Shown here: piece by piece, positions 1 through 64,000 of the stretch | How the letters are laid out: each line of letters starts with the position of its first letter | Numbering within the stretch: position 1 is the first letter of the stretch | NCBI GenBank assembly: GCA_963832165.1 | Contig: CAWHTE010000011.1 | Location: 864,001-928,000, forward strand | Direction of reading: 5' to 3' | DNA: 64,000 bases | From: an uncultured delta proteobacterium | GTDB lineage: Bacteria > Myxococcota_A > UBA9160 > SMWR01 | Position numbers and translations under genes: made by a program | Notes under the pieces: model-generated | Database searches by the model: none | Told to the model about the DNA's origin: nothing | The model's input: the letters and a program-made list of their open reading frames with translations, nothing else

Positions 1-108
1 GCCGAGCGCGTCGGCCCACTGCACCTGATCGAGCGCCGCAGCGTAGAGCTCGCGCGCGGGCACACCAAACGAGGGCGCCCGCATGTCGTAGCTGATTACG
101 AGCTCCAC
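1..108 (-). CDS. LLM-class (luciferase-like) flavin-dependent oxidoreductase, N-terminal part; runs off window edge
   Basis: Manual translation from GTG at 108: VELVISYDMRAPSFGVPARELYAAALDQVQWADALG, a typical LLM N-terminus; AAGGAG upstream. Confidence 0.65.
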   Translation of the reverse strand, partial: MELVISYDMRAPSFGVPARELYAAALDQVQWADALG

Positions 109-130
109 GACTGGGCGGGCTCCTTCATGG

Positions 131-535
131 TCAAGCAGACCGCTCCACGATCTCGATCAGATGGCCCTCGGGATCGGTTGCAAACGCCACCCGCACTTTC
201 ATGTCGGGATAGTCACGGATGTCCTGGTACAAGCCGCCGCCTGCGTTTCGCACGCGCTCGAGCAGTGCGGGCAGATCGCGCGTGGTGAAGCCCAGGATCA
301 GCTCGCCGCTGTGCGGGTGCGGCCTGTCGACGAACTTCAGCAGGATCAGTGCCCCGGGTGTGAGATTGCCCGCAGTGCCGAGGATGACCTGGTCGACCGC
401 GTCACTGCCTACCGAGTCCTTCAGGCGAGTGATCTGCTCGAGCTCGAACGCCTGGCTGTAGAACGCGGCCATCTTGACGAGGTCGTCGACCACGAGCTTG
501 GTGAAGGTGAAGGTCGAGAGTCGCGGCTTCGCCAT
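131..535 (-). CDS. VOC/glyoxalase family protein
   Basis: MAKPRLSTFTFTKLVVDDLVKMAAFY...VAFATDPEGHLIEIVE; start set at ATG 535 inside longer ORF 131..973. Confidence 0.85.
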   Translation of the reverse strand: MAKPRLSTFTFTKLVVDDLVKMAAFYSQAFELEQITRLKDSVGSDAVDQVILGTAGNLTPGALILLKFVDRPHPHSGELILGFTTRDLPALLERVRNAGGGLYQDIRDYPDMKVRVAFATDPEGHLIEIVERSA

Positions 536-677
536 GGGCTCCCCTCGCTCTGTTGAACGGCGTTCCATTCTACATCGGCGCCGGCGCGGACCCTCCTTCC
601 CCGCGCTTGACGCCTGGGGCGCTGCTGCGCACGATCCGTGCGCCGCGGACAGGGCGCGCACGCCCGAGGAGGATCCA

Positions 678-2101
678 ATGCGTCGCCGAACGATCTGGCA
701 CTGCGTGGTGTTCACGGGGCTCGTGCTATCCGGGTGCGCGGGCCCCGCGCCTTCGATGCGCGTCGAGCGCAGCGAGCCGCGCCCGGGCTCGGTCTGGATC
801 TCGGACGTCGCGGTGCTCGACGTGGCGGCCGGCGTGCGCACACCCGGGCGCGACGTGCTCGTTGCGAACGGGAAGATCGAGGCGATCGCGAAGACCGGCG
901 CGGGCGCGCCCCCGGCCGGCGCGCTCGTGATCCCGGGGAAGGGCGCGACGCTGGTGCCGGGCCTCGTCGACATGCACGGCCATGTGTATGCCGACTCCCA
1001 CCCGATCTGGAACCTCGGCGTTCCCGACCCCGAAGCGAATCTGCGCGCGTATCTCTACTCGGGCGTCACCACGGTCTTCGATCCGGGAGACAACAGTCCC
1101 GACGCGTTCGAGCGCCGCGATCGCGTCGCGCGCGGCGAGCTGCCCGGCCCGCACATCTTCACGGCGGGCCCGATCCACACCGCTCCCGAGGGTCACCCGA
1201 TCTCGCTCGCGCGCGCCTTCGCACCGTGGTGGATCGGCTGGTATCTCGCGCCGCGCGTCGCGACGGCGGTGGATTCCGTGGAGGAGGCGAACGAGGCGAT
1301 CGACCGCCTCGCAGAGCAGCAGCCGGACGCGGTGAAGATCGTCGATCGACGAAGTTCCGCTCGAATCACCGCGCCTGCGCCCGGAGGTCGCGCGCGCGAT
1401 CGCCGACCGTGCGAGGAGCCACGGCCTGCGCACCGTGGCGCACATCGGCACGACCCGGGATGCGATCATCGCAGCGGAAGCCGGCGCCGCGCTCTGGGTG
1501 CACGGCGTGTACAAAGAGCGCATCCCCGACGCGGACATCAAGCTGCTCGCGGGCTATCGCATCCCGATGGTCGCGACGATCGAGGTCTTCGACAACTACG
1601 CGCGGCTGCGCGGGGGTGGACCGCGTGTGGCGACTCCGCTCGAGCGCGAGACCGTACCCGCGGAGCTGCTCGATTCGTTCTACCCGCTGCCGGACGGATT
1701 CGACGTGGGAGTGCTCACATCGTGGAGCGAGCTGAACGAGCGGGCAGTGCCGCACCGGATCGAGAACGTGCGGCGCCTGCACGCGGCAGGTGTCACGATC
1801 TTCGCGGGCAGCGATACGCAGTCCGGTGTCTTTCCAGGGCCCGGCCTGCACCGGGAGATCGCGACATCTCGTGCGCGCGGGGCTCACGCCCACCGAGGCG
1901 ATCCGCGCCGCCACGCTGGATCCGGCGCGCTTCCTCGCCCGGACCCAGACACCGGACTGGGGCAACGTGGCGGTCGGCCAGCGCGCCGATCTGCTGCTCG
2001 TCGAGGGCGACCCGACCCACGACGTGGCCGCGCTCTCGGCGATCCGCGCGGTACTCCAGGACGGCGTGCCGATCGCGCGCAAGCCCGTGGAGAAGCGATA
2101 G
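678..2101 (+). CDS. Amidohydrolase family lipoprotein; two apparent +1 frame breaks (~1344, ~1864)
   Basis: Lipobox-like LVLSGC; PGLVDMHGH metal motif; continues in other frames as VAHIGT...AGSDT and GQRADLLLVEGDP, stop 2099-2101. Confidence 0.85.
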
Positions 2102-2108
2102 TCGGACG

Positions 2109-4314
2109 CTACGAGGCGTGGTCCACGAAGATCGGCGACGACCACGCGCGCTCCTCGGTCTCGGAAAGACACTCGTCCTCGGCGGGACGGCCGAAGCACG
2201 GGGCGACCTTCGTGCAGCGGCCCTGCGCGTCGTAGGTGCAGCCGAGCGGATTTGCGTCCACGGCCGGGCTCGGTGCCTCGATCGCGCGCACGTAGTAGAG
2301 GGCGTCGTGCCCCGACGCCGCGAACTCCGGGTCGGTGAACTCGGCCTGGCAGCCGGTGGGATCGCCCGGGCACGGGATCACGCGCCACGGATCCTCGATG
2401 CGCTGGTGCGCATCGGGGCCGGGGCCGGGCCGGATCCGCACCACTTCGAGGCGTGTGATGGGGCGCCGCTGATCGGTCGGGTTGTAGCACTCCCCGCGAC
2501 ACAGGCGTTCAACGCGATCGCCGAGTGCATCGAGCGCATCGGCGGGACAGCCGGGCTTCTGCTCGAACGAGCCGACCGCGCGCGCCTGGAAGATCGGCGC
2601 GTCGCCCATCGCCGCCTCGCCGCCCATCGGCAGCGGCTGCCCGCCCGGCGCGTTCACGAGATCGAACCAGAGCAGGATGCGCGGGCCGCTCGTTCCATAC
2701 ACTTCTCTGCGTTGGAGCGCATCCCAGACCGCGCCGCGGCTGCGCCCGGTCGCGTGCACGGCGGCGAGCCCGCCGTTCAGGAAGAACGAGGCCTGACGCT
2801 CGGTCTCCATCACCGCGAACGGTGAATCGCCGGGCTTTCTCACGTAGGGCTCGGTGTGCGAGAGCGGCGGCCGTTCCTTCACCTGGCCGATCGGCGTCTC
2901 GAGCAGGTTGCCGAAGCGCGCCTCCGTGAACTCGGTGCGCGCCACCTCCTTGTAGCCGGTGCCGGGGCGGCCCGAGTGGTTGTCGCTCGATCCGATGAAG
3001 CCGAAGCGGAAGCTCTGCGGGCCGTCACCGTCGGCGCCCGAGCGACATGATGTACTGGACCGAGCTGCGCGGCCGGTAGTTGAACGCGGGCTGGAAGCAG
3101 TCGCGACACTGGCCCGCGTCCTGCCAGTCGACGGGCTCGGTGCCCGGCACGACCGAGGCGCCGCCGTTGTTGATCGCGTCCACGAAGTGCTGGCGCGCGC
3201 TGGCCGCGCGCTCGGCGCATTCCGACTCCGGGCGCTTCTCGGCGAGGCAGCGCGCTTCGATGATCTCGCCCGCGCGCCAGCACGAGGGCAGATAGTTGTC
3301 GGCGGGGGAGGGGCAGGTGCTCGTGCCGTCGGCGGAGATCACGACTTCTCGATAGGGCCGGAACTCCTCGGAGTTCCCGTGCCCCGAGAACACCTCGATC
3401 AGCCGCTGCCGCGCCGGATCGTGCTGCTCGAACGACAGCTGCTTGTCCCAGCTCGAGCCGAGCGGCGTGTAGAAGCCCCACGTGGTGCCGTGCGGGATCA
3501 CCATCGACACCACGTTCCACTCGTTCAGCTTCGCGAACAGATCGTGCGGAGTGGGCGCGAGCTCCCGGCAGTCCCGGGGCAGGTCGCGCACGGGAACTCC
3601 TTCGGGACAGATCGGCACGTCGGTGGCGCTCATGAAGCGCGCGAAGTCGGCGCCGCCGTCGGCGTAGCGGCCCAGCGCGAGCAGTCCGAGCAGGAACGGC
3701 GAGGGGGTGACCAGGTCTTCGCTGCGCCCGCTGACCACCGTGGTGAGCGGCCGCGCGACGATCTTGTCGTCGTCGAGGTCGCGCAGCACCACGTTCTTGT
3801 GACCCCAGTGGTCCTTGGGCGTCGAGCCCACGTTGGTCCACTCCCAGCCGAGATAGGCGACCGTGTCGGGGCTCTCGGGGTTGTCGGCGATCGCGTTGCA
3901 CTGCCGGATCGACTCGATCGTCTCGCTCCACATGCGCGGAGTGAGCGTGAGGTCGTGGTCGTTGATCGACCAGAAGTCGAGCCCGGAGCAGTGGCGCGCG
4001 TAGTCGCAGGCGTCCGCGACCGGGTGCGCGCCGTCGCCGCCCGCCATCGGCAGGCTCGCCGCGAACGCATCGAACGAGAACGTGCTGTGCACGTGAAGAT
4101 CGCCGAACAGGATCTGCTTGGGCTGCGCGACGCCGATGCCGCGCGCGGCCTCGCTCTGCATCGCCGCGCGGTCGCCGACGATCTCCTTCGCGATCGCGCG
4201 CGCCTGCGGTTTGCCCGCGGCGGTTTCCCTGCCGAACAGGCCGAGCCCCGCGCTGTAGAGCAGCGCGAGGGCCAGGACGAGGAGCAGCGCGATTCCGGCG
4301 AACAGGCGCGTCAT
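2109..4314 (-). CDS. DUF3604 (PHP-like metallohydrolase) membrane-anchored protein; frame break ~3030
   Basis: N-terminal hydrophobic helix; LFGDLHVHS, INDHD, IPHG, SSDNH, REVYGTSG, ERAWSSPIF; collinear with intact paralog at 40116-42380. Confidence 0.8.
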
Positions 4315-4427
4315 GGCGATGACGGGACCTCCCGTCGGCCTTCTACCATTGTGCGCGTCACAAAGAAAGGTCCGAAGCGACATCGCGGTGATACGCTGCG
4401 GCGCGACGAGGCGAGGGGAGGAGCGCG

Positions 4428-5261
4428 ATGGCAGCGGACGCGGGTGCGGTGCTGGTGACGGGTGCGGGTGGTGGCATCGGTTTCGCGTGCGCGCGCGCGC
4501 TCGCGGGCAGCGGGTCGCTCCTGCTCCAGGACCTGGACGACCGCAGACTCGCGATGGCCCAGAAGGAGCTCACGAGTGAGGGGATCCCGGCCCAGACGAT
4601 CGCGGGAGATCTCTGCGATCCGGCACATCTCGGTGCGCTCGCGGCCGCCGTCGCGCGCGCGGGCGGCCTGCGCGCGCTCGCGCACACGGCGGGCATCTCG
4701 CCCGTGATGGCCGATGCGCAGCGCGTCTTCGAGGTGGATCTGGTCGCGACGGTCCGGCTCGTCGATGCGCTCGTGCCGCAGCTGCAGCCCGGCGCGGCTG
4801 CGGTGCTGATCGCCTCCCAGGCCGGACACTTCATCGCGCCGGTCGCGACGCCCGCGATCGATGCGATCCTCGACGCGCCGCTCGCAGACGATGCGTACGA
4901 GCGCCTCGTCGCGATCGCGGGCCCGCTCGCGAGCAGCTCCGGCGGCGCATACGGGCTCGCGAAGCGCGGCGTGCAGCGCCTCGCCGTCGCGCGCGCGGCC
5001 GAGTTCGGCGCCGCGGGCGCGCGAATCACCTCGCTCTCGCCGGGAATCATCGACACGGGAATGGGTCGCTCGGAGCGCGTCGCGCACGCGGCGGCGACCG
5101 ACCAGATCGTGGCGAAGACCAGCGCGGGGCAGCGGCTCGGCCGGCCCGACGAGATCGCGTCGGTGGTGGCGTTCCTGTGCTCGGATGCGGCGAGCTTCGT
5201 GACCGGGGTCGACTGGCTCGTCGACGGCGGAAGCACAAACCAGGTGCTCAGCGGCCGTTAG
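4428..5261 (+). CDS. SDR family oxidoreductase
   Basis: TGAGGGIG Rossmann motif, YGLAK catalytic motif, SPGIIDT, VDGG. Confidence 0.9.
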   Translation: MAADAGAVLVTGAGGGIGFACARALAGSGSLLLQDLDDRRLAMAQKELTSEGIPAQTIAGDLCDPAHLGALAAAVARAGGLRALAHTAGISPVMADAQRVFEVDLVATVRLVDALVPQLQPGAAAVLIASQAGHFIAPVATPAIDAILDAPLADDAYERLVAIAGPLASSSGGAYGLAKRGVQRLAVARAAEFGAAGARITSLSPGIIDTGMGRSERVAHAAATDQIVAKTSAGQRLGRPDEIASVVAFLCSDAASFVTGVDWLVDGGSTNQVLSGR

Positions 5262-6004
5262 GCTGCTCCGTCGTGCGCGCGCTTCTCGAGCGCGCGCGCG
5301 ATCTCCTCCTCGCCGAGCGGCTCGGGGTGCACGACGCGGAAGCTCGTCGCCCATTCGGCCGCGATGTCGCGGCCGAGCCACACGTTGATCGAGATCGTCA
5401 CGCCCATCGCGCCGATTGCGCCGAGGCTCGCGAGCGCCATGTCCTTGTGCGCGTCCCAGACATCGCCCTGCGTGCCCAGATAGGATTGCCCGAGGTCCCC
5501 GCCGAACGCGACCGCGGCGCCCCACTCGATCAGCTCGTAGATCATCGAGCTCGACATCGTGAGGTCGAGCGGCAGGAAATAGCCCCAGAAGCCGCGCACG
5601 TCGACGATCCGCAGGAACACTTCGCGGATCGGGTAGGCGAGCAGCAACCCGTACGCGAAGTGGACCAGGCGATCGTACATGTTGCGCTCGAAGCCGAGCG
5701 CGGCGTCGGGCGAGAAGCCGAGCCAGCGCTGGCTGCCGGCGTCGTAGGGCACGAGCGAGTAGGTGTAGTGCGAGCCGACGACGTGCAGCGTCAGGAACAG
5801 GAAGATCAGCGTGTAGGAGACGCGCGAGAAGCGGAACGCGCGGTAGGTGAAGGCGAGCACGGCGACGCCGAGCACCGTGAGCGCGTTCTCGAGCAGCCAG
5901 GTCGAGCGCGACACCGGCGAGATCGCGAGCACCACGAACTCGACCGCGAACACGCTGCCCAGGATCGCGAGCGTCGCGGGAATCGAGAGGCGCTGATCTC
6001 GCAA
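5258..6004 (-). CDS. DUF2238 (YjdF-like) inner-membrane protein
   Basis: WLLEN, HYTYSLVPY, RNMYDRLVHFAYG, YELIEW, GTQGDVWDAHKDM; start placed at TTG 6004 after GGAG (uncertain). Confidence 0.8.
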   Translation of the reverse strand: MRDQRLSIPATLAILGSVFAVEFVVLAISPVSRSTWLLENALTVLGVAVLAFTYRAFRFSRVSYTLIFLFLTLHVVGSHYTYSLVPYDAGSQRWLGFSPDAALGFERNMYDRLVHFAYGLLLAYPIREVFLRIVDVRGFWGYFLPLDLTMSSSMIYELIEWGAAVAFGGDLGQSYLGTQGDVWDAHKDMALASLGAIGAMGVTISINVWLGRDIAAEWATSFRVVHPEPLGEEEIARALEKRAHDGAA

Positions 6005-6141
6005 GCGAGCTCCGGATCTGCGCCGCTCGCGAGCCGCAGCGAGCGCGCCCGGAGCGTAGAGGAGACGCTCGCCACGCGCCGGGACGGGAGCTAAGGCCGT
6101 GTCGGCGTTCGCCCGATCCTCCATGCGAAGGGGTCGGGCCG

Positions 6142-6549
6142 ATGCAGATCGAGCTGCTCGTGGCGTTCACGCTGCTGGCGATGCTGGCGTTCCCGTTGGC
6201 GCTCGACCGGCTGCGCCACGAGCTGCGGCGGCAGCGAGTCTGCGCGGCCGCGCGCGATTTCGGGGGGCTCATCACGCGGAGCTTCCTCACGGTGCCGTGC
6301 TCGCAATGCGACGAGCGCGACATGGGACTCGTCTCGGTGGGTCCGAACGCGCGCTCGATCCACTACGAGTGCCGCGGCTGCCGGAACCGCCATCACGCGT
6401 CCGCCGCCTCGACCGATTTCTCGGCGGCGGCTCCCCAATACGAGCTGTTCCAGAACCTGCTCTCGGCGTTCAACGAGCGCTATCGCCGCCGCCGCATCGC
6501 GATCGACATCGTGTTTCGCACGCCACGGGCTCGCGCAACGGACGCGTGA
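6142..6549 (+). CDS. Hypothetical membrane-anchored protein with CxxC...CxxC (possible zinc ribbon)
   Basis: N-terminal TM segment; CSQC and CRGC pairs; fills gap upstream of co-oriented gene. Confidence 0.55.
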   Translation: MQIELLVAFTLLAMLAFPLALDRLRHELRRQRVCAAARDFGGLITRSFLTVPCSQCDERDMGLVSVGPNARSIHYECRGCRNRHHASAASTDFSAAAPQYELFQNLLSAFNERYRRRRIAIDIVFRTPRARATDA

Positions 6550-6574
6550 TCTGGCAGGATCGGGCAGAGGCAAA

Positions 6575-7321
6575 GTGCGGCGCGTGTTCCACGACGCGTA
6601 CGAGATCGCAGGCGACCCGGCGGCCGGGCCGTTCCTGTTCACGTGCGAGCACGCGACGCGGCGGCTGCCCGAGTGGGAGGCCGAGCCCGCCGATCTGCCG
6701 TTCCTCGAGGACCACTGGGGCTTCGACGTCGGCGCCGCCGACCTCACGCGCGAGCTCGCGCGGCTGTGCGAGAGCGGCGCGCTGCTCTCGCGCTTCTCGC
6801 GACTCGTGTGCGATCCGAACCGGGCGCCCGAGGAGGCGAGCTTCGTCGTGGCCGAGGTCGCCGGACACGCGCTCTCGTTCAACCTCTCGGTCGACGCAGT
6901 CGAGCGTGCGCGCCGCCGCGCGCGCTATTTCGATCCCTATCACGCGGCAATCGATTCCGCGCTCGCTGAGCGCTTCGCCGCGGGTCCCCCCGTGCGCCTG
7001 TGCTCGATCCACTCGTTCACGCCCGTGTTCGACGGCTGTGCCCGGCCGATGGAAGTGGGCGTGCTGTTCGACGACCACGAGCCGCACGCGCTGCGCGTGG
7101 CCGACGCGCTCGAGCGCGAGGGCTTCGCGGTGGCCCAGAACGAGCCCTACTCGGGCTTCGCCGGGCTGATCTACGCGGCGCGCCGCCACGGCCGCGAGCA
7201 CGGCGTCGTGTATCTCGAGCTCGAGGTGCGCAACGACCTGATCGCCACCGCACAGCAGGTGCGCGCGATCGCGCCGCGGATCGCGCGCGCGCTCCAAGAG
7301 TACGCGCCGAGCGGCGGCTGA
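6575..7321 (+). CDS. N-formylglutamate amidohydrolase family protein
   Basis: TCEHA, HWGFDVGA, SRLVCDPNR, SIHSFTP, NEPY, ELEVRNDL motifs. Confidence 0.85.
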   Translation: MRRVFHDAYEIAGDPAAGPFLFTCEHATRRLPEWEAEPADLPFLEDHWGFDVGAADLTRELARLCESGALLSRFSRLVCDPNRAPEEASFVVAEVAGHALSFNLSVDAVERARRRARYFDPYHAAIDSALAERFAAGPPVRLCSIHSFTPVFDGCARPMEVGVLFDDHEPHALRVADALEREGFAVAQNEPYSGFAGLIYAARRHGREHGVVYLELEVRNDLIATAQQVRAIAPRIARALQEYAPSGG

Positions 7322-7324
7322 GCG

Positions 7325-8578
7325 CTACACCGAACGCGCGAAGCGATAACGGATCGGCAGGTGCTTGATGCCCGCCACGAAGCTCGACGCGGTGCGCGCG
7401 GGCTCGCCCGCGAGCTCGAGCCGCTCGACGCGCCGCGCGATCTCGGTGAACAGCGCCGTGCTCGAGCGGCGGGCCAGGTGCGCGCCGAGGCAGAAGTGCT
7501 CGCCGATCCCGAACCCGAGGTGGCGGTTCGGGCTGCGCTCGATCCGGAACGCGAACGGGTCGTCGAAGACGTCCTCGTCGCGGTTCGCGGACGCGTAGCA
7601 GAGCATCAGCTCCTCGCCCTCGCGGATCTTCTGGCCGCGCAGCTCGACGTCGCTCGCGGCCGTGCGCTTCATGTAGTTCACGGGTGTGGTCCAGCGCACG
7701 ATCTCTTCCACGGCCTGTGCCGCGAGCGCCGGGTTGGCGCGCAGGCGCGCGAGCTCGGCGGGGTTCTCGATCAGCGCGAGCAGGCCCCCGGAGATCGCGT
7801 TGCGCGTGGTGTCGTGGCCCGCCGTGAATACGATCAGGTAGTAGCCGAGCGTCTCCACGGGCCCCATCGGGGCGCCGTCCACCTGTCCGTTCGCGAGCAC
7901 GGTCGCGAGGTCATCGCGGGGATTCGCGCGGCGATCCTCGATGATCTTCGAGAAGTAGTTGAAGAACTCGAGGCCGATCTGCATGATCCGCTGCTCGCGC
8001 GTGCCTTCGCGCTGGAACTCGGGATCGTCACCGCTGAACAGCTCGTTGGTCAGGCGCAGGATCAGCGCCTCGTCCTCCTGTGGCACGCCGAGCGCCTGCG
8101 ACAGGATGCGCAGCGGGTGTGCGACCGCCACGCGGGTCACGAAATCGCACTCGCCGTCGCCGTCGGCCGCAAGCGCGTCGACGAGCGAGCGCGCGCTCTC
8201 GTCCACGGCGGACTCGAGCCGCGCGAGGCTGCGCGGCGTGAACCAGCCGCTCGCGACCTTGCGAAACGTGCGGTGCGCGGGCGGATCCATCTCGATGATC
8301 GTCTTCATGCCCGCGAGCCCCGACTGGTCCGATTCCCGCATGCGCGTCTGCTCGTCGTCGAGCACGACGATGCCCTTGCTGTTCACGAACGCGTCGGGGC
8401 GCTTCGAGATCTCGCAGATGTCGGCGTGCCTGGTGATCGCCCAGAACGATCCGTGGCCGGGTGGCTCGCAGCGATGTACGGGTGATTCGCGCCGCAGCCG
8501 GGTCCAGACGTCGTGCGGATAGCCGCGGTCGGCGTACTGGGTCGGGAAGATCAGCTCGCTTCCATCGGTGATCTGCAT
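7325..8578 (-). CDS. Cytochrome P450
   Basis: AGHDTT I-helix, EEIVR (ExxR), FGIGEHFCLG heme-thiolate motif. Confidence 0.95.
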   Translation of the reverse strand: MQITDGSELIFPTQYADRGYPHDVWTRLRRESPVHRCEPPGHGSFWAITRHADICEISKRPDAFVNSKGIVVLDDEQTRMRESDQSGLAGMKTIIEMDPPAHRTFRKVASGWFTPRSLARLESAVDESARSLVDALAADGDGECDFVTRVAVAHPLRILSQALGVPQEDEALILRLTNELFSGDDPEFQREGTREQRIMQIGLEFFNYFSKIIEDRRANPRDDLATVLANGQVDGAPMGPVETLGYYLIVFTAGHDTTRNAISGGLLALIENPAELARLRANPALAAQAVEEIVRWTTPVNYMKRTAASDVELRGQKIREGEELMLCYASANRDEDVFDDPFAFRIERSPNRHLGFGIGEHFCLGAHLARRSSTALFTEIARRVERLELAGEPARTASSFVAGIKHLPIRYRFARSV

Positions 8579-8672
8579 GCGTGCGTTCTCCGGGTGCGCG
8601 GTCGGAAGCTAGCGGCTCGGATTCCGATGCGCGCGGCTGCCGCATGGCTCGATTGCGTGGCATGATCGCCGG

Positions 8673-9539
8673 GTGTTCGATGCGCTCGACCACGTGATCC
8701 TCGCGGTGCGCGACCTCGCGGACGCCACGCGCCGTTACGCGACGCTGTTTGCGCGCCGGCCCTCGTGGCGCGGCGAGCATCCAGGCCAGGGGACCGCGAA
8801 CACGCTGTTCCGTCTCCACAACACCTACCTGGAGCTGCTGGCGCCCGAAGGCGACGGTCCGACCGGGCGCCTGATCAGCGAGCGGCTCGCTTCGCACGGC
8901 GAGGGGCCGCTCGGACTCGCGTTCGCGACGCGTGATGCGGACGCCGCGGCGGCGACACTCGCGGAGCACGGGCTCGAGCCCGCGCCCGTCATGCCGGGTC
9001 TGGGCCGCGATGCCGATTCGGGGCTGATCCGGCGCTGGCGCACGGCGATGCTGCCGCTCGAGCGCACGCGCGGCGTGCTGCTGTTCGCGATCGAGCACTT
9101 GACGCCCGATCTGCTTCCGGAGGCGGGAGCGGTCGGACCCGCCGAGGCCGTGGTCACGGGCATCGACCACGCGGTGGTGCAGACCTCCGACGCGGAGGCC
9201 GCGATCTCGCTCTATCGCGACGGGCTCGGACTGCGGCTCGCGCTCGATCGCAGCTTTCCCGAATGGGGCATGAGGCTCGTGTTCCTGCGCGTGGGCGGAG
9301 TCACGATCGAGGTCGCACAGCCGCTGCAGGACGCCGCGCCGCCGCCCGACACCGATCGGCTCTGGGGGCTGTCCTGGCGCGTTCCGGATGCCGACGCCGC
9401 GCGCGAGCGGCTGGCCGCCGCGGGCGTCGATGTCTCCGAGGTACGCGCGGGTCGAAAGCCCGGCACGCGTGTGCTCAGTGTGAAGGACGGCACCTGCGGC
9501 GTGCCGACGCTGTTGATCGAGCCCGCGGCGCCGGCGTAG
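8673..9539 (+). CDS. Two-domain VOC/glyoxalase family protein
   Basis: Two LDHV/IDHA glyoxalase modules; YLELL; C-terminal [10 protein letters not shown]. Confidence 0.85.
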
Positions 9540-9549
9540 CCGCTCTCGC

Positions 9550-12500
9550 CTAGCGACACCCCTGCGGAGTGCCCGCGCAGTAGCGACCGGAGGGACCCGG
9601 CGTCGCTCCGGGCCGCGCGAGCATCGGCGCGAGGTAGTCGGTGTAGTCGATGTCGTCGACGGCTCCGTCGCAGTTCATGTCGGTTCCGCGTCCGCCGTCG
9701 CGGCCCGCCGCGCGATCCGGCGCGAAATAACCCTCGAGATCGAGCGTCGTCGATCCTGCCATTCTCGTCGAAGTCGCCGTCGCAATGATTTCCGTATCCG
9801 TCCTCGTCGGTGTCGCACTGGCTGCGATTGGCGAGCTCCGTGCAGTTGTCTCCCCAATTGATGTGCGTATCGCCATCGGGATCGCAGAACGAATCAGTGC
9901 AGTTGGGGCACGGGAATGTGCCCGCGCACTCGAGTCCCGAAGGCCCCGGGCGATCCCCCGCCGCAAGCAGCTGGGGCACGAAGTAGTCGCGGTAATCGAC
10001 GTCGTCGACGGAACCATCGCAGTTCATGTCGGTTCCGCGGCCGCCGTCGCGGCCCGCCGCGCGGTCGGTCGCGAAGTAGCCGCTGAAATCAGCCTCGTCG
10101 ACGCGCCCGTTCTGGTCGAAGTCGCCGTCGCAGGAGTTGCCGTATCCGTCGTGGTCCGCGTCGCATTGGCGCGAGTTCGCGACCTGCGTGCAGTCGTCCG
10201 CGCGGTCGAGCAGGCCGTCGCCGTCGCCGTCGCACGCCGAACCCGTGCACGGGACGGGACACGGCACCGTGCCTGCGCAGCGCAGCCCGGACGGGCCCGG
10301 GATCGCCCTGGGCGGCTTGAACGGCGGGCGGAGCCCGGCGAAGTCTGTGTCGTCGACGACCCCGTCGCAATTCATGTCGGTACCGCGCCCGCTGTCCGTC
10401 CGCGAACGCCGATCGCGGGCCAGACGGTTCAGGTCGACCGCGTCCACGCTTCCGTTCTGGTCGAAGTCGGCGTCGCAGAGGTTCCCGAAGCCGTCCCGGT
10501 CCGTATCGCACTGGCTCGGGTTGGCGACGCCAGCGCAATTGTCGTTGCGGTTCACCTTGCCGTCCCGATCGTCGTCGCACATCTCGCCGATACAGTCGAG
10601 CGGGCAGGTCGGACACTTCTGAGGGAAGGGAATCACCGTCACGTCCGCGGCGCCCACGACCCGGTCCCGCCCGTCGAGGTCGAACTCGTCGCAGTCGGTC
10701 GTCGCGAAGCTGTTGCAGCTGTCGGCGGAGAGGTCCTTCCCGAACTCGGCCGTCACGAGCGGCCAATCCGAGGTATCCGGCACGCCGTCGCCGTTGTGAT
10801 CGCCATCGCAGGCGTTTCCGAATCCGTCGGCGTCGTCGTCGAGCTGACCGCCCGTGGTCGTGCGGAACAGATAGCCACCGCGCCGGGTGTAGTTCGCGGG
10901 GTCGTCGAGGTCGTAGTGCGGATTTGCGGCGAGCCGGCAGTTGTCACAGTCATCCCCGACGCCGTCGCCGTCGACGTCGAGTTGATAGATCGTCGTGCGC
11001 CAGAAGATCGTGTTATCGATCGAAGGGCAGTTGTCGCAGAGATCGCCGCGACCATCGCGATCGCGATCGCTCTGGTCCAGATTGGCGAGCTGCGGGCAGT
11101 TGTCGTCGCAGCCGCTCGTGCGTCCCGTTCGACACGTTGCGTCGGATGGCGAGCCCGAAGCGTCGCCGTCGTCGGCGATGCCGTCGTCATCGTCGTCGGG
11201 GTCGCACGGGTCGCCGAGACCGTCGCCGTCGGTATCCACCTGAGAGGGATCCGCCGTGCTCGGGCAGTTGTCGCACACGTCCCCGACGCGGTCGCCATCC
11301 GCGTCCGCCTGCTCGGCGTTGGCGATCGCGGGGCAGTTGTCGCAGGCATCTGCGCGGCCGTCCCCATCGGTTTCGCGCTGGTCCGGGTTCGCGACGGTCG
11401 GACAGTTGTCGCAGGCGTCGCCGAGCGGATCCCGGTCTGCATTCGCCTGATCCGGATTCGCCGTCGCGCAGTTGTCACAGGCGTCCCCGACGCGATCGCC
11501 GTCCGCGTCGGCCTGATCGGGATTCGCGACCGTGGCGCAGTTGTCGCAGACGTCGCCGAGCGCATCGGCGTCGCGATCGCGCGCGTCGGGCAGCACGTAC
11601 GAGAAGGTCGGGGCGATGTTCGACTGCCCCGGGCACCAGTCGAGCGCATCCGCGAGGCCATCGTTGTCGGAGTCGGCCGCTGCGTCGTCGGGGGCGCCGT
11701 CGCAGCGGTCGCCCCGGCCGTCGCCGTCGAGATCGCGCTGCTCCGGATCGGAGATGGATCCGCACACATCGCACGCGTCTCCCGCGCCATCGCCGTCGCG
11801 GTCGGCCTGATCGGGATTGGCCGCATCGCGGCAGTTGTCGCGGAACGCGACGACGCCGTCGGCGTCGCGGTCGGTCTGTCCCTCGGGCAGAGTCGCGGCG
11901 GCTCGGCACAGGCCGTTGCAGCCGTCATCGCTGTAGAAGTTTCCGTCGTCGCACTGCTCGCCCGCGTCGACCACGCGGTTGCCGCAGATGGGCGCCGTCA
12001 CGAAGTGCGCCGTCGTGAATCCGGGATAGGGAGCGGAGAGGACGTCGACCCCGAAAGGCTCGGGGTCGATCTCGATCACGCTGGGCGGCTCGACCGCGAG
12101 CAGACGGCTGCGCGCGTCGTCGTACGCGAGCGCTTCGGAGAGGCGCGGGTAGAACCTCGGCGTGAGCGCGCCATCGGCGCGATTCACGGTGGCGATCATG
12201 GTCGACCGCGGCGGATCCGCGCGCGGATCGGACAGCCAGATCGCGAGCAGCTCGGAGCGCTTCGAGTCGAATGCGAGCGAGCGGACGGCATGGTCGAGGA
12301 TCACGGGCGCGCGCAGTACGGATCCTGTGTCGGGATCGATCTCGATCAGCCGAGCCTGCTCCGGGAGGGCGAGGTCGAGGATCAAGCCGTAGAGGTGGCG
12401 ATCGTCCGAGGCGAAGGTCAGAGCCGCGATGCCCGTGGCAGCGAGACTTCCGACGAGATTCGGAACCCCGTCTGCGTCGAGGCGATAGAGCCGGTCGCCG

Positions 12501-13555
12501 GAAGCATCGGGCGACACGAGGTAGAGCGCGCCGTCGGCCGGATCGCGCGCGAGCCCCGTGATCGGCGCGTGGAAGTCGAGGAACAGGTCCAGCTCCGGGC
12601 CGCTCGTGCGCGGCGTGCTGCGGTAGAGCAGGTCGTGACGGCCGTTCGCGCTCGACTCCACGAGCAGGAGACCCGGAGCGTTCGGATCGACCTCGATCGC
12701 TTCCTGGCATGGAACGCACTCGGAGCGGCTTCCGGTGCACGAGCGACACTGTCCCGGCTCGCTGCAGTCCGCGCCGCGCGAGGGCAGCGAGTGCCCGTCG
12801 ACGCACGCGCGCGCAGCTGCGATGCAGCGGCCCAGGCCATCGCACCAACCGTCGCGTCCGTCGCAGGACGTGAACCTCGCGTCGGGCGTGTAGGGATCGG
12901 TGCTTGGCGGCACACCCGAGCCCGAGATGCAGGCGGCGGTCGTGCGCTGCGCCCCGCGGCGCTTCGCATAGTCGATGTACATCGCGCAGAGCCTCGCGGG
13001 CACGTCTCGAGTCTTCTGACCGGAGCCCCCGAGCAGCGTCTCGTCCCAACCGACGTGATCGAACGGCACACCCGCCAGATGCCCCATCTCGTGCGCGTAG
13101 GTGGAGCCGGCATCCTGCGTGCTGCGGTAGAACCCGGCCCCGACGAACATTCCGAGACCGGGCAACGACGTGTTCGCGCAGCCCGACGCCTCGGTCAGCA
13201 CGGATTCGGGGAACAGGGCCGCTTCGTACGGGATCTCGGTGCTGCACGCGTAGGGCGGCGTCGGCGCCGGGTCGTAGCGTCGGATGTTGGACGCCCGGAA
13301 GCGAACCGGACAGGACATCTCACCGGGCGGCTTGCCGTCGATGCCCTCCAGGATCAGCGTGGCCTCGTCGAGCATCGTGTTCACGCGCGCCGCGGTCTGC
13401 GCGGGGGAGGCGAGCTCGACGTCCGGATGGACGACGATCGACATGTCGAGCAGGTACTCGTCGGCCGGGGGCGTCGCCCACGCTTCACGCGGTGTGACGG
13501 CGCAAAGCATTCCGAGAATTTCGAGAATCAGGTGGCCCCTGGTCAGAGCCGACAT
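9550..13555 (-). CDS. Large secreted protein: HExxH domain, beta-propeller, Cys-rich repeat, thrombospondin type 3 repeats, three dockerin-like repeats; +1 frame break ~9740
   Basis: Signal peptide after [33 protein letters not shown]; many DxDxDGxGDxCDNC; three [17 protein letters not shown] units; last unit ends in frame of ORF 9550..10017. Confidence 0.85.
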
Positions 13556-13599
13556 CGGTGGACCCTCCTATGGGAAGGGCCTTTGCAGTAGAAAATACG

Positions 13600-13629
13600 G
13601 TAAGTAAGGCTTACGTAAGCGTCAATTAC
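13600..13629. promoter_or_regulatory. Palindromic operator-like array GTAAG-N5-CTTAC-GTAAG-N5-ATTAC
   Basis: GTAAG TAAGG CTTAC at 13600-13614; perfect palindrome GCTTACGTAAGC at 13609-13620; AT-rich gap upstream of the 13555 start. Confidence 0.5.
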
Positions 13630-14107
13630 TCCTGGAGGGGAGCGAGGCAACCACGGCATCGATTTCGCCGTTCAGGCGGTCCGGACCCGGATCGCGGCCC
13701 GCGGCGACAGTGGCCAGGCGCGGCAGGTAGTGTCCCCAACCAAACTCGTGGAAGGCATCGTGTCCGGCGGGCAGGCCAGAGTGCCGCAGCGTCAGCACGG
13801 TCTGGTCGCGGTCGCGGCGCAGCGTGAACTCGACGCGTGTCGATCCGGGTGGAAGGAGTCTGTCGGATCCCTCCCAACCCCAGGTGAACACCAAGCGGTG
13901 CGGAGGTTCCACCTCGACGAACTCGCCCCGGGCGAAGATCCCGGGGCGCACCATCGCGCAGCGGTAGATGCCGCCGGGCCGCGGGTCGAGGTCGGCGTCG
14001 ATTCCCATCCAATGTGAGATCAACGCGGGATCGATCAGGAAACCGAAGACGACCTCGGGGGGTGCCGCGATCCGAACGACCCGTTCGATCGTGCGTTCAT
14101 CGGCCAC
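13622..14107 (-). CDS. SRPBCC / AHSA1-like domain protein
   Basis: IAAPPEVVFGFL, DLDPRPGG, EVEPPHRLVFTWGW, GWGHYL. Confidence 0.9.
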   Translation of the reverse strand: MADERTIERVVRIAAPPEVVFGFLIDPALISHWMGIDADLDPRPGGIYRCAMVRPGIFARGEFVEVEPPHRLVFTWGWEGSDRLLPPGSTRVEFTLRRDRDQTVLTLRHSGLPAGHDAFHEFGWGHYLPRLATVAAGRDPGPDRLNGEIDAVVASLPSRSN

Positions 14108-14426
14108 GGCGTTGGCGCCTGCCCGGCCGTTCTGCCGCCGCCTTGAGTAGCGCCAAGCTGTCGTCCCACATCTCCTCGAGAAAGGGTCGAATCTCGGCGA
14201 AGCTTTCGGGCCGCGCGCGGTAGTAGCGCCGCGTCCCCTCCTTCCTCTCCGCGACGAGGCCTGCGTTCCGCAGCACCCGCAGATGCTGCGAGATCGCCTC
14301 GCGCGTCACGTCGAATTCCGAGGCGATGGATCCAGCCGTCATCTCCTCGGCGAGGACCAGCCGCAAAATCGCGCGTCGCCGCGGCTCTGCGATCGCGCGG
14401 AGGGCGGCTTGGGCAGAGGTTGCCAT
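14097..14426 (-). CDS. ArsR/SmtB family transcriptional regulator
   Basis: RAIAEPRRRAILRL, AISQHLRVLRNAGLV, GTRRYY; overlaps SRPBCC start (common gene pair). Confidence 0.9.
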   Translation of the reverse strand: MATSAQAALRAIAEPRRRAILRLVLAEEMTAGSIASEFDVTREAISQHLRVLRNAGLVAERKEGTRRYYRARPESFAEIRPFLEEMWDDSLALLKAAAERPGRRQRRGR

Positions 14427-14446
14427 ATGTAAGTGATTCTTCCGTA
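14426..14446. promoter_or_regulatory. Putative ArsR autoregulatory operator TATGTAAG-N5-CTTCCGTA
   Basis: Imperfect 8-5-8 inverted repeat abutting the arsR start codon. Confidence 0.55.
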
Positions 14447-14466
14447 CTGAGGACTCCGCCGCCAGC

Positions 14467-16122
14467 TCAGAAGCGCGAGGCGCGCAGCGGGACGTCGGCC
14501 CGCGCCCATGCCGTCTCGAAGCCCTTCTGCGCCCAATCGGCTTCGCCGCGCTTGCGCTGCGCGCGCAGACTCGCTGCGAGTCCGTAGAGCGACCATCCGT
14601 TGCGCGGGTAGCGCTCGAGATCGGCGCGGTACACGGCCTCGGCCTCCGCCGCGCGCCCGGCATCGAGCAGCACCGCGCCGAGCGCCTGGCGCGTGGGAAA
14701 GTACCACGGCGGCGGCTCCATGTACGCGAGCGCGTCCTGTCGCGCGACGGCCTCCTTCAGCTCGTTCACCGCTCGCTTCGCATTGCCCGTGGCCGCTGCG
14801 ATCTCGCCGGACAGGTGCTTGCTTCCGATCCCGAGCAGCTGCGCGGCCGAAGCGACACCGCCCGAGAGCATGAGCTCCGAGGCGGGCTTGCCTGTCGCCA
14901 CCGCGTCGAGCGCGGCGAGCTCGGTGCGCGCCTCCGCGGCGCGTCCCGTGCGCACGAGCGCGAGCCCGCGCGCGTAATGCCAGATCCCGGACAGGTACAC
15001 GCGCGACTCGGGCGGCTTCGCGGTGCCGAGCAGGGAGTCCCAGCGCCCGAACCGCACGAGCGTGAGGTTCGGGATCGTGAGCATCTCCTCGAGGAAGGGA
15101 TAGGTCTCGATACCGGTCGCGACCGCGGCCTCGAGCTGGCGCGCGGTCATGAGCGCCATCTCGCTGCGGCCCTCGGCCGTGGCCGATGCCCACAGGAAGT
15201 GGAGGTTGTGCGGGTAGTAGGCCGACTGGTACCACAGCCCCGGGCGGCAGGTCGCGAAGAACTTCTCGTCCGAGCGCAGTGCTGCGCGATTGACCTCGAC
15301 CGCGTCGTCGTAGCGCCCGACGCGCCAGAAGATGTGCGAGGGCATGTGGACGAGGTGCCCCGCGTCGGGCGCGAGCTCGAAGAGCCGCTCTGCGGCCGCC
15401 ACGCCGCGCTCCGGATACGGCATCTCCACTGCGTGGATGTAGTAGTGGTTGGCACCGATGTGATCGGGGTGCGACTCGAGCACCGACTCGAGCAGGTCGA
15501 GCAGCTCCTCGGTGTGCTCGCGCGGCTTCAGGTCGGGCGTCCAGTAGTTCCACGGCGACAGGTCCATCAGCGATTCGGCGTACAGCGTCGCGGCGTCCTC
15601 GTCCGACGGATCTTCCTCGTGTACCGATCGCATCGCCTCTGCGAACGCCCGATCGAGTGCGCTGCGGTCCTCGGCCGGCTCCGCGGCATAGCGCGTGGCG
15701 ATGGCATCGATGTAGGCCTGCTCGCGCTCGCTCGCGCGATCGGCGAGCGCGCGCGCGCGCTGTGCGGCTGCGTAGGCGCGGCGGCCCGCGTCGGGCCCCA
15801 TCGGCGCATTGATGTTGGGGCCGTGGGCGAACGCGATCCCCCACTCGCACATCGCGCAGCCCGGATCGATCGCGAGCGCGGCCTCGAACGCGCGGATCGC
15901 GGCCTCGTGGTTGAAGCCGAAGCACAGGGCCAGACCCTGATCGAAATACCGCTGGGCGAGCGGGCTCGGCGTGGTGATCGGATGGTGCAGGCGGCCGAGA
16001 CCCTCGAGCAGGGGCGGCGCTTGCGCGGTGGCCGGCGGCTCGGGCGCGGGCCCCCCGCGCGTGCACGTGACCGCGGCGGCGACCACCGCGAGGATCGAGG
16101 TGAGCCGGCGCGCGCCGGGCAT
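14467..16122 (-). CDS. Secreted/lipoprotein TPR-like protein of unknown function
   Basis: Signal peptide; GFNHEAAIRAF, GPNINAP, HIGANHYYIH, HLVHMPSHIF, EPPPWYFP, PRNGWSLYGL. Confidence 0.8.
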   Translation of the reverse strand: MPGARRLTSILAVVAAAVTCTRGGPAPEPPATAQAPPLLEGLGRLHHPITTPSPLAQRYFDQGLALCFGFNHEAAIRAFEAALAIDPGCAMCEWGIAFAHGPNINAPMGPDAGRRAYAAAQRARALADRASEREQAYIDAIATRYAAEPAEDRSALDRAFAEAMRSVHEEDPSDEDAATLYAESLMDLSPWNYWTPDLKPREHTEELLDLLESVLESHPDHIGANHYYIHAVEMPYPERGVAAAERLFELAPDAGHLVHMPSHIFWRVGRYDDAVEVNRAALRSDEKFFATCRPGLWYQSAYYPHNLHFLWASATAEGRSEMALMTARQLEAAVATGIETYPFLEEMLTIPNLTLVRFGRWDSLLGTAKPPESRVYLSGIWHYARGLALVRTGRAAEARTELAALDAVATGKPASELMLSGGVASAAQLLGIGSKHLSGEIAAATGNAKRAVNELKEAVARQDALAYMEPPPWYFPTRQALGAVLLDAGRAAEAEAVYRADLERYPRNGWSLYGLAASLRAQRKRGEADWAQKGFETAWARADVPLRASRF

Positions 16123-16216
16123 GGACGTCCTCCCTCGCAATGCGACTCGCTAGCATGCGCGCGGCCCGGGGCGATGTCCATGCCATCGATCGGCGGGCCG
16201 GAGGACTCTGGAAGGG

Positions 16217-17152
16217 ATGGCGAAGCACCGCGCCAAGAGCGCTCGCGATGAGCGGAGCTGGGGGCGAAACCCCTTCGAAGTGCTCGTGTATCTCGCTGTG
16301 GCGCCGCTGCTGCGCGGGCTCGCGCGGCTGCCGCTCCCAGTGCTCTACCGCGTCTCGGATCTCGCGTTCTGGATCGTGTACCGGGTCCTGCGTCTGCGGC
16401 GCGCCGTCGTGCGCGAAAACCTGCGCCGCTCGTTTCCGGAGGCCGCGACGCATGAGCTCGATCGGATCGAAGAGCGCTGCTACCGCCAGCAGTGCGATCT
16501 GGCGGTCGAGTCGCTCAAGCTCATGACGATGAGCGCGAACGAGATTTTCGACCGCATGCGCGCCAACTTCGACATCGGTCACCAGCTGATCGCCCGTCGC
16601 CAGAGCGCGATCTTCGTGCTCGGCCACTGCGGCAACTGGGAATGGGCGATCCCGCTGGCGGTGCTCTCGTTTCCGGGCGCGCTGGTTCACATCGTCTATC
16701 ACCCGCTGCGGCACACGGGCTTCGACGGACTGATCCGCTCGGTGCGCGGGCGCTTCGGCGGCGTGTTCACGCGGACCGACGAGGCGCCGCGCGCGATCGT
16801 GCGGATGCGGCACGAGCTCAGCGCGACGTTCCTGGTCGCCGACCAGCGCGCGCACAACCGCAATCCATATTGGACTCAGTTCCTCGGCCAGCAGACCGCG
16901 TTCCTGCGCGGTCCGGAGCGACTCGCGCGCAGCCTCGGGATGCCCGTGGTGTACGTCGAGTCGAGGCGTGTCGAGCGTGGGCGCTACGAGGTGAGCCTCG
17001 AGTGGCTCTGCGAGGATCCGAGTGTCACGTCCGACGGCGAGATCACCGAGCGCTTCGCGCGGCGCCTCGAGCAGCAGATCCTGAAGGCACCGGACGATTG
17101 GCTGTGGTTGCACCGGCGCTGGCGGGATCGGCGCGCCGAGCGAGCTCGGTAG
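16217..17152 (+). CDS. Lipid A late acyltransferase (LpxL/HtrB-like lysophospholipid acyltransferase family)
   Basis: NLRRSFPE, GHCGNWEW, LVADQ, FLGQ, PDDWLWLHRRW. Confidence 0.88.
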   Translation: MAKHRAKSARDERSWGRNPFEVLVYLAVAPLLRGLARLPLPVLYRVSDLAFWIVYRVLRLRRAVVRENLRRSFPEAATHELDRIEERCYRQQCDLAVESLKLMTMSANEIFDRMRANFDIGHQLIARRQSAIFVLGHCGNWEWAIPLAVLSFPGALVHIVYHPLRHTGFDGLIRSVRGRFGGVFTRTDEAPRAIVRMRHELSATFLVADQRAHNRNPYWTQFLGQQTAFLRGPERLARSLGMPVVYVESRRVERGRYEVSLEWLCEDPSVTSDGEITERFARRLEQQILKAPDDWLWLHRRWRDRRAERAR

Positions 17153-19055
17153 GCGGGTTCCAGCGCTCACCGCGTCGTCGACAGATCACGTCGGGGGTCT
17201 CCTGGGTCGATGCGACGCGCAGCCGACCCTCGGCGTCGGCGCCGTCGCAGACCGCGCTCGCATCGGCGAGGCGCAGCCACAGACCCGCGCAGGTCTCCCG
17301 CAGGCGCAGTGCGCGCGAGCCGTCCTGCGCGTGATCTCCGTCCGCGAGCGCATAGCGCGCGTGCGGATGCCACGCGGGCAGCCAGCCGGTCTCGAGCGCG
17401 CTGGCTCCACTGCGCGCGATCTCGGGCGAGAGGTGCACAGTCACGGGACAGCCGCGAAAGCGCGCGATCGAGAGCCCGTCCCGGCGCCAGTCCTCGCTGA
17501 ACCCGAGTTCGTTGAGGCGGTCCGCTTCTTCGGAGCGCCCGTAGAACACGACGTCCTCGAACGCCGTCGCGCGCGATGCGAGATAGGCGAGCAGTGCGTC
17601 CCGGAACGCGCGGTCGCCGGCGGGACCGGGGCGCGTGAGATCGGTGAGGTACGAGCGATCGAGCCGCGCGGGCGCCCGCTCCACAGCGTCGGGCCGCACT
17701 ACGAGGTGATGCATGCGCGCGTTGCGCACGAAGCCGTACGGCGTCAGGCCGCCCTGACTCGCGGCGTAGAGCTGGCCCAGGTTCACCCACGGCAGCGCGA
17801 AGGGCATCGCCGCGCGCGCGGGCGGCAGGTCTGGATCGGCGCCCGTGTCGAATACGATCGGCAGTCGCACGCCGCTGCGCACGAGATTCGTTTCGAGGCC
17901 CGAGAGTGCGCTCGCCGACGCACCCGCGAGCGCTTCGTGATACATCCACGCCCAGCCCGTCGACGCGAACGCGAAGGTCGCGAGCGCGACCCGTGCCGCG
18001 ACGCGCGCGCCGCGCGCGAGCCGCTCGATCGGCAGGGTCAGCGCGAGTGCGCTCACGCCGATCGGCAGGAAGCGCGGCGCGAAGTACTCCCAGGATGCGA
18101 GGTCCATCGGCAGCCACGCGGCCGCGGCGAGCGCAGCGCCGCCCGCGACGAGCAACGCCTCGTCCTCCGCGCTGCGCCCCGCGCGGCGGCGCGCGAGTGC
18201 GACGAGTGGAGCGGCGAGTGCGAGCAACGTGAGCGGCCACGCGCGCCACGCGGGCCCGCCCGTGAAGCATTTCGCGAGCGCCCACCACGGAGCGGGCGTG
18301 AGCGGCGGTGGGGCGGTGCCCGGCTCGCCGAGCGAGTCGGCCCCCGGCCAGACCAACGCGAGCGCAACCGCCGTCGCGGGCAGTGCGATCGCGGCGATGC
18401 GCAGGCACGCCGCACCGAGCGCGCCGCGCGGCGCGCGCCGCCAGTACAGCGCCGCGAGCACGCATCCCGTGACCGCAGCGCTCATCACGTGCAGCAGCGC
18501 GACGCCGCCGAGCAGTACGGCGAGCAGCGCGACCTGGCGCGGGGTCTCGGGTCGCTTCGCGATCGCCCACGCGAGCACGAGCAGGCCGAACGAGCTCGCG
18601 AGATGGAACGAGAAGAATCCCATGTAGAAGGTCCAACCGAACGCCGCGCCGCCGAGGGCGAGCCCGAGCCACGCGCGCTCCGGATGTAGGGCCCGCGCGA
18701 GCGCGTACGCAGCGCCGGCCCAGAACAGCGCGAGCACCGCCACCGTGCAGCGCAGCGCGACCGGCCAGGGCAGCCACAGGTCGAGCGGTCCGAACACCGC
18801 GGCGAAGCCGAGACTCGTGACCGGGCGCGCGATCTCGAACCAGCTCTCCCATCCCCGCGCGGGGTCGCCCAGGTGGTTTGCCACGTGCACGGCGTAGACG
18901 TGCTGGGGGCCGTCGTGGGTCGGGATGTAGGCCGGGTGCGCCGCCGCAAACCCGATCGCGATCAGGAGGACCGCGAGCGCGAGCGCCGCGAGGCGGTCCT
19001 CGAGGCCTCCGCTGGCCTCCGGTTCCGTCCGCGCGGCTTGCATGCCCGAATGCAT
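17043..19055 (-). CDS. Polytopic membrane protein, possibly GT-C fold glycosyltransferase; 3' end uncertain
   Basis: Many hydrophobic segments; PTHDGPQH after first TM; YMGFFSF; RFLP; as read, overlaps convergent gene by ~110 bp. Confidence 0.6.
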   Translation of the reverse strand: MHSGMQAARTEPEASGGLEDRLAALALAVLLIAIGFAAAHPAYIPTHDGPQHVYAVHVANHLGDPARGWESWFEIARPVTSLGFAAVFGPLDLWLPWPVALRCTVAVLALFWAGAAYALARALHPERAWLGLALGGAAFGWTFYMGFFSFHLASSFGLLVLAWAIAKRPETPRQVALLAVLLGGVALLHVMSAAVTGCVLAALYWRRAPRGALGAACLRIAAIALPATAVALALVWPGADSLGEPGTAPPPLTPAPWWALAKCFTGGPAWRAWPLTLLALAAPLVALARRRAGRSAEDEALLVAGGAALAAAAWLPMDLASWEYFAPRFLPIGVSALALTLPIERLARGARVAARVALATFAFASTGWAWMYHEALAGASASALSGLETNLVRSGVRLPIVFDTGADPDLPPARAAMPFALPWVNLGQLYAASQGGLTPYGFVRNARMHHLVVRPDAVERAPARLDRSYLTDLTRPGPAGDRAFRDALLAYLASRATAFEDVVFYGRSEEADRLNELGFSEDWRRDGLSIARFRGCPVTVHLSPEIARSGASALETGWLPAWHPHARYALADGDHAQDGSRALRLRETCAGLWLRLADASAVCDGADAEGRLRVASTQETPDVICRRRGERWNPPTELARRADPASAGATTANRPVPSGSAARGAARSAR

Positions 19056-19107
19056 CGGTCTGGCGCGGGCATAGCTGAAACAAATTCACTCAATTGATAG
19101 GCCCGAC

Positions 19108-20088
19108 GTGCCGATGGTTGGAGGCGTGACGGGCAAGCTCTCGGTCGTGATCCCGGTCTGCAACGAGGAGAAGAACCTCCTCCCGCTGTTCGAGGAGCTG
19201 TCCGCGTCGCTGATCGGTCTGTCCGAGCCGTTCGAGATCCTGTTCGTGGACGACGGCAGCAGTGACCGCAGTCCCGAGATCCTCGCCCACCTCGCGGCCA
19301 AGGAAGAGGCGATCAAGGTGATCCGCTTCCGCCGCAACTTCGGTCAGACCGCTGCGGTGGCAGCCGGCATCGAGCACGCGACGGGCGACGTGATCGTGGT
19401 GCTCGACAGCGACGGCCAGAACGATCCCGCCGATATTCCGCGCCTGCTCGACGCGCTCGCGAAGGGCTACGACGTGGTGTCGGGTTGGCGCCAGGAGCGC
19501 CAGGACGGGTGGCGTCGCGTGTGGTTGTCGAAGGTTGCCAACGCGCTGATCTCGCGCGTGACCGGCGTGCGGCTGCGCGACTACGGCTGCTCGCTCAAGG
19601 CCTATCGGCGCGACGTGATCGGCTCGGTGCGCTTGTACGGCGAGATGCACCGCTTCATCCCGATCTACGCCACCTGGATGGGCGCGCGCGTCGTCGAGAT
19701 CCCCGTGAATCACCGACCGCGCGAGCACGGGGATTCGCACTACGGCTTCGACCGGATCGTGAAGGTCTTCCTCGACCTGCTCGTGGTGCAGTTCCTGGCA
19801 CGCTACGAGACGCGACCGATGTACGTATTCGGCGGATTCGGCCTCGTGAGCTGGGGCATCTCGCTGCTCTCTGCCGTGTTCGCGTTCTATCGCAAGTTCT
19901 TCGATGCGACGTCGTTCATCCAGACGCCGCTCCCGCTGTTGTCGGTGATGGCGTTCATCACGGGTGTGCTCTCGATGCTGATGGGACTGCTCGCCGAGCT
20001 GCTCGTGCGCACCTATTACGAATCGCAGTCGAAGCGCCCGTACTCGATCAAACACGCGCTCAATCTGAAGCTCGACACGCAGGATTGA
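19108..20088 (+). CDS. Glycosyltransferase family 2 (ArnC/DPM-synthase-like) with two C-terminal TM helices
   Basis: SVVIPVCNEE, VDDGSSD, RNFGQTAA, LDSDGQNDP, HRFIP; exact start uncertain. Confidence 0.92.
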   Translation: MPMVGGVTGKLSVVIPVCNEEKNLLPLFEELSASLIGLSEPFEILFVDDGSSDRSPEILAHLAAKEEAIKVIRFRRNFGQTAAVAAGIEHATGDVIVVLDSDGQNDPADIPRLLDALAKGYDVVSGWRQERQDGWRRVWLSKVANALISRVTGVRLRDYGCSLKAYRRDVIGSVRLYGEMHRFIPIYATWMGARVVEIPVNHRPREHGDSHYGFDRIVKVFLDLLVVQFLARYETRPMYVFGGFGLVSWGISLLSAVFAFYRKFFDATSFIQTPLPLLSVMAFITGVLSMLMGLLAELLVRTYYESQSKRPYSIKHALNLKLDTQD

Positions 20089-20120
20089 GAGTCCGCGCGC
20101 GTCGGGTAGCCTCCGGCGCC

Positions 20121-20687
20121 ATGTCCCCGCGGCGGGTGGGAATCCGGATCGGGCTCGCGGCGTGCACTGCAGTGCTCGCGGCGCTCGCGTGCGGCGACCC
20201 CGCACCCGAGCCGGCTCCCGAGCCCGCCCCGGAGGAGGCACCCGCGAAGCCGCCCGAGCCGGCTACGCCGGCCCCGGCGCCTCCACCCGAAGCCGCTCCC
20301 GCGCCGGACCCGGCTCCGAAAACGCCGCCTGCACCGGCTCCGGCCCCCGTGGTCGAGGAGCCGGAACCCTCGACGCTGCCCCCGGAGGCCACGATCTCGC
20401 TCGAGGAGCTCGGGGCCAGGATCAAGGCGACTCCCGCGATCGGCACGTTCTCCAAGCTCGCGCTGAAGAACGACATCGATGATCTCGTCAATTCGCTGCG
20501 GGACTACCACCAACACAAGAAGGGCGATCTCGACGATCTGCACGAGCGCTACGAGGCGCTCGTGCTCAAGCTCATGACATTGCTCGAGGAGGACGAGCCA
20601 GCGCTCGCGCTCGCGCTCAGCCGCTCACGCAAGGACATCTGGAGTCGGCTGGTCAACCCGATCGAGTTCGCCAAGCTGCCGACATGA
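20121..20687 (+). CDS. Hypothetical lipoprotein with Pro/Ala/Glu-rich linker
   Basis: LAALAC lipobox, PAPE repeats, helical C-terminal domain (T.AIG.FSKLALKN). Confidence 0.7.
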   Translation: MSPRRVGIRIGLAACTAVLAALACGDPAPEPAPEPAPEEAPAKPPEPATPAPAPPPEAAPAPDPAPKTPPAPAPAPVVEEPEPSTLPPEATISLEELGARIKATPAIGTFSKLALKNDIDDLVNSLRDYHQHKKGDLDDLHERYEALVLKLMTLLEEDEPALALALSRSRKDIWSRLVNPIEFAKLPT

Positions 20688-20935
20688 GGATGAAGACCAT
20701 GCGCCCGATCCGAATCTTCTGCGCGCTCTCTCTGGTCGCGCTGGCCGCGCACGCGGAGCCCGTCGCGGTTCCCGAGGATCTGCTCGCGGTGTTGACGCTG
20801 CGCGGGAAGCCGTGCGGGACGATCGCCTCGCACGAACGGAAGGGCGCGTCCGACTACCTCGTGACGTGCTCCGATGGCCACCGCTACCGCATCTTCATCG
20901 GCCCCGGCGATCGAGTCGTCATCGAAGAGAAGTAG
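20684..20935 (+). CDS. Small secreted protein with a cysteine pair
   Basis: Signal peptide ending AHA; LRGKPCG...YLVTCSDG; ATGA overlap with upstream gene. Confidence 0.65.
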   Translation: MRMKTMRPIRIFCALSLVALAAHAEPVAVPEDLLAVLTLRGKPCGTIASHERKGASDYLVTCSDGHRYRIFIGPGDRVVIEEK

Positions 20936-20964
20936 TAGGGCTGGGCGGCTCATCGTTTCGTGCG

Positions 20965-21156
20965 GCTGGGGTGGTTGGCTTGCTGCGGCTCATGGCTCGC
21001 CGGCCTGGGGGCGACGTTCTCTCTCGCCCGAAGGGTCCGAAGCCAGCGATGGCTTCAGGCTTTCAGGTTGCCGGTCCAACCCAAGTTGCCACGAGCCGTG
21101 CGACGGCCTGTGGCCGGCTCCGCTTTACTTCGCCGCAGCAAGCCAACCACCCCGGC
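20965..21156. repeat. ~190-bp fold-back element with 22-bp perfect terminal inverted repeats (REPIN/MITE-like or structured RNA)
   Basis: GGGGTGGTTGGCTTGCTGCGGC (20968-20989) is the exact reverse complement of 21132-21153; several internal hairpins. Confidence 0.75.
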
Positions 21157-21207
21157 ACTCGAACTCGAACTCGTACGCCCTGAAAACGTGAACCTCTCCA
21201 CGCGCTA

Positions 21208-21349
21208 GGCCGGGCGCTTGAATTCGCCGCCGGAGGCGTTGGTGATCCTGGAGCATATGCGTCTCCGAGTCGGCAACCGTTGTGCTCCGGTGCACCGTCG
21301 TGCACGCCAACGGAGCCACAACGCCGACGCGGCGAATCAACGCCCGGCC
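21208..21349. other. ~140-bp three-way-junction fold-back element
   Basis: 21208-21230 pairs with 21329-21349; inner helices 21231-21238/21260-21267 and 21269-21295/21300-21328. Confidence 0.65.
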
Positions 21350-21373
21350 CCAGGCAAGACCACCGCGGAATGG

Positions 21374-22171
21374 TTAGGGGACCGGGCCGACGAACCCGAG
21401 GCGCTTCTGGAAGCGCTGCATGCCGACGAGCCAGCGGTCGTAGTCGTCGGCCTTGCGCCGCACGTAGGTCAGCACCTCGGCGTGCGGCAGGATCAGGAAC
21501 GACTCGCGCGCGAGGCCATCGATCACCGCCGCGGCGCAGTCTTCGGGCTCGATCATGCCGTCCGCACGCGCCGCGCCGACGCCCACGTCGCCCACGGCGG
21601 AGCCCGCGTCGGTCATCGCCGTGCGCACCGCCTGCGGACACAGCACCGAGACGCCGATTCCGCGATCGCCGTAGGTGATCGCGAGCCACTCCGCGAGCGC
21701 CACCGCTGCGTGCTTGGTGACGCCGTAGGGTGCGGAGCCGATCTGGTTCAGCAGCCCCGCCGCGGACGCCGTGTTCAGCAGATAGCCCGCGCCGCGCTCG
21801 AGCATCGACGGCAGCACCGCGCGCGCCGCGTACACGTGCGCCATCACGTTGATCTTCCAGATCCGCTCCCAGTCGGCGTCGATCACCTCGACGCCGCCCG
21901 AGATCGCGATGCCCGCGTTGGAGCAGAACAGATCGATCGGGCCCCAGGCGTCCTCGGCGCGCTTCACGAGTGCGCGCACCGCGGCCTCGTCGGCGACGTT
22001 GGTGGGAACGGCTGTGCCCTTCACCTCTGCGGCCACCGCCTCGCAGCCCGCGGCATCGAGGTCGGCCACCACCACGCCGCGCGCGCCCTCGGCCGCGAAG
22101 CGGCGGGCGAGCGCGCGCCCGATCCCCGATGCGCCGCCGGTCACCACCACGTGCTTGCCCTCGATCCGCAT
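21374..22171 (-). CDS. SDR family oxidoreductase
   Basis: [21 protein letters not shown] before ATG 22171. Confidence 0.92.
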
Positions 22172-22314
22172 CGCGCCTCCCGAGATGTATGGATGCATCG
22201 TGGCACACTCCGCGCGGCTGCGTTCGCGGAACAGACTGCATCAAGAATGGGAGCGTGCGGGACGAAGAGCGAATCTGGCGTTCGCCATTCGAGGCATCAC
22301 CAGGGGTCCTGAAC

Positions 22315-23802
22315 GTGCGCAAGGAGCGGCCGCGCCGGGGCCTGCAGCTCGAGCTGCTGGTTCAAATGGCCATCGTGATGGCGACCGCGACCGGGGTCCT
22401 GGTATTTCTCGGGCTGCGCCTCCAGGAGGCGCGGCTCGACCAGACGTGGCCTCTTGCCGCACAGGCATTGGCGCGGTTTGCCTCGGAGTACCCGGAACTT
22501 CCGCCCGGACCGGCAGGCGCTCACTGGTGGCGGATGGACGGACAGGGGATCGCTCGACCGCTCGGCGACGCACCTCCGATCGACGACGAAACGCGAGCGC
22601 TCGCGGAGGCGGCCGGAGCGCGCGGAGAGATGCTCCTGGCGAGAGGCTGGCCCTGGGAGCCCATGCGATTTGCCATGCCCGATTCTCGCGGCATCGCCGC
22701 GATGCGGCTTCCCGCGACGGCGCCGCCCGCGATGCTGGTGGGGCTCGTGCTCGGCGCGATCGCGATCTTCACCGCGTTCGGAGCGATCGTGTTGCGAAGC
22801 ACCGTGGTGCGCCCGCTGGAGCGACTCTCGCAGGCCACGCGCGCGGTCGCTGCGGGCGACCTGGAGGTTCGGATTCCCGAGGAGGGCGTGGCCGAAACGG
22901 CCGGCATGGCGCGCGCTTTCAATGAGATGACCGAGGCGCTTGCCGAGCGCACGCAGGCGCTCGAGAAGGCGATCGCGGACCTGCGCGAGAGCAGCCGGAA
23001 CCTGCGTACCGCGCGCCAGGGGCTCGAGCGGGCGGAACGCCTCGCGGCGGTGGGAAGCCTGGCGGCCGGGGTGGCGCACGAAGTGGGCAATCCGACCGGC
23101 GCACTGCTGGCGTTCCTCGACCTGGTGGGGCGCGACGCGGGTCTTTCCGATGCGAGTCGCTCCCACCTCGCGAAGGCGCGCACGCAGGTCGAGAGGGTGC
23201 GCTCGATCCTGCGCGACCTGCTCGGCTTCGCCCGGCCCGCACGCGGCGAGTGCGTGCCGGTCGACCTCGTGCTGGTGGCCGAAGAAGTTCTCGAGCTCGT
23301 GCGCACGCAGCGGCGCTATGCGGGAGTCGGATTCCGTCTCATTGTCGAAGGCGAGATCCCGCCCGCGCTCGCCGACCGGGCCGCAGTCGCACAGATGCTG
23401 CTCAACCTGGTGGTCAACGCCGGCGACGCGGTGCGACCCGACGGAGGCGACGTGCGCGTGTGCCTGGCACCGACCGCGCTCGAGCGCCGCGCGAGCGATG
23501 CCCCGGGCTTCGCAGCGGGCCGCTCTCGGATCGACGCCGTCGAGCTGCGCGTCGAGGATGATGGACCGGGCGTGCCCGCGGCCGACCGTGAGAGGATCTT
23601 CGACGCCTTCTTCACCACCAAGGATCCAGGCGAGGGTACCGGCCTCGGGCTCGCGAACGCGTTGCGCTGTGCGGACCAACTGGGTGGCCGACTCGACCTC
23701 GCTCTGGACCGACCCGGCACGGGCGCAGTCTTCGTGGTGACCCTCCCGGCGGCGCCAGTTTCGGGCGGGTGCCCGAAAGCGAGCGAAGTCCGAAGCGGCT
23801 GA
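22315..23802 (+). CDS. HAMP-domain sensor histidine kinase (NtrB/PilS-like)
   Basis: Two TM helices, HAMP, AGVAHEVGNP H-box, NLVVNA, DDGPG, FFTTK, GTGLGL; start approximate. Confidence 0.92.
   Translation: MRKERPRRGLQLELLVQMAIVMATATGVLVFLGLRLQEARLDQTWPLAAQALARFASEYPELPPGPAGAHWWRMDGQGIARPLGDAPPIDDETRALAEAAGARGEMLLARGWPWEPMRFAMPDSRGIAAMRLPATAPPAMLVGLVLGAIAIFTAFGAIVLRSTVVRPLERLSQATRAVAAGDLEVRIPEEGVAETAGMARAFNEMTEALAERTQALEKAIADLRESSRNLRTARQGLERAERLAAVGSLAAGVAHEVGNPTGALLAFLDLVGRDAGLSDASRSHLAKARTQVERVRSILRDLLGFARPARGECVPVDLVLVAEEVLELVRTQRRYAGVGFRLIVEGEIPPALADRAAVAQMLLNLVVNAGDAVRPDGGDVRVCLAPTALERRASDAPGFAAGRSRIDAVELRVEDDGPGVPAADRERIFDAFFTTKDPGEGTGLGLANALRCADQLGGRLDLALDRPGTGAVFVVTLPAAPVSGGCPKASEVRSG
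23773..23791 (+). repeat. Partial copy (17/19 match) of the 49-bp repeat, inside the kinase 3' end
   Basis: CCGAAAGCGAGCGAAGTCC vs CCGAAGGCGAGCGAAGACC (reverse complement of repeat); encodes PKASEV. Confidence 0.55.
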
Positions 23803-23855
23803 TTGCCGAAGCCCTGGCGCTCACGCGTCCCCGCCGCCTTTCCGATACGCGCAAA

Positions 23856-25211
<1,356 letters not shown>

Positions 25212-25340
25212 GCATGCGAACGTCACTACGCACGCAGCTGCGTAGCGCGAACGAAATTGCGGACCGCAGCGGACCGGATCGATGTGCAGCTCGCCCGCCA
25301 ACTCCGCGCGAACGCGGCGTTCGGATTCTCGGTCCTCGAC

Positions 25341-25356
25341 TGGTACGGAGCTTGCT
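25341..25356 (+). promoter_or_regulatory. Sigma54 -24/-12 promoter upstream of pilin cluster
   Basis: TGGTACG-GAGC-TTGCT vs consensus TGGCACG-N4-TTGCW; 74 bp before ATG 25431; directly downstream of a sigma54 activator gene. Confidence 0.75.
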
Positions 25357-25430
25357 CTGTGACCCGGGCGGTGACCCCGATGGAGTCAAGGTTCCAGCTG
25401 CGATTGTCGATGAAAAAGCCCAGAGATCCC

Positions 25431-26144
25431 ATGGCGAACTGCGTTCATAGCTCGATCGTTCGCGCGCGGACGCGCGAGCGCGGCGCCACGCTCACAGAAC
25501 TCGCCACCGTCCTCGCGGTCGCTGGCGTGCTCATCATGATGGCGGTGCCCAACACGCTGCGCTGGCAGCGCGACCAGCGGGTCAAGGGCGCGGCGCACGA
25601 CGTGGCCGACCTGCTCGTGCTCGCGCGCTCCGAATCGACGCGCACGGGCAATCGCCACGTGGTGATCTACGGCCCGCCCGGAACCCAGGATCCGGCCGGC
25701 ACCGCGATCACGGGTCCGAACGGCACGGTGCCGTTTCTCGTGCTGAACGACGGCGCGGCCGCGACTGCCAACTGCCAGATCGACGCGGGCGAGGCGAAGA
25801 GCGTTGTCGACCCCGTGCGCGACGTGCGCTGGGGCGTTGCGCTCGCGACCGTGCGCGCACCCGGCGACACGGGCGCCGCCGCGTTCTCGCCGCCGCAGAC
25901 GAGTGGCGGCACGACCGCCACGCCCGCGAACGGCGCGGTGCCGTGGTTCCTGTTCCGGCCCGACGGCGTCCCCGTGCGCTTCACGGGAGCGCTCGGCAGC
26001 TGCGGGGCGATCGGCGCCACCGCGCTCGGCGGCGCCGCGTTCTACCTCACGAACGGCACGCGCGACTACGCGGTCGTGATGACGCCGCTCGGCGGCGTGC
26101 GCGTGCACGTCTGGGATCAGATGGCGGGGGCGTGGAAGTCATGA
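25431..26144 (+). CDS. fimT: FimT/FimU/GspH-like minor pilin
   Basis: Prepilin-like RERG|ATLTELATVLAVAGVL; ARSES motif; first gene of cluster. Confidence 0.78.
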   Translation: MANCVHSSIVRARTRERGATLTELATVLAVAGVLIMMAVPNTLRWQRDQRVKGAAHDVADLLVLARSESTRTGNRHVVIYGPPGTQDPAGTAITGPNGTVPFLVLNDGAAATANCQIDAGEAKSVVDPVRDVRWGVALATVRAPGDTGAAAFSPPQTSGGTTATPANGAVPWFLFRPDGVPVRFTGALGSCGAIGATALGGAAFYLTNGTRDYAVVMTPLGGVRVHVWDQMAGAWKS

Positions 26145-26566
26145 TGCGGCGCAATCGCTCGAGCTCCGGGTTCACGCTGATCGAGATCATGATGGCGCTC
26201 TCGCTGCTCGGGATCGGGCTGCTCTCGCTCGCCGCGATGCAGCTCACCGCGATGCAGTACGGCGCCCGTGGGCGGCACCTGACCAAGGCGGCTGCGATCG
26301 CCGAGGTCCAGATGGAGACGCTGATGCGCCAGCGCTGGACGGACCTCGCGCCGACGGGTGGCTGGACCGGCCCCGTCACGGTGAACGAGGTGGTCCAGGG
26401 ACCGGCCAACTCGACCGAGCAGGCCTACAGCGTGTCCTGGCAGATCGCCAACGTCGACGTGGGCCGCACGCGCAGCATCGACGTGCGCGTGCAGTGGGAC
26501 GAGCGCAACCGCGCCGGCCGCCAGTACGGCGTTTCGAGCATGCGATTCAATCATGAAGGGTTGTAA
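26141..26566 (+). CDS. pilV: Type IV pilus modification protein PilV-like
   Basis: SSG|FTLIEIMMALSLLGIGLLSLAAMQ. Confidence 0.85.
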   Translation: MMRRNRSSSGFTLIEIMMALSLLGIGLLSLAAMQLTAMQYGARGRHLTKAAAIAEVQMETLMRQRWTDLAPTGGWTGPVTVNEVVQGPANSTEQAYSVSWQIANVDVGRTRSIDVRVQWDERNRAGRQYGVSSMRFNHEGL

Positions 26567-27554
26567 CCCGGTGCGCAGAGCCGGCTTCACGTTGATCGAG
26601 ATGCTCACGGTGGTCGCGATCTTCGGCCTCGTCGCGGTCTACGTCGGCCGCATCCTCATGGTGAACGAGCGCGCCTACCACACCGTGGAAGAGACGAGCG
26701 AGTCGCAGCAGAACCTGCGCGTGTTCGGCGAGCTCGTGGAGGACCAGATCCGGCACGCGGGCATGATGGTGTCGCGCAACGGGGCCGTGTGCGGTCGCGA
26801 CTTCACGAACGCGCCGGACGTGCTCTACGTGAGCGACGCGGCCGCGATCGACCCGCAGGACGACTTCGCCGTCTACCCTGGCCCGACGATCACCGGCGGC
26901 GTCACCAACCTGAACGTCGGCTCCTCGCAGACACTCACGCTCAGCTCGCTGATCGTCGAGCCGTCGCCGCCGAGCCGGCCCGCCTACGACACGGACGTCA
27001 ACGGCGCCGCCGACAGCGACTTCCGCGTGAACGGCGGCGTGATCGTGTTCGACAGCGCGAACCCCGGACGCGGCAACGCGTGCGGGCGCGTCACGGCGGT
27101 GAACGTCGGGGCCAGCCAGATCACCGTTCTCGGAGCGGCCGCGATGGCCGCCGGCGCCGGCACCATGCTCGTGGCTGTGCCCGCCAACGAGTACCAGGTG
27201 GTCGGCACGCAGCTGCGCTGGAACAACGTCGCACTCGCGGACGGCATCGAGGACTTCCAGATCGCCTACGTCTTCGACCAGGACGGCGACAACGTGATCG
27301 ACGGCAACACCGACCTGCGCAGCTTCGGCGGCGCGGGCACCACGAACTACACGTCGTCGGAGCTCCAGCCGAACATGATGCGCGAGATCCAGGTCGGCAT
27401 CGTGTCCCGCGCGCGCTTGGCCGATGCCACCTTCTCGGGCCGGCCCCAGGCGCTGCTCAACCGCGCCGCCGTCACGGCGGCGGACGGCTTCCGGCGCCGC
27501 ACGTTCGAGACGCGCGTGCTGCTGCGCAACCTCGCCACGAGGATCGACTCATGA
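26553..27554 (+). CDS. pilW: PilW-like minor pilin
   Basis: RAG|FTLIEML; DQIRHAG; LADGIEDFQIAY; terminal LLRN; alternative start GTG 26571. Confidence 0.85.
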   Translation: MKGCNPVRRAGFTLIEMLTVVAIFGLVAVYVGRILMVNERAYHTVEETSESQQNLRVFGELVEDQIRHAGMMVSRNGAVCGRDFTNAPDVLYVSDAAAIDPQDDFAVYPGPTITGGVTNLNVGSSQTLTLSSLIVEPSPPSRPAYDTDVNGAADSDFRVNGGVIVFDSANPGRGNACGRVTAVNVGASQITVLGAAAMAAGAGTMLVAVPANEYQVVGTQLRWNNVALADGIEDFQIAYVFDQDGDNVIDGNTDLRSFGGAGTTNYTSSELQPNMMREIQVGIVSRARLADATFSGRPQALLNRAAVTAADGFRRRTFETRVLLRNLATRIDS

Positions 27555-28042
27555 TGACCTTCCGCTCGCATGATTCGCGTTCCGCGCCGCGGCGCGAAGC
27601 GGGCATCGCGCTGCTCGCGTCCGTGCTGCTTCTCTTGATGCTGGCATCGATCGGGATCGCGGCGCTCAACGTGGTCGAGCGCGACCAACAGGTTGCGGGC
27701 TATCTCAACCGCAAGGCGATGGCGCTGCACGCAGCCGACGCTGCGATTGCGCGCGCGCTCGGGACAATGGACGCGACCGGCACGCCGAGCGTGCCCAACA
27801 CGTCGATGGGCGACGCGTCGCTCTATCCGGGTGGTCAGCCGTCGTATCGCACCGACACGACGGCTGCCGATCCGATCAAGAAGGCGGGCATCGGAGCGCT
27901 CGGCGGCCACACGCTCAACATCGGGGCAGGCGGCGGGGCGCAGTTCCAGGTGCAGTACTGGAAGATCCGCGTGCAGGGCGAGGCGCCCGGCGGCTCGATC
28001 GCGCGCGTCGAGGTGCTGACCGGATCGCTGCTCGCACCCTAG
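27551..28042 (+). CDS. pilX: PilX-like minor pilin
   Basis: REAG|IALLASVLLLLML lacking Glu5 (PilX hallmark); ALHAADAA. Confidence 0.8.
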   Translation: MMTFRSHDSRSAPRREAGIALLASVLLLLMLASIGIAALNVVERDQQVAGYLNRKAMALHAADAAIARALGTMDATGTPSVPNTSMGDASLYPGGQPSYRTDTTAADPIKKAGIGALGGHTLNIGAGGGAQFQVQYWKIRVQGEAPGGSIARVEVLTGSLLAP

Positions 28043-28105
28043 CACGCGTCCAATCCAAGACACGAGAAAACCCGTTTCGGGAGGGGCCTCGAAAGGGGAG
28101 AAGAC

Positions 28106-31100
28106 ATGCGAATCAACCATAACCGCGCACGACGGATCGCGACTCTGGCCGCAATCGCGGCCCTCGCGGTACCGCGCGCGGCGATCACCGAGACCGTCGA
28201 CGACACGTTCCTGATCACGACGAGCGTCAAGCCGAACGTGATCCTGATCCTCGACAACTCGACCACGATGAACCAGATCGAGTGGCACCCGGCGTTCAAT
28301 CCGGCCACGGCGCCCACCTGCGCCGGCATCGATCCGAACACCGAGTATGTCGGGACGGGCAACAACGAGACCTACTGCGGGAACACCCGCAGGATGTACA
28401 AGGTGACCGCGGGCGGAGCCCCCGCGACGCTCTGGAATGGCAAGTATCTGGCCTGGTACTACAGCTTGAGCACGGCGGTTCCCGCGGAGAACGCGATCCT
28501 CAACCAGATCGCGACCAGCGTCGTCACGGTCGCGGGCTGCAACACAGCGGGCGCCGGAACGCGATTCACGGCGCAGTTCCGCCGCACGCGCGCCGACGCC
28601 ATGCGCCAGGTCTTCTTCGACGTGCTGTGCCTCTCGGAGCCGAAGGGCCTGCGCTTCGGCCTCGGAGTGCTTCGCCTTGCCGCCGACGCCGGCAGCGTCG
28701 ACCCCAACGGCGGCTATATCGCCGCGGCCGTCGACGACAATACGCCGGCCCACGCGGCCGATCTCGAGGCGCACATCGGCAATACGAAGATCAACGATCC
28801 GGGGACGCCCCTCACCGAGGCAGTCTTCCAGTACTACACGTACCTGATGCCGCGCACCAACGGGAGCATTCCCTACGGCAAGGGCGGCCCCCCTACGCGG
28901 TTCCCGAAATACGTCTACAACAAGAACGGCGACGACTCGACTGCGGCCGGCGGTCGCCTCGGCGACCCGGTGCAGCAGGCCTGCCAGAAGAACTACATGA
29001 TCCTCGTGACGAGCGGGCTCGCGACGCGCGACGACTTCGACACGGACCCCGCAACCACGTCGCAGGGCTTCGCCGACTTCGTCACGCTGGTCGGCGACTA
29101 CTATTCCGAAGGCGACACCGAGGTTCCGGGAACGACGGACGAGCGCACGCTCTACCTCGACGACCTCACGAAGTACATGCACGAGAACGACCTGCGCCCG
29201 GATTTCGACGACGATCAGACGATCGACTTCTACACGATCGGCTTCGGCACCACGGCGGCAGACAACGCGTACCTGAGCCGCGTCTCCGAAGGGGTCGGAG
29301 GCGGGCTCCACTTCACGGTGCAGGACGGAGATGCACTGTCGCAGGCGCTCGTCGACGCGCTCAACGACATCGTCGAGAAGTCGCGTTCGTTCACGGCGGC
29401 CACGGTTCCGTCGGCACGCACCGCCGACGGCGGCGACTTCTACAACAGCTTCTTCCTGCCGTCGGACAAGACGGCTTTCTGGGAGGGCCACCTGCGCGCA
29501 TGGCACTTCACGGCTGCGGGTGAGATCGTCGACAGCGACGATCATTGCGCGCTCGTCGACCCGGACGGCGGATCCGAGTGCAACGACGGCCCGTTCCAGG
29601 TGTCCTGCCAGACGGGCGAAATGTGGCCGGACTGCGTCAATCCGTTCTGGGACGCCGGCGATGCGACGCGCCTCACGCTCGATCCGGGCGCCGCCAATCC
29701 TACGACTACCCCATGGCCGGTCCCCGGCAACAACGCGCGCCAGCTCTACACGTCGAAGCTCTTCAGCGGAACACCCACGCTCGTCAACTTCGACATGGCC
29801 CTCACGAGGGCTGATCTCAAGCTCCTGACCTTCACAGTCGCCGGCACCGCGGGCATTCCCGCCGACCCGAGTCCGAACAGCGACTTGTACACGAGCAAGG
29901 GCAGCCAGGCCCTCAACGCGGACGGGCTCGCCGACGAGGTGGTCGCATACGCGCGTGGCTGCTTCTTCGGCACGGGCGTGACGGGTGCGAACATCCAGCC
30001 CGCACCCGACGGCCAGAAGCCCTGCGCGGAGCGCGGCTGGCTGATCGGGGACATCTTCCACTCCGACCCGATCGTGGTGCGCAACCCGGCGGTTCGCGAG
30101 CTCGATTCCAGCTACGACGCTTTCCGCACGACGTATGGCTCCCGCGATCGCGTGATCTACACCGGCACGAACGGCGGCTATCTCGAGGCGTTCCACGCGG
30201 GAGACTGGATCTCCACACCCAGCCCCGGGAAGTACGACGAGGGCACCGGCGTGGAGATATTCGGCTTCATGCCCTGGGAGCCGCGCACCAAGATCAAGAA
30301 CCAGCCGATCGACGCGCCGACCAACCGGACGCACTACGTCGACGGCGCACCGCAGGTAGCGGACGCTTGGTTCTACAGCGGCGCCAAGAGCGCCGTGAAG
30401 GCCGAGGCCGACTGGCACACCGTGCTCGCGGGCGGTCTGCGCGAGGGTGGCCGGCACTACTACGCCCTCGATGTCACGAACCCTTCGAAGCTCACGGGGA
30501 CCGGAAAGCCGCAGTATCCGGAGCTCCTCTGGGAGTTCCCGACCGAGGCCGACTTCAACTCGGGTACGGGCGACTATGTGAACATGGGCGAGACCTGGGG
30601 CCAGCCGATCATGGCGCGCGTGCGATTGCGCGTCTGCGATCCCACCTGCAGCGACAACGGCGGGCAGGGATTCGAGCGCTGGGTGGCGATCGTTACGGGC
30701 GGCTACGACGCCTCGAGCGACCCGAACCCCACCGTGGTGGACCCGAGCGCGGCGTACAGCGCCACCTCGACGAAGGGCCGCGGGATCTACATGATCGATC
30801 TCAAGACGGGAGCGGTGATCGCGCAGCAGAAGGTGACCACGCCCGGGGCGCCTCCGGCCCTGAATACCGGCACGGTCCAGAACCAGATGCAGTACTCGAT
30901 CCTGTCGACGCCGAGCGTGATCGACATCGACGCGGACGGCTTCGCCGACCTGGTCTTCGTCGGCGACCTGGGCGGCAACCTCTTCAAGTGGGTGATCAAG
31001 CCGATCGGCGAGGACCGCGTGAACGACGGCTCGGGCCTGCGCACGCAGCCCGCCTGGAAGTTCCAGCACTTGTTCCAGGCGCCGACCTTCACCGGGAGCC

Positions 31101-31789
31101 CCGGGAGCACGAAGTACTACAAGAACATCTTCCAACCGCCGTCGGCCGCGTACGTGAACAACACGCTCTGGCTCGGCTTCGGCACCGGCGAGCGCGCGGC
31201 GATCGGCTTCACGGATCGGCTGACCGACGGCGACGATCCCACCGACGCGACCGCCGACGACGAGGACCACACCGGTGAGGAGAACCGCTTCTACGCGATC
31301 AACGATCCCGACCCGCTCGCGACCGCGGCCACCGCGCCCAACGTGGTGACGGAAGCCGTGCTGACCGACATCACGACGGTGGGCACGCCCGTGACCTCGC
31401 AGCGCGGCTACTACTTCAAGTCGAGCAACGCCGAGAAGTTCGTCACCACCACGGTGATCTTCGCGGGCAAAGTGATCACGGCCTCGTTCACGCCCTCACA
31501 GATCCAGCCGGGCGCCCCGGGCTGGGACCCGTGCACTCAGCGCGGCAACGGCAAGCTCTACATCTTCGACCTCAGGACCGGGAAGGGCGTATTCGACGAC
31601 GGTGCGGGCGGCGAGCAGCGCTACACCGACATCGGCTCGGGCCTGCCGACCGATCCGAAGATATCGATCGGCGTCGGCGGCGACGACAACAAGATCGTGA
31701 TCCAGAAGAGCGGCACCGACATCCAGATCTTCGATGCGGAAGACGTGAGCTTTGGCCGCGGGATCATCTACTGGCGCGAGTTGCACTGA
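28106..31789 (+). CDS. pilY1: PilC/PilY1 family type IV pilus tip adhesin (1227 aa)
   Basis: Signal peptide; KPNVILILDNS, TPLTEA, CQKNYMILVTSG vWA-like region; GDIFHSDP, GTNGGYLEAF, YVDG, GETWGQP, DIDADGFAD Ca-loop, GFGTG, terminal YWRE. Confidence 0.93.
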   Translation: MRINHNRARRIATLAAIAALAVPRAAITETVDDTFLITTSVKPNVILILDNSTTMNQIEWHPAFNPATAPTCAGIDPNTEYVGTGNNETYCGNTRRMYKVTAGGAPATLWNGKYLAWYYSLSTAVPAENAILNQIATSVVTVAGCNTAGAGTRFTAQFRRTRADAMRQVFFDVLCLSEPKGLRFGLGVLRLAADAGSVDPNGGYIAAAVDDNTPAHAADLEAHIGNTKINDPGTPLTEAVFQYYTYLMPRTNGSIPYGKGGPPTRFPKYVYNKNGDDSTAAGGRLGDPVQQACQKNYMILVTSGLATRDDFDTDPATTSQGFADFVTLVGDYYSEGDTEVPGTTDERTLYLDDLTKYMHENDLRPDFDDDQTIDFYTIGFGTTAADNAYLSRVSEGVGGGLHFTVQDGDALSQALVDALNDIVEKSRSFTAATVPSARTADGGDFYNSFFLPSDKTAFWEGHLRAWHFTAAGEIVDSDDHCALVDPDGGSECNDGPFQVSCQTGEMWPDCVNPFWDAGDATRLTLDPGAANPTTTPWPVPGNNARQLYTSKLFSGTPTLVNFDMALTRADLKLLTFTVAGTAGIPADPSPNSDLYTSKGSQALNADGLADEVVAYARGCFFGTGVTGANIQPAPDGQKPCAERGWLIGDIFHSDPIVVRNPAVRELDSSYDAFRTTYGSRDRVIYTGTNGGYLEAFHAGDWISTPSPGKYDEGTGVEIFGFMPWEPRTKIKNQPIDAPTNRTHYVDGAPQVADAWFYSGAKSAVKAEADWHTVLAGGLREGGRHYYALDVTNPSKLTGTGKPQYPELLWEFPTEADFNSGTGDYVNMGETWGQPIMARVRLRVCDPTCSDNGGQGFERWVAIVTGGYDASSDPNPTVVDPSAAYSATSTKGRGIYMIDLKTGAVIAQQKVTTPGAPPALNTGTVQNQMQYSILSTPSVIDIDADGFADLVFVGDLGGNLFKWVIKPIGEDRVNDGSGLRTQPAWKFQHLFQAPTFTGSPGSTKYYKNIFQPPSAAYVNNTLWLGFGTGERAAIGFTDRLTDGDDPTDATADDEDHTGEENRFYAINDPDPLATAATAPNVVTEAVLTDITTVGTPVTSQRGYYFKSSNAEKFVTTTVIFAGKVITASFTPSQIQPGAPGWDPCTQRGNGKLYIFDLRTGKGVFDDGAGGEQRYTDIGSGLPTDPKISIGVGGDDNKIVIQKSGTDIQIFDAEDVSFGRGIIYWRELH

Positions 31790-31811
31790 TCAGTCTGCAG
31801 GGGGGAATGTC

Positions 31812-32831
31812 ATGCGAGGACTCGCGATCGGCTTCGCGATCGGGGCGCTGTGCGTGGGCTGTGGCGAGGGCGCACCGCCCGCGCCCACGTCCGCGACGGC
31901 GTCGCTCGAGTTCGGCGAGGCGGCTGGCAACCGCGCTCCGATCATCGAATCGGTGCGCCTCGATCCGGCCGAGCCCGCGCAGAGCGCCACCGTGAGCGCG
32001 GTGGTGATGGCGCGCGATCCCGACGGCCAGCCCGTGAAGCTCGTCCACCGCTGGTTCGTCGATGGCGCCGAGCAGCGCACGGACGCCCCGACCTTCGCGC
32101 TCGAAGGCGTGGCCAAGGGCGCGGAGATCCGTGTGTCGGTGGTCGCGAGCGATGGCGTGCTCACGAGCGACGCGATGGAATGGTCAGCGCGCGTGATCGA
32201 TCGCCTGCCGCAGATCACCTCCGCGGTGCTCGCGCCGGAGGGATCGGTGGCCTCCGGCCAGCCGATCAGCGCACGGGCGGCCGCCGCGGATCCCGATGGC
32301 GACCCGGTCGACTTCGAGTACGCCTGGTTCGTGAACGGCGAGCGCCGCAGCGACACCGGCTCGGTGCTCGCGACCGACGGATTGAAGGGTGGAGATGCGA
32401 TCTACGCCGAGGTGCGCGCGAGCGACGGGAGCAACTGGAGCGATCCGCAGCGCACCGCGAGCGTGAGCATCGGCGGCGCCCATCCCGAGATCACCTCGAC
32501 GCCGCCCGGGCCCCGCGAGGACGGCGAGTTCCGCTACCAGGTGGTTGCGGTCGATCCCGACGGCGACAAACGGCTGCGTTATTCGCTCGAGCAGGGTCCG
32601 GACGGGATGGCGATCGACGACGTGGTCGGCACGTTGACCTGGCGCCCTCACGAGGCCAAGCCGGGCGTTCACTCCGTGATCGTGGTCGTGCGCGACTCGA
32701 GCGGACTCGAGACGAAGCAGTCGTTCTCGGTGACCTTGGCAGAGAGGACGGAGACGATCGCGGCGCCCCAGGGCCGCCACAACCGTCTCCGGAAGCCCGC
32801 CGAACCGACGCCCGCGTCGCCCGAGGAGTAG
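31812..32831 (+). CDS. Lipoprotein with Ig/cadherin-like repeats
   Basis: LCVGC lipobox; repeated N.AP.I..DPDG motifs; YQVVAVDPDGD, GPDGMAID putative Ig domain. Confidence 0.8.
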   Translation: MRGLAIGFAIGALCVGCGEGAPPAPTSATASLEFGEAAGNRAPIIESVRLDPAEPAQSATVSAVVMARDPDGQPVKLVHRWFVDGAEQRTDAPTFALEGVAKGAEIRVSVVASDGVLTSDAMEWSARVIDRLPQITSAVLAPEGSVASGQPISARAAAADPDGDPVDFEYAWFVNGERRSDTGSVLATDGLKGGDAIYAEVRASDGSNWSDPQRTASVSIGGAHPEITSTPPGPREDGEFRYQVVAVDPDGDKRLRYSLEQGPDGMAIDDVVGTLTWRPHEAKPGVHSVIVVVRDSSGLETKQSFSVTLAERTETIAAPQGRHNRLRKPAEPTPASPEE

Positions 32832-32866
32832 ACCCGCTAGCCTGTGCCCCGCCTCGAGGAGGGCCC

Positions 32867-34204
32867 ATGGCGCGGCTGGATCTCACGGTCGACCCGAAGA
32901 GTGAGTACGAACGCAAGCTCATGACGGCCGAGCAGGCGGCCGGGATGGTCGAATCGGGCGACCTGATCTGGATCCCGAGCACGCACGTCCCGCCCGCGAT
33001 CATGGCCGTGCTCGCGACGCGCGAGAGCGAGCTGCGCGACGTCACGATCCGCAGCGTGGCACTTCCGAACATGGGCTGGTTCCGCGAGGACGCCGCGGTC
33101 GCGTGGAACCTGCAGGTGCAGTACGCGATCGTGCCCGACAACCGCCAGGCGCTCGTGGACCGCGTGATCGACTGCCAACCGCTCGCGATGATCCGCGAGC
33201 ACAAGGTGCGCGACACGCGACCGGGTGAAGAGCGCCCGATCGACAATCTCTTCCTCGTCGTATCGCCTCCGAATCCCCAGGGCTGGGTCTGCGTGGGCAA
33301 CTCGGTGTGGGACGCCGTGACGAGCGCGCCGCGCGCGAAGCGCGTGATCGTCGAGCAGAGCGCCGCGGTTCCGCTCACCACGGGAGACAGCTGGCTCCAT
33401 GTGTCGCAGCTCGATGCGATCGTACTGGGCGACCGCCCGCGCCTCGCGCTGCCGGATCCCGACCCCGCGAACTTCCCCGCGAGCGATCACGGCATCGCCG
33501 CGAATCTCAAGACACTCGTGAAGGACGGCGCGACGATCCAGCTCGGGCTCGGCAAGCGCACCACGGCCGCGATGCTGCTCGGCGCGTTCGATCACGCGAA
33601 CGACCTCGGCTATTTCGGCGAGCTGACCGTGCCCGGCACGATCGAGCGCGCGCGGCGCGGCATCATCACGAGCAAGTACGCCGAGGTGCACCCGAACCGC
33701 TTCGTGTCGTGCAACATGGGCAACAGCTCCGAGGACATGGACACGATCGAGGGCAATCCGTTCTACGAGCTCGCCTCGTACGAACACACCAACGACCCGC
33801 AGACGATCGCGCGCCACGACGACATGCTCACGATCAACTGCGCGCTCGGAATCGATCTGACCGGTCAGATCGCCGTGTACGCACTCGGTCCGTTCGTGTA
33901 CACGGGTCTGGGCGGCCAGCTCGCGTTCCACCTGGGCGCGTTTCTGTCCAAGCGCGGCCGCGCCGTGACACTGATCCCGTCCTCGGCGAAGGGCGGCAAG
34001 CTCTCCACGATCGTTCCGCAGTTCGGCGCGGGCCAGATCGTCTCGATCCCGCGCGAGCTCGCCGACACGATCGTCACCGAGCACGGCGTGGCACATCTGC
34101 TCGGCAAGAGCGTGCGCGAGCGCGCTGCGGCGCTGTGCGAGGTGGCCCATCCTGACCACCGCGACTGGCTGCAGAGCGAGGCGAAGCGGCTGTTCTATCC
34201 CTAG
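32867..34204 (+). CDS. Acetyl-CoA hydrolase/transferase family (4-hydroxybutyrate CoA-transferase-like)
   Basis: TIQLGLG, IDLTGQ, GLGGQ, IVTEHGVAHL.GKSVRERA, AHPDHR. Confidence 0.88.
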   Translation: MARLDLTVDPKSEYERKLMTAEQAAGMVESGDLIWIPSTHVPPAIMAVLATRESELRDVTIRSVALPNMGWFREDAAVAWNLQVQYAIVPDNRQALVDRVIDCQPLAMIREHKVRDTRPGEERPIDNLFLVVSPPNPQGWVCVGNSVWDAVTSAPRAKRVIVEQSAAVPLTTGDSWLHVSQLDAIVLGDRPRLALPDPDPANFPASDHGIAANLKTLVKDGATIQLGLGKRTTAAMLLGAFDHANDLGYFGELTVPGTIERARRGIITSKYAEVHPNRFVSCNMGNSSEDMDTIEGNPFYELASYEHTNDPQTIARHDDMLTINCALGIDLTGQIAVYALGPFVYTGLGGQLAFHLGAFLSKRGRAVTLIPSSAKGGKLSTIVPQFGAGQIVSIPRELADTIVTEHGVAHLLGKSVRERAAALCEVAHPDHRDWLQSEAKRLFYP

Positions 34205-34665
34205 AGGCGCTTTTCCCCGAAGAACGTCGCCACCGGGTTGGCGTTGAAGTTGCCGATCGGCAGGTAGCCCGCGCGCTCGTACATGCGCTGCGCACGCGGC
34301 TGACGCGGGCCGGTGTCGAGGCGCGCAATCGAATAACCGAGGTCGCGCGCGCGCCTCTCGAGCTCCTCGAGCAGCGCTCGCGCGACACCTCGCCCGCGCG
34401 CCTTCTCGACCACGAACATCTTCTTGATCTCGCACGCGCCGTCGGGCAGCCGCTTCAGACCGCCGCAGCACACGGGCAGGCCCTCTTCGAGGCCCACGAC
34501 GAACGTTCCGCCGGGCGGTCCGAGCTCTGCGGGCCCGCCCTTCGGCATGTCCGGCCCGTCGAGCGCGAGCCCTTCGTAGATCGCCGCGATCTCGTCGCGC
34601 ATGCCCGCGACGAGTGTGGCGGCGGGCTCGTCCTCCATCGGACACGTGCGGAACTCGAGCGTCAC
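34201..34665 (-). CDS. GNAT family N-acetyltransferase
   Basis: EIKKMFV, ARGRGVARALL, LDTG, MYERAGY; GTGA overlap with upstream stop. Confidence 0.9.
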   Translation of the reverse strand: MTLEFRTCPMEDEPAATLVAGMRDEIAAIYEGLALDGPDMPKGGPAELGPPGGTFVVGLEEGLPVCCGGLKRLPDGACEIKKMFVVEKARGRGVARALLEELERRARDLGYSIARLDTGPRQPRAQRMYERAGYLPIGNFNANPVATFFGEKRL

Positions 34666-35461
34666 GGCTTGCGCGTCGCCTTCACCTGCTGCATCAGACC
34701 CGACACGTCGCCGCCGAGCGCGGCGAGGTGAGGGCCGGCCTGGAGGTCGTTGCCGACGCGGATCGCGGTGCGCACGCCGCGCGCCTCGAGTGCCGCGTAG
34801 ACGAAGCGCTTGTTGACCGTCACCACGGCGGGCGGCACCTCGGCGATGCGCCGCGCGATCTCCACGACGCGCGTCTCGAGCTCGTCGTCGGGGAAGGCCT
34901 GGTTCACGAGCCCGGCATTCGCCGCTTCCACGCCGTCGTACTCGCGGCCCGCCACGTGCAGCTCCATCGCGTGGCGCGCCGAGAGCAGAGCGGGGAACCA
35001 CGGGAAGTCGGGCAGACCCGCGAAGCGCAGCACGGGGTGCGAGAGGCGCGCCGACGCCGCGGCGTAGGCGAGGTCGCACGCACCCGCGAGCTCGAGTCCG
35101 CCCGCCATCGCATAGCCGTGGATCATCGCGATCACGGGCTTGGCCAGGTCCCAGAGCGACATCCAGCCTTCGCTCACGTGGCGCGCCCACTGCAGCCCGA
35201 CGTTCGGCGTGAAGTAGGGCTGGTTCGCGCCGAGGTCCGACTTCAAGTCGTAGCCCGAGGAGAAGCAGGGGCCCGCGCCGCGCACGATCGAGACGCGCAC
35301 GGCCGCATCGCCGTCGGCGCGCTGGAGCGCGCCGAGCAGCTCGGCGCGCATCTGGTTGTCGATCGCGTTGCGCTTCTCGGGGCGGTTCAGCGTGACGATC
35401 TGCACGCCGGGTGCAGCTTCCGAGATCGCGATTCGTTCGTAGTCAGTCTTTTCGCTCCCAT
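34662..35461 (-). CDS. Enoyl-CoA hydratase/isomerase family; start region out of frame
   Basis: TLNRPEKRNAI, FSSGYDL, KPVIAMIHG, AGGLEL; frame extends up to (SEK)[10 protein letters not shown] but nearest ATG (35461) is off frame. Confidence 0.85.
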
Positions 35462-36550
35462 TGGTCTTCGCTCGCCTTCGGCTCGCTGCGCGAAACTTGC
35501 GCTCGCTGCGTGCTCCGCGCCACGAGCTCGGCCATCAGCGCGTACGCCTCTTCCTGCTGCGTGCGCACGGTGACGCCGGTGTAGGGCATCGGTTCCCAGT
35601 GCTTGCGCCAGCGCTCGCGGATCCGCGCGACGGGACCGAACAGACCGCCCTCGTCGATGTAGTCGTCGGGCACGGCCGCGATCGCCTCGTCGCGCCGGCC
35701 GGCCTGGAACAGCTCGTGGATCCGGTTCGCCGCCTCGCCCCAGCCTTCGCGCTCCATGCGCTTCTTGTGGAAGTTCTGCTTCGGGTGGCCCATGCCGCCC
35801 ACGTAGAGCGCGACGAAGGGCTTGCCTCGCCTGGAGCGCCGACTTCACGTCGTCGGTGATCGTCACCGTGACACCGCCCTGGATCTCGAAGTCGCGGTAG
35901 CTCTTGCCGCCGCCCGCGCGCCGGAATCCCTCTTCGAGCCAGGTCGTGAACGTCCTGGTGTTGCCGGGGCGCAGCCCGAACGGCAGCCAGCCGTCGGCGA
36001 CTTCGGCCGTGAGGATCACCGTCTCCTTCGCGCCCGTGCCGAGCCAGATCCGCGGCCGCGGCTCGTAGTGCAGGATCGACTTGAGCGGCTTGCCCATCCC
36101 CGATGCGCCGGGTCCGCGGTAGGGCAGCGAGATCTCGACGCCGTCGTGCTCGACCGGTCCTTCGCGCGCGAACACCTTGCGCAGGATCGCGACGTAGTCG
36201 CGCATGCGCTCCTTGGGATTGCCCCAGGGTGCGCCATACCAGCCTTCGACGATCTGCGGACCCGAGACCCCGAGCCCGCCGATCACGCGCCCGCCGCCCG
36301 CGAGTGCGTCGAGCGTGCCGAGCTGCATCGCCGCCATCGTGGGGCTGCGCGCGGCGAGCTGCATCACGCCCGTGCCGAGCCGGATGCGCTTCGTGTGCGC
36401 AGCGACGTAGGCGAGAGGCGTGATCGCATCGGAGCCGTAGGCCTCCGCGGTCCAGACCGAGTCGTAGCCGAGCGCTTCGCAGCGCCGGATGCGTTCGATC
36501 GGAACGTCGACTCCACGTCCGGCGTACTCGATCGCGAGTCCGAGCTTCAT
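35443..36550 (-). CDS. LLM-class, probable F420-dependent oxidoreductase; +1 frame break ~35825
   Basis: [36 protein letters not shown], then YVGGMG in next frame; paralog of 48076-49095. Confidence 0.88.
35462..35510. repeat. 49-bp REP-like repeat, copy 1
   Basis: TGGTCTTCGCTCGCCTTCGGCTCGCTGCGCGAAACTTGCGCTCGCTGCG identical to 44783-44831. Confidence 0.9.
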
Positions 36551-36590
36551 GGGGGGAGCTCCTCGAGAGGGACGTCCAGCTTACGCGAAC

Positions 36591-38475
36591 TCAGACGTCC
36601 TGGAACGGGAACGAGAACAGGAACGTCCAGAGTGCGCGGCGGTGGTCGGCTCGGCCCGCGAGGTGCGCACTCCACATCGCCTCGATCGGCGCGGCGCGAA
36701 ACCAGCCACCGCGGCGCGTGCGCGCGAGGCACGCCTCCATGCGCTCGCGCAACACGGTGCGCAGCCAGTCGGCCTGCGGCACGCCGAACCCCTGCTTCGG
36801 CTTGTGGAGCAACGCGGGCGGCAGCATGCGCTCGGCCGAGCGGCGCATCAGCACTTTGCCGCGCCCGCGCGCGAAGATCAGCTCGGGGGGCAGGCTCGCG
36901 AGCAGCTCGGCGAGGTCGGGGTCGAGCAGCGGCGCGCGCACCTCGAGCGAGTGCATCATGCTCGCGCGGTCGACCTTCGCGAGCACCGACGTCACGAGAT
37001 AGGTGCGCAGCCAGGTGTGGATCTGCGCGTAGAGCGGACCCGCGCCGCTCGCCTCCGCGAACGCGCGACGCGTCGGCTCGAGCACCGCGTCGGGATCGAC
37101 CTCGTGCGCGAGGTCGGGATCGATCGCGCCGCAGCGCGTCGGGCAGCGGGAAGCCCGCGAGCCAGCCCGACACGCGCTCTTCGGGCGGGTGCAGGAATCC
37201 CTGCGCGAAGTGCTTCACCACGAAGCGCGGCGAGAGGTTGCGCGCGTCGACGGGCAGCGCGCGCTCGAGCGCGCGCACCGCTCCGAGCCAGGCCGCGCGC
37301 GGGAGCACGTGCTCGAGCGCGCGGGCGAGGCGCCAGGCGCGGAACGGGGCGTAGCCGGCCTGGAGCTCGTCGCCGCCGTCGCCGCCCAGCGCCACGACCA
37401 CGTGCTCGCGCGCGAAGCGGCACAGAAGTGACGTCGGAACGATGCTCGGATCGCCGAGCGGCTCCGGCAGGTGGCGCCACACCGCGTCGATCTCGCGCTC
37501 GAGATCGGCGCCGGTCGCGAGGATCTCGTGGTGTTCGGCACCGATCTGCTCTGCGAGCAGGCGCGCGCTCGCGCGCTCGTCGTAGGAGCTCTCCTCGAAG
37601 CCGACCGTGAACGTGCGGATGCGGTCGGCGGGACGGATCCGCCGCCACGTCGAGGCGAGCAGTGAGCTGTCGATTCCGCCCGAGAGGAACACGCCGACCG
37701 GAACGTCGCTGCGCAGGCGCAGCGCGAGCGCGTGCTCGAGCGCCACCTCGTAGCGCGCGCACGCCTCTTCGACGGCGATCGGCTCGGGCCGCGGCGTGAA
37801 GCGCCAGAACGTCCCCGTGCCGCGTACGCCGCCGTTGGGATCGAGCTCGACCCACGACGCAGCGGGCACCTGCGAGACGTCGCGGTACACCGTTGTCGCA
37901 TCGGGCATGCCGTCGTACACGAGGTAGCGCGCGACGCCGAGCGGATCGGGCGGCGGCGGACCCCCGGGCCCGCGCGTGAAGCTGCGCAGCTCGGAGGAGA
38001 ACACGAGCACACGTCGCCCGTCCTCACCGCGCGGCGTGCCCCAGTAGAGCGGCTTCTTGCCGAACCGGTCGCGCGCGAGCAGCAGGCGCCGCGGACCCGG
38101 CCGAAACCACGCGAACGCGAACATCCCGTTCAGCTCGGGCAGCACGTCGCGGCCCCAGAGCTCGAGCGCCTCGATCAGCACCGACGTGTCGTAGCGGCGA
38201 TCGGGCTTGCGGCCCGCGGCCTCGAGGCGATCAGCGAGCTCGAGGTAGTTGTAGATCTCGCCGTTGAACGCGATCACCGACTCGCCCGAGCGGCTGCGCA
38301 TCGGCTGCCGACCGCCCGCGTCGAGTCCGATGATCGCGAGGCGGCGATGGCCGAGCGCGAGCTCGGGCGAGGACCAGCGGCCTTCGTCGTCGGGGCCGCG
38401 ATGCGCGAGACCGCCGAGCAGGCGCTCGACCCATTCGGCGCCGCGCGGGCCGCCGACGCCCAGGATGCCGCACAT
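36591..38475 (-). CDS. asnB: Asparagine synthase (glutamine-hydrolysing); frame break ~37130
   Basis: MCGI N-terminus, [59 protein letters not shown]. Confidence 0.92.
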
Positions 38476-38480
38476 CCTTA

Positions 38481-39615
38481 TTAGTCCGTGTCTTCGAGGT
38501 GTGCCTTGACTGCACCACCGACGCGCTCGCGGTCGATCAGGAACGTGTCGTGGCCATAGGGAGCGTCGAGCTCGACGTAGGTCACGGCGGCGCCCTGCTT
38601 GCGCAGCGCATCCGCGAGCTCGCGCTGCTGCCAGACCGGGAACAGCACGTCGGAGGTCACGCCGATCACGAGCGTGGGGCACGCGATCCGTTCGATCGGC
38701 GGCCTGCCCGCGCGACGCGTCGGTGAGGTCGAACAGGTCCATCGCCTTCGAGATGTAGAGATAGGAGTTCGCGTCGTACTGCAGGCAGAACTTCTCGCCC
38801 TGATGGGCGAGGTAGCGCTCCACCTCGAAGTCCTCGTCGAGTCGCGGCGGACGCCCTCGCCGGCGTGCGCGGCCGAAGCGGTCCTGCCACTCGGGACCCG
38901 AGCGATAGGTGATCGTGCCCATCTCGCGCGCGATCTTCTGGCCGCGGTGCGGGAAGCTCCGGCCGTAGTAGCGGCCGTCGCGCCAGTCGGCGTCGGCCAT
39001 CACGGCCTGGCGCTGCACGAAGCGCATCGCGATCGACTGCGGGTGCGAGCGCTGCGCCGCGGAGATCGTGATGACGCGGCCGACGCGCTCGGGCTCGAGC
39101 GCGGCGATCAGCAGCGATTGCATGCCGCCGAGCGACGCGCCCGACGACGCGTGCAGCCGATCGATGCCGAGGTGGTCGAGCAACGCCAGCTGCGCGCGCA
39201 CCATGTCACCCACGGTGAGGATCGGGAAGTCGGTGGCGTAGGGGCGGCCCGTGCGCGGATCGGTCGAGGCGGGTCCGGTGCTCCCGTAGCAGCCGCCGAG
39301 CAGGTTGCTGCAGATCACGAAGAAGCGGTTCGTATCGACGGCCTGACCCGGACCGATGAACTCCTCCCACCAGCCCGGGCTCGGGTTCTGCGGATGGCTG
39401 TGCGCGTGCGACGATGCCGACAGACCGGTCTGCAGCAGCACGGCGTTGTCGCGAGCCGGCGAGAGCTCGCCCCACGTCTCGTACGCGATCGTGAACTCGG
39501 GAAGCTCACCGCCCCACTCGCAGCGGAACGGCTGTGCGTGGTGGAACGTGGCATAGCCCGAGACGACGCGGTCGTAATGCGGCTCGGGGCCTTCGTGACG
39601 GGTCGGTTTCGCCAT
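38481..39615 (-). CDS. metX: MetX-family homoserine/serine O-acyltransferase; frame break ~38710
   Basis: [28 protein letters not shown] nucleophile, DANSYL, D.LFP, GHDTFL. Confidence 0.88.
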
Positions 39616-39672
39616 GGCGAGTGGAGTGGGGCCATCATAGCCTTCCGAGCGAACCGGCCATCGGAGGTTTCC

Positions 39673-40119
39673 GTGCGCGATTCGCAGTTCGCGTCCACGA
39701 CGTTTCGTCTGTTCGTTTCACTGATCGCGATCGCGCCACTCGCCGCACTCGCGTGCGCCGCGAAGATCCCGTTCATGCCCTCGAGCTCGAGCCCCGCGGC
39801 CGCAGGTCAGGTGCACGCCAAGCTCGACGACAACGGCAACTCGTGGGTAGAGCTCGAGATCGAGCACCTCGCGCTGCCGGGCACGCTCACGCCGCCGCGC
39901 GCCACCTACGTCGTGTGGGCCGAGAGCCAGTTCGGACGCCAGGTGCTCTTGGGCCGGATCGCGGTGGCGGGCAACCGCAGCGCGCAGTGGGAGGGCACCA
40001 TCCCATTCGAGAAGTTCCGGATGATGGTCACGGCCGAAGACATCGCGTGGCCCGAGCGGCCGCGCGAGCCGTACGTCGTGCAGACCGAGTACGTCGAGGC
40101 CGGCAAGGGCTGGTTCTAG
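39673..40119 (+). CDS. Hypothetical lipoprotein
   Basis: GGAGG RBS, LAALAC lipobox, DDNGN...HLA.P...YVVW...VTAE. Confidence 0.7.
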
Positions 40120-42380
40120 CGACGCGTCGTGGCGGGCGACCGCTTTGCGTCCGCATCCGCCGCTGCGAAGTCGACGTAGATCGGCGAAGACCACGCGCGC
40201 GGCTCGCGGGGCGCGAGGCATTCGTCGGCATCGCCGTCGGGCCCGGGGCACGGGTTCACCTTCACACAGTTGCCCTCGGCGTCGCGCTCGCAGCGCAGAT
40301 TGCCTGCGTTGATCGCGGGCTCGGCCCCCTCGAACACGCGCACGTAGTAGATCACGTCGCGCTCGAGGTCGGCGAACTCCGGATCGTTGAACGTCGCCGC
40401 GCAACCCTGCGGATCGGGTTCGCATTCGAACACGCGCCACGGATCGTCGATCAGGTGCTCGATCTCTTCGGTCGGCGCGGCCTGCGGGACGATCCGCACG
40501 ATCTCGATCCGAGTGATCGCCTTGCGCGCGTCGTCGGGGTGGTAGCACTCGCCCTTGCACAGGTGCTGCAGCCGTTCGCGCCCGAGCGCATCCGCAGCGT
40601 CGGGCGGACAGCCGGGCTTCTGCACGAACGAGCCGACCGCGCGCACGCTGAAGATCGGCGATCCGTTCATGCGCGCTTCGCTGCCCATCGGCAAGAGCGC
40701 GCCGTGCGACCCGGGCGGGTTCAGCAGATCGAACCAGAGCAGCGTGCGCTGGCCCGTGGTGCCGTAGACCTCGCGCCGCTCGAGCGCCGACCAGATCGAC
40801 TCGCGATCGCGGCCCGTCGCGTGTACGCCGACCAGGCCTCCGGTCATGAGGAAGGACGCCTGGCGCTCCACCTCGAACACGTTGAAGCCGGGCTGATCGA
40901 CGGAGAACGCGCGCGACTCGGACGCGAGCTCTTCGGGCTTCACGCCGAGCAGCGCCGCGGCGCGCCCGCCCTCGGACCCGCCGCCCTGCGACTCGGTCAT
41001 GCCGCGCCGGCCGATCTGCTTGTAGCCCGTGCCGGGGCGGGCGAAGTGGTTGTCGCTCGACGCGATGAAGCCGAAGCGGAAACGGCGCGGCGGACCCGGC
41101 CCTTCGAAGTTGCCGAGTGCGGCGATGTACTGCGCCGACGACTTCGGCCGGTAGTTGAACGCGGGCTCGCGGCAGTCGCGACACTGGCCTGCGTCGAGCC
41201 ATTCGGCGGTGCGCGCGCCGGGCACCGTCTTGTGCGCGGCCACGCCCGAGGCGGCCGCGTGGGCGCGCGCGGCCACGGCGCGCTTCTCACACTCGGCGGG
41301 GCCGTCGCCATCGGCGAGACAGCGCGCGCGGATGATCTCGCCCGCTTGCCAGCAGGTCGGCAGATAGTCGCGCGTGGGCGCCGGGCATACCGGGCTCCCG
41401 TCGGCCGCGAACTCGATCTCGTGCCAGCCGCGGAACACCTCGGACTCGCCGTGACCCGAGAACACCTCGATCAGACGCTGGCGCTGCGGGTCGTGCATGT
41501 CGCCCACGAGCTGCTTGTCCCACGAGGAGCCCGGTGGCGTGTAGAAGCCCCACGTGGTGCCGTGCGGAATCACGATCGCCTCATGGCCCCATTCGTCGAG
41601 CTTGCGGAACAGCTCCGCGGGTGTCGCGGCCTGCTCCCGGCAGTTGCGCGGCAGAGCGCGCACGTTCGCCTCGGCATCGCAGACGGGCACCGCGTCGAGC
41701 TCCGCGAAATAGCGCGCGAGGTCGTGGCTGCGCCCTCCCGAGCGCAGCGCCATCGCGCCGAGCAGGAAGGTCGACGGGCTGCCGCCCTCGATGCCCTGCA
41801 GCGCCGAGATCGGCCGCGCGGGGATCCGCGCGTCGTCGGTGTGCTCGAGCACGACGTTCTTGTGCCCATAGTGTTTGTCGGGTGAGGTGCCGACCTGGGT
41901 CCACTCCCAGCCCAGGTAGGAGACCATGTCCGGGTTCGCCGGGTCGCCCGCGACCTCGTTGCACTGCCGGATCGAATCGATCGTCTCGCTCCAGTGCCGC
42001 GGCGTGATCGAGAAGTCGTGGTCGTTGATCGACCAGAAGTCGAGCGCGGAGCAGTAGCGCGCGAAGTCGCACGCATCGGCGGGAGGGTGGGCGCCTTCGC
42101 CGCCGAGCAGCGGCAGGCTGAAGATGAAGGCGTCGAACGAGAACGTGGTATGGACGTGCAGGTCGCCGAATAGCACCTGCTTCGGCGCCGCCACGCCGAT
42201 CGCGCGCCCCGCCTCGCGGTCGCTGCGCACGCGTTCTCCGATCAGCGCGAGCGATCGCGCGGGGCCCGCAATCTCGCCAGGCCCATCGTGGGAGCCGAAC
42301 GAGCCGCGCCCCGCCGAGTAGACCAGGCCGAGCGCGAAGCCGACCAGCAGGGCGAGAGCGAGCGCGACCCTCTTGACCAA
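40116..42380 (-). CDS. DUF3604 (PHP-like metallohydrolase) membrane-anchored protein
   Basis: GAGGAG + TTG start; LFGDLHVHT, INDHD, IPHG, SSDNH, REVYGTTG, RAWSSPIY. Confidence 0.85.
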   Translation of the reverse strand: MVKRVALALALLVGFALGLVYSAGRGSFGSHDGPGEIAGPARSLALIGERVRSDREAGRAIGVAAPKQVLFGDLHVHTTFSFDAFIFSLPLLGGEGAHPPADACDFARYCSALDFWSINDHDFSITPRHWSETIDSIRQCNEVAGDPANPDMVSYLGWEWTQVGTSPDKHYGHKNVVLEHTDDARIPARPISALQGIEGGSPSTFLLGAMALRSGGRSHDLARYFAELDAVPVCDAEANVRALPRNCREQAATPAELFRKLDEWGHEAIVIPHGTTWGFYTPPGSSWDKQLVGDMHDPQRQRLIEVFSGHGESEVFRGWHEIEFAADGSPVCPAPTRDYLPTCWQAGEIIRARCLADGDGPAECEKRAVAARAHAAASGVAAHKTVPGARTAEWLDAGQCRDCREPAFNYRPKSSAQYIAALGNFEGPGPPRRFRFGFIASSDNHFARPGTGYKQIGRRGMTESQGGGSEGGRAAALLGVKPEELASESRAFSVDQPGFNVFEVERQASFLMTGGLVGVHATGRDRESIWSALERREVYGTTGQRTLLWFDLLNPPGSHGALLPMGSEARMNGSPIFSVRAVGSFVQKPGCPPDAADALGRERLQHLCKGECYHPDDARKAITRIEIVRIVPQAAPTEEIEHLIDDPWRVFECEPDPQGCAATFNDPEFADLERDVIYYVRVFEGAEPAINAGNLRCERDAEGNCVKVNPCPGPDGDADECLAPREPRAWSSPIYVDFAAADADAKRSPATTRR

Positions 42381-42574
42381 GGAACTCCTCCCCCAGGGGG
42401 AGGTCCCCTGGCTCCGCGGCCCGGCTGCCGAAACCGACCCAACCGTGCCGGCGCGGGGTGTACTCCGTCAACCCCGGGAAACACCGCAGCGGCGAGGTGA
42501 TCGCCTCGCGATCTGCGCGCGCACGCGCGCGCAGATCGACACGTTGGATCCCGAGCCCGGCACTACAGGACAAG

Positions 42575-44281
42575 ATGCTCGATCTCCTGCCTGTCGATGG
42601 GCGCTCCAGCCAGGCTGTGCGCTCCCTTTCTCGCCCCCGTCCTGCGGGTCCCACGATCTGGGCGGTCGCGAGCGGAAAGGGCGGCGTGGGGAAGTCCGTG
42701 GTCGGCGCGAGCCTCGCGATCGGCCTCTCGCAGACCGGCCCGCGCACGGTCGCGGTCGATCTCGACCTCGGCGGCGCCAACCTGCATACGCTGTTCGGCT
42801 GCGCCCGCGCACCCCAGACGCTCACCGATTTCATACAGGGGCGGGTCCGCTCGATCGAGGCCGCACTCGCCGTGACGAGCGTGCCGGGCGTGCGGCTGCT
42901 CTCGGGTGCGCGCGCATCGCTCGATCTCGCCTACGTGCCCTACGCGCAGAAGCAGAAGATCCTGCGCGGCATCTCGCGCATCGACACGGGTCACGTCGTG
43001 CTCGACCTCGGCGCGGGCAGCAGCACCCACACCCTCGACGCGTTCGTGGCCGCGGATCGCCGCATCCTCGTGGTGACCCCCGAAGCCACTTCGATCGAGA
43101 ATGCCTTCCACTTCCTCAAGGCCGCGTTCTTCCGCTCGCTGCGCGACGTGCCGCGCGAGGCCGAGGGGCACGCAGCGATCACGGCTGTACTCGACGAGGC
43201 GCGCAACGGCGGTGCCACGCCGCTCGAGCTCGTCGAGGCGGTGATGCACGCCGACGCGAAGGCGGGCGCGCTGGTGTCGGGGCGGATGCGCGAGTTCGAC
43301 GTCGATCTCGTGGTGAATCGCGCCGACGCACTCGGCGAGCTCGATCCGGGTGAGGAGATCGCCAAGTCCGGCCGCGCCCAGCTCGGCCTCAACATCCGCC
43401 ACGCGGGATCGCTCGCCACCGACGCGTCAGTGCCCGCGGCCGTGGAGCGCGGCGTGCCCGTGATGCAGCTGTTCCCGGCCAGCGCGTTCTGCATCGGCGT
43501 CCATGCCCTCATCGCGTCTCTGTTCGCGGACGAGCCCGCCTCGGCGACGCGCGCCGTCGCACTCGCGGCGCTGCCCCCCGCGCCCGTGATCGACGAGACC
43601 TCCGCGCCCGCAGCGGCGACGGTGGCAGCGCGCTCGCTGTTGCGGGTTCCGTACCGCACCGGCGTGTCCGGGCGCACGCTGCGCAATCTGCGTGCTCAGC
43701 TCGGACTCGGCGGCGGGGCGGCTTCCCCCGTGCGCGCAAAGTCGGAGCGCAGCGCGCCGGCTTCCGCCTCCGGGTCGGCCTGGGCCGCCCCGCACCGCGC
43801 AGCATCGCCCGGGAACTTCCTGCGCTACCGACGCGAGCAGCTCGGGCTCGATCTCGAGGCGCTGCACGAGCACACGCGCATCCGGCATCACCTGCTCGAG
43901 GGCATCGAGCAGGAGCAGTTCGACACGCTGCCGCCCGACGTGATCCTGCGCGAGCACGTGCGACAGATCGCGGACGCGCTGGGTCTGTCGGATCCCGACG
44001 AGCACGCGCGGCGCTTCATCGAGAAGGCGCGCGCGAAGCGCTCTGCGATCGCGCTCGCGGGGCTGGTGTCTCGCGTCAAGGGCGACGCGCGGCCCTCGAA
44101 TCCGATCCCGGGCGCGCGGGAGCTTTCGGACGAAGGGGACGAGCTCGCGTCGCTCGGTGACGAATCGGTCGACTCCGCACCGCTGAATCCCCACTCGAGC
44201 GGCGCAGAGGTCGAGAGCTTCCTCGGCTCGAGCTATTCGTCCGCGCTCTCCCGCCGCATCCGACTCCTCGCGCGCCGCTGA
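42575..44281 (+). CDS. MinD/FlhG-like P-loop ATPase fused to C-terminal RodZ-type HTH
   Basis: ASGKGGVGKS, DLDLGGANLH, LDLGAG, VTPEATSIENA; PGNFLRYRREQLGLDL..TRIR..LEGIE..LPP. Confidence 0.82.
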   Translation: MLDLLPVDGRSSQAVRSLSRPRPAGPTIWAVASGKGGVGKSVVGASLAIGLSQTGPRTVAVDLDLGGANLHTLFGCARAPQTLTDFIQGRVRSIEAALAVTSVPGVRLLSGARASLDLAYVPYAQKQKILRGISRIDTGHVVLDLGAGSSTHTLDAFVAADRRILVVTPEATSIENAFHFLKAAFFRSLRDVPREAEGHAAITAVLDEARNGGATPLELVEAVMHADAKAGALVSGRMREFDVDLVVNRADALGELDPGEEIAKSGRAQLGLNIRHAGSLATDASVPAAVERGVPVMQLFPASAFCIGVHALIASLFADEPASATRAVALAALPPAPVIDETSAPAAATVAARSLLRVPYRTGVSGRTLRNLRAQLGLGGGAASPVRAKSERSAPASASGSAWAAPHRAASPGNFLRYRREQLGLDLEALHEHTRIRHHLLEGIEQEQFDTLPPDVILREHVRQIADALGLSDPDEHARRFIEKARAKRSAIALAGLVSRVKGDARPSNPIPGARELSDEGDELASLGDESVDSAPLNPHSSGAEVESFLGSSYSSALSRRIRLLARR

Positions 44282-44348
44282 TCCGAGGTCTCCCCGCTAG
44301 AGTGAGCGCCGCGCTGCGGCCCACGCGCGCGACAGGAGACGTCGCCTC

Positions 44349-44702
44349 ATGCCCACCATCTTGCAGACCGTGCTGCTTCTCGTGATCTCGAACGCGTTCA
44401 TGACCTACGCGTGGTACGGCCATCTGAAGGACCTCTCGGCTCGGCCCTGGTACATCGCCGCGCTGCTCGCGTGGGGCGTCGCGTTCTTCGAGTACCAGTT
44501 CCAGGTACCCGCGAACCGGATCGGCTACTCGACGCTCACGCTGCCGCAGCTGAAGATCCTCCAGGAGGCGATCTCGCTGATCGTCTTCGTGCCATTCTCG
44601 ATCGCTTACATGCGCGTACCGGTCGGCGCGGACTATTTCTGGGCGTGTGCGTGCATCATCGGCGCCGTGTTCTTCCTGTTCCGCTCCGCCGGCGGCGGAT
44701 GA
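44349..44702 (+). CDS. Small DMT-superfamily membrane protein (DUF486-like)
   Basis: SNAFMTYAWYGHLK, WGVAFFEY..QVPANRIG, QLKILQE. Confidence 0.85.
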   Translation: MPTILQTVLLLVISNAFMTYAWYGHLKDLSARPWYIAALLAWGVAFFEYQFQVPANRIGYSTLTLPQLKILQEAISLIVFVPFSIAYMRVPVGADYFWACACIIGAVFFLFRSAGGG

Positions 44703-44782
44703 GCGAGAAGAACGACCCAAGCCGTGCGGGTCGATGGCGTGGCCGGAGCGGAGGCCACTGTTCGACTTCGCTCGCCCACCGC

Positions 44783-44831
44783 TGGTCTTCGCTCGCCTTC
44801 GGCTCGCTGCGCGAAACTTGCGCTCGCTGCG
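44783..44831. repeat. 49-bp REP-like repeat, copy 2 (intergenic; extra partial unit at ~44764-44776)
   Basis: Identical to 35462-35510; followed by GCCGGC-TTC-GCCGGC hairpin. Confidence 0.9.
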
Positions 44832-44866
44832 CGCCGGCTTCGCCGGCTTGCTAGCGTGCCGATCCG

Positions 44867-45490
44867 ATGATCTCCGCCCTCGAAGCGCTCGACCGCCTGC
44901 GCGAAGGCAATCGCCGGTTCGTCGCCAACCTGTCGTCTCCGACCGACCACCAGGCGCGCCGCATCGAGCTCGTGTCGGGCCAGGAGCCGTTCGCGATCAT
45001 CCTGGGCTGTTCCGACTCGCGCGTGCCCGCGGAGCTCGTATTCGACCAGGGCTTCGGCGATCTGTTCGTGATTCGCGTCGCGGGCAACATCGTGGCGCCG
45101 TCCCAGATCGGCAGCGTCGAGTTCGCGGCGGCGCGTTTCCACACGCGCCTGGTCGTGGTGCTCGGCCACTCGCAGTGCGGCGCGGTGGCCGCCACGCTCG
45201 AGGAGCTGCTCGGCAAGGCGAATACCGAATCGAAGAACCTGCGCTCGATCGTCGACCGCGTCCGACCCGCCGTGGAGGATCTGCTCGCGGGTCCGCACGC
45301 CGACGATTCCGAAGCGCTGATGCGCGACGCGGTGCTCGCCAATGTGCGCGCGTCGGTGCAGCTGCTGCGGCACGGATCGGAGCTGCTCGAGCGGCTGATC
45401 GAGACGGACGGGCTCCTGGTCGTGGGAGCGAAGTACTCGCTCGCGACCGGAGTGGTGAACTTCTTCGACGGAATCCCGGATGGCCGCTAG
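44867..45490 (+). CDS. Beta-class carbonic anhydrase
   Basis: GCSDSRV, GDLFVIRVAGN, GHSQCGAV zinc ligands. Confidence 0.95.
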   Translation: MISALEALDRLREGNRRFVANLSSPTDHQARRIELVSGQEPFAIILGCSDSRVPAELVFDQGFGDLFVIRVAGNIVAPSQIGSVEFAAARFHTRLVVVLGHSQCGAVAATLEELLGKANTESKNLRSIVDRVRPAVEDLLAGPHADDSEALMRDAVLANVRASVQLLRHGSELLERLIETDGLLVVGAKYSLATGVVNFFDGIPDGR

Positions 45491-47180
45491 CGCGCCCACA
45501 CGGCTGCGCTTCTTCCCCGCCGACCTCGAGCCCAAGCTCCTCACCACGCTGCGCGAGGGTTACTCCGTGCGCGACCTCGGCCGCGACGCGCTCGCGGGCG
45601 TGGTGGTAGGCGTCGTGGCGCTGCCCCTCGCGATCGCCTTCGCGATCGCGAGCGGGGTGCGGCCCGAGCAGGGCCTCTACACCGCGATCGTCGCGGGATT
45701 CCTGATCTCGGCGTTCGGCGGAAGCCGCGTGCAGATCGGAGGTCCGACCGGCGCGTTCGTCGTGATCGTGGCCGGCGTGGTCGCGCAGTTCGGCGTGGAC
45801 GGGCTCGCCGTGGCCACGCTGATCGCGGGCGCGCTGCTCGTCGTGATGGCGTTCGCTCGACTCGGCGACGTGATCCGCTTCGTCCCGTATCCGGTGACGG
45901 TCGGGTTCACGTCCGGGATCGCGCTGATCATCGCGGCGGGTCAGATCGGCGATGCGCTCGGGCTCTCGATCGACAAGCTTCCGCCGGACTTCGTGCACCG
46001 GGTGCTCGCGTACGCCCCGCGGCTCGGTGATGCGCAGCCCGCCGTGATCGCGGTCTGCGCAGCCACGATCGCGATCGTGCAGCTGTGGCCGCGCGTCACG
46101 GCGCGGGTGCCGGGGCCGCTCGTGGCGCTGCTCGCGACGACCGCGGTCGTGCACGCGCTCGGTCTACCCGTCGAGTCGATCGAGGACCGCTACGGCGCAG
46201 TGCCGTCGTCGCTGCCCTCGTTCCGGCTGCCCGCGATCGACTGGCAGCAGGTGCCCGAGCTGTTCTCGCCGGCCCTGTCGATCGCGCTGCTCGCGGCGAT
46301 CGAATCGCTGCTCTCCGCGGTGGTTTCCGACGGACAGATCGGCGGGCGTCATCGCTCGAACGCGGAGCTGCTCGGACAGGGCATCGCCAACCTCGCATCG
46401 CCCTTGTTCGGCGGGATTCCGGCCACGGGTGCGATCGCGCGCACTGCGACGAACGTGCGCACGGGCGGGCGCACGCCGGTGGCGGGAATGGTGCACGCGC
46501 TCGTGCTGCTCGCGATCCTGCTCGTGGCCGGCGAATGGGCGGGCTGGATCCCGATGGCCACGCTCGCGGGGATCCTGCTCGTGGTGGCCTACAACATGAG
46601 CGAGTGGCATGTGTTCGTGCGCCTGCTGCGCGCGCCGCGCAGCGACGTGCTCGTTCTCGTCACCACGTTCGCGCTGACCGTGGCCGTCGACCTCACGGTG
46701 GCGATCCAGGTCGGCGTCGTGCTCGCCTCGCTCTTGTTCATGCGGCGGATGGCCGAGGTGACGCAGGTGAAGGCGGTGCGCGACGTGCTCGATTACGAGA
46801 CGTCGGGAGCGGCCGAAGGCGTGCCTTCCGCAGCGATTCCGCGCGGAGTGGACGTGTTCGAGATCAACGGCTCGTTCTGCTTCGGCGCCGCGCGCAAGTT
46901 CACCGAGGCTCTGCTCGCGAGCCACCGGCCGACGAGCGCCGTCGTGCTTCAGATGCGCAATGTGCTCGCAATCGACGCGACGGGCCTCCAGGCGCTCGAG
47001 GACGTCGCGGCGCGGCTGCGCAAACGCGGCACGCGGCTGTTGATCTCGGGGGTCCACGCGCAGCCGCTGATCGCGCTCGAGCGCAGCGGTGCGCTCGAGC
47101 GGATCGGCCCGGAGAATCTGTTCATGACGTACGAGGAGGCGCTCGATCGCGCGCGCGAGCTGGCTCCGCCGACGCGCTAG
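45480..47180 (+). CDS. SulP/SLC26 anion transporter with STAS domain
   Basis: VALPLAIAFAIASG, IGGPTGAF, ESLLSA, GAIARTATN, STAS IDATG. Confidence 0.93.
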   Translation: MAASAPTRLRFFPADLEPKLLTTLREGYSVRDLGRDALAGVVVGVVALPLAIAFAIASGVRPEQGLYTAIVAGFLISAFGGSRVQIGGPTGAFVVIVAGVVAQFGVDGLAVATLIAGALLVVMAFARLGDVIRFVPYPVTVGFTSGIALIIAAGQIGDALGLSIDKLPPDFVHRVLAYAPRLGDAQPAVIAVCAATIAIVQLWPRVTARVPGPLVALLATTAVVHALGLPVESIEDRYGAVPSSLPSFRLPAIDWQQVPELFSPALSIALLAAIESLLSAVVSDGQIGGRHRSNAELLGQGIANLASPLFGGIPATGAIARTATNVRTGGRTPVAGMVHALVLLAILLVAGEWAGWIPMATLAGILLVVAYNMSEWHVFVRLLRAPRSDVLVLVTTFALTVAVDLTVAIQVGVVLASLLFMRRMAEVTQVKAVRDVLDYETSGAAEGVPSAAIPRGVDVFEINGSFCFGAARKFTEALLASHRPTSAVVLQMRNVLAIDATGLQALEDVAARLRKRGTRLLISGVHAQPLIALERSGALERIGPENLFMTYEEALDRARELAPPTR

Positions 47181-48079
47181 CCGATTTCGCGCTTGAAGGT
47201 CTCGAGCGCGTCGATGTAGTCGCGCGGGCCGCGGTAGCCGACGCGCTTCGCACCGACGGCCTCCGCCGCGGTATCCATCGCACGCAGCGTGATGTGGGTG
47301 CCGCCGGCCTCGCGCCAGCGCTCGACCTCGGAACCCCAGGTGTCGCGCGGAGCCGAGAAGTCGATCACGGCGTCCGCGCCGAAGTCGCTGCGCGCACGGC
47401 CCTCCTTGTCGAGCAGCTCGAGCAGGTTCGCGAGCAGGCCGCCCATGTGCCTCGGCGATGCGCCGAACAGGAACCCGTCTCCCGTGCGCGCGGCGCGCCG
47501 CAGCGCCGGGGGTGTGAAGCCGCCGAACCAGAGCGGAATGCGCCGCGTGGGCTGCGGGAGCAGGCCGGCGCGGTCGATGCGGTGGAACTTCCCGCGGAAG
47601 TCGATCACGGGCTCGCTCCAGAGCTGGCGCAGCAGCGCCACCTGCTCGTCGAAGCGCGCGCCGCGCTCGGCGAACGGAACACCGAGCGAATCGTATTCGA
47701 CGTGGTTCCAGCCCGTGCCGACGCCGAGCCGCAGACGTCCACGCGAGAGCACATCGATCTCGATCGCCTGCTTCGCGACGAGAGCGGTCTGGCGCTGGGG
47801 CAGAATCAGCACGCCCGTGGTCAGCTCGATACGCTCCGTGATCGCCGCGAGATAGGCGAACAGCACGAACGGCTCGTGGAACGCATCGCGCTCGGTGTAG
47901 GGACCCGTGAGCCTGGGCTCGCGCCCTGCGTGTACCGCCCCGAGCACGTGGTCGTAGGTGAGGATGTGGTGATATCCGAGGCTCTCTGCGGTCTGCGCCC
48001 AGTCGCGGATCGCGCCCGGGTCGTTGCCGATCTCGGTGGTCGGGAAGGTCGCGCCCAGCTTGATCTTCGCGGCACTCAT
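47177..48079 (-). CDS. LLM-class, probable F420-dependent oxidoreductase
   Basis: YDHVLG, FHEPFVLF, ILPQRQTALVAKQA, GVGTGWN..EY. Confidence 0.88.
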   Translation of the reverse strand: MSAAKIKLGATFPTTEIGNDPGAIRDWAQTAESLGYHHILTYDHVLGAVHAGREPRLTGPYTERDAFHEPFVLFAYLAAITERIELTTGVLILPQRQTALVAKQAIEIDVLSRGRLRLGVGTGWNHVEYDSLGVPFAERGARFDEQVALLRQLWSEPVIDFRGKFHRIDRAGLLPQPTRRIPLWFGGFTPPALRRAARTGDGFLFGASPRHMGGLLANLLELLDKEGRARSDFGADAVIDFSAPRDTWGSEVERWREAGGTHITLRAMDTAAEAVGAKRVGYRGPRDYIDALETFKREIG

Positions 48080-49095
48080 CCGTGCACGACCTCGGCGATC
48101 TCGCGCAGCGTCTCGACGCTCGTGCCGGGTACGAGCAGCGTCGTCACGGGCGACTCGCGCCACGCGTCGAGCCGCTCGCGAATCCGCTCGCGCGGTCCGA
48201 CCAGCGAGATCTCGTCGCAGAACGAGTCGGGCACCGCCGCGATCGCGCTGGCGCGGTCCCCGGCGAAGAACAGGTCCTGGATCTTCTGGGCCTCGGCGGC
48301 GAAGCCCATGCGCGCCATGAGCTCCTTGTGGAAGTTGCGGTCCTTCGCGCCCATGCCGCCGATGTAGAAGCCGAGGCTCGCCTTGTGCGGCGCATAACCC
48401 GCTGCGAGATCGTCGGTGATCGTGACGGTCGTGGTCACGGCGATTTCGAAGCCGGGCTTGAGCGTGCCGAGCGAGTCCGCGTAGACCTCGGGGCGGAACG
48501 GTGAGTAGTAGAGCGGGAGCCAGCCGTCGGCGATCTCCGCCGCGAGCGCGACGTTCTTGGGTCCTTCGGCGCCGAGGTAGATCGGCACGTCCGAGCGCAG
48601 GGGGTGCGTGATGGCGCGAAGCGGCTTTCCGAGGTGCCACGCGCCTTCGCCGTGGTAGGGCAGGGGATAGTGCGGACCGGCACTCGTGACCGGCTTCTCG
48701 CGCCGCAGCACCTGTCGCACGATGTCGACGTACTCGCGCGTGCGCGAGAGCGGCTTCGCGAAAGGCTGGCCGTACCAGCCCTCGACCACCTGCGGACCCG
48801 ACACGCCGAGCCCGAGGATCAGGCGGCCGCGCGAGAGATGATCGAGCGTGAGCGCGTGCATCGCGGTGGAGGCCGGCGTGCGCGCGCTGATCTGCACGAT
48901 CGCGGTACCGAGCTTGATGAGCGACGTGTGCGCTCCGATCCAGGCGAGCGGCGTGAACGCGTCGGAGCCCCACGCCTCGGCGGTCCACACCGAGTCGTAG
49001 CCGAGCCGCTCTGCCTCCTGCGCGATCTCGACGAAGTTCGCGTGCGGCTCGCGTTGCCAGTAGCCGAGCTGAACCCCGAGCTTCAGGTCTCCCAT
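48076..49095 (-). CDS. LLM-class, probable F420-dependent oxidoreductase
   Basis: [48 protein letters not shown]. Confidence 0.92.
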   Translation of the reverse strand: MGDLKLGVQLGYWQREPHANFVEIAQEAERLGYDSVWTAEAWGSDAFTPLAWIGAHTSLIKLGTAIVQISARTPASTAMHALTLDHLSRGRLILGLGVSGPQVVEGWYGQPFAKPLSRTREYVDIVRQVLRREKPVTSAGPHYPLPYHGEGAWHLGKPLRAITHPLRSDVPIYLGAEGPKNVALAAEIADGWLPLYYSPFRPEVYADSLGTLKPGFEIAVTTTVTITDDLAAGYAPHKASLGFYIGGMGAKDRNFHKELMARMGFAAEAQKIQDLFFAGDRASAIAAVPDSFCDEISLVGPRERIRERLDAWRESPVTTLLVPGTSVETLREIAEVVHG

Positions 49096-49163
49096 GTCCG
49101 CGCCTCCTGTGGGGCGAACTGTAACCGAGGTCAGATTGACAGGAGCGAGTCCATCCCGCGCGA

Positions 49164-49466
49164 TCAGACGATCGGGCCGACCGACGTGATCTCGTAGCGC
49201 TCGAGCGAGACCTCGCGGATGCCGCGGTTTCCGACCCGGATCCTCAGCGCCTCGACGCGCGGGGCACGCACGAAGTCGTGCAGAGCCTCGCGCGATTCCC
49301 ATTCCTCGAACACGTGCAGAAGGGTGGAATCCTCGATGTCGATCGAGAACACGAACGAGATGCAGCCGGGCGCGTTCCGCGCGTCCTGCATCACTTCGGC
49401 GATGGCCTCGATCGCTTCGTCGCGCTCGGCCGCATCGATTCTCACCACACCTGCGACTACCAGCAC
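49164..49466 (-). CDS. Antibiotic-biosynthesis-monooxygenase (ABM) domain protein
   Basis: PGCISF, VFEEWES.EAL.. Confidence 0.8.
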   Translation of the reverse strand: MLVVAGVVRIDAAERDEAIEAIAEVMQDARNAPGCISFVFSIDIEDSTLLHVFEEWESREALHDFVRAPRVEALRIRVGNRGIREVSLERYEITSVGPIV

Positions 49467-49472
49467 GAACCC

Positions 49473-49793
49473 CTACTCCAGCGCGGCCGGCTCTTCGAGC
49501 GGGCCGACCTCTCCCACTGCGTATTTCGAGATCGTCATGGCTCGGATGCCGAGCTTCCCCGCATGGCTCGCGATCCCGGCGACGTGGGGCGAGGCGATGT
49601 TCAAGCTGAGCGCCTCCTGGGACTCCCACTTCTGGAGCAGGTGCAACAGCCCGGGGTCCTCGAGGTCTTCCGAGAGCGCGACGAAGGTGCAGCCGATCTG
49701 CTTGCGAAGCTCGCGCACGACCTCGATCGCGGTCTTCATCAGCTCGTCGCGATTGGACGTATCGATACGGATCGAACCCGCGATCAACAGCAC
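49473..49793 (-). CDS. ABM domain protein (tandem paralog)
   Basis: GC..., WESQEAL....SPH; similar to the adjacent gene. Confidence 0.75.
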   Translation of the reverse strand: MLLIAGSIRIDTSNRDELMKTAIEVVRELRKQIGCTFVALSEDLEDPGLLHLLQKWESQEALSLNIASPHVAGIASHAGKLGIRAMTISKYAVGEVGPLEEPAALE

Positions 49794-49984
49794 AGAAGCC
49801 CCGGCATTCGCAGCTTGAGCCTATCACGGTAGAACTGCAGGGATGGAGGTTTTTCGAATCCGAGTGGACCTGGAGGCGGCGGCCCCGAGCCGATACGATT
49901 GCCAGACCTGCACTCGGGGCGGCCGATGGGGCGCCGTTCCGAGGATGTTCCGGACTGCAGATCGGTCGGGGTGAGGAGTTTACG

Positions 49985-50773
49985 GTGCTTTCTGCGCATG
50001 CGATCTATCAGGAGATCCGCAACGACGACGAGACCTACCGCCTGTTCTGCAGCGTTGCGGCCAAGGGCGAAGCCCAGGGCGGCTGGGAGAACCGGCGCAT
50101 CGCCGAGCTGACCCGCGACGAGGAGCTGCGCGCGAGGATCCTGCGCCACGGCGAGGACGAGGATAAACACGGGCATCTGTTCGCGGCGCTGCTGCGCAAG
50201 CGCGGGCTCGCGGCCTGCGAGGTGCCGGCCGACGTCGACTACACGATGCTGCTGGAGCGCCACGGGATCGGGCTCTCGCATGAGCGCTTGCACCGCGACG
50301 AGCCGCTCAGCGACGAGGAGATCCTCGCGTATCTGGTGCACTCGCGCGTCACCGAGCAGCGCGCGCACGAAGAGGTGGAGCAGCAGCGCGCGATCTTCGG
50401 CGAGGATCCCGAGCTCGGGCGCACGGTGCGCATGATCGCGGACGACGAAATCAACCACCTCTCCTACGCGCACGAAGAGCTCGCGCGGTTTTGCGCGCTC
50501 GGGTACGGCGACCGGATCCACACGATGCTGCGCGAGTACGCGCGCGTCGAGATCGCCACCTATCGCGACGTGTCGCTGGGGGTGATGGCGCGCATGGCCG
50601 ACGCGCTGCGCTGGTCGCTGGCGAAGCGCACCGCGTTGCGACTGGGGATTCACGCGATCTACGCGATCGAGCGGCTGTGGACCTGGCGGCGGATGGTCAC
50701 GATCGAGCGCCCTGCGCGCCCGGGTGCGCTTTCTGCGCGCACGCGAGCGCAGGCCCGTGCGGCGACCGCCTGA
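49985..50773 (+). CDS. Ferritin-like domain protein
   Basis: Two ExxH motifs (DEDKH, DEINH) plus helix glutamates (GEAQG, VTEQR); GAGGAG RBS. Confidence 0.8.
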   Translation: MLSAHAIYQEIRNDDETYRLFCSVAAKGEAQGGWENRRIAELTRDEELRARILRHGEDEDKHGHLFAALLRKRGLAACEVPADVDYTMLLERHGIGLSHERLHRDEPLSDEEILAYLVHSRVTEQRAHEEVEQQRAIFGEDPELGRTVRMIADDEINHLSYAHEELARFCALGYGDRIHTMLREYARVEIATYRDVSLGVMARMADALRWSLAKRTALRLGIHAIYAIERLWTWRRMVTIERPARPGALSARTRAQARAATA

Positions 50774-50823
50774 TCATCCGCGCGTACGCCGGACGAACGT
50801 CTTAGAGTGAGGACCCCGAGCGA

Positions 50824-52215
50824 ATGGCCAAGAGCATTCTCGAGCAGATCCGCGAGCGCGAGAGCGAGAAGTTCGATCTGCACGAGCGCTACCTGAACGC
50901 GCAGCACGTGCGCGTTCTCAAGACGATCGGATTCGACCGCCACTACGTGCGCGCGAGCGGGGCCTACCTCTACGACGACGCTGGCCAGCAGTATCTCGAC
51001 CTGCTCTCCGGCTTCGGCGTATTCGCGGTCGGTCGCAACCACCCGACGCTCGTCTCCGCACTGCGCGAGGTGCTCGAAGGCGAGCTGTCGGGCCTCGTGC
51101 AGATGGACGTGTCGGTGCTCGCGGGAATCCTCGCCGAGCGGCTGCTCGCCACGGCGCCGGGCGGGCTCGACAAGGTGTTCTTCGCCAACTCGGGCGCCGA
51201 GGCGGTCGAGTCCGCGATCAAGTTCGCGCGCTACCACACCGGGCGCCCCGGGCTCCTCTACTGCGATCACGGCTTCCACGGCCTCACGATGGGCGCCGTC
51301 TCGCTGAACGGCGATGAGATCTTCCGCGAGGGCTTCGGACCGCTCCTGCCCGGCAGTCGCCAGATCCCGTTCAACGATCTCGCCGCGCTCGAGCGCGCGC
51401 TCGCCGCGCGTGACGTCGCGGCGTTCTTCGTCGAGCCGATCCAGGGCCACGGCGTGAACATGCCCTCCGACGACTACCTGCGAGAGGCGGCGCGCCTGTG
51501 CCGTGAGCACGGCACGCTGTTCGTCGCCGACGAGATCCAGACCGGCATCGGCCGCACAGGCCGTTTCTGGGCGATCGAGCACTGGGGTGTCGAGCCCGAC
51601 ATGCTGCTCACCGCGAAGGCGCTCTCGGGCGGCTTCGTGCCGGTCGGCGCGGTGCTCTTGCGCAAGAAGGTGTTCGACTCCCTGTTCTCGAACATGGTGC
51701 GCTCGCCCGTGCACGGATCGACGTTCGGCAAGAACGACCTCGCGATGGCCGCGGGCATCGCGACGCTCGACGTGATCGAGGCCGAGGGACTGGTCGAGAA
51801 TGCGGCGAAGGTGGGGGAGGGCATCCTCGCCGATCTGCGCGGAATGGTCGGCCGCTACGACTTCGTGCGCGAAGTGCGCGGCAAGGGGCTGATCCAGGCG
51901 ATCGAGTTCGGCCCGTCGAGCAAGCTCGCGCACAAGGCCGCCTACAAGCTGCTCGACGTGGCGCAGAAGGGTCTGTTCAGTCAGCTCGTGACGGTGCCGC
52001 TGTTCCAGAAGCACCGGATCCTGTCGCAGACGGCAGGCCACGATCAGCCCGTCGTGAAGTTCCTGCCGCCGCTCGTGATCGACGACTCCGACCGGCAGTG
52101 GATCGCGCGCGCGGTGGACGCGGTGGTGGCCGACACGCAGAACGTCGGCGGCGCGATCTGGGACCTCGGCAAGACGCTCGCCAGCGCGGCAATCAAGACA
52201 AAAGCAGGGATGTGA
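50824..52215 (+). CDS. hpnO: Class III PLP aminotransferase, HpnO-like (aminohopanoid synthesis)
   Basis: YLN.Q.VRVLKTIGFD, LDLLSGFGVFAVGRNHP, ADEIQTGIGRTG, AKALSGG; adjacent to HpnA-like gene. Confidence 0.78.
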   Translation: MAKSILEQIRERESEKFDLHERYLNAQHVRVLKTIGFDRHYVRASGAYLYDDAGQQYLDLLSGFGVFAVGRNHPTLVSALREVLEGELSGLVQMDVSVLAGILAERLLATAPGGLDKVFFANSGAEAVESAIKFARYHTGRPGLLYCDHGFHGLTMGAVSLNGDEIFREGFGPLLPGSRQIPFNDLAALERALAARDVAAFFVEPIQGHGVNMPSDDYLREAARLCREHGTLFVADEIQTGIGRTGRFWAIEHWGVEPDMLLTAKALSGGFVPVGAVLLRKKVFDSLFSNMVRSPVHGSTFGKNDLAMAAGIATLDVIEAEGLVENAAKVGEGILADLRGMVGRYDFVREVRGKGLIQAIEFGPSSKLAHKAAYKLLDVAQKGLFSQLVTVPLFQKHRILSQTAGHDQPVVKFLPPLVIDDSDRQWIARAVDAVVADTQNVGGAIWDLGKTLASAAIKTKAGM

Positions 52216-53264
52216 TGGCCAGGGTGTTCGTGACAGGCGGCAACGGCTTCATGGGCTCGCGCATCGTGCGCGAGCTGGTCGGGCGCGGCTACGACGTGAC
52301 CGCGCTGGTCGGCGCCGACCTCGACAACCACAACCTCGACGGTCTCGACGTCGAGATCCGCCCGTTCGATCTGCTCGACCGCGACGGCGTGCGCGCGGCG
52401 CTCGAGGGCGGCGAGCTGCTCGTGCACAACGCTGCGTGTTACAGCTTCTGGCAGCCGGACCCGAACACGATCTACCGCGTGAACGTCGATGGCACGCAGC
52501 ACGTGCTCGACGCGGCCGCCGAGCACGGCTACCGCAAGATCGTCTACACGAGCAGCACCGCGACGCTCACACCCTCGATCAACCGCGAGATCGAGACCGA
52601 GGAGAGCCTGTTCGATCTGCGCCGCTTCCAGGGCCACTACAAGGTCTCGAAGGTGATCGCGGAGATCGGCGTGATGCGCCGTGCGGCGCAGGGACTGCCC
52701 GTGGTGGTAGTGCACCCGACCACCGTGGTCGGCACCGGCGATCGCCGCCCGACGCCGACCGGCACGCTGATCCTGCACTTCCTGAACGGGCGCATGGTCG
52801 CGTACGCGAACACGATGTTGAACGTGGTCGACGTCGACGACGTGGCCGAGGGGCACGTGCTCGCGCTCGAGCGCGGGCGCGTCGGCCACAACTACATCCT
52901 CGGCGGCGAGAACATGACGATGCGCGAGATCTGCGGCGTGCTGACGGAGCTCACCGGGATCCCTTCGCCACGCGTCGCGTTGCCGCCGCGCGTGCTGTAC
53001 GTGCTCGGCCACATCGCCGAGTTCATCGCGAATCACGTCACGCACCGCACTCCGATCGTCGACGTCGAGTCGGCGCTGCACGCGATGGCGAACCGCGCAT
53101 CGGACTCGGGCAAGGCCGAAAAGGAGCTCGGCTACCTGCCGTCGCGCGCGCGCATCGCGATCGCGAAGGCGGCGGTCTGGTTCGTCGAGAACGGCTACTG
53201 CAAGGATCGCTACCGGCGCCGCATCGAGACGCACGGCGGGCTGCGACGCGCGATCGGAGCTTGA
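52215..53264 (+). CDS. hpnA: NAD-dependent epimerase/dehydratase, HpnA-like
   Basis: TGGNGFMG, GHYKVSK, GDRRPTPTG, NVVDVDDVAEGH, YILGGEN. Confidence 0.72.
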   Translation: MARVFVTGGNGFMGSRIVRELVGRGYDVTALVGADLDNHNLDGLDVEIRPFDLLDRDGVRAALEGGELLVHNAACYSFWQPDPNTIYRVNVDGTQHVLDAAAEHGYRKIVYTSSTATLTPSINREIETEESLFDLRRFQGHYKVSKVIAEIGVMRRAAQGLPVVVVHPTTVVGTGDRRPTPTGTLILHFLNGRMVAYANTMLNVVDVDDVAEGHVLALERGRVGHNYILGGENMTMREICGVLTELTGIPSPRVALPPRVLYVLGHIAEFIANHVTHRTPIVDVESALHAMANRASDSGKAEKELGYLPSRARIAIAKAAVWFVENGYCKDRYRRRIETHGGLRRAIGA

Positions 53265-53272
53265 CCGGGTAG

Positions 53273-53617
53273 GTGTTCGAGCGCAGATCCGAGCCGCTGA
53301 TCTCCCGCGGCGAATTCGCCGGCCGCATCGCGCGCAGCGTGCTGGCGGGGGCGCTCTTGATCGCAGTCTCGCTGTTCGCGGGAATGATCGGGTACCACGA
53401 GCTCGAACGGCTGTCCTGGCTCGACGCGTTCCTGAACGCGGCGATGCTGCTCGGAGGCATGGGCCCCGTGGCGACTCCTCGGACGGACGGCGGAAAGCTC
53501 TTCGCGGGGCTCTACGCGCTCTACTGCGGCCTGGTCGTGATCATCGCCGCGGGCATCATCCTCGCACCGGCCGCGCACCGGATCCTGCACCGGTTCCATC
53601 TCGAGGATCAGGAGTAG
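53273..53617 (+). CDS. Small 2-TM membrane protein resembling a K+ channel pore domain
   Basis: TM - SWLDAFLNAAMLLGGMGP - T.GGKLF - TM layout. Confidence 0.7.
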   Translation: MFERRSEPLISRGEFAGRIARSVLAGALLIAVSLFAGMIGYHELERLSWLDAFLNAAMLLGGMGPVATPRTDGGKLFAGLYALYCGLVVIIAAGIILAPAAHRILHRFHLEDQE

Positions 53618-53844
53618 GGCGGGAGGAGCCGGAGGCGCCGCAGGTGCCGAGGCGGATCCCGCCTTCGCGGCTCTCAGCGGTCGCTTCTGCCCTCGATCCC
53701 TTGCTTCCGGGGGCTCCTCGCCCACCCCGGAGGACCTCGAATCGCCTTCGGCCTTGGAGGGAGGGATCGATTTCGGACCTCCGTCGCCCGAACGACGCAG
53801 CCGGACGTCTTTCGTGCCCAGTTTCAACCACGGCGCGATCTCCA

Positions 53845-53872
53845 TTGACGTAATGATAAATACAGCTATATT
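53845..53872 (+). promoter_or_regulatory. Sigma70-type promoter of the HUH gene (probably leaderless)
   Basis: TTGACG-N16-TATATT, 6 nt before GTG 53879, in an AT-rich patch. Confidence 0.7.
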
Positions 53873-53878
53873 CAAGAT

Positions 53879-54556
53879 GTGACGAAGCAGATCGAGCTGA
53901 AATTCCGCAGTCACGGCGGCGCGCGTGAAGGCGCGGGACGCAAGCCCGCCTCATCTCGGCCGCCCGTGCATCACGTGAAGCGGCCGAAAGTGCCCAAGGG
54001 CAGTCCGGCCCACGTGACTCTGCGCGTGCGGCGCGATGTGCCGTCTCTGCGCAGCCGCCGCTTCCTCCGCGACTTTCGGGCCCGGCTGAGAAAGGGCTGC
54101 GAGCGCGGCGAGTTCCGCGTCTGCCACTACTCGATCCAGCGCGACCACGTGCATCTGGTGGTCGAAGCCGTTGGGAAGGAAGCGATGGGGCGCGGGATGA
54201 AGTCGGTGGGGATCCGGCTGGCACGGACGGTCAACCGGGTGTTCGGACGGACGGGGCCGGTGCTGTTCGGGCGCTACCACCTGCGCGTGTTGCGCACCCC
54301 GCGCGAGGTGCGGAATGCGCTGGCGTATGTCCTTCTGAACGCGCGCAAGCATTGGCGCCAGAAGAACGGAAGTGCGCCGCCCGTTGTGCTCGATATCGCT
54401 TCATCCGGCGCCTGGTTCGATGGCTGGAAGCGTTCCCCGCCGATGGGAGAGCCGAGCGTTCCCCGCCCGGTGGCGCCACCTCGGTTCTGGCTCTTGAGGG
54501 AAGGGTGGCGACGGCGCGGGTTGGTGGATCCCGCGGAGGTGCCGGGGAGCGCGTAG
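53879..54556 (+). CDS. Y1/HUH transposase (IS200-like, REP-associated tyrosine transposase type)
   Basis: HVTLR, YSIQRDHVHLVVEA (HUH), GRYH, ALAYVLLNARKH (catalytic Tyr), N-terminal GGAREGAGRKP. Confidence 0.88.
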   Translation: MTKQIELKFRSHGGAREGAGRKPASSRPPVHHVKRPKVPKGSPAHVTLRVRRDVPSLRSRRFLRDFRARLRKGCERGEFRVCHYSIQRDHVHLVVEAVGKEAMGRGMKSVGIRLARTVNRVFGRTGPVLFGRYHLRVLRTPREVRNALAYVLLNARKHWRQKNGSAPPVVLDIASSGAWFDGWKRSPPMGEPSVPRPVAPPRFWLLREGWRRRGLVDPAEVPGSA

Positions 54557-54790
54557 CGGGTCCTATTTCCTTTTCGGATTTCGATACCTCCTGCTCATAT
54601 CGGATGGCTCCTTGGGTCGACGGCAAGCGAATCGAACCCCTGCTTCCTCACTCAAGGCAAACCCGCTCTCGTGCGAGGGAAGGAGCCGAGCTCGAGCAAG
54701 TTTCGCTGCGGGTCATAGGGCGGGACGAGCCAAGGCGGGATCCTCCCTGTGTCAGGCGATTGCTAGGCTGCCGCGGGGGCGGATTGAGGG

Positions 54791-55279
54791 ATGGCGGAAA
54801 CGCGCGCGGCCGAGCTGATCCGGACTCTCGAGCTCGCGCCCCATCCCGAGGGCGGCTACTTCCGCGAGATCTGGCGCGCGAGCCACGGTGTCGAGCCGGG
54901 GGACGGGCGCGGGGCGCGCGCGGCGCTCACCGCGATCTACTTCCTGCTTCCCGAGGGCGCGGTGAGCCGCTGGCATCGCGTCGGCTCCGACGAGGTGTGG
55001 CACCACTACGAAGGCGCGCCACTCGAGCTGCTGCTCGTGCCCCCGCGCGAGCACCGCCTCGAGCGGGCTCGCCTGGGTCCACTCGCCGAGGGGCAGGCGC
55101 CCGTGCGCTGCGTCCCGGCGCACTGGTGGCAGGCGGCGCGCTCGCTCGGACCCTACACACTCGTGGGTTGCACCGTAGGGCCCGGCTTCGCATTCGAGGA
55201 CTTCGAGCTGCTGCGCGACCGCGGCGAGCTCGCGGACGCGCTGTGTGACGCGCTGCCCGAAGCCATTCCGTACCGGTGA
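54791..55279 (+). CDS. Cupin superfamily DUF985 protein
   Basis: L.PHPEGGYFRE, TAIYFLL, SRWHRV.SDEVWH, LVGCTVGPGF.FEDF. Confidence 0.92.
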   Translation: MAETRAAELIRTLELAPHPEGGYFREIWRASHGVEPGDGRGARAALTAIYFLLPEGAVSRWHRVGSDEVWHHYEGAPLELLLVPPREHRLERARLGPLAEGQAPVRCVPAHWWQAARSLGPYTLVGCTVGPGFAFEDFELLRDRGELADALCDALPEAIPYR

Positions 55280-55332
55280 AGATGGAAGATGGGATGGCGG
55301 GATGGCGGGATCCGCCTTCGGCTCCTCCCGCC

Positions 55333-56139
55333 CTACGAGATCTCAAACCCCGGTGGCGTCCAGCGCCCGGGCGGCTCCCAGGTGCCCTCGTCGTTCTGCA
55401 CCGTGAGCACGCGCACGCCGTCCGGCGTCACTTCGAGCGTGTGCTCGTACTGCGCGGAGAGGCTGCGGTCGGCCGTGAGCGCGGTCCAGCCGTCGGCCTG
55501 GATCTCGATTCCGGGCGCGCCCGCGTTGATCATCGGCTCGATCGTGAACGTGAGGCCCGCGTGCAGGCGAATGCCCGAGCCCGCAGCGCCGTAGTGGAGC
55601 ACCTGCGGCTCCTCGTGGAAGCGGCGCCCGACGCCGTGTCCGACGAAATCGCGCACCACCGAGAATCCGAGCGGCTCGACGTGCGACTGGATCGCGTGGC
55701 CGATGTCGCCGAGCCGCGCGCCCGGGCGCACGGCCGCGATCGCGCGCCGCTGCGCCTCGAGCGTCGCGCACAGGAGCTGGCGTGCGGGCTCGGCGATCTC
55801 GCCCACGGCGACGGTGGACGCGTTGTCGCCGTGGAAGCCGTCGACGATCAGCGCGACGTCGACGCCCACGATGTCGCCCTGGCGCAGCACCGCCTTGCGG
55901 TCGGGGATGCCGTGGCAGATCACCTCGTTGATCGAGGTGCACACGCTGCGCGGAAATCCGCGATAGCCCAGCGGCGCGGGCGTGGCGCCGTGGCGCTTCG
56001 CGAACTGCACGACGAGATCGTCGAGATCGAGCGTGCTGATGCCGGGTGCGACCTGCGACACCACCCAGGCGAGGCATTCGGCCGAGAGACGCCCCGCCGC
56101 GCGCATCGCGGCGAGCTGCGCATCGTTCTTGAGCGCCAT
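55333..56139 (-). CDS. map: Type I methionyl aminopeptidase
   Basis: CTSINEVICHGIP, GFHGD, GHGVG..FHEEP, EPMIN, SAQYEHT. Confidence 0.96.
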   Translation of the reverse strand: MALKNDAQLAAMRAAGRLSAECLAWVVSQVAPGISTLDLDDLVVQFAKRHGATPAPLGYRGFPRSVCTSINEVICHGIPDRKAVLRQGDIVGVDVALIVDGFHGDNASTVAVGEIAEPARQLLCATLEAQRRAIAAVRPGARLGDIGHAIQSHVEPLGFSVVRDFVGHGVGRRFHEEPQVLHYGAAGSGIRLHAGLTFTIEPMINAGAPGIEIQADGWTALTADRSLSAQYEHTLEVTPDGVRVLTVQNDEGTWEPPGRWTPPGFEIS

Positions 56140-56206
56140 CGTACCGGCCCGGCGTGTCTGGAGCATCGAGCGTGGAAGGTTACCATCGCACGTCGGGGGA
56201 ACGCGC

Positions 56207-58870
56207 ATGAGCGCCGAGAAGCCGAAGGTCGTCCACCGCCGCGACTATCGAGCCCCGGACTATCGCGTGGACAGCGTCGAGCTCGACTTCGACCTGCGCG
56301 AAGACGAGACGCTCGTGCGCGCGCGACTCGCGATGCACCGCGAGCCGGTCGCGCTCGGCGACGTTCCGCCGCTCGTGCTCGCGGGGCACGAGCTCGAGAC
56401 GCTCTCGGTCGCGATCGATGGCCGGACGCTGGGCGAGCGCGAGGTGGCGATCGGCGAGGAATCGCTCGAGATCGCCGCGCCGCCCGAGCGCTTCACGCTC
56501 GACACCCTGGTGCGGATCCACCCCGAGCGCAACACCGCACTCTCGGGCCTCTACCGCAGCAGCGGCAACTTCTGCACCCAGTGCGAGGCGCACGGCTTTC
56601 GCCGGATCACCTGGTTCCTCGACCGACCCGATGTGATGGCGCGTTATGCGGTCCGGATCGAGGCCGATCGCGAGCGCTACCCCGTTCTGCTCTCGAACGG
56701 CAACCGGATCGCAGAGGAGAGCGCCGCGGGCGGGCGCCACGCGGTGCGCTGGCGCGACCCGTCGCCGAAGCCCTCGTATCTGTTCGCGCTGGTCGCGGGC
56801 AACCTGCACTGCCACGCGGGGACCTACACGACGCGCTCCGGGCGCACGGTGCGGCTCGAGATCTGGGTCGAGCCCCAGAACGCGGACCGCTGCGAGCACG
56901 CGCTGCGCTCGCTCGAGCGCGCGATGCGCTGGGACGAGGAGGTATTCGGCCTCGAGTACGAGCTCGACGTGTACATGATCGTTGCGGTGGGCGACTTCAA
57001 CATGGGCGCGATGGAGAACAAGGGCCTCAACATCTTCAACGCGAAGTACGTGCTCGCTGCGCCCGAGACCGCGACCGACGACGAATACGAGGCGATCGAG
57101 GCCGTGATCGGCCACGAGTACTTCCACAACTGGACCGGCAACCGCGTCACGTGCCGCGACTGGTTCCAGCTCACGCTCAAGGAAGGCCTCACGGTGTTTC
57201 GCGATCAGCAGTTCACCGCCGACCAGACTTCGGCGCCCGTGAAGCGGATCCGCGACGTGGTGGCGCTGCGCACGAACCAGTTTCCCGAAGATGCGGGGCC
57301 GATGTCGCATCCGATCCGCCCCGAGTCGTACATCTCGATGGACAACTTCTACACCTCGACGGTGTACGAGAAGGGCGCCGAGGTCGTGCGCCTCTACCAC
57401 ACGCTGTTCGGTGCCGACGGCTTCCGGCGCGGCATGGATCTCTACTTCGAGCGCCACGACGGGCAGGCGGTCACCTGCGACGATTTCCGCGCGGCTCTCG
57501 CCGACGCGAACGGCGCCGACCTCGCGCGCTTCGAGCGCTGGTACGCGCAGGCGGGCACGCCGCGGCTCGAGGCGCACGGGGAGTGGGACGCCGCGTCGCG
57601 CAGCTACTCGCTGCGCCTGTGCCAGTCGCTGCCGACGGCACCCGAGGGTTCTCCGCGCGACCCGATGCCGATCCCCGTGCGGATCGGCCTGCTCGGCGAG
57701 GACGGCCGCGACCTGCCGCTGCGCATCGCGGGCGAAGCGGGCGCGGGGACCACGACGCGCGTGCTCCTGCTCGAAGATCGCGAGGCCACGTTCCGCTTCG
57801 AGGGCATCGCCGCGAGGCCCGTACCGTCGCTCTTGCGGGGCTTCTCGGCGCCCGTGGTGCTCTCGATGCAGCGGACCCGCGCCGATCTCGCGTTCCTGTT
57901 CGCGCACGATTCCGATCCCGTCAGTCGCTGGGACGCGGGTCAGTCGCTCGCGCAGGAGCTCCTGCTCGAGCTCGCCGCCGACGCGGCTGCGGGACGGCCG
58001 CTCGTGCTCGACGCGGAGTTCGCGGTGGCGATCGGGCGCGTGCTCGACGATCCGGCGCTCGACGGATCGCTGCGCGCGCTCATGCTCGGGCTCCCGAATC
58101 TGCGCGTGCTCGGCGAAGCGATGAAGAGAATCGACTACGCGTCGCTGCACGCCGCGCGCGAGTTCACGCTGGCGGAGCTCGCGCGGGCGCATCGCGCGCG
58201 CTTCGAGGAGATCGCGCGCGAGCGCGCGGACGACCATCCGTACCGGAACGACCGCGCCGCGATCGACCGCCGCCGCATCCGAAACGCGGCGCTGCGCTAT
58301 CTCTCGATGCTCGGCGATCCCGGGGTCACCGCGCGGATCGAGCAGCAGTTCGAGCGCGCCGACAACATGACCGACCGCCAGGCCGCGCTGCAGATCCTCG
58401 TCGATCTGCCCGGTAGCACGCGCGAAGCGCCGCTCGCGCACTTCTACGAGCAGTGGCGCGGCGACCCGCTCGTGCTCGACAAGTGGTTCACGGTGCAGGC
58501 GCTGTCTACGCGCGCGGACACCTTCGACCGGGTCGCCGGGCTCGCGCGCCATCCCGACTTCACGCTCGCGAACCCGAACCGGCTGCGCGCGCTCGTCGCG
58601 AGCTTCGCGAGCGGAAACCCCGTGCGCTTCCACGCCGCGGACGGGCGCCCCTACGCGTTCCTGGGCGACGTCGTGCTCGAGCTCGACCCGCGCAACCCGC
58701 AGGTCGCGGCGCGCCTGGCCGGAAGCTTCGCGCCGTGGCGGCGCTTCCCGCCCGCGCAGCAGGCCGCGATGCGCGCACAGCTGGAGCGCATCGCTGCTGC
58801 GAAGCCGATCTCGAAGGATCTGTTCGAGATCGCGACGCGCGCGCTCGACGCACCGGAAGCGAAGGTATGA
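56207..58870 (+). CDS. pepN: Aminopeptidase N (M1)
   Basis: TQCEA.GFRRIT, GAMENKGLN, HEYFH, LKEG, NFYT.TVYEKGAE, NPNR.R. Confidence 0.97.
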   Translation: MSAEKPKVVHRRDYRAPDYRVDSVELDFDLREDETLVRARLAMHREPVALGDVPPLVLAGHELETLSVAIDGRTLGEREVAIGEESLEIAAPPERFTLDTLVRIHPERNTALSGLYRSSGNFCTQCEAHGFRRITWFLDRPDVMARYAVRIEADRERYPVLLSNGNRIAEESAAGGRHAVRWRDPSPKPSYLFALVAGNLHCHAGTYTTRSGRTVRLEIWVEPQNADRCEHALRSLERAMRWDEEVFGLEYELDVYMIVAVGDFNMGAMENKGLNIFNAKYVLAAPETATDDEYEAIEAVIGHEYFHNWTGNRVTCRDWFQLTLKEGLTVFRDQQFTADQTSAPVKRIRDVVALRTNQFPEDAGPMSHPIRPESYISMDNFYTSTVYEKGAEVVRLYHTLFGADGFRRGMDLYFERHDGQAVTCDDFRAALADANGADLARFERWYAQAGTPRLEAHGEWDAASRSYSLRLCQSLPTAPEGSPRDPMPIPVRIGLLGEDGRDLPLRIAGEAGAGTTTRVLLLEDREATFRFEGIAARPVPSLLRGFSAPVVLSMQRTRADLAFLFAHDSDPVSRWDAGQSLAQELLLELAADAAAGRPLVLDAEFAVAIGRVLDDPALDGSLRALMLGLPNLRVLGEAMKRIDYASLHAAREFTLAELARAHRARFEEIARERADDHPYRNDRAAIDRRRIRNAALRYLSMLGDPGVTARIEQQFERADNMTDRQAALQILVDLPGSTREAPLAHFYEQWRGDPLVLDKWFTVQALSTRADTFDRVAGLARHPDFTLANPNRLRALVASFASGNPVRFHAADGRPYAFLGDVVLELDPRNPQVAARLAGSFAPWRRFPPAQQAAMRAQLERIAAAKPISKDLFEIATRALDAPEAKV

Positions 58871-59592
58871 GGCGGTACCGCGCCGGGGTCGCGGCCCTCG
58901 CGTTCGCGTTCGCAGCGTGCGCGGGCGGGACCCCCGGCGATGCGGATCTCGGGCGCGTTCCGCCGTGCGGTTCGCTCGAGACGCTGCCGCCGCTGCCCGA
59001 TGCGAAGAGCTGCGGCGAGGCCGATCTGGGCGCGTTCGCGGCGGCGCTCGAGAACGCCGTCCGCCCCCATGCGGGTGACGCGCTCGTGCGCGCGCAGCTC
59101 GATGAATCCGCGCAGGTGCACGAGCTGTGTGTGGGGAGCGGGCGCGGCTACGCGCCGACGCGTGCGCGCCGGGAGCTCGCGCAGCATCTCGACGCGATCC
59201 GTGCATTGCCGGCCGGCCCTGCGTGCGCAGCGGGAAGACGGCTCGACCTGAACCGATACCAGGCCACGTGGGCGCAGGTGCATGCCCGAGAGACGCAATG
59301 CGACGAGCAGCGGCGCGTCTCGCTCGAGACGCGCGGGGATCTCCTTCACGGGCGCAGTCACTTCGACCACGAGTACGAGCGCTGCATGGAGTACGACGCC
59401 GATTGGATCGTGCTCGACATGCCGGGCTCGATGCGGCCCTGGATCTACGTGAAGCCGGAGATCCCCGATCCGCCGGGTCCGCGGGCCTCCGAAACCGCGA
59501 GCCGGTGCGAGCGCAAGTCGATGCGGGAAGAGAAGCAGGCCGCGTGCATCGAGTCCGAGGGATGGGAGCGCCTCGAACCGCCGCCGCGCTAG
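58867..59592 (+). CDS. Hypothetical Cys-rich lipoprotein (paralog 1)
   Basis: AFAAC lipobox; ATGA overlap with pepN; collinear with next gene. Confidence 0.75.
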   Translation: MRRYRAGVAALAFAFAACAGGTPGDADLGRVPPCGSLETLPPLPDAKSCGEADLGAFAAALENAVRPHAGDALVRAQLDESAQVHELCVGSGRGYAPTRARRELAQHLDAIRALPAGPACAAGRRLDLNRYQATWAQVHARETQCDEQRRVSLETRGDLLHGRSHFDHEYERCMEYDADWIVLDMPGSMRPWIYVKPEIPDPPGPRASETASRCERKSMREEKQAACIESEGWERLEPPPR

Positions 59593-59611
59593 CCCCCAGA
59601 GGGCTCGGAGA

Positions 59612-59627
59612 CGGCGCGGTGTTTGCA
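59612..59627 (+). promoter_or_regulatory. Possible sigma54 -24/-12 promoter
   Basis: CGGCGCG-GTGT-TTGCA with correct GG-N10-GC spacing, 47 bp before ATG 59675. Confidence 0.4.
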
Positions 59628-59674
59628 GTCTCTGTTCGGTGTCGCGTGATTCGCAGCCGAGGAGGGCAGGCGCC

Positions 59675-60358
59675 ATGGCGACGAGGCGATTTCTACAATC
59701 GGCAATTCTGGCGACCGGGTGGCTCGGCCTCTCGGCTTGCGTTTCTTCCACTCAGGAGGACGTGACGGTTCGGCCGTGCCCCGAGGAGGCGAGCCAGGCG
59801 CTCGTCGACGCGGCGGCGTGCGACGAGAGTGAGCTCTCCGAGTACACGGATGCGCTCTCCGAGCAGATCGTCGGGCGAAACACGCGGTCCCTCGTGCGCG
59901 TCGGGTTCGACGAGCAGGCGCGCGTGATTTCGGTGTGCGTCGACGAGCGTGTCGGCCGCGACGCGTGGAACGCGCGGCGGCGCGTCGCCGAGAATCTCGT
60001 CGAGATGGGCACGATCCCGTCCGGGCCGGCCTGCGTCGCAGGGAAACGCATCGATCTGAACCTCTACGAGGCGAAGCTCGCCGAGGCCAAGGACGCCCAG
60101 GCCATGTGCGGAGCGGTCATCAGTGACCGCATGAAGGCGATCGGATCGTGCGCGAAGTTCGAGTCCGATTGGATCCTCTACGATCGCGTCGGGGTGATGC
60201 GGCCCTATCTCTACGTGAAGTCGGAGATCGCGCAGCCCGTCGACAGCGCGCGCGATACGCTCACGCGCTGCGGCCGGACCGAATCGGGCTTCGAGGATCA
60301 GTCCGCCTGCATCATCGCGGACGGCTACGAGCTGATCACGCCGCCAGAGCGTTATTAG
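59675..60358 (+). CDS. Hypothetical Cys-rich lipoprotein (paralog 2)
   Basis: GLSAC lipobox; shares GPAC.AG.R.DLN.Y, DWI..D..G..RP..YVK.EI, Q.ACI...G.E with paralog 1. Confidence 0.75.
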   Translation: MATRRFLQSAILATGWLGLSACVSSTQEDVTVRPCPEEASQALVDAAACDESELSEYTDALSEQIVGRNTRSLVRVGFDEQARVISVCVDERVGRDAWNARRRVAENLVEMGTIPSGPACVAGKRIDLNLYEAKLAEAKDAQAMCGAVISDRMKAIGSCAKFESDWILYDRVGVMRPYLYVKSEIAQPVDSARDTLTRCGRTESGFEDQSACIIADGYELITPPERY

Positions 60359-61221
60359 ACGATCGTCCCGATCCGCGTGCCGAGCCGCAGCAGCGAGCCC
60401 GCCGGCTGCGGTGCAAGCTCGAGAACGCCCGGTGCCGCCGCGAGCACGAGCGTGGATCCGAACTCGAAGCGGCCCCACTCGGCGCCCTTCTCGAGCCGCG
60501 GCGGCGCGTCGTAGCGTCGCCAGCGCGGCGCGCGGTCGCGCATGTTGGTCGTGAGCGCGTCGAAAGCGACGTGCACCTTGCCGACCATGGTCGCGCCGAC
60601 CGCGACCAGCGCGAGCGATTCGCGTGCATCCCCCGCGCGCAGGCGCAGAAACGCGGCGATGCGCTCGTTCTCGGCGAACAGGCCCGGCACGCCTTCGAGG
60701 CCGATCCGGTTCACGGGCCAGAGGGATCCGGGCAGGTACACCGCTCGCGAGACGAATGCATCGCAGGGCGCGTGGAATCGGTGATAGTCGCGCGGCGCGA
60801 GATAGAAGGTCGCGAACCAGCCGCCCTCGAACGACTTCGCCAGCGCCTCGTCGCCGATCAGCGCGGCCAGTGAATAGGGGCGGCCCTTGAGCTGGAACAG
60901 CCGGCCGTCCGCGATGCGACCCGCCTCACCCCAGGCGCCGTCGCAGGGCGCCACGAGTGCAGCGGGGTCGGCATCGATCGAGCGTGCCTCCGGGCGCAGC
61001 GCACGCGTGAAGAAGTCCTGGAGCGAGGCGAACGAGTCGAGCGGGTCGCGCACCTCGTCGAGATCGGCGCCCACCGCGCGCGCGAACGCGCGCCACGCGG
61101 GCGCGCGCAGCGGCGCGGGCAGGTGAACGGCAGCGGCGCGGCCGGCCGCGCGCGACAGCGCGTGGACGGGGAGGCGGCGGAGCGCACCCAGCACGAGCGC
61201 GCGAGACGGAGAGCTCGGCAC
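60355..61221 (-). CDS. psd: Phosphatidylserine decarboxylase proenzyme
   Basis: FFTRAL, P.DG, YLAPRDYHRFH, FAENER, GATMVG, GRFEFGST cleavage motif. Confidence 0.93.
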   Translation of the reverse strand: MPSSPSRALVLGALRRLPVHALSRAAGRAAAVHLPAPLRAPAWRAFARAVGADLDEVRDPLDSFASLQDFFTRALRPEARSIDADPAALVAPCDGAWGEAGRIADGRLFQLKGRPYSLAALIGDEALAKSFEGGWFATFYLAPRDYHRFHAPCDAFVSRAVYLPGSLWPVNRIGLEGVPGLFAENERIAAFLRLRAGDARESLALVAVGATMVGKVHVAFDALTTNMRDRAPRWRRYDAPPRLEKGAEWGRFEFGSTLVLAAAPGVLELAPQPAGSLLRLGTRIGTIV

Positions 61222-61268
61222 GCGACGCAGGGTAGTCAGCGCGCCGGTCCTGGGCCACGATCCCGCGC

Positions 61269-62309
61269 GTGGGCACTGTGGGAATCCTCGCGAACCCGAT
61301 GGCCGGGCGCGACGTGCGTCGGCTCGCCGCACGCGCGAGCACCACGACGCTCGAGATCAAGCGCGATCAGGTCTCGCGCGCCGCGATCGGAGCCGCCGCG
61401 GGCGGCGCGAAGCGGCTGCTCGTGATCGCGGAGCCGTTCCGCATCTCGACCAGCGCAGTCGAGCACCTCGGCACGGGCGTCGAGATCGAAGTGCTCGACG
61501 TGGGCGCGGAGCTGCGGGCGGTGGACACGCAGCGCGCCGTGGCGCGCATGCGCGAGGCCGGCTGCGGTGCGCTCGTGGTGCTCGGAGGCGATGGAACCCA
61601 GCGCGTGGTGGCAAAGACCTGGCGCGACGCGCCGCTCGTGCCGCTCTCGACCGGCACGAACAACGTCTTTCCGCTCCACGTCGAGGCCACGGCGGCCGGG
61701 CTCGCCGCGGGCCTCGTCGCGTCGGCGCGGGTACCCCTCGCGGACGTGGCGCGGCCCGTCAAAGTGGTGAACGTGTCGATCGAGGGCGAGCCGCCCGACC
61801 TCGCGCTGATCGACGCAGCGCTCCTGGTCGACGACGCGGTCGGCAACTTCATGCCCTTCGATCCGAGCCGGCTGCGCCGTCTCGTGCTCGCGCGCGCGGA
61901 GCCCGCGGCGGTGGGCATGTCGCCGATCGGTGGCCTGCTGCACCCGTGCGGAGATCGCGACGAGTTCGGCGTGGCGGTGATATGCGGCGCGCACGACGAC
62001 GGCGGCCGCGCGCTGCTCGCGCCGATCTCGCCCGGGCTGTTCCGCACCGTACACGTGCTCGGCGTGCAGCGGATCGCGCTCGGCGAGGCGGTGACGCTGG
62101 AAGGGCCCGGCGTGCTCGCGTTCGACGGCGACCGCGAGCGCACGCTCGCGCCGGGTCAGCGCGCGACGCTCACCGTCTCGCGCGACGGCCCGCGCGTGAT
62201 CGACGTCGAAGCTGCGCTCGCGCGCGCCGCGCGCGACGGTGCGCTGGTCGGGCGCGCGCACTGGCACGATGCGTTCGACGACGCGTTTGGCGGCGTCGAT
62301 TGCTGCTAG
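61269..62309 (+). CDS. ATP-NAD kinase-like / AcoX-like protein
   Basis: ANPMAGRDVRRL, LGGDGT, STGTNNVFP, AFDGDRE. Confidence 0.82.
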   Translation: MGTVGILANPMAGRDVRRLAARASTTTLEIKRDQVSRAAIGAAAGGAKRLLVIAEPFRISTSAVEHLGTGVEIEVLDVGAELRAVDTQRAVARMREAGCGALVVLGGDGTQRVVAKTWRDAPLVPLSTGTNNVFPLHVEATAAGLAAGLVASARVPLADVARPVKVVNVSIEGEPPDLALIDAALLVDDAVGNFMPFDPSRLRRLVLARAEPAAVGMSPIGGLLHPCGDRDEFGVAVICGAHDDGGRALLAPISPGLFRTVHVLGVQRIALGEAVTLEGPGVLAFDGDRERTLAPGQRATLTVSRDGPRVIDVEAALARAARDGALVGRAHWHDAFDDAFGGVDCC

Positions 62310-62319
62310 CGTTCCGGCC

Positions 62320-62841
62320 GTGATCGATCTTTCGGCGCTCGCCGACATCGCAGACATCCTCGGCGGTCTCGCGATCGTGGGCGGCGGGATCTTTGCGGTC
62401 GTCCAGCTGCGCGAGTTTCGTGAGCAGCGGCGCCAGGCAGTGGCGGTGGAGCTCGTGCGCTCGTTCAGCGAGCCCGCCCACGCGGACGGGGTGAGCCTGA
62501 TCCGGGAGCTGCCCGACGGCGCATCCGCGGAGCTCTTGCGCTCGAAGGGCCGCGAGTACGAGCGCGCGGCGACCATGATCTCCATCACCTACGAGACGAT
62601 CGGACTGCTCGTGTTCCACGAGATGGCGTCGCTCGCGATGGTACGCGAGCTCACGGGTGGACTCACGGTCGTGATGTGGCGCAAGCTCGAACCGTGGGTG
62701 CAGGCGATCCGGCAAGAGCAGGGTCACCGCTCGTTCGCCGAGTGGTTCCAGTGGCTCGCCGAGCAGCTCGGGCGCGAGAACGCTGAGAAAGAGGCGCACC
62801 CGGCCCACGAGAGGTACGCGGATTGGCGACCGCGGCGCTGA
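62320..62841 (+). CDS. Hypothetical membrane-anchored protein (DUF4760-like)
   Basis: N-terminal TM followed by QL; YETIGLLV; W.KL.PW; EWFQWLA. Confidence 0.65.
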   Translation: MIDLSALADIADILGGLAIVGGGIFAVVQLREFREQRRQAVAVELVRSFSEPAHADGVSLIRELPDGASAELLRSKGREYERAATMISITYETIGLLVFHEMASLAMVRELTGGLTVVMWRKLEPWVQAIRQEQGHRSFAEWFQWLAEQLGRENAEKEAHPAHERYADWRPRR

Positions 62842-62844
62842 GCG

Positions 62845-63255
62845 TCAGCGCGGCGGCAGTACCATCTGCGTCTGCGTGACCAGCGCCACGAGCGCGTCGC
62901 CGGCCGTGATGCGCGTCTGCCACACCATCGTGCGCTTGCCGATGTGCAGCGGTGTGGCTTCACCGCGCAGCACCTTGCCCTCGGGCCCGCTCGCGAAGAA
63001 GTTGGTCTTGGACTCGATCGTGGTGGTGCTCGCGCCCTCGGGCAGATTGATGAACGTTCCGTAGGCCCCGAGCGTGTCGGCGAACGCCATCAGCACGCCG
63101 CCGTGCGCGCGCCCCGGGAGCGTGCAGAATTCAGTCCGCACGAGCAGCTCGGCCACTACGCGATCCTTCGCCGCCGAGACGAATCGCACGCCGAGCAGGC
63201 CCGGAAAGAAGCCCTCGGTGGTCTTCTGCAGCGATGCAGCCAGGTCGTCGCTCAT
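62845..63255 (-). CDS. PaaI family thioesterase
   Basis: HGGVLMAFADTLG, TTTIESKTNF, PLHIGKRTMVWQT. Confidence 0.92.
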   Translation of the reverse strand: MSDDLAASLQKTTEGFFPGLLGVRFVSAAKDRVVAELLVRTEFCTLPGRAHGGVLMAFADTLGAYGTFINLPEGASTTTIESKTNFFASGPEGKVLRGEATPLHIGKRTMVWQTRITAGDALVALVTQTQMVLPPR

Positions 63256-63296
63256 GGGTCCTCCGTGCGCAGTGCGCGTAGCGTACACTGCCGCGC

Positions 63297-64000
63297 GTGG
63301 CGGAAGCGGTCGAGCTCGAGACGCGCCGGATCGGCGCCGCGACGGTGTTGTTTGGACCGCGCGGCGGCAAGTATCCCGATGGGAACAGCCTGCTCGTGCG
63401 CGGTCCCGAGGCGAGCCTGATGATCGATCCCTCGCTGGGTCTCCTGCCGCGCCGCGATGCGCTGCCGCCCGTCGATCACGTGGTGCTCTCCCACTGCCAC
63501 GAGGACCACATCGCCGGGCTCTTCCTGTTCCCGGATGCCGCGTGCCACGTGCACGAGGCGGACCGGCTCGGCCTGCTCTCGCTCGAGGGCATGCTCGCGA
63601 TCTATGGCTTCTCCGAGCCGATCGAGGGGCCGTGGCGGCGCGCGCTGATCGAGCAGTTCCACTACGCGCCGCGTCCCGACGCGTGCGGCTTCGCGGAAGA
63701 GACCGTCTTCGAGCTCGGCGGTGGCGTGCGCGTGCGCGCGATCCCGGCGCCCGGCCACACGCGCGGCCACTGCGTGCTCTCCGTCGAGCCCGACGGCGCG
63801 CTCTATCTCGGCGACATCGACCTCTCGAGCTTTGGGCCCTACTACGGCGACGCGTGGTCGTCGCTCGATGATTTCGAGAAGAGCCTCGCGTTCGTGCGCG
63901 ATCTCGACGCGCGCGTGTGGATCACCTTCCACCACATCGGCGTGATCGACGACCGCGGCGCGTTTCTCGCGCGGCTCGACCGCTTTGCTGCGGTGATCCG
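63297..64000 (+). CDS. MBL-fold metallo-hydrolase, runs off window edge
   Basis: Manual translation (not in ORF track): GKYPDGNSLL, SHCHEDH, PGHTRGH, GDIDL, TFHH. Confidence 0.88.
   Translation, partial: MAEAVELETRRIGAATVLFGPRGGKYPDGNSLLVRGPEASLMIDPSLGLLPRRDALPPVDHVVLSHCHEDHIAGLFLFPDAACHVHEADRLGLLSLEGMLAIYGFSEPIEGPWRRALIEQFHYAPRPDACGFAEETVFELGGGVRVRAIPAPGHTRGHCVLSVEPDGALYLGDIDLSSFGPYYGDAWSSLDDFEKSLAFVRDLDARVWITFHHIGVIDDRGAFLARLDRFAAVI

Follow-up and report, generated by a model that had tools for sequence, protein, structure and literature searches.

The window analyzed here is a 64,000-nt stretch of DNA, in which a gene for a Y1 transposase-like protein is preceded by a gene for a small, channel-like product (53273-53617) and followed by a cupin gene (54791-55279). 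Throughout, G000 denotes the source genome and C4, C6, and C11 its contigs, and all other G and L labels denote other genomes and loci. The features that we refer to are as follows.

53614-53663, plus strand: GTAG-headed hairpin repeat (GTAG-REP) of a rare variant with a long loop; it overlaps the channel-like gene's stop codon
53651-53803, plus strand: left arm, from its gapped alignment to the right arm
53741-53766, plus strand: motif A (the family end motif), 16.0 bits with a matrix from other genomes
53845-53872, plus strand: sigma70-like promoter, TTGACG-N16-TATATT, 10 of 12 matches
53879-54556, plus strand: HUH/Y1 transposase-like gene, 225 aa, GTG start
54480-54505, plus strand: further motif A copy, within the Y1 gene itself, 19.5 bits
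54599-54724, minus strand: right arm, the best match in the window (E = 9.4e-4) to an arm profile made from the other family loci
54644-54669, minus strand: inverted motif A within the right arm, 18.7 bits
54715-54747, plus strand: degenerate GTAG-REP with an ATAG head, in the same orientation as the left REP
55304-55336, minus strand: third REP, beyond the cupin gene
G000:C4:533400-536014: canonical REPtron (L141), with a RAYT gene at 535405-535842 and nine GTAG-REPs

The Y1 protein, its promoter, and its genomic slot

The first-pass annotation of this DNA had described an intact reading frame with an HUH motif and a tyrosine, a near-consensus promoter, and no tnpB or iscB partner, and our analysis agreed on the frame, the promoter, and the lack of a TnpB gene. 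The frame encodes DHVH at residues 89-92 (H90-V-H92), Y150 within YVLLNA, and SS at 175-176; the promoter is a single site where 0.1 would be expected; and the next gene is the cupin gene, with no match to PF07282 (the TnpB family) anywhere in G000, a genome that is 89% complete. The description of the gene as "stand-alone" holds for the lack of a partner but not for the family, of which the same genome has 11 loci. The protein scored 24.4 bits against Pfam Y1_Tnp (cut-off, 23) and has a tail at each end, a basic N-terminal GGxRxGAGRKP that was modeled with low confidence and a C-terminal WLLxxGW. Among 65 homologues, H90, Y150, S176, and W183 were invariant, and H92, N154, S175, GGxRxGAGR, and WLLxxGW were at least 90% conserved. 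The AlphaFold model had a mean pLDDT of 86 (below 50 for residues 1-15), and its best structural match was E. coli TnpA-REP, 4ER8 (Foldseek E = 9.5e-6, Z = 13.2, rmsd of 3.3 Å over 152 aligned residues), whereas IS200-type TnpA matched with a Z of 8-9. In a 48-row core tree, with outgroups labeled by motif, a few outgroup rows being mis-picked ORFs, and no deeper placement drawn, the family was a single clade (100/100) whose branch is long and separate from those of 12 IS200-like proteins, the C4 RAYT, and other sampled Y1 proteins, most of which carry Y---NP. The structural scores and the separate clade uphold the earlier description of the protein as RAYT-like rather than IS200-like. The 225-aa protein had no Pfam match to an HTH domain, and the C terminus of the model consists of short helices only; a PDB sequence search gave no match with the single protein and only ISDra2 (E = 0.09) with the profile. 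A HuH motif and a catalytic tyrosine about 60 aa apart on a Y1 fold, as in the HUH/Y1 superfamily, are both present, and the protein is predicted from its sequence to be a metal-dependent single-stranded DNA nicking and strand-transfer enzyme of this type.

The promoter ends 6 nt ahead of the GTG start, is kept throughout the close clade, and probably gives a leaderless mRNA. We considered the promoter tail as a genome-wide operator and rejected it, as the exact 15-mer occurred only 3 times, always at Y1 genes. The content of 53618-55335, which lies between the channel-like gene and a methionine aminopeptidase gene (map) in convergent orientation, was variable among congeners, with a GNAT gene in G004 and other genes in G005 and G006; G003 was without the upstream block.

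Repeats, inverted arms, and motif A

Ordered inverted blocks in the two flanks had also been reported, and comparison of 53618-53878 with the reverse complement of 54557-54790 against shuffled controls supported that report: 53651-53803 paired with 54746-54601 with a score of 49, which 0 of 2000 dinucleotide shuffles reached (26.1 ± 4.3), and the direct orientation scored 25. All of the blocks are present, but the signal is fragile and composite. The score dropped to 36, reached by 8 of 2000 shuffles, once the REP parts were removed; under wider flanks and stricter gap costs, the locus scored no more than background (28), and scores of at least 60 were obtained for 25 of 111 loci of the family. 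The outer block, GGATCCCGCCTT, is part of two GTAG-REP copies, the left one at 53614-53663 and the right one at 54715-54747, whose 3' half is the outer right block of the earlier description, and the two REPs align better directly (score of 31, 0 of 2000) than inverted (26, 5 of 2000). In the left arm, the arm profile made from the other family loci matched only 53747-53806, and weakly (E = 0.81), and the direct partner copy of the right-end hairpin that close paralogues possess has decayed here.

The source genome holds 116 full GTAG-REP copies in 85 clusters, and its canonical RAYT at G000:C4:535405-535842 (YVHWNP; 200 bits on NF047646, cut-off 80) lies amid nine of them. Given this position, and given that the GTAG-REP pattern was present in only 2 of 31 genomes, the repeat family most likely belongs to the C4 RAYT. 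The outer left hairpin singled out by the first-pass annotation therefore exists but is an ordinary GTAG-REP with a likely cognate RAYT on C4, and the two GTAG-REPs beside the Y1 gene are most likely passengers spread by that separate RAYT. This REP family looks like a recent expansion, given that 40 of the 116 copies are identical and that only the 2 genomes carry it. The long-loop variant (about 4 of 116 copies) or a remnant of it was seen 200-265 nt upstream of three related elements, at 53614-53663, upstream of G000:C11:230281, and at L085:1290-1340, each time just past a stop codon; the L085 remnant falls within the L085 insert. Because a similar remnant lies 200-220 nt upstream of two related elements (G000:C11:230281 and L085), the long-loop REP may be carried along by some element copies. 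REP-like sequence was found at 6 of 117 family loci and, at 80% identity or more in a comparison uncorrected for intergenic bias, near 5 of 17 loci versus 177 of 4000 random windows. As for targeting of REPs by the elements, there were 2 clear cases among the 11 G000 loci, about as many as the density of REPs in intergenic DNA might produce by a rough estimate. A second dispersed repeat occurs in G000 (78 matches of an 11-mer and 121 of a 24-nt pattern), with an 11-nt match at 54696-54706 in the window; 21 of 31 genomes have this repeat, irrespective of whether they carry the Y1 family. As a candidate substrate it was rejected, with 63, 152, and 49 matches in genomes without the Y1 gene and none in G015, which has the gene.

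Long, diverged inverted arms, as the first-pass annotation had suggested, are a real trait of the family, given that four other genomes have homologues flanked by clear, imperfect inverted arms of 60-390 bp, far clearer than those in the window. Among 39 loci from five previously unused genomes, such arms were evident in G261, G116, G150, and G211 and absent from G242. Over the 111 loci with both flanks, scores of at least 60 were reached inverted in 25 and direct in 2; by genome, these 25 comprise G261 (9 of 9), G116 (4 of 7), G150 (3 of 7), G211 (3 of 5), G015 (2 of 4), G006 (1 of 8), G000 (1 of 11), metagenome loci (1 of 16), and named MAG loci (1 of 4). Alignment detected no arms in G242 (0 of 11), G017 (0 of 9), G014 (0 of 7), G013 (0 of 6), G018, or G002. 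The G242 loci L221-L231 and the G017 loci L065-L073 are 11 and 9 diverged copies without detectable arms, and the G017 copies have long flanks in common with one another; these armless copies may have a different end design or be older. Where arms do align, they are imperfect, 52-387 nt long with 73-86% identity, and made up of conserved blocks and diverged spacers with common start positions, and three of the 4 G116 copies share their ends at 1142-1146 nt. Arm mismatches showed no G.T strand bias (197 versus 183, p = 0.50), and thus a panhandle between the arms is not supported; 523 of 903 mismatches were transversions. This pattern would be more in keeping with blocks bound by protein than with a long stem of paired arms.

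The end motif of the family, motif A, is a G-rich stretch of about 26 nt with the consensus gcGTTtgGCTtTGAGGGAAGG. Close homologues have it about 130 nt before the start codon and an inverted copy 75-160 nt past the stop codon, and members of the closest clade have a direct copy ahead of that inverted copy, the two forming a hairpin with a variable loop. The copy at 53741 lies about 134 nt ahead of the start codon, and most paralogues have theirs at 130-154 nt. With a matrix trained on the same flanks, the motif was found upstream forward in 29 of 90 loci, downstream reverse in 36 of 106, upstream reverse in 3 of 90, and downstream forward in 15 of 106, against 21 of 3000 random windows; in the five held-out genomes (39 loci), the corresponding counts were 8, 5, 0, and 2. 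Motif A was considered as a dispersed nonautonomous family and rejected, given that 18 of its 25 genome-wide matches above 16 bits in G000 are at Y1 loci, while shuffled genomes give 2-11 matches. A pattern version had 7 matches in G000, every one at a Y1 locus, and three congeners that lack the gene had 0, 0, and 1; across 14 regions at syntenic congener sites, a search for motif A scars gave one weak match, at no relevant position. The copy inside the gene is spelled by four consecutive rare codons, TTG AGG GAA GGG (L206-G209), of which TTG, AGG, and GAA have usages of 2.4%, 1.3%, and 12.8% in six host genes. It recurs in 9 of the 12 rows that are at least 80% identical, in 12 of 99 overall, and in all five close G000 paralogues, a pattern that is only suggestive because the rows are related, and it is possibly a functional internal or autoregulatory site.

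Copies, spread, and insertion sites of the family

A tblastn search of G000 gave 11 loci, namely the window copy, 4 at 86-89%, and 6 at 53-58% amino acid identity. Of 31 genomes (G000 and 30 relatives), 8 had 6-22 matches, 2 had one weak unrelated match, and 21 were without a family match, including congeners that are 95% and 99% complete; in four congeners the gene was not found. In the phylum sample, 17 of 251 genomes matched at E ≤ 1e-25, and 14 of these 17 had at least 4 matches, with at most 11 candidates scored per genome. A profile search retrieved 2,181 representatives (50% identity clusters) at E ≤ 1e-30, and the look-alikes in the ESM Atlas were Y1_Tnp clusters, most often from Myxococcota where the phylum was known. 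Only 3 partial matches were found on plasmids and only 1 in phages. A 71-row DNA tree, built without duplicates, fragments below 140 codons, and most rows below 56% identity, had starred within-genome clades holding 10 rows of G014, 9 of G006, 4 of G015, and 4 of G000. The proposal that this is a domesticated locus was not borne out, given the 11 copies in G000, the 6-22 matches in seven relatives with none in 21 of the 31 genomes, the within-genome clades, and the empty sites described below.

The reading frame is open in 10 of the 11 G000 copies, and broken copies occur in the family; the paralogue at G000:C6:7437-8113 has a frameshift near codon 41-47, either true decay or an assembly error. 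The closest G000 paralogues have a dS of 0.41-0.70 and a dN/dS of about 0.14, and other sets have a dN/dS of 0.18-0.23. There are no near-identical copies in G000 (53-89% at the amino acid level), and the dS values are unlike those of a recent IS burst; the closest copy pair in five other genomes is about 96% identical.

When 147 foreign flanks were mapped, 33 loci had an orthologous region in G000. Both flanks mapped for 5 loci, of which 3 are gene-bearing inserts facing gaps of 4-11 nt in G000 (L085, 1131 nt versus 11 nt; L001, 1354 versus 4; L112, 2008 versus 9) and 2 face other DNA; the exact borders are unreadable in these filled and empty pairs at their background identity of 80-90%. For the window copy, no clean empty site was found in the congeners compared. 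Congener G004, whose neighboring genes are about 87% identical, has the order epimerase-channel-GNAT-map with no Y1 gene at the window position, and the borders are unreadable there because of the GNAT gene and because the cupin gene is on another contig. An exact duplication of at least 6 nt was seen in 1 of 8 elements with anchored ends and in 1 of 56 mismatched control pairs. Of 13 public sequencing runs listed for the locus, none contained half of its sequence words, and no RNA run was among the matches listed. Four public runs, none spanning the locus, showed no excision junction; they gave two joints (21- and 27-letter sides) that were judged to come from other organisms.

Among the 33 foreign loci, three, L095 included, map no more than 2 kb from the position of a G000 copy (p of about 0.03, for kin that are not independent). 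The same neighborhood was occupied in different species by the window copy and L095, by the C6 copy and L105, and by G000:C11:63444 and L120; L095 has a 75% identical Y1 gene and has the upstream epimerase gene in common with the window locus. A sister relationship was rejected for three of four same-neighborhood pairs (p-AU of 2e-57, 3e-4, and 1e-8; 0.16 for the fourth). Y1 dS exceeded neighbor dS in three cross-species pairs, between which codon bias differs. The shared neighborhoods could be due either to repeated insertion at favored sites or to gene conversion during long residence. L085 and L091 are non-sister elements at one site, where G000 is empty.

Nature of the element

The closest named system is the TIRtron, with its TIRYT, a term introduced in 2013 for tyrosine transposase genes between non-REP inverted repeats, some of them long and gene overlapping, in a survey whose available text proposes assays and reports none (PMC3733652). 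The window family is similar in having a RAYT-like gene between inverted repeats unrelated to GTAG-REPs (25 of 111 inverted versus 2 direct), repeats that, as in the survey text, can reach great length, pair in part with themselves, or extend into the 3' end of the gene, a HuH-to-tyrosine distance of about 60 aa, and an SS motif past the core. At the window locus itself, this layout is represented by motif A at 53741 (plus) and 54669 (minus), with weak arms. According to the classification (PMC6006769, in the parts covered here), 20 of 26 TIRYTs fall in TnpA-Y1 subclass 2.1, all 20 with an HTH tail; the class 2 signature is Y---NP; and subclass 2.1, of which the SS motif after the core is a trait, equals Bertels group 1, the most IS-like of the true RAYTs in the corresponding text of PMC5581495. 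Both the Y---NP signature and the C-terminal HTH/Bac_DnaA_C domain of subclass 2.1 are absent from the window family, which has YVLLNA instead and, unlike TIRYTs, an extra basic N-terminal tail and a WLLxxGW C terminus. The family also stands on its own long branch apart from the sampled Y---NP proteins, lacks a dispersed solo-TIR family, and reaches up to 22 matches per genome, whereas subclass 2.1 has a mean of 1.9 copies in the same part of PMC6006769; GGGGWSAS, found in some TIRs only, was present at 0 of 11 G000 loci. Given the absence of Y---NP and HTH, we regard the window element as TIRtron-like in the way it would work but, judged by the published descriptions, probably not a member of subclass 2.1. 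The window element is an unusual branch of a kind of element that was named in 2013 and has apparently never been tested.

Other classes matched less well. Like RAYTs, the protein has 4ER8 as its best structural match, and many homologues carry the JGI label "RayT"; the family differs from RAYTs in being multicopy and patchy, in having no cognate high-copy REP family flanking the homologues, and in not being inherited vertically as one copy per REP type, and the protein scored 32.4 bits on NF047646 (cut-off, 80) in a genome with a separate canonical RAYT. IS200/IS605 TnpA (IS608 and ISDra2) shares the HUH-Y1 core, the compact one-gene element, and the lack of consistent target duplication, but has two same-strand subterminal hairpins where the window family has inverted arms; the window protein is longer, without TnpB, and its copies are highly diverged. 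Subclass 2.3 of the PMC6006769 text is likewise multicopy (mean, 3.9), diverged (mean, 74.8%), and without REPs, but its proteins of about 325 aa, 55-aa core insertion, YVDLNP, and Chromatiales/Alteromonadales hosts have no counterpart in the window protein. In our literature search, the terms TIRtron and TIRYT led to no papers other than the survey of 2013 and the classification of 2018; a search at the title and abstract level, with ISfinder outside its scope, found no description of this Y1 clade, and six myxobacterial or Bdellovibrio genus names were absent from two supplementary files of PMC6006769.

We consider it likely, at a probability of roughly 0.7, that the window locus is an old copy of a multicopy element of about 1.1-1.2 kb, likely an autonomous IS, whose protein is predicted to recognize the arm motif and to move the unit. 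The basis for this reading is the intact HUH and Tyr residues, the RAYT-like fold, the 11 copies at unrelated sites, the patchy multicopy spread, the within-genome expansions, the discrete ends in younger relatives, the filled and empty pairs, and an end motif largely confined to the surroundings of these genes. The window copy is an eroded example of the family, and given that its protein is intact while its arms are eroded, this copy, with its own gene and promoter, may be immobile itself and yet a source of the enzyme. In the mechanism that we propose, the protein would be expressed from the element's own leaderless promoter and would bind the G-rich motif A blocks in both inverted arms, Tyr150 would nick a single strand at putative cut positions near the outer ends, and the whole unit would move as single strands that are cut through a tyrosine linkage and joined again, with no target duplication apparent. 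By analogy to IS608 and TnpA-REP, to which we liken the chemistry (PMC6006769 and PMC8266576, in the parts cited), a circular single-strand intermediate could be formed. The wider claim, that the clade of 2,181 representatives is an autonomous IS family outside the published subclasses, with long, block-conserved inverted arms in place of same-strand hairpins, no target duplication, revisited neighborhoods, and a motif that one subclade has placed in the gene, is tentative, and we would put it slightly below even odds.

The mobile IS reading is weakened by the old, diverged copies (dS of 0.41-0.70, dN/dS of 0.14), the armless genomes, and the shared positions. A rival view is that these are resident paralogues retained by the host, old, under purifying selection for host benefit, and made to resemble an expansion by gene conversion. 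We judge this unlikely. A dN/dS of 0.14-0.23 at a dS of 0.3-1.2, the open frames of 10 of the 11 G000 copies, the occupation of the same neighborhoods across species by elements whose sisterhood is rejected in three of four pairs, and the 3 of 33 loci within 2 kb, which long residence would also predict, speak for it; however, in four congeners the gene was not found, sharp common ends occur at unrelated sites, empty sites are nearly flush, some copies are broken, and repeated insertion at favored sites accounts equally well for the non-sister pairs. A classical REPtron, in which the Y1 protein spreads GTAG-REPs or another dispersed repeat while the gene itself stays immobile, would explain one REP on either side of the gene, the REP-like sequence near 5 of 17 loci in the uncorrected comparison, and the RAYT-like fold, but seems quite improbable when the C4 RAYT scores 200 bits amid its nine REPs and the window protein about 33, when only 2 of 31 genomes have the REP pattern but 8 have the Y1 family, when the second repeat is abundant without the Y1 gene and not found in G015 with it, and when motif A is concentrated at Y1 loci (18 of 25 strong matches) instead of dispersed.

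The first-pass annotation had raised an undescribed substrate or RNA structure, and the corresponding alternative, in which the arms form a long RNA or single-strand structure that serves as guide or substrate, appears very improbable. The own left-right arm score ranked 1st or 2nd in 5 of 9 G261 elements, and close paralogues have a right-end hairpin, but six flank segments of the window locus folded no better than shuffles (z of -1.3 to +1.7), the arm mismatches described above lack the G.T bias and include 523 transversions among 903, an Rfam search gave 3 chance-level matches (E = 2.8-4.8), there is no TnpB, and a transcript from the element's own promoter would lack the left arm because the promoter is inside it. 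That this is an ordinary IS200/IS605 TnpA copy, as the Y1_Tnp score above cut-off and the multiple copies would allow, can practically be set aside: the protein scored 18.9 bits on NF033573 (cut-off, 55), is 225 aa with YVLLNA versus about 152 aa with Y---Q (Table 1 of PMC6006769), has a 100/100 branch to itself that is separate from the IS200-like clade of 12 rows, and has copies 53-89% identical versus about 99%.

The Y1 transposases characterized in the cited papers, as far as those texts were covered, act on one-strand hairpins, and if the wider claim on the clade of 2,181 representatives is true, the family would add a third way of end recognition for Y1 enzymes beside those of IS200/IS605 and REP/RAYT. 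The family gives testable material in its young, sharp-ended copies (G116), its defined end motif, and its empty sites. Given its many diverged copies under purifying selection, it also bears on RAYT domestication, standing between selfish IS200 and the single-copy RAYT. In L120, an apparent remnant of an acetyltransferase gene, read by eye at 1776-2171, lies ahead of the right motif, and this and the extra DNA within the element limits of the L112 and L001 inserts are possible cargo.
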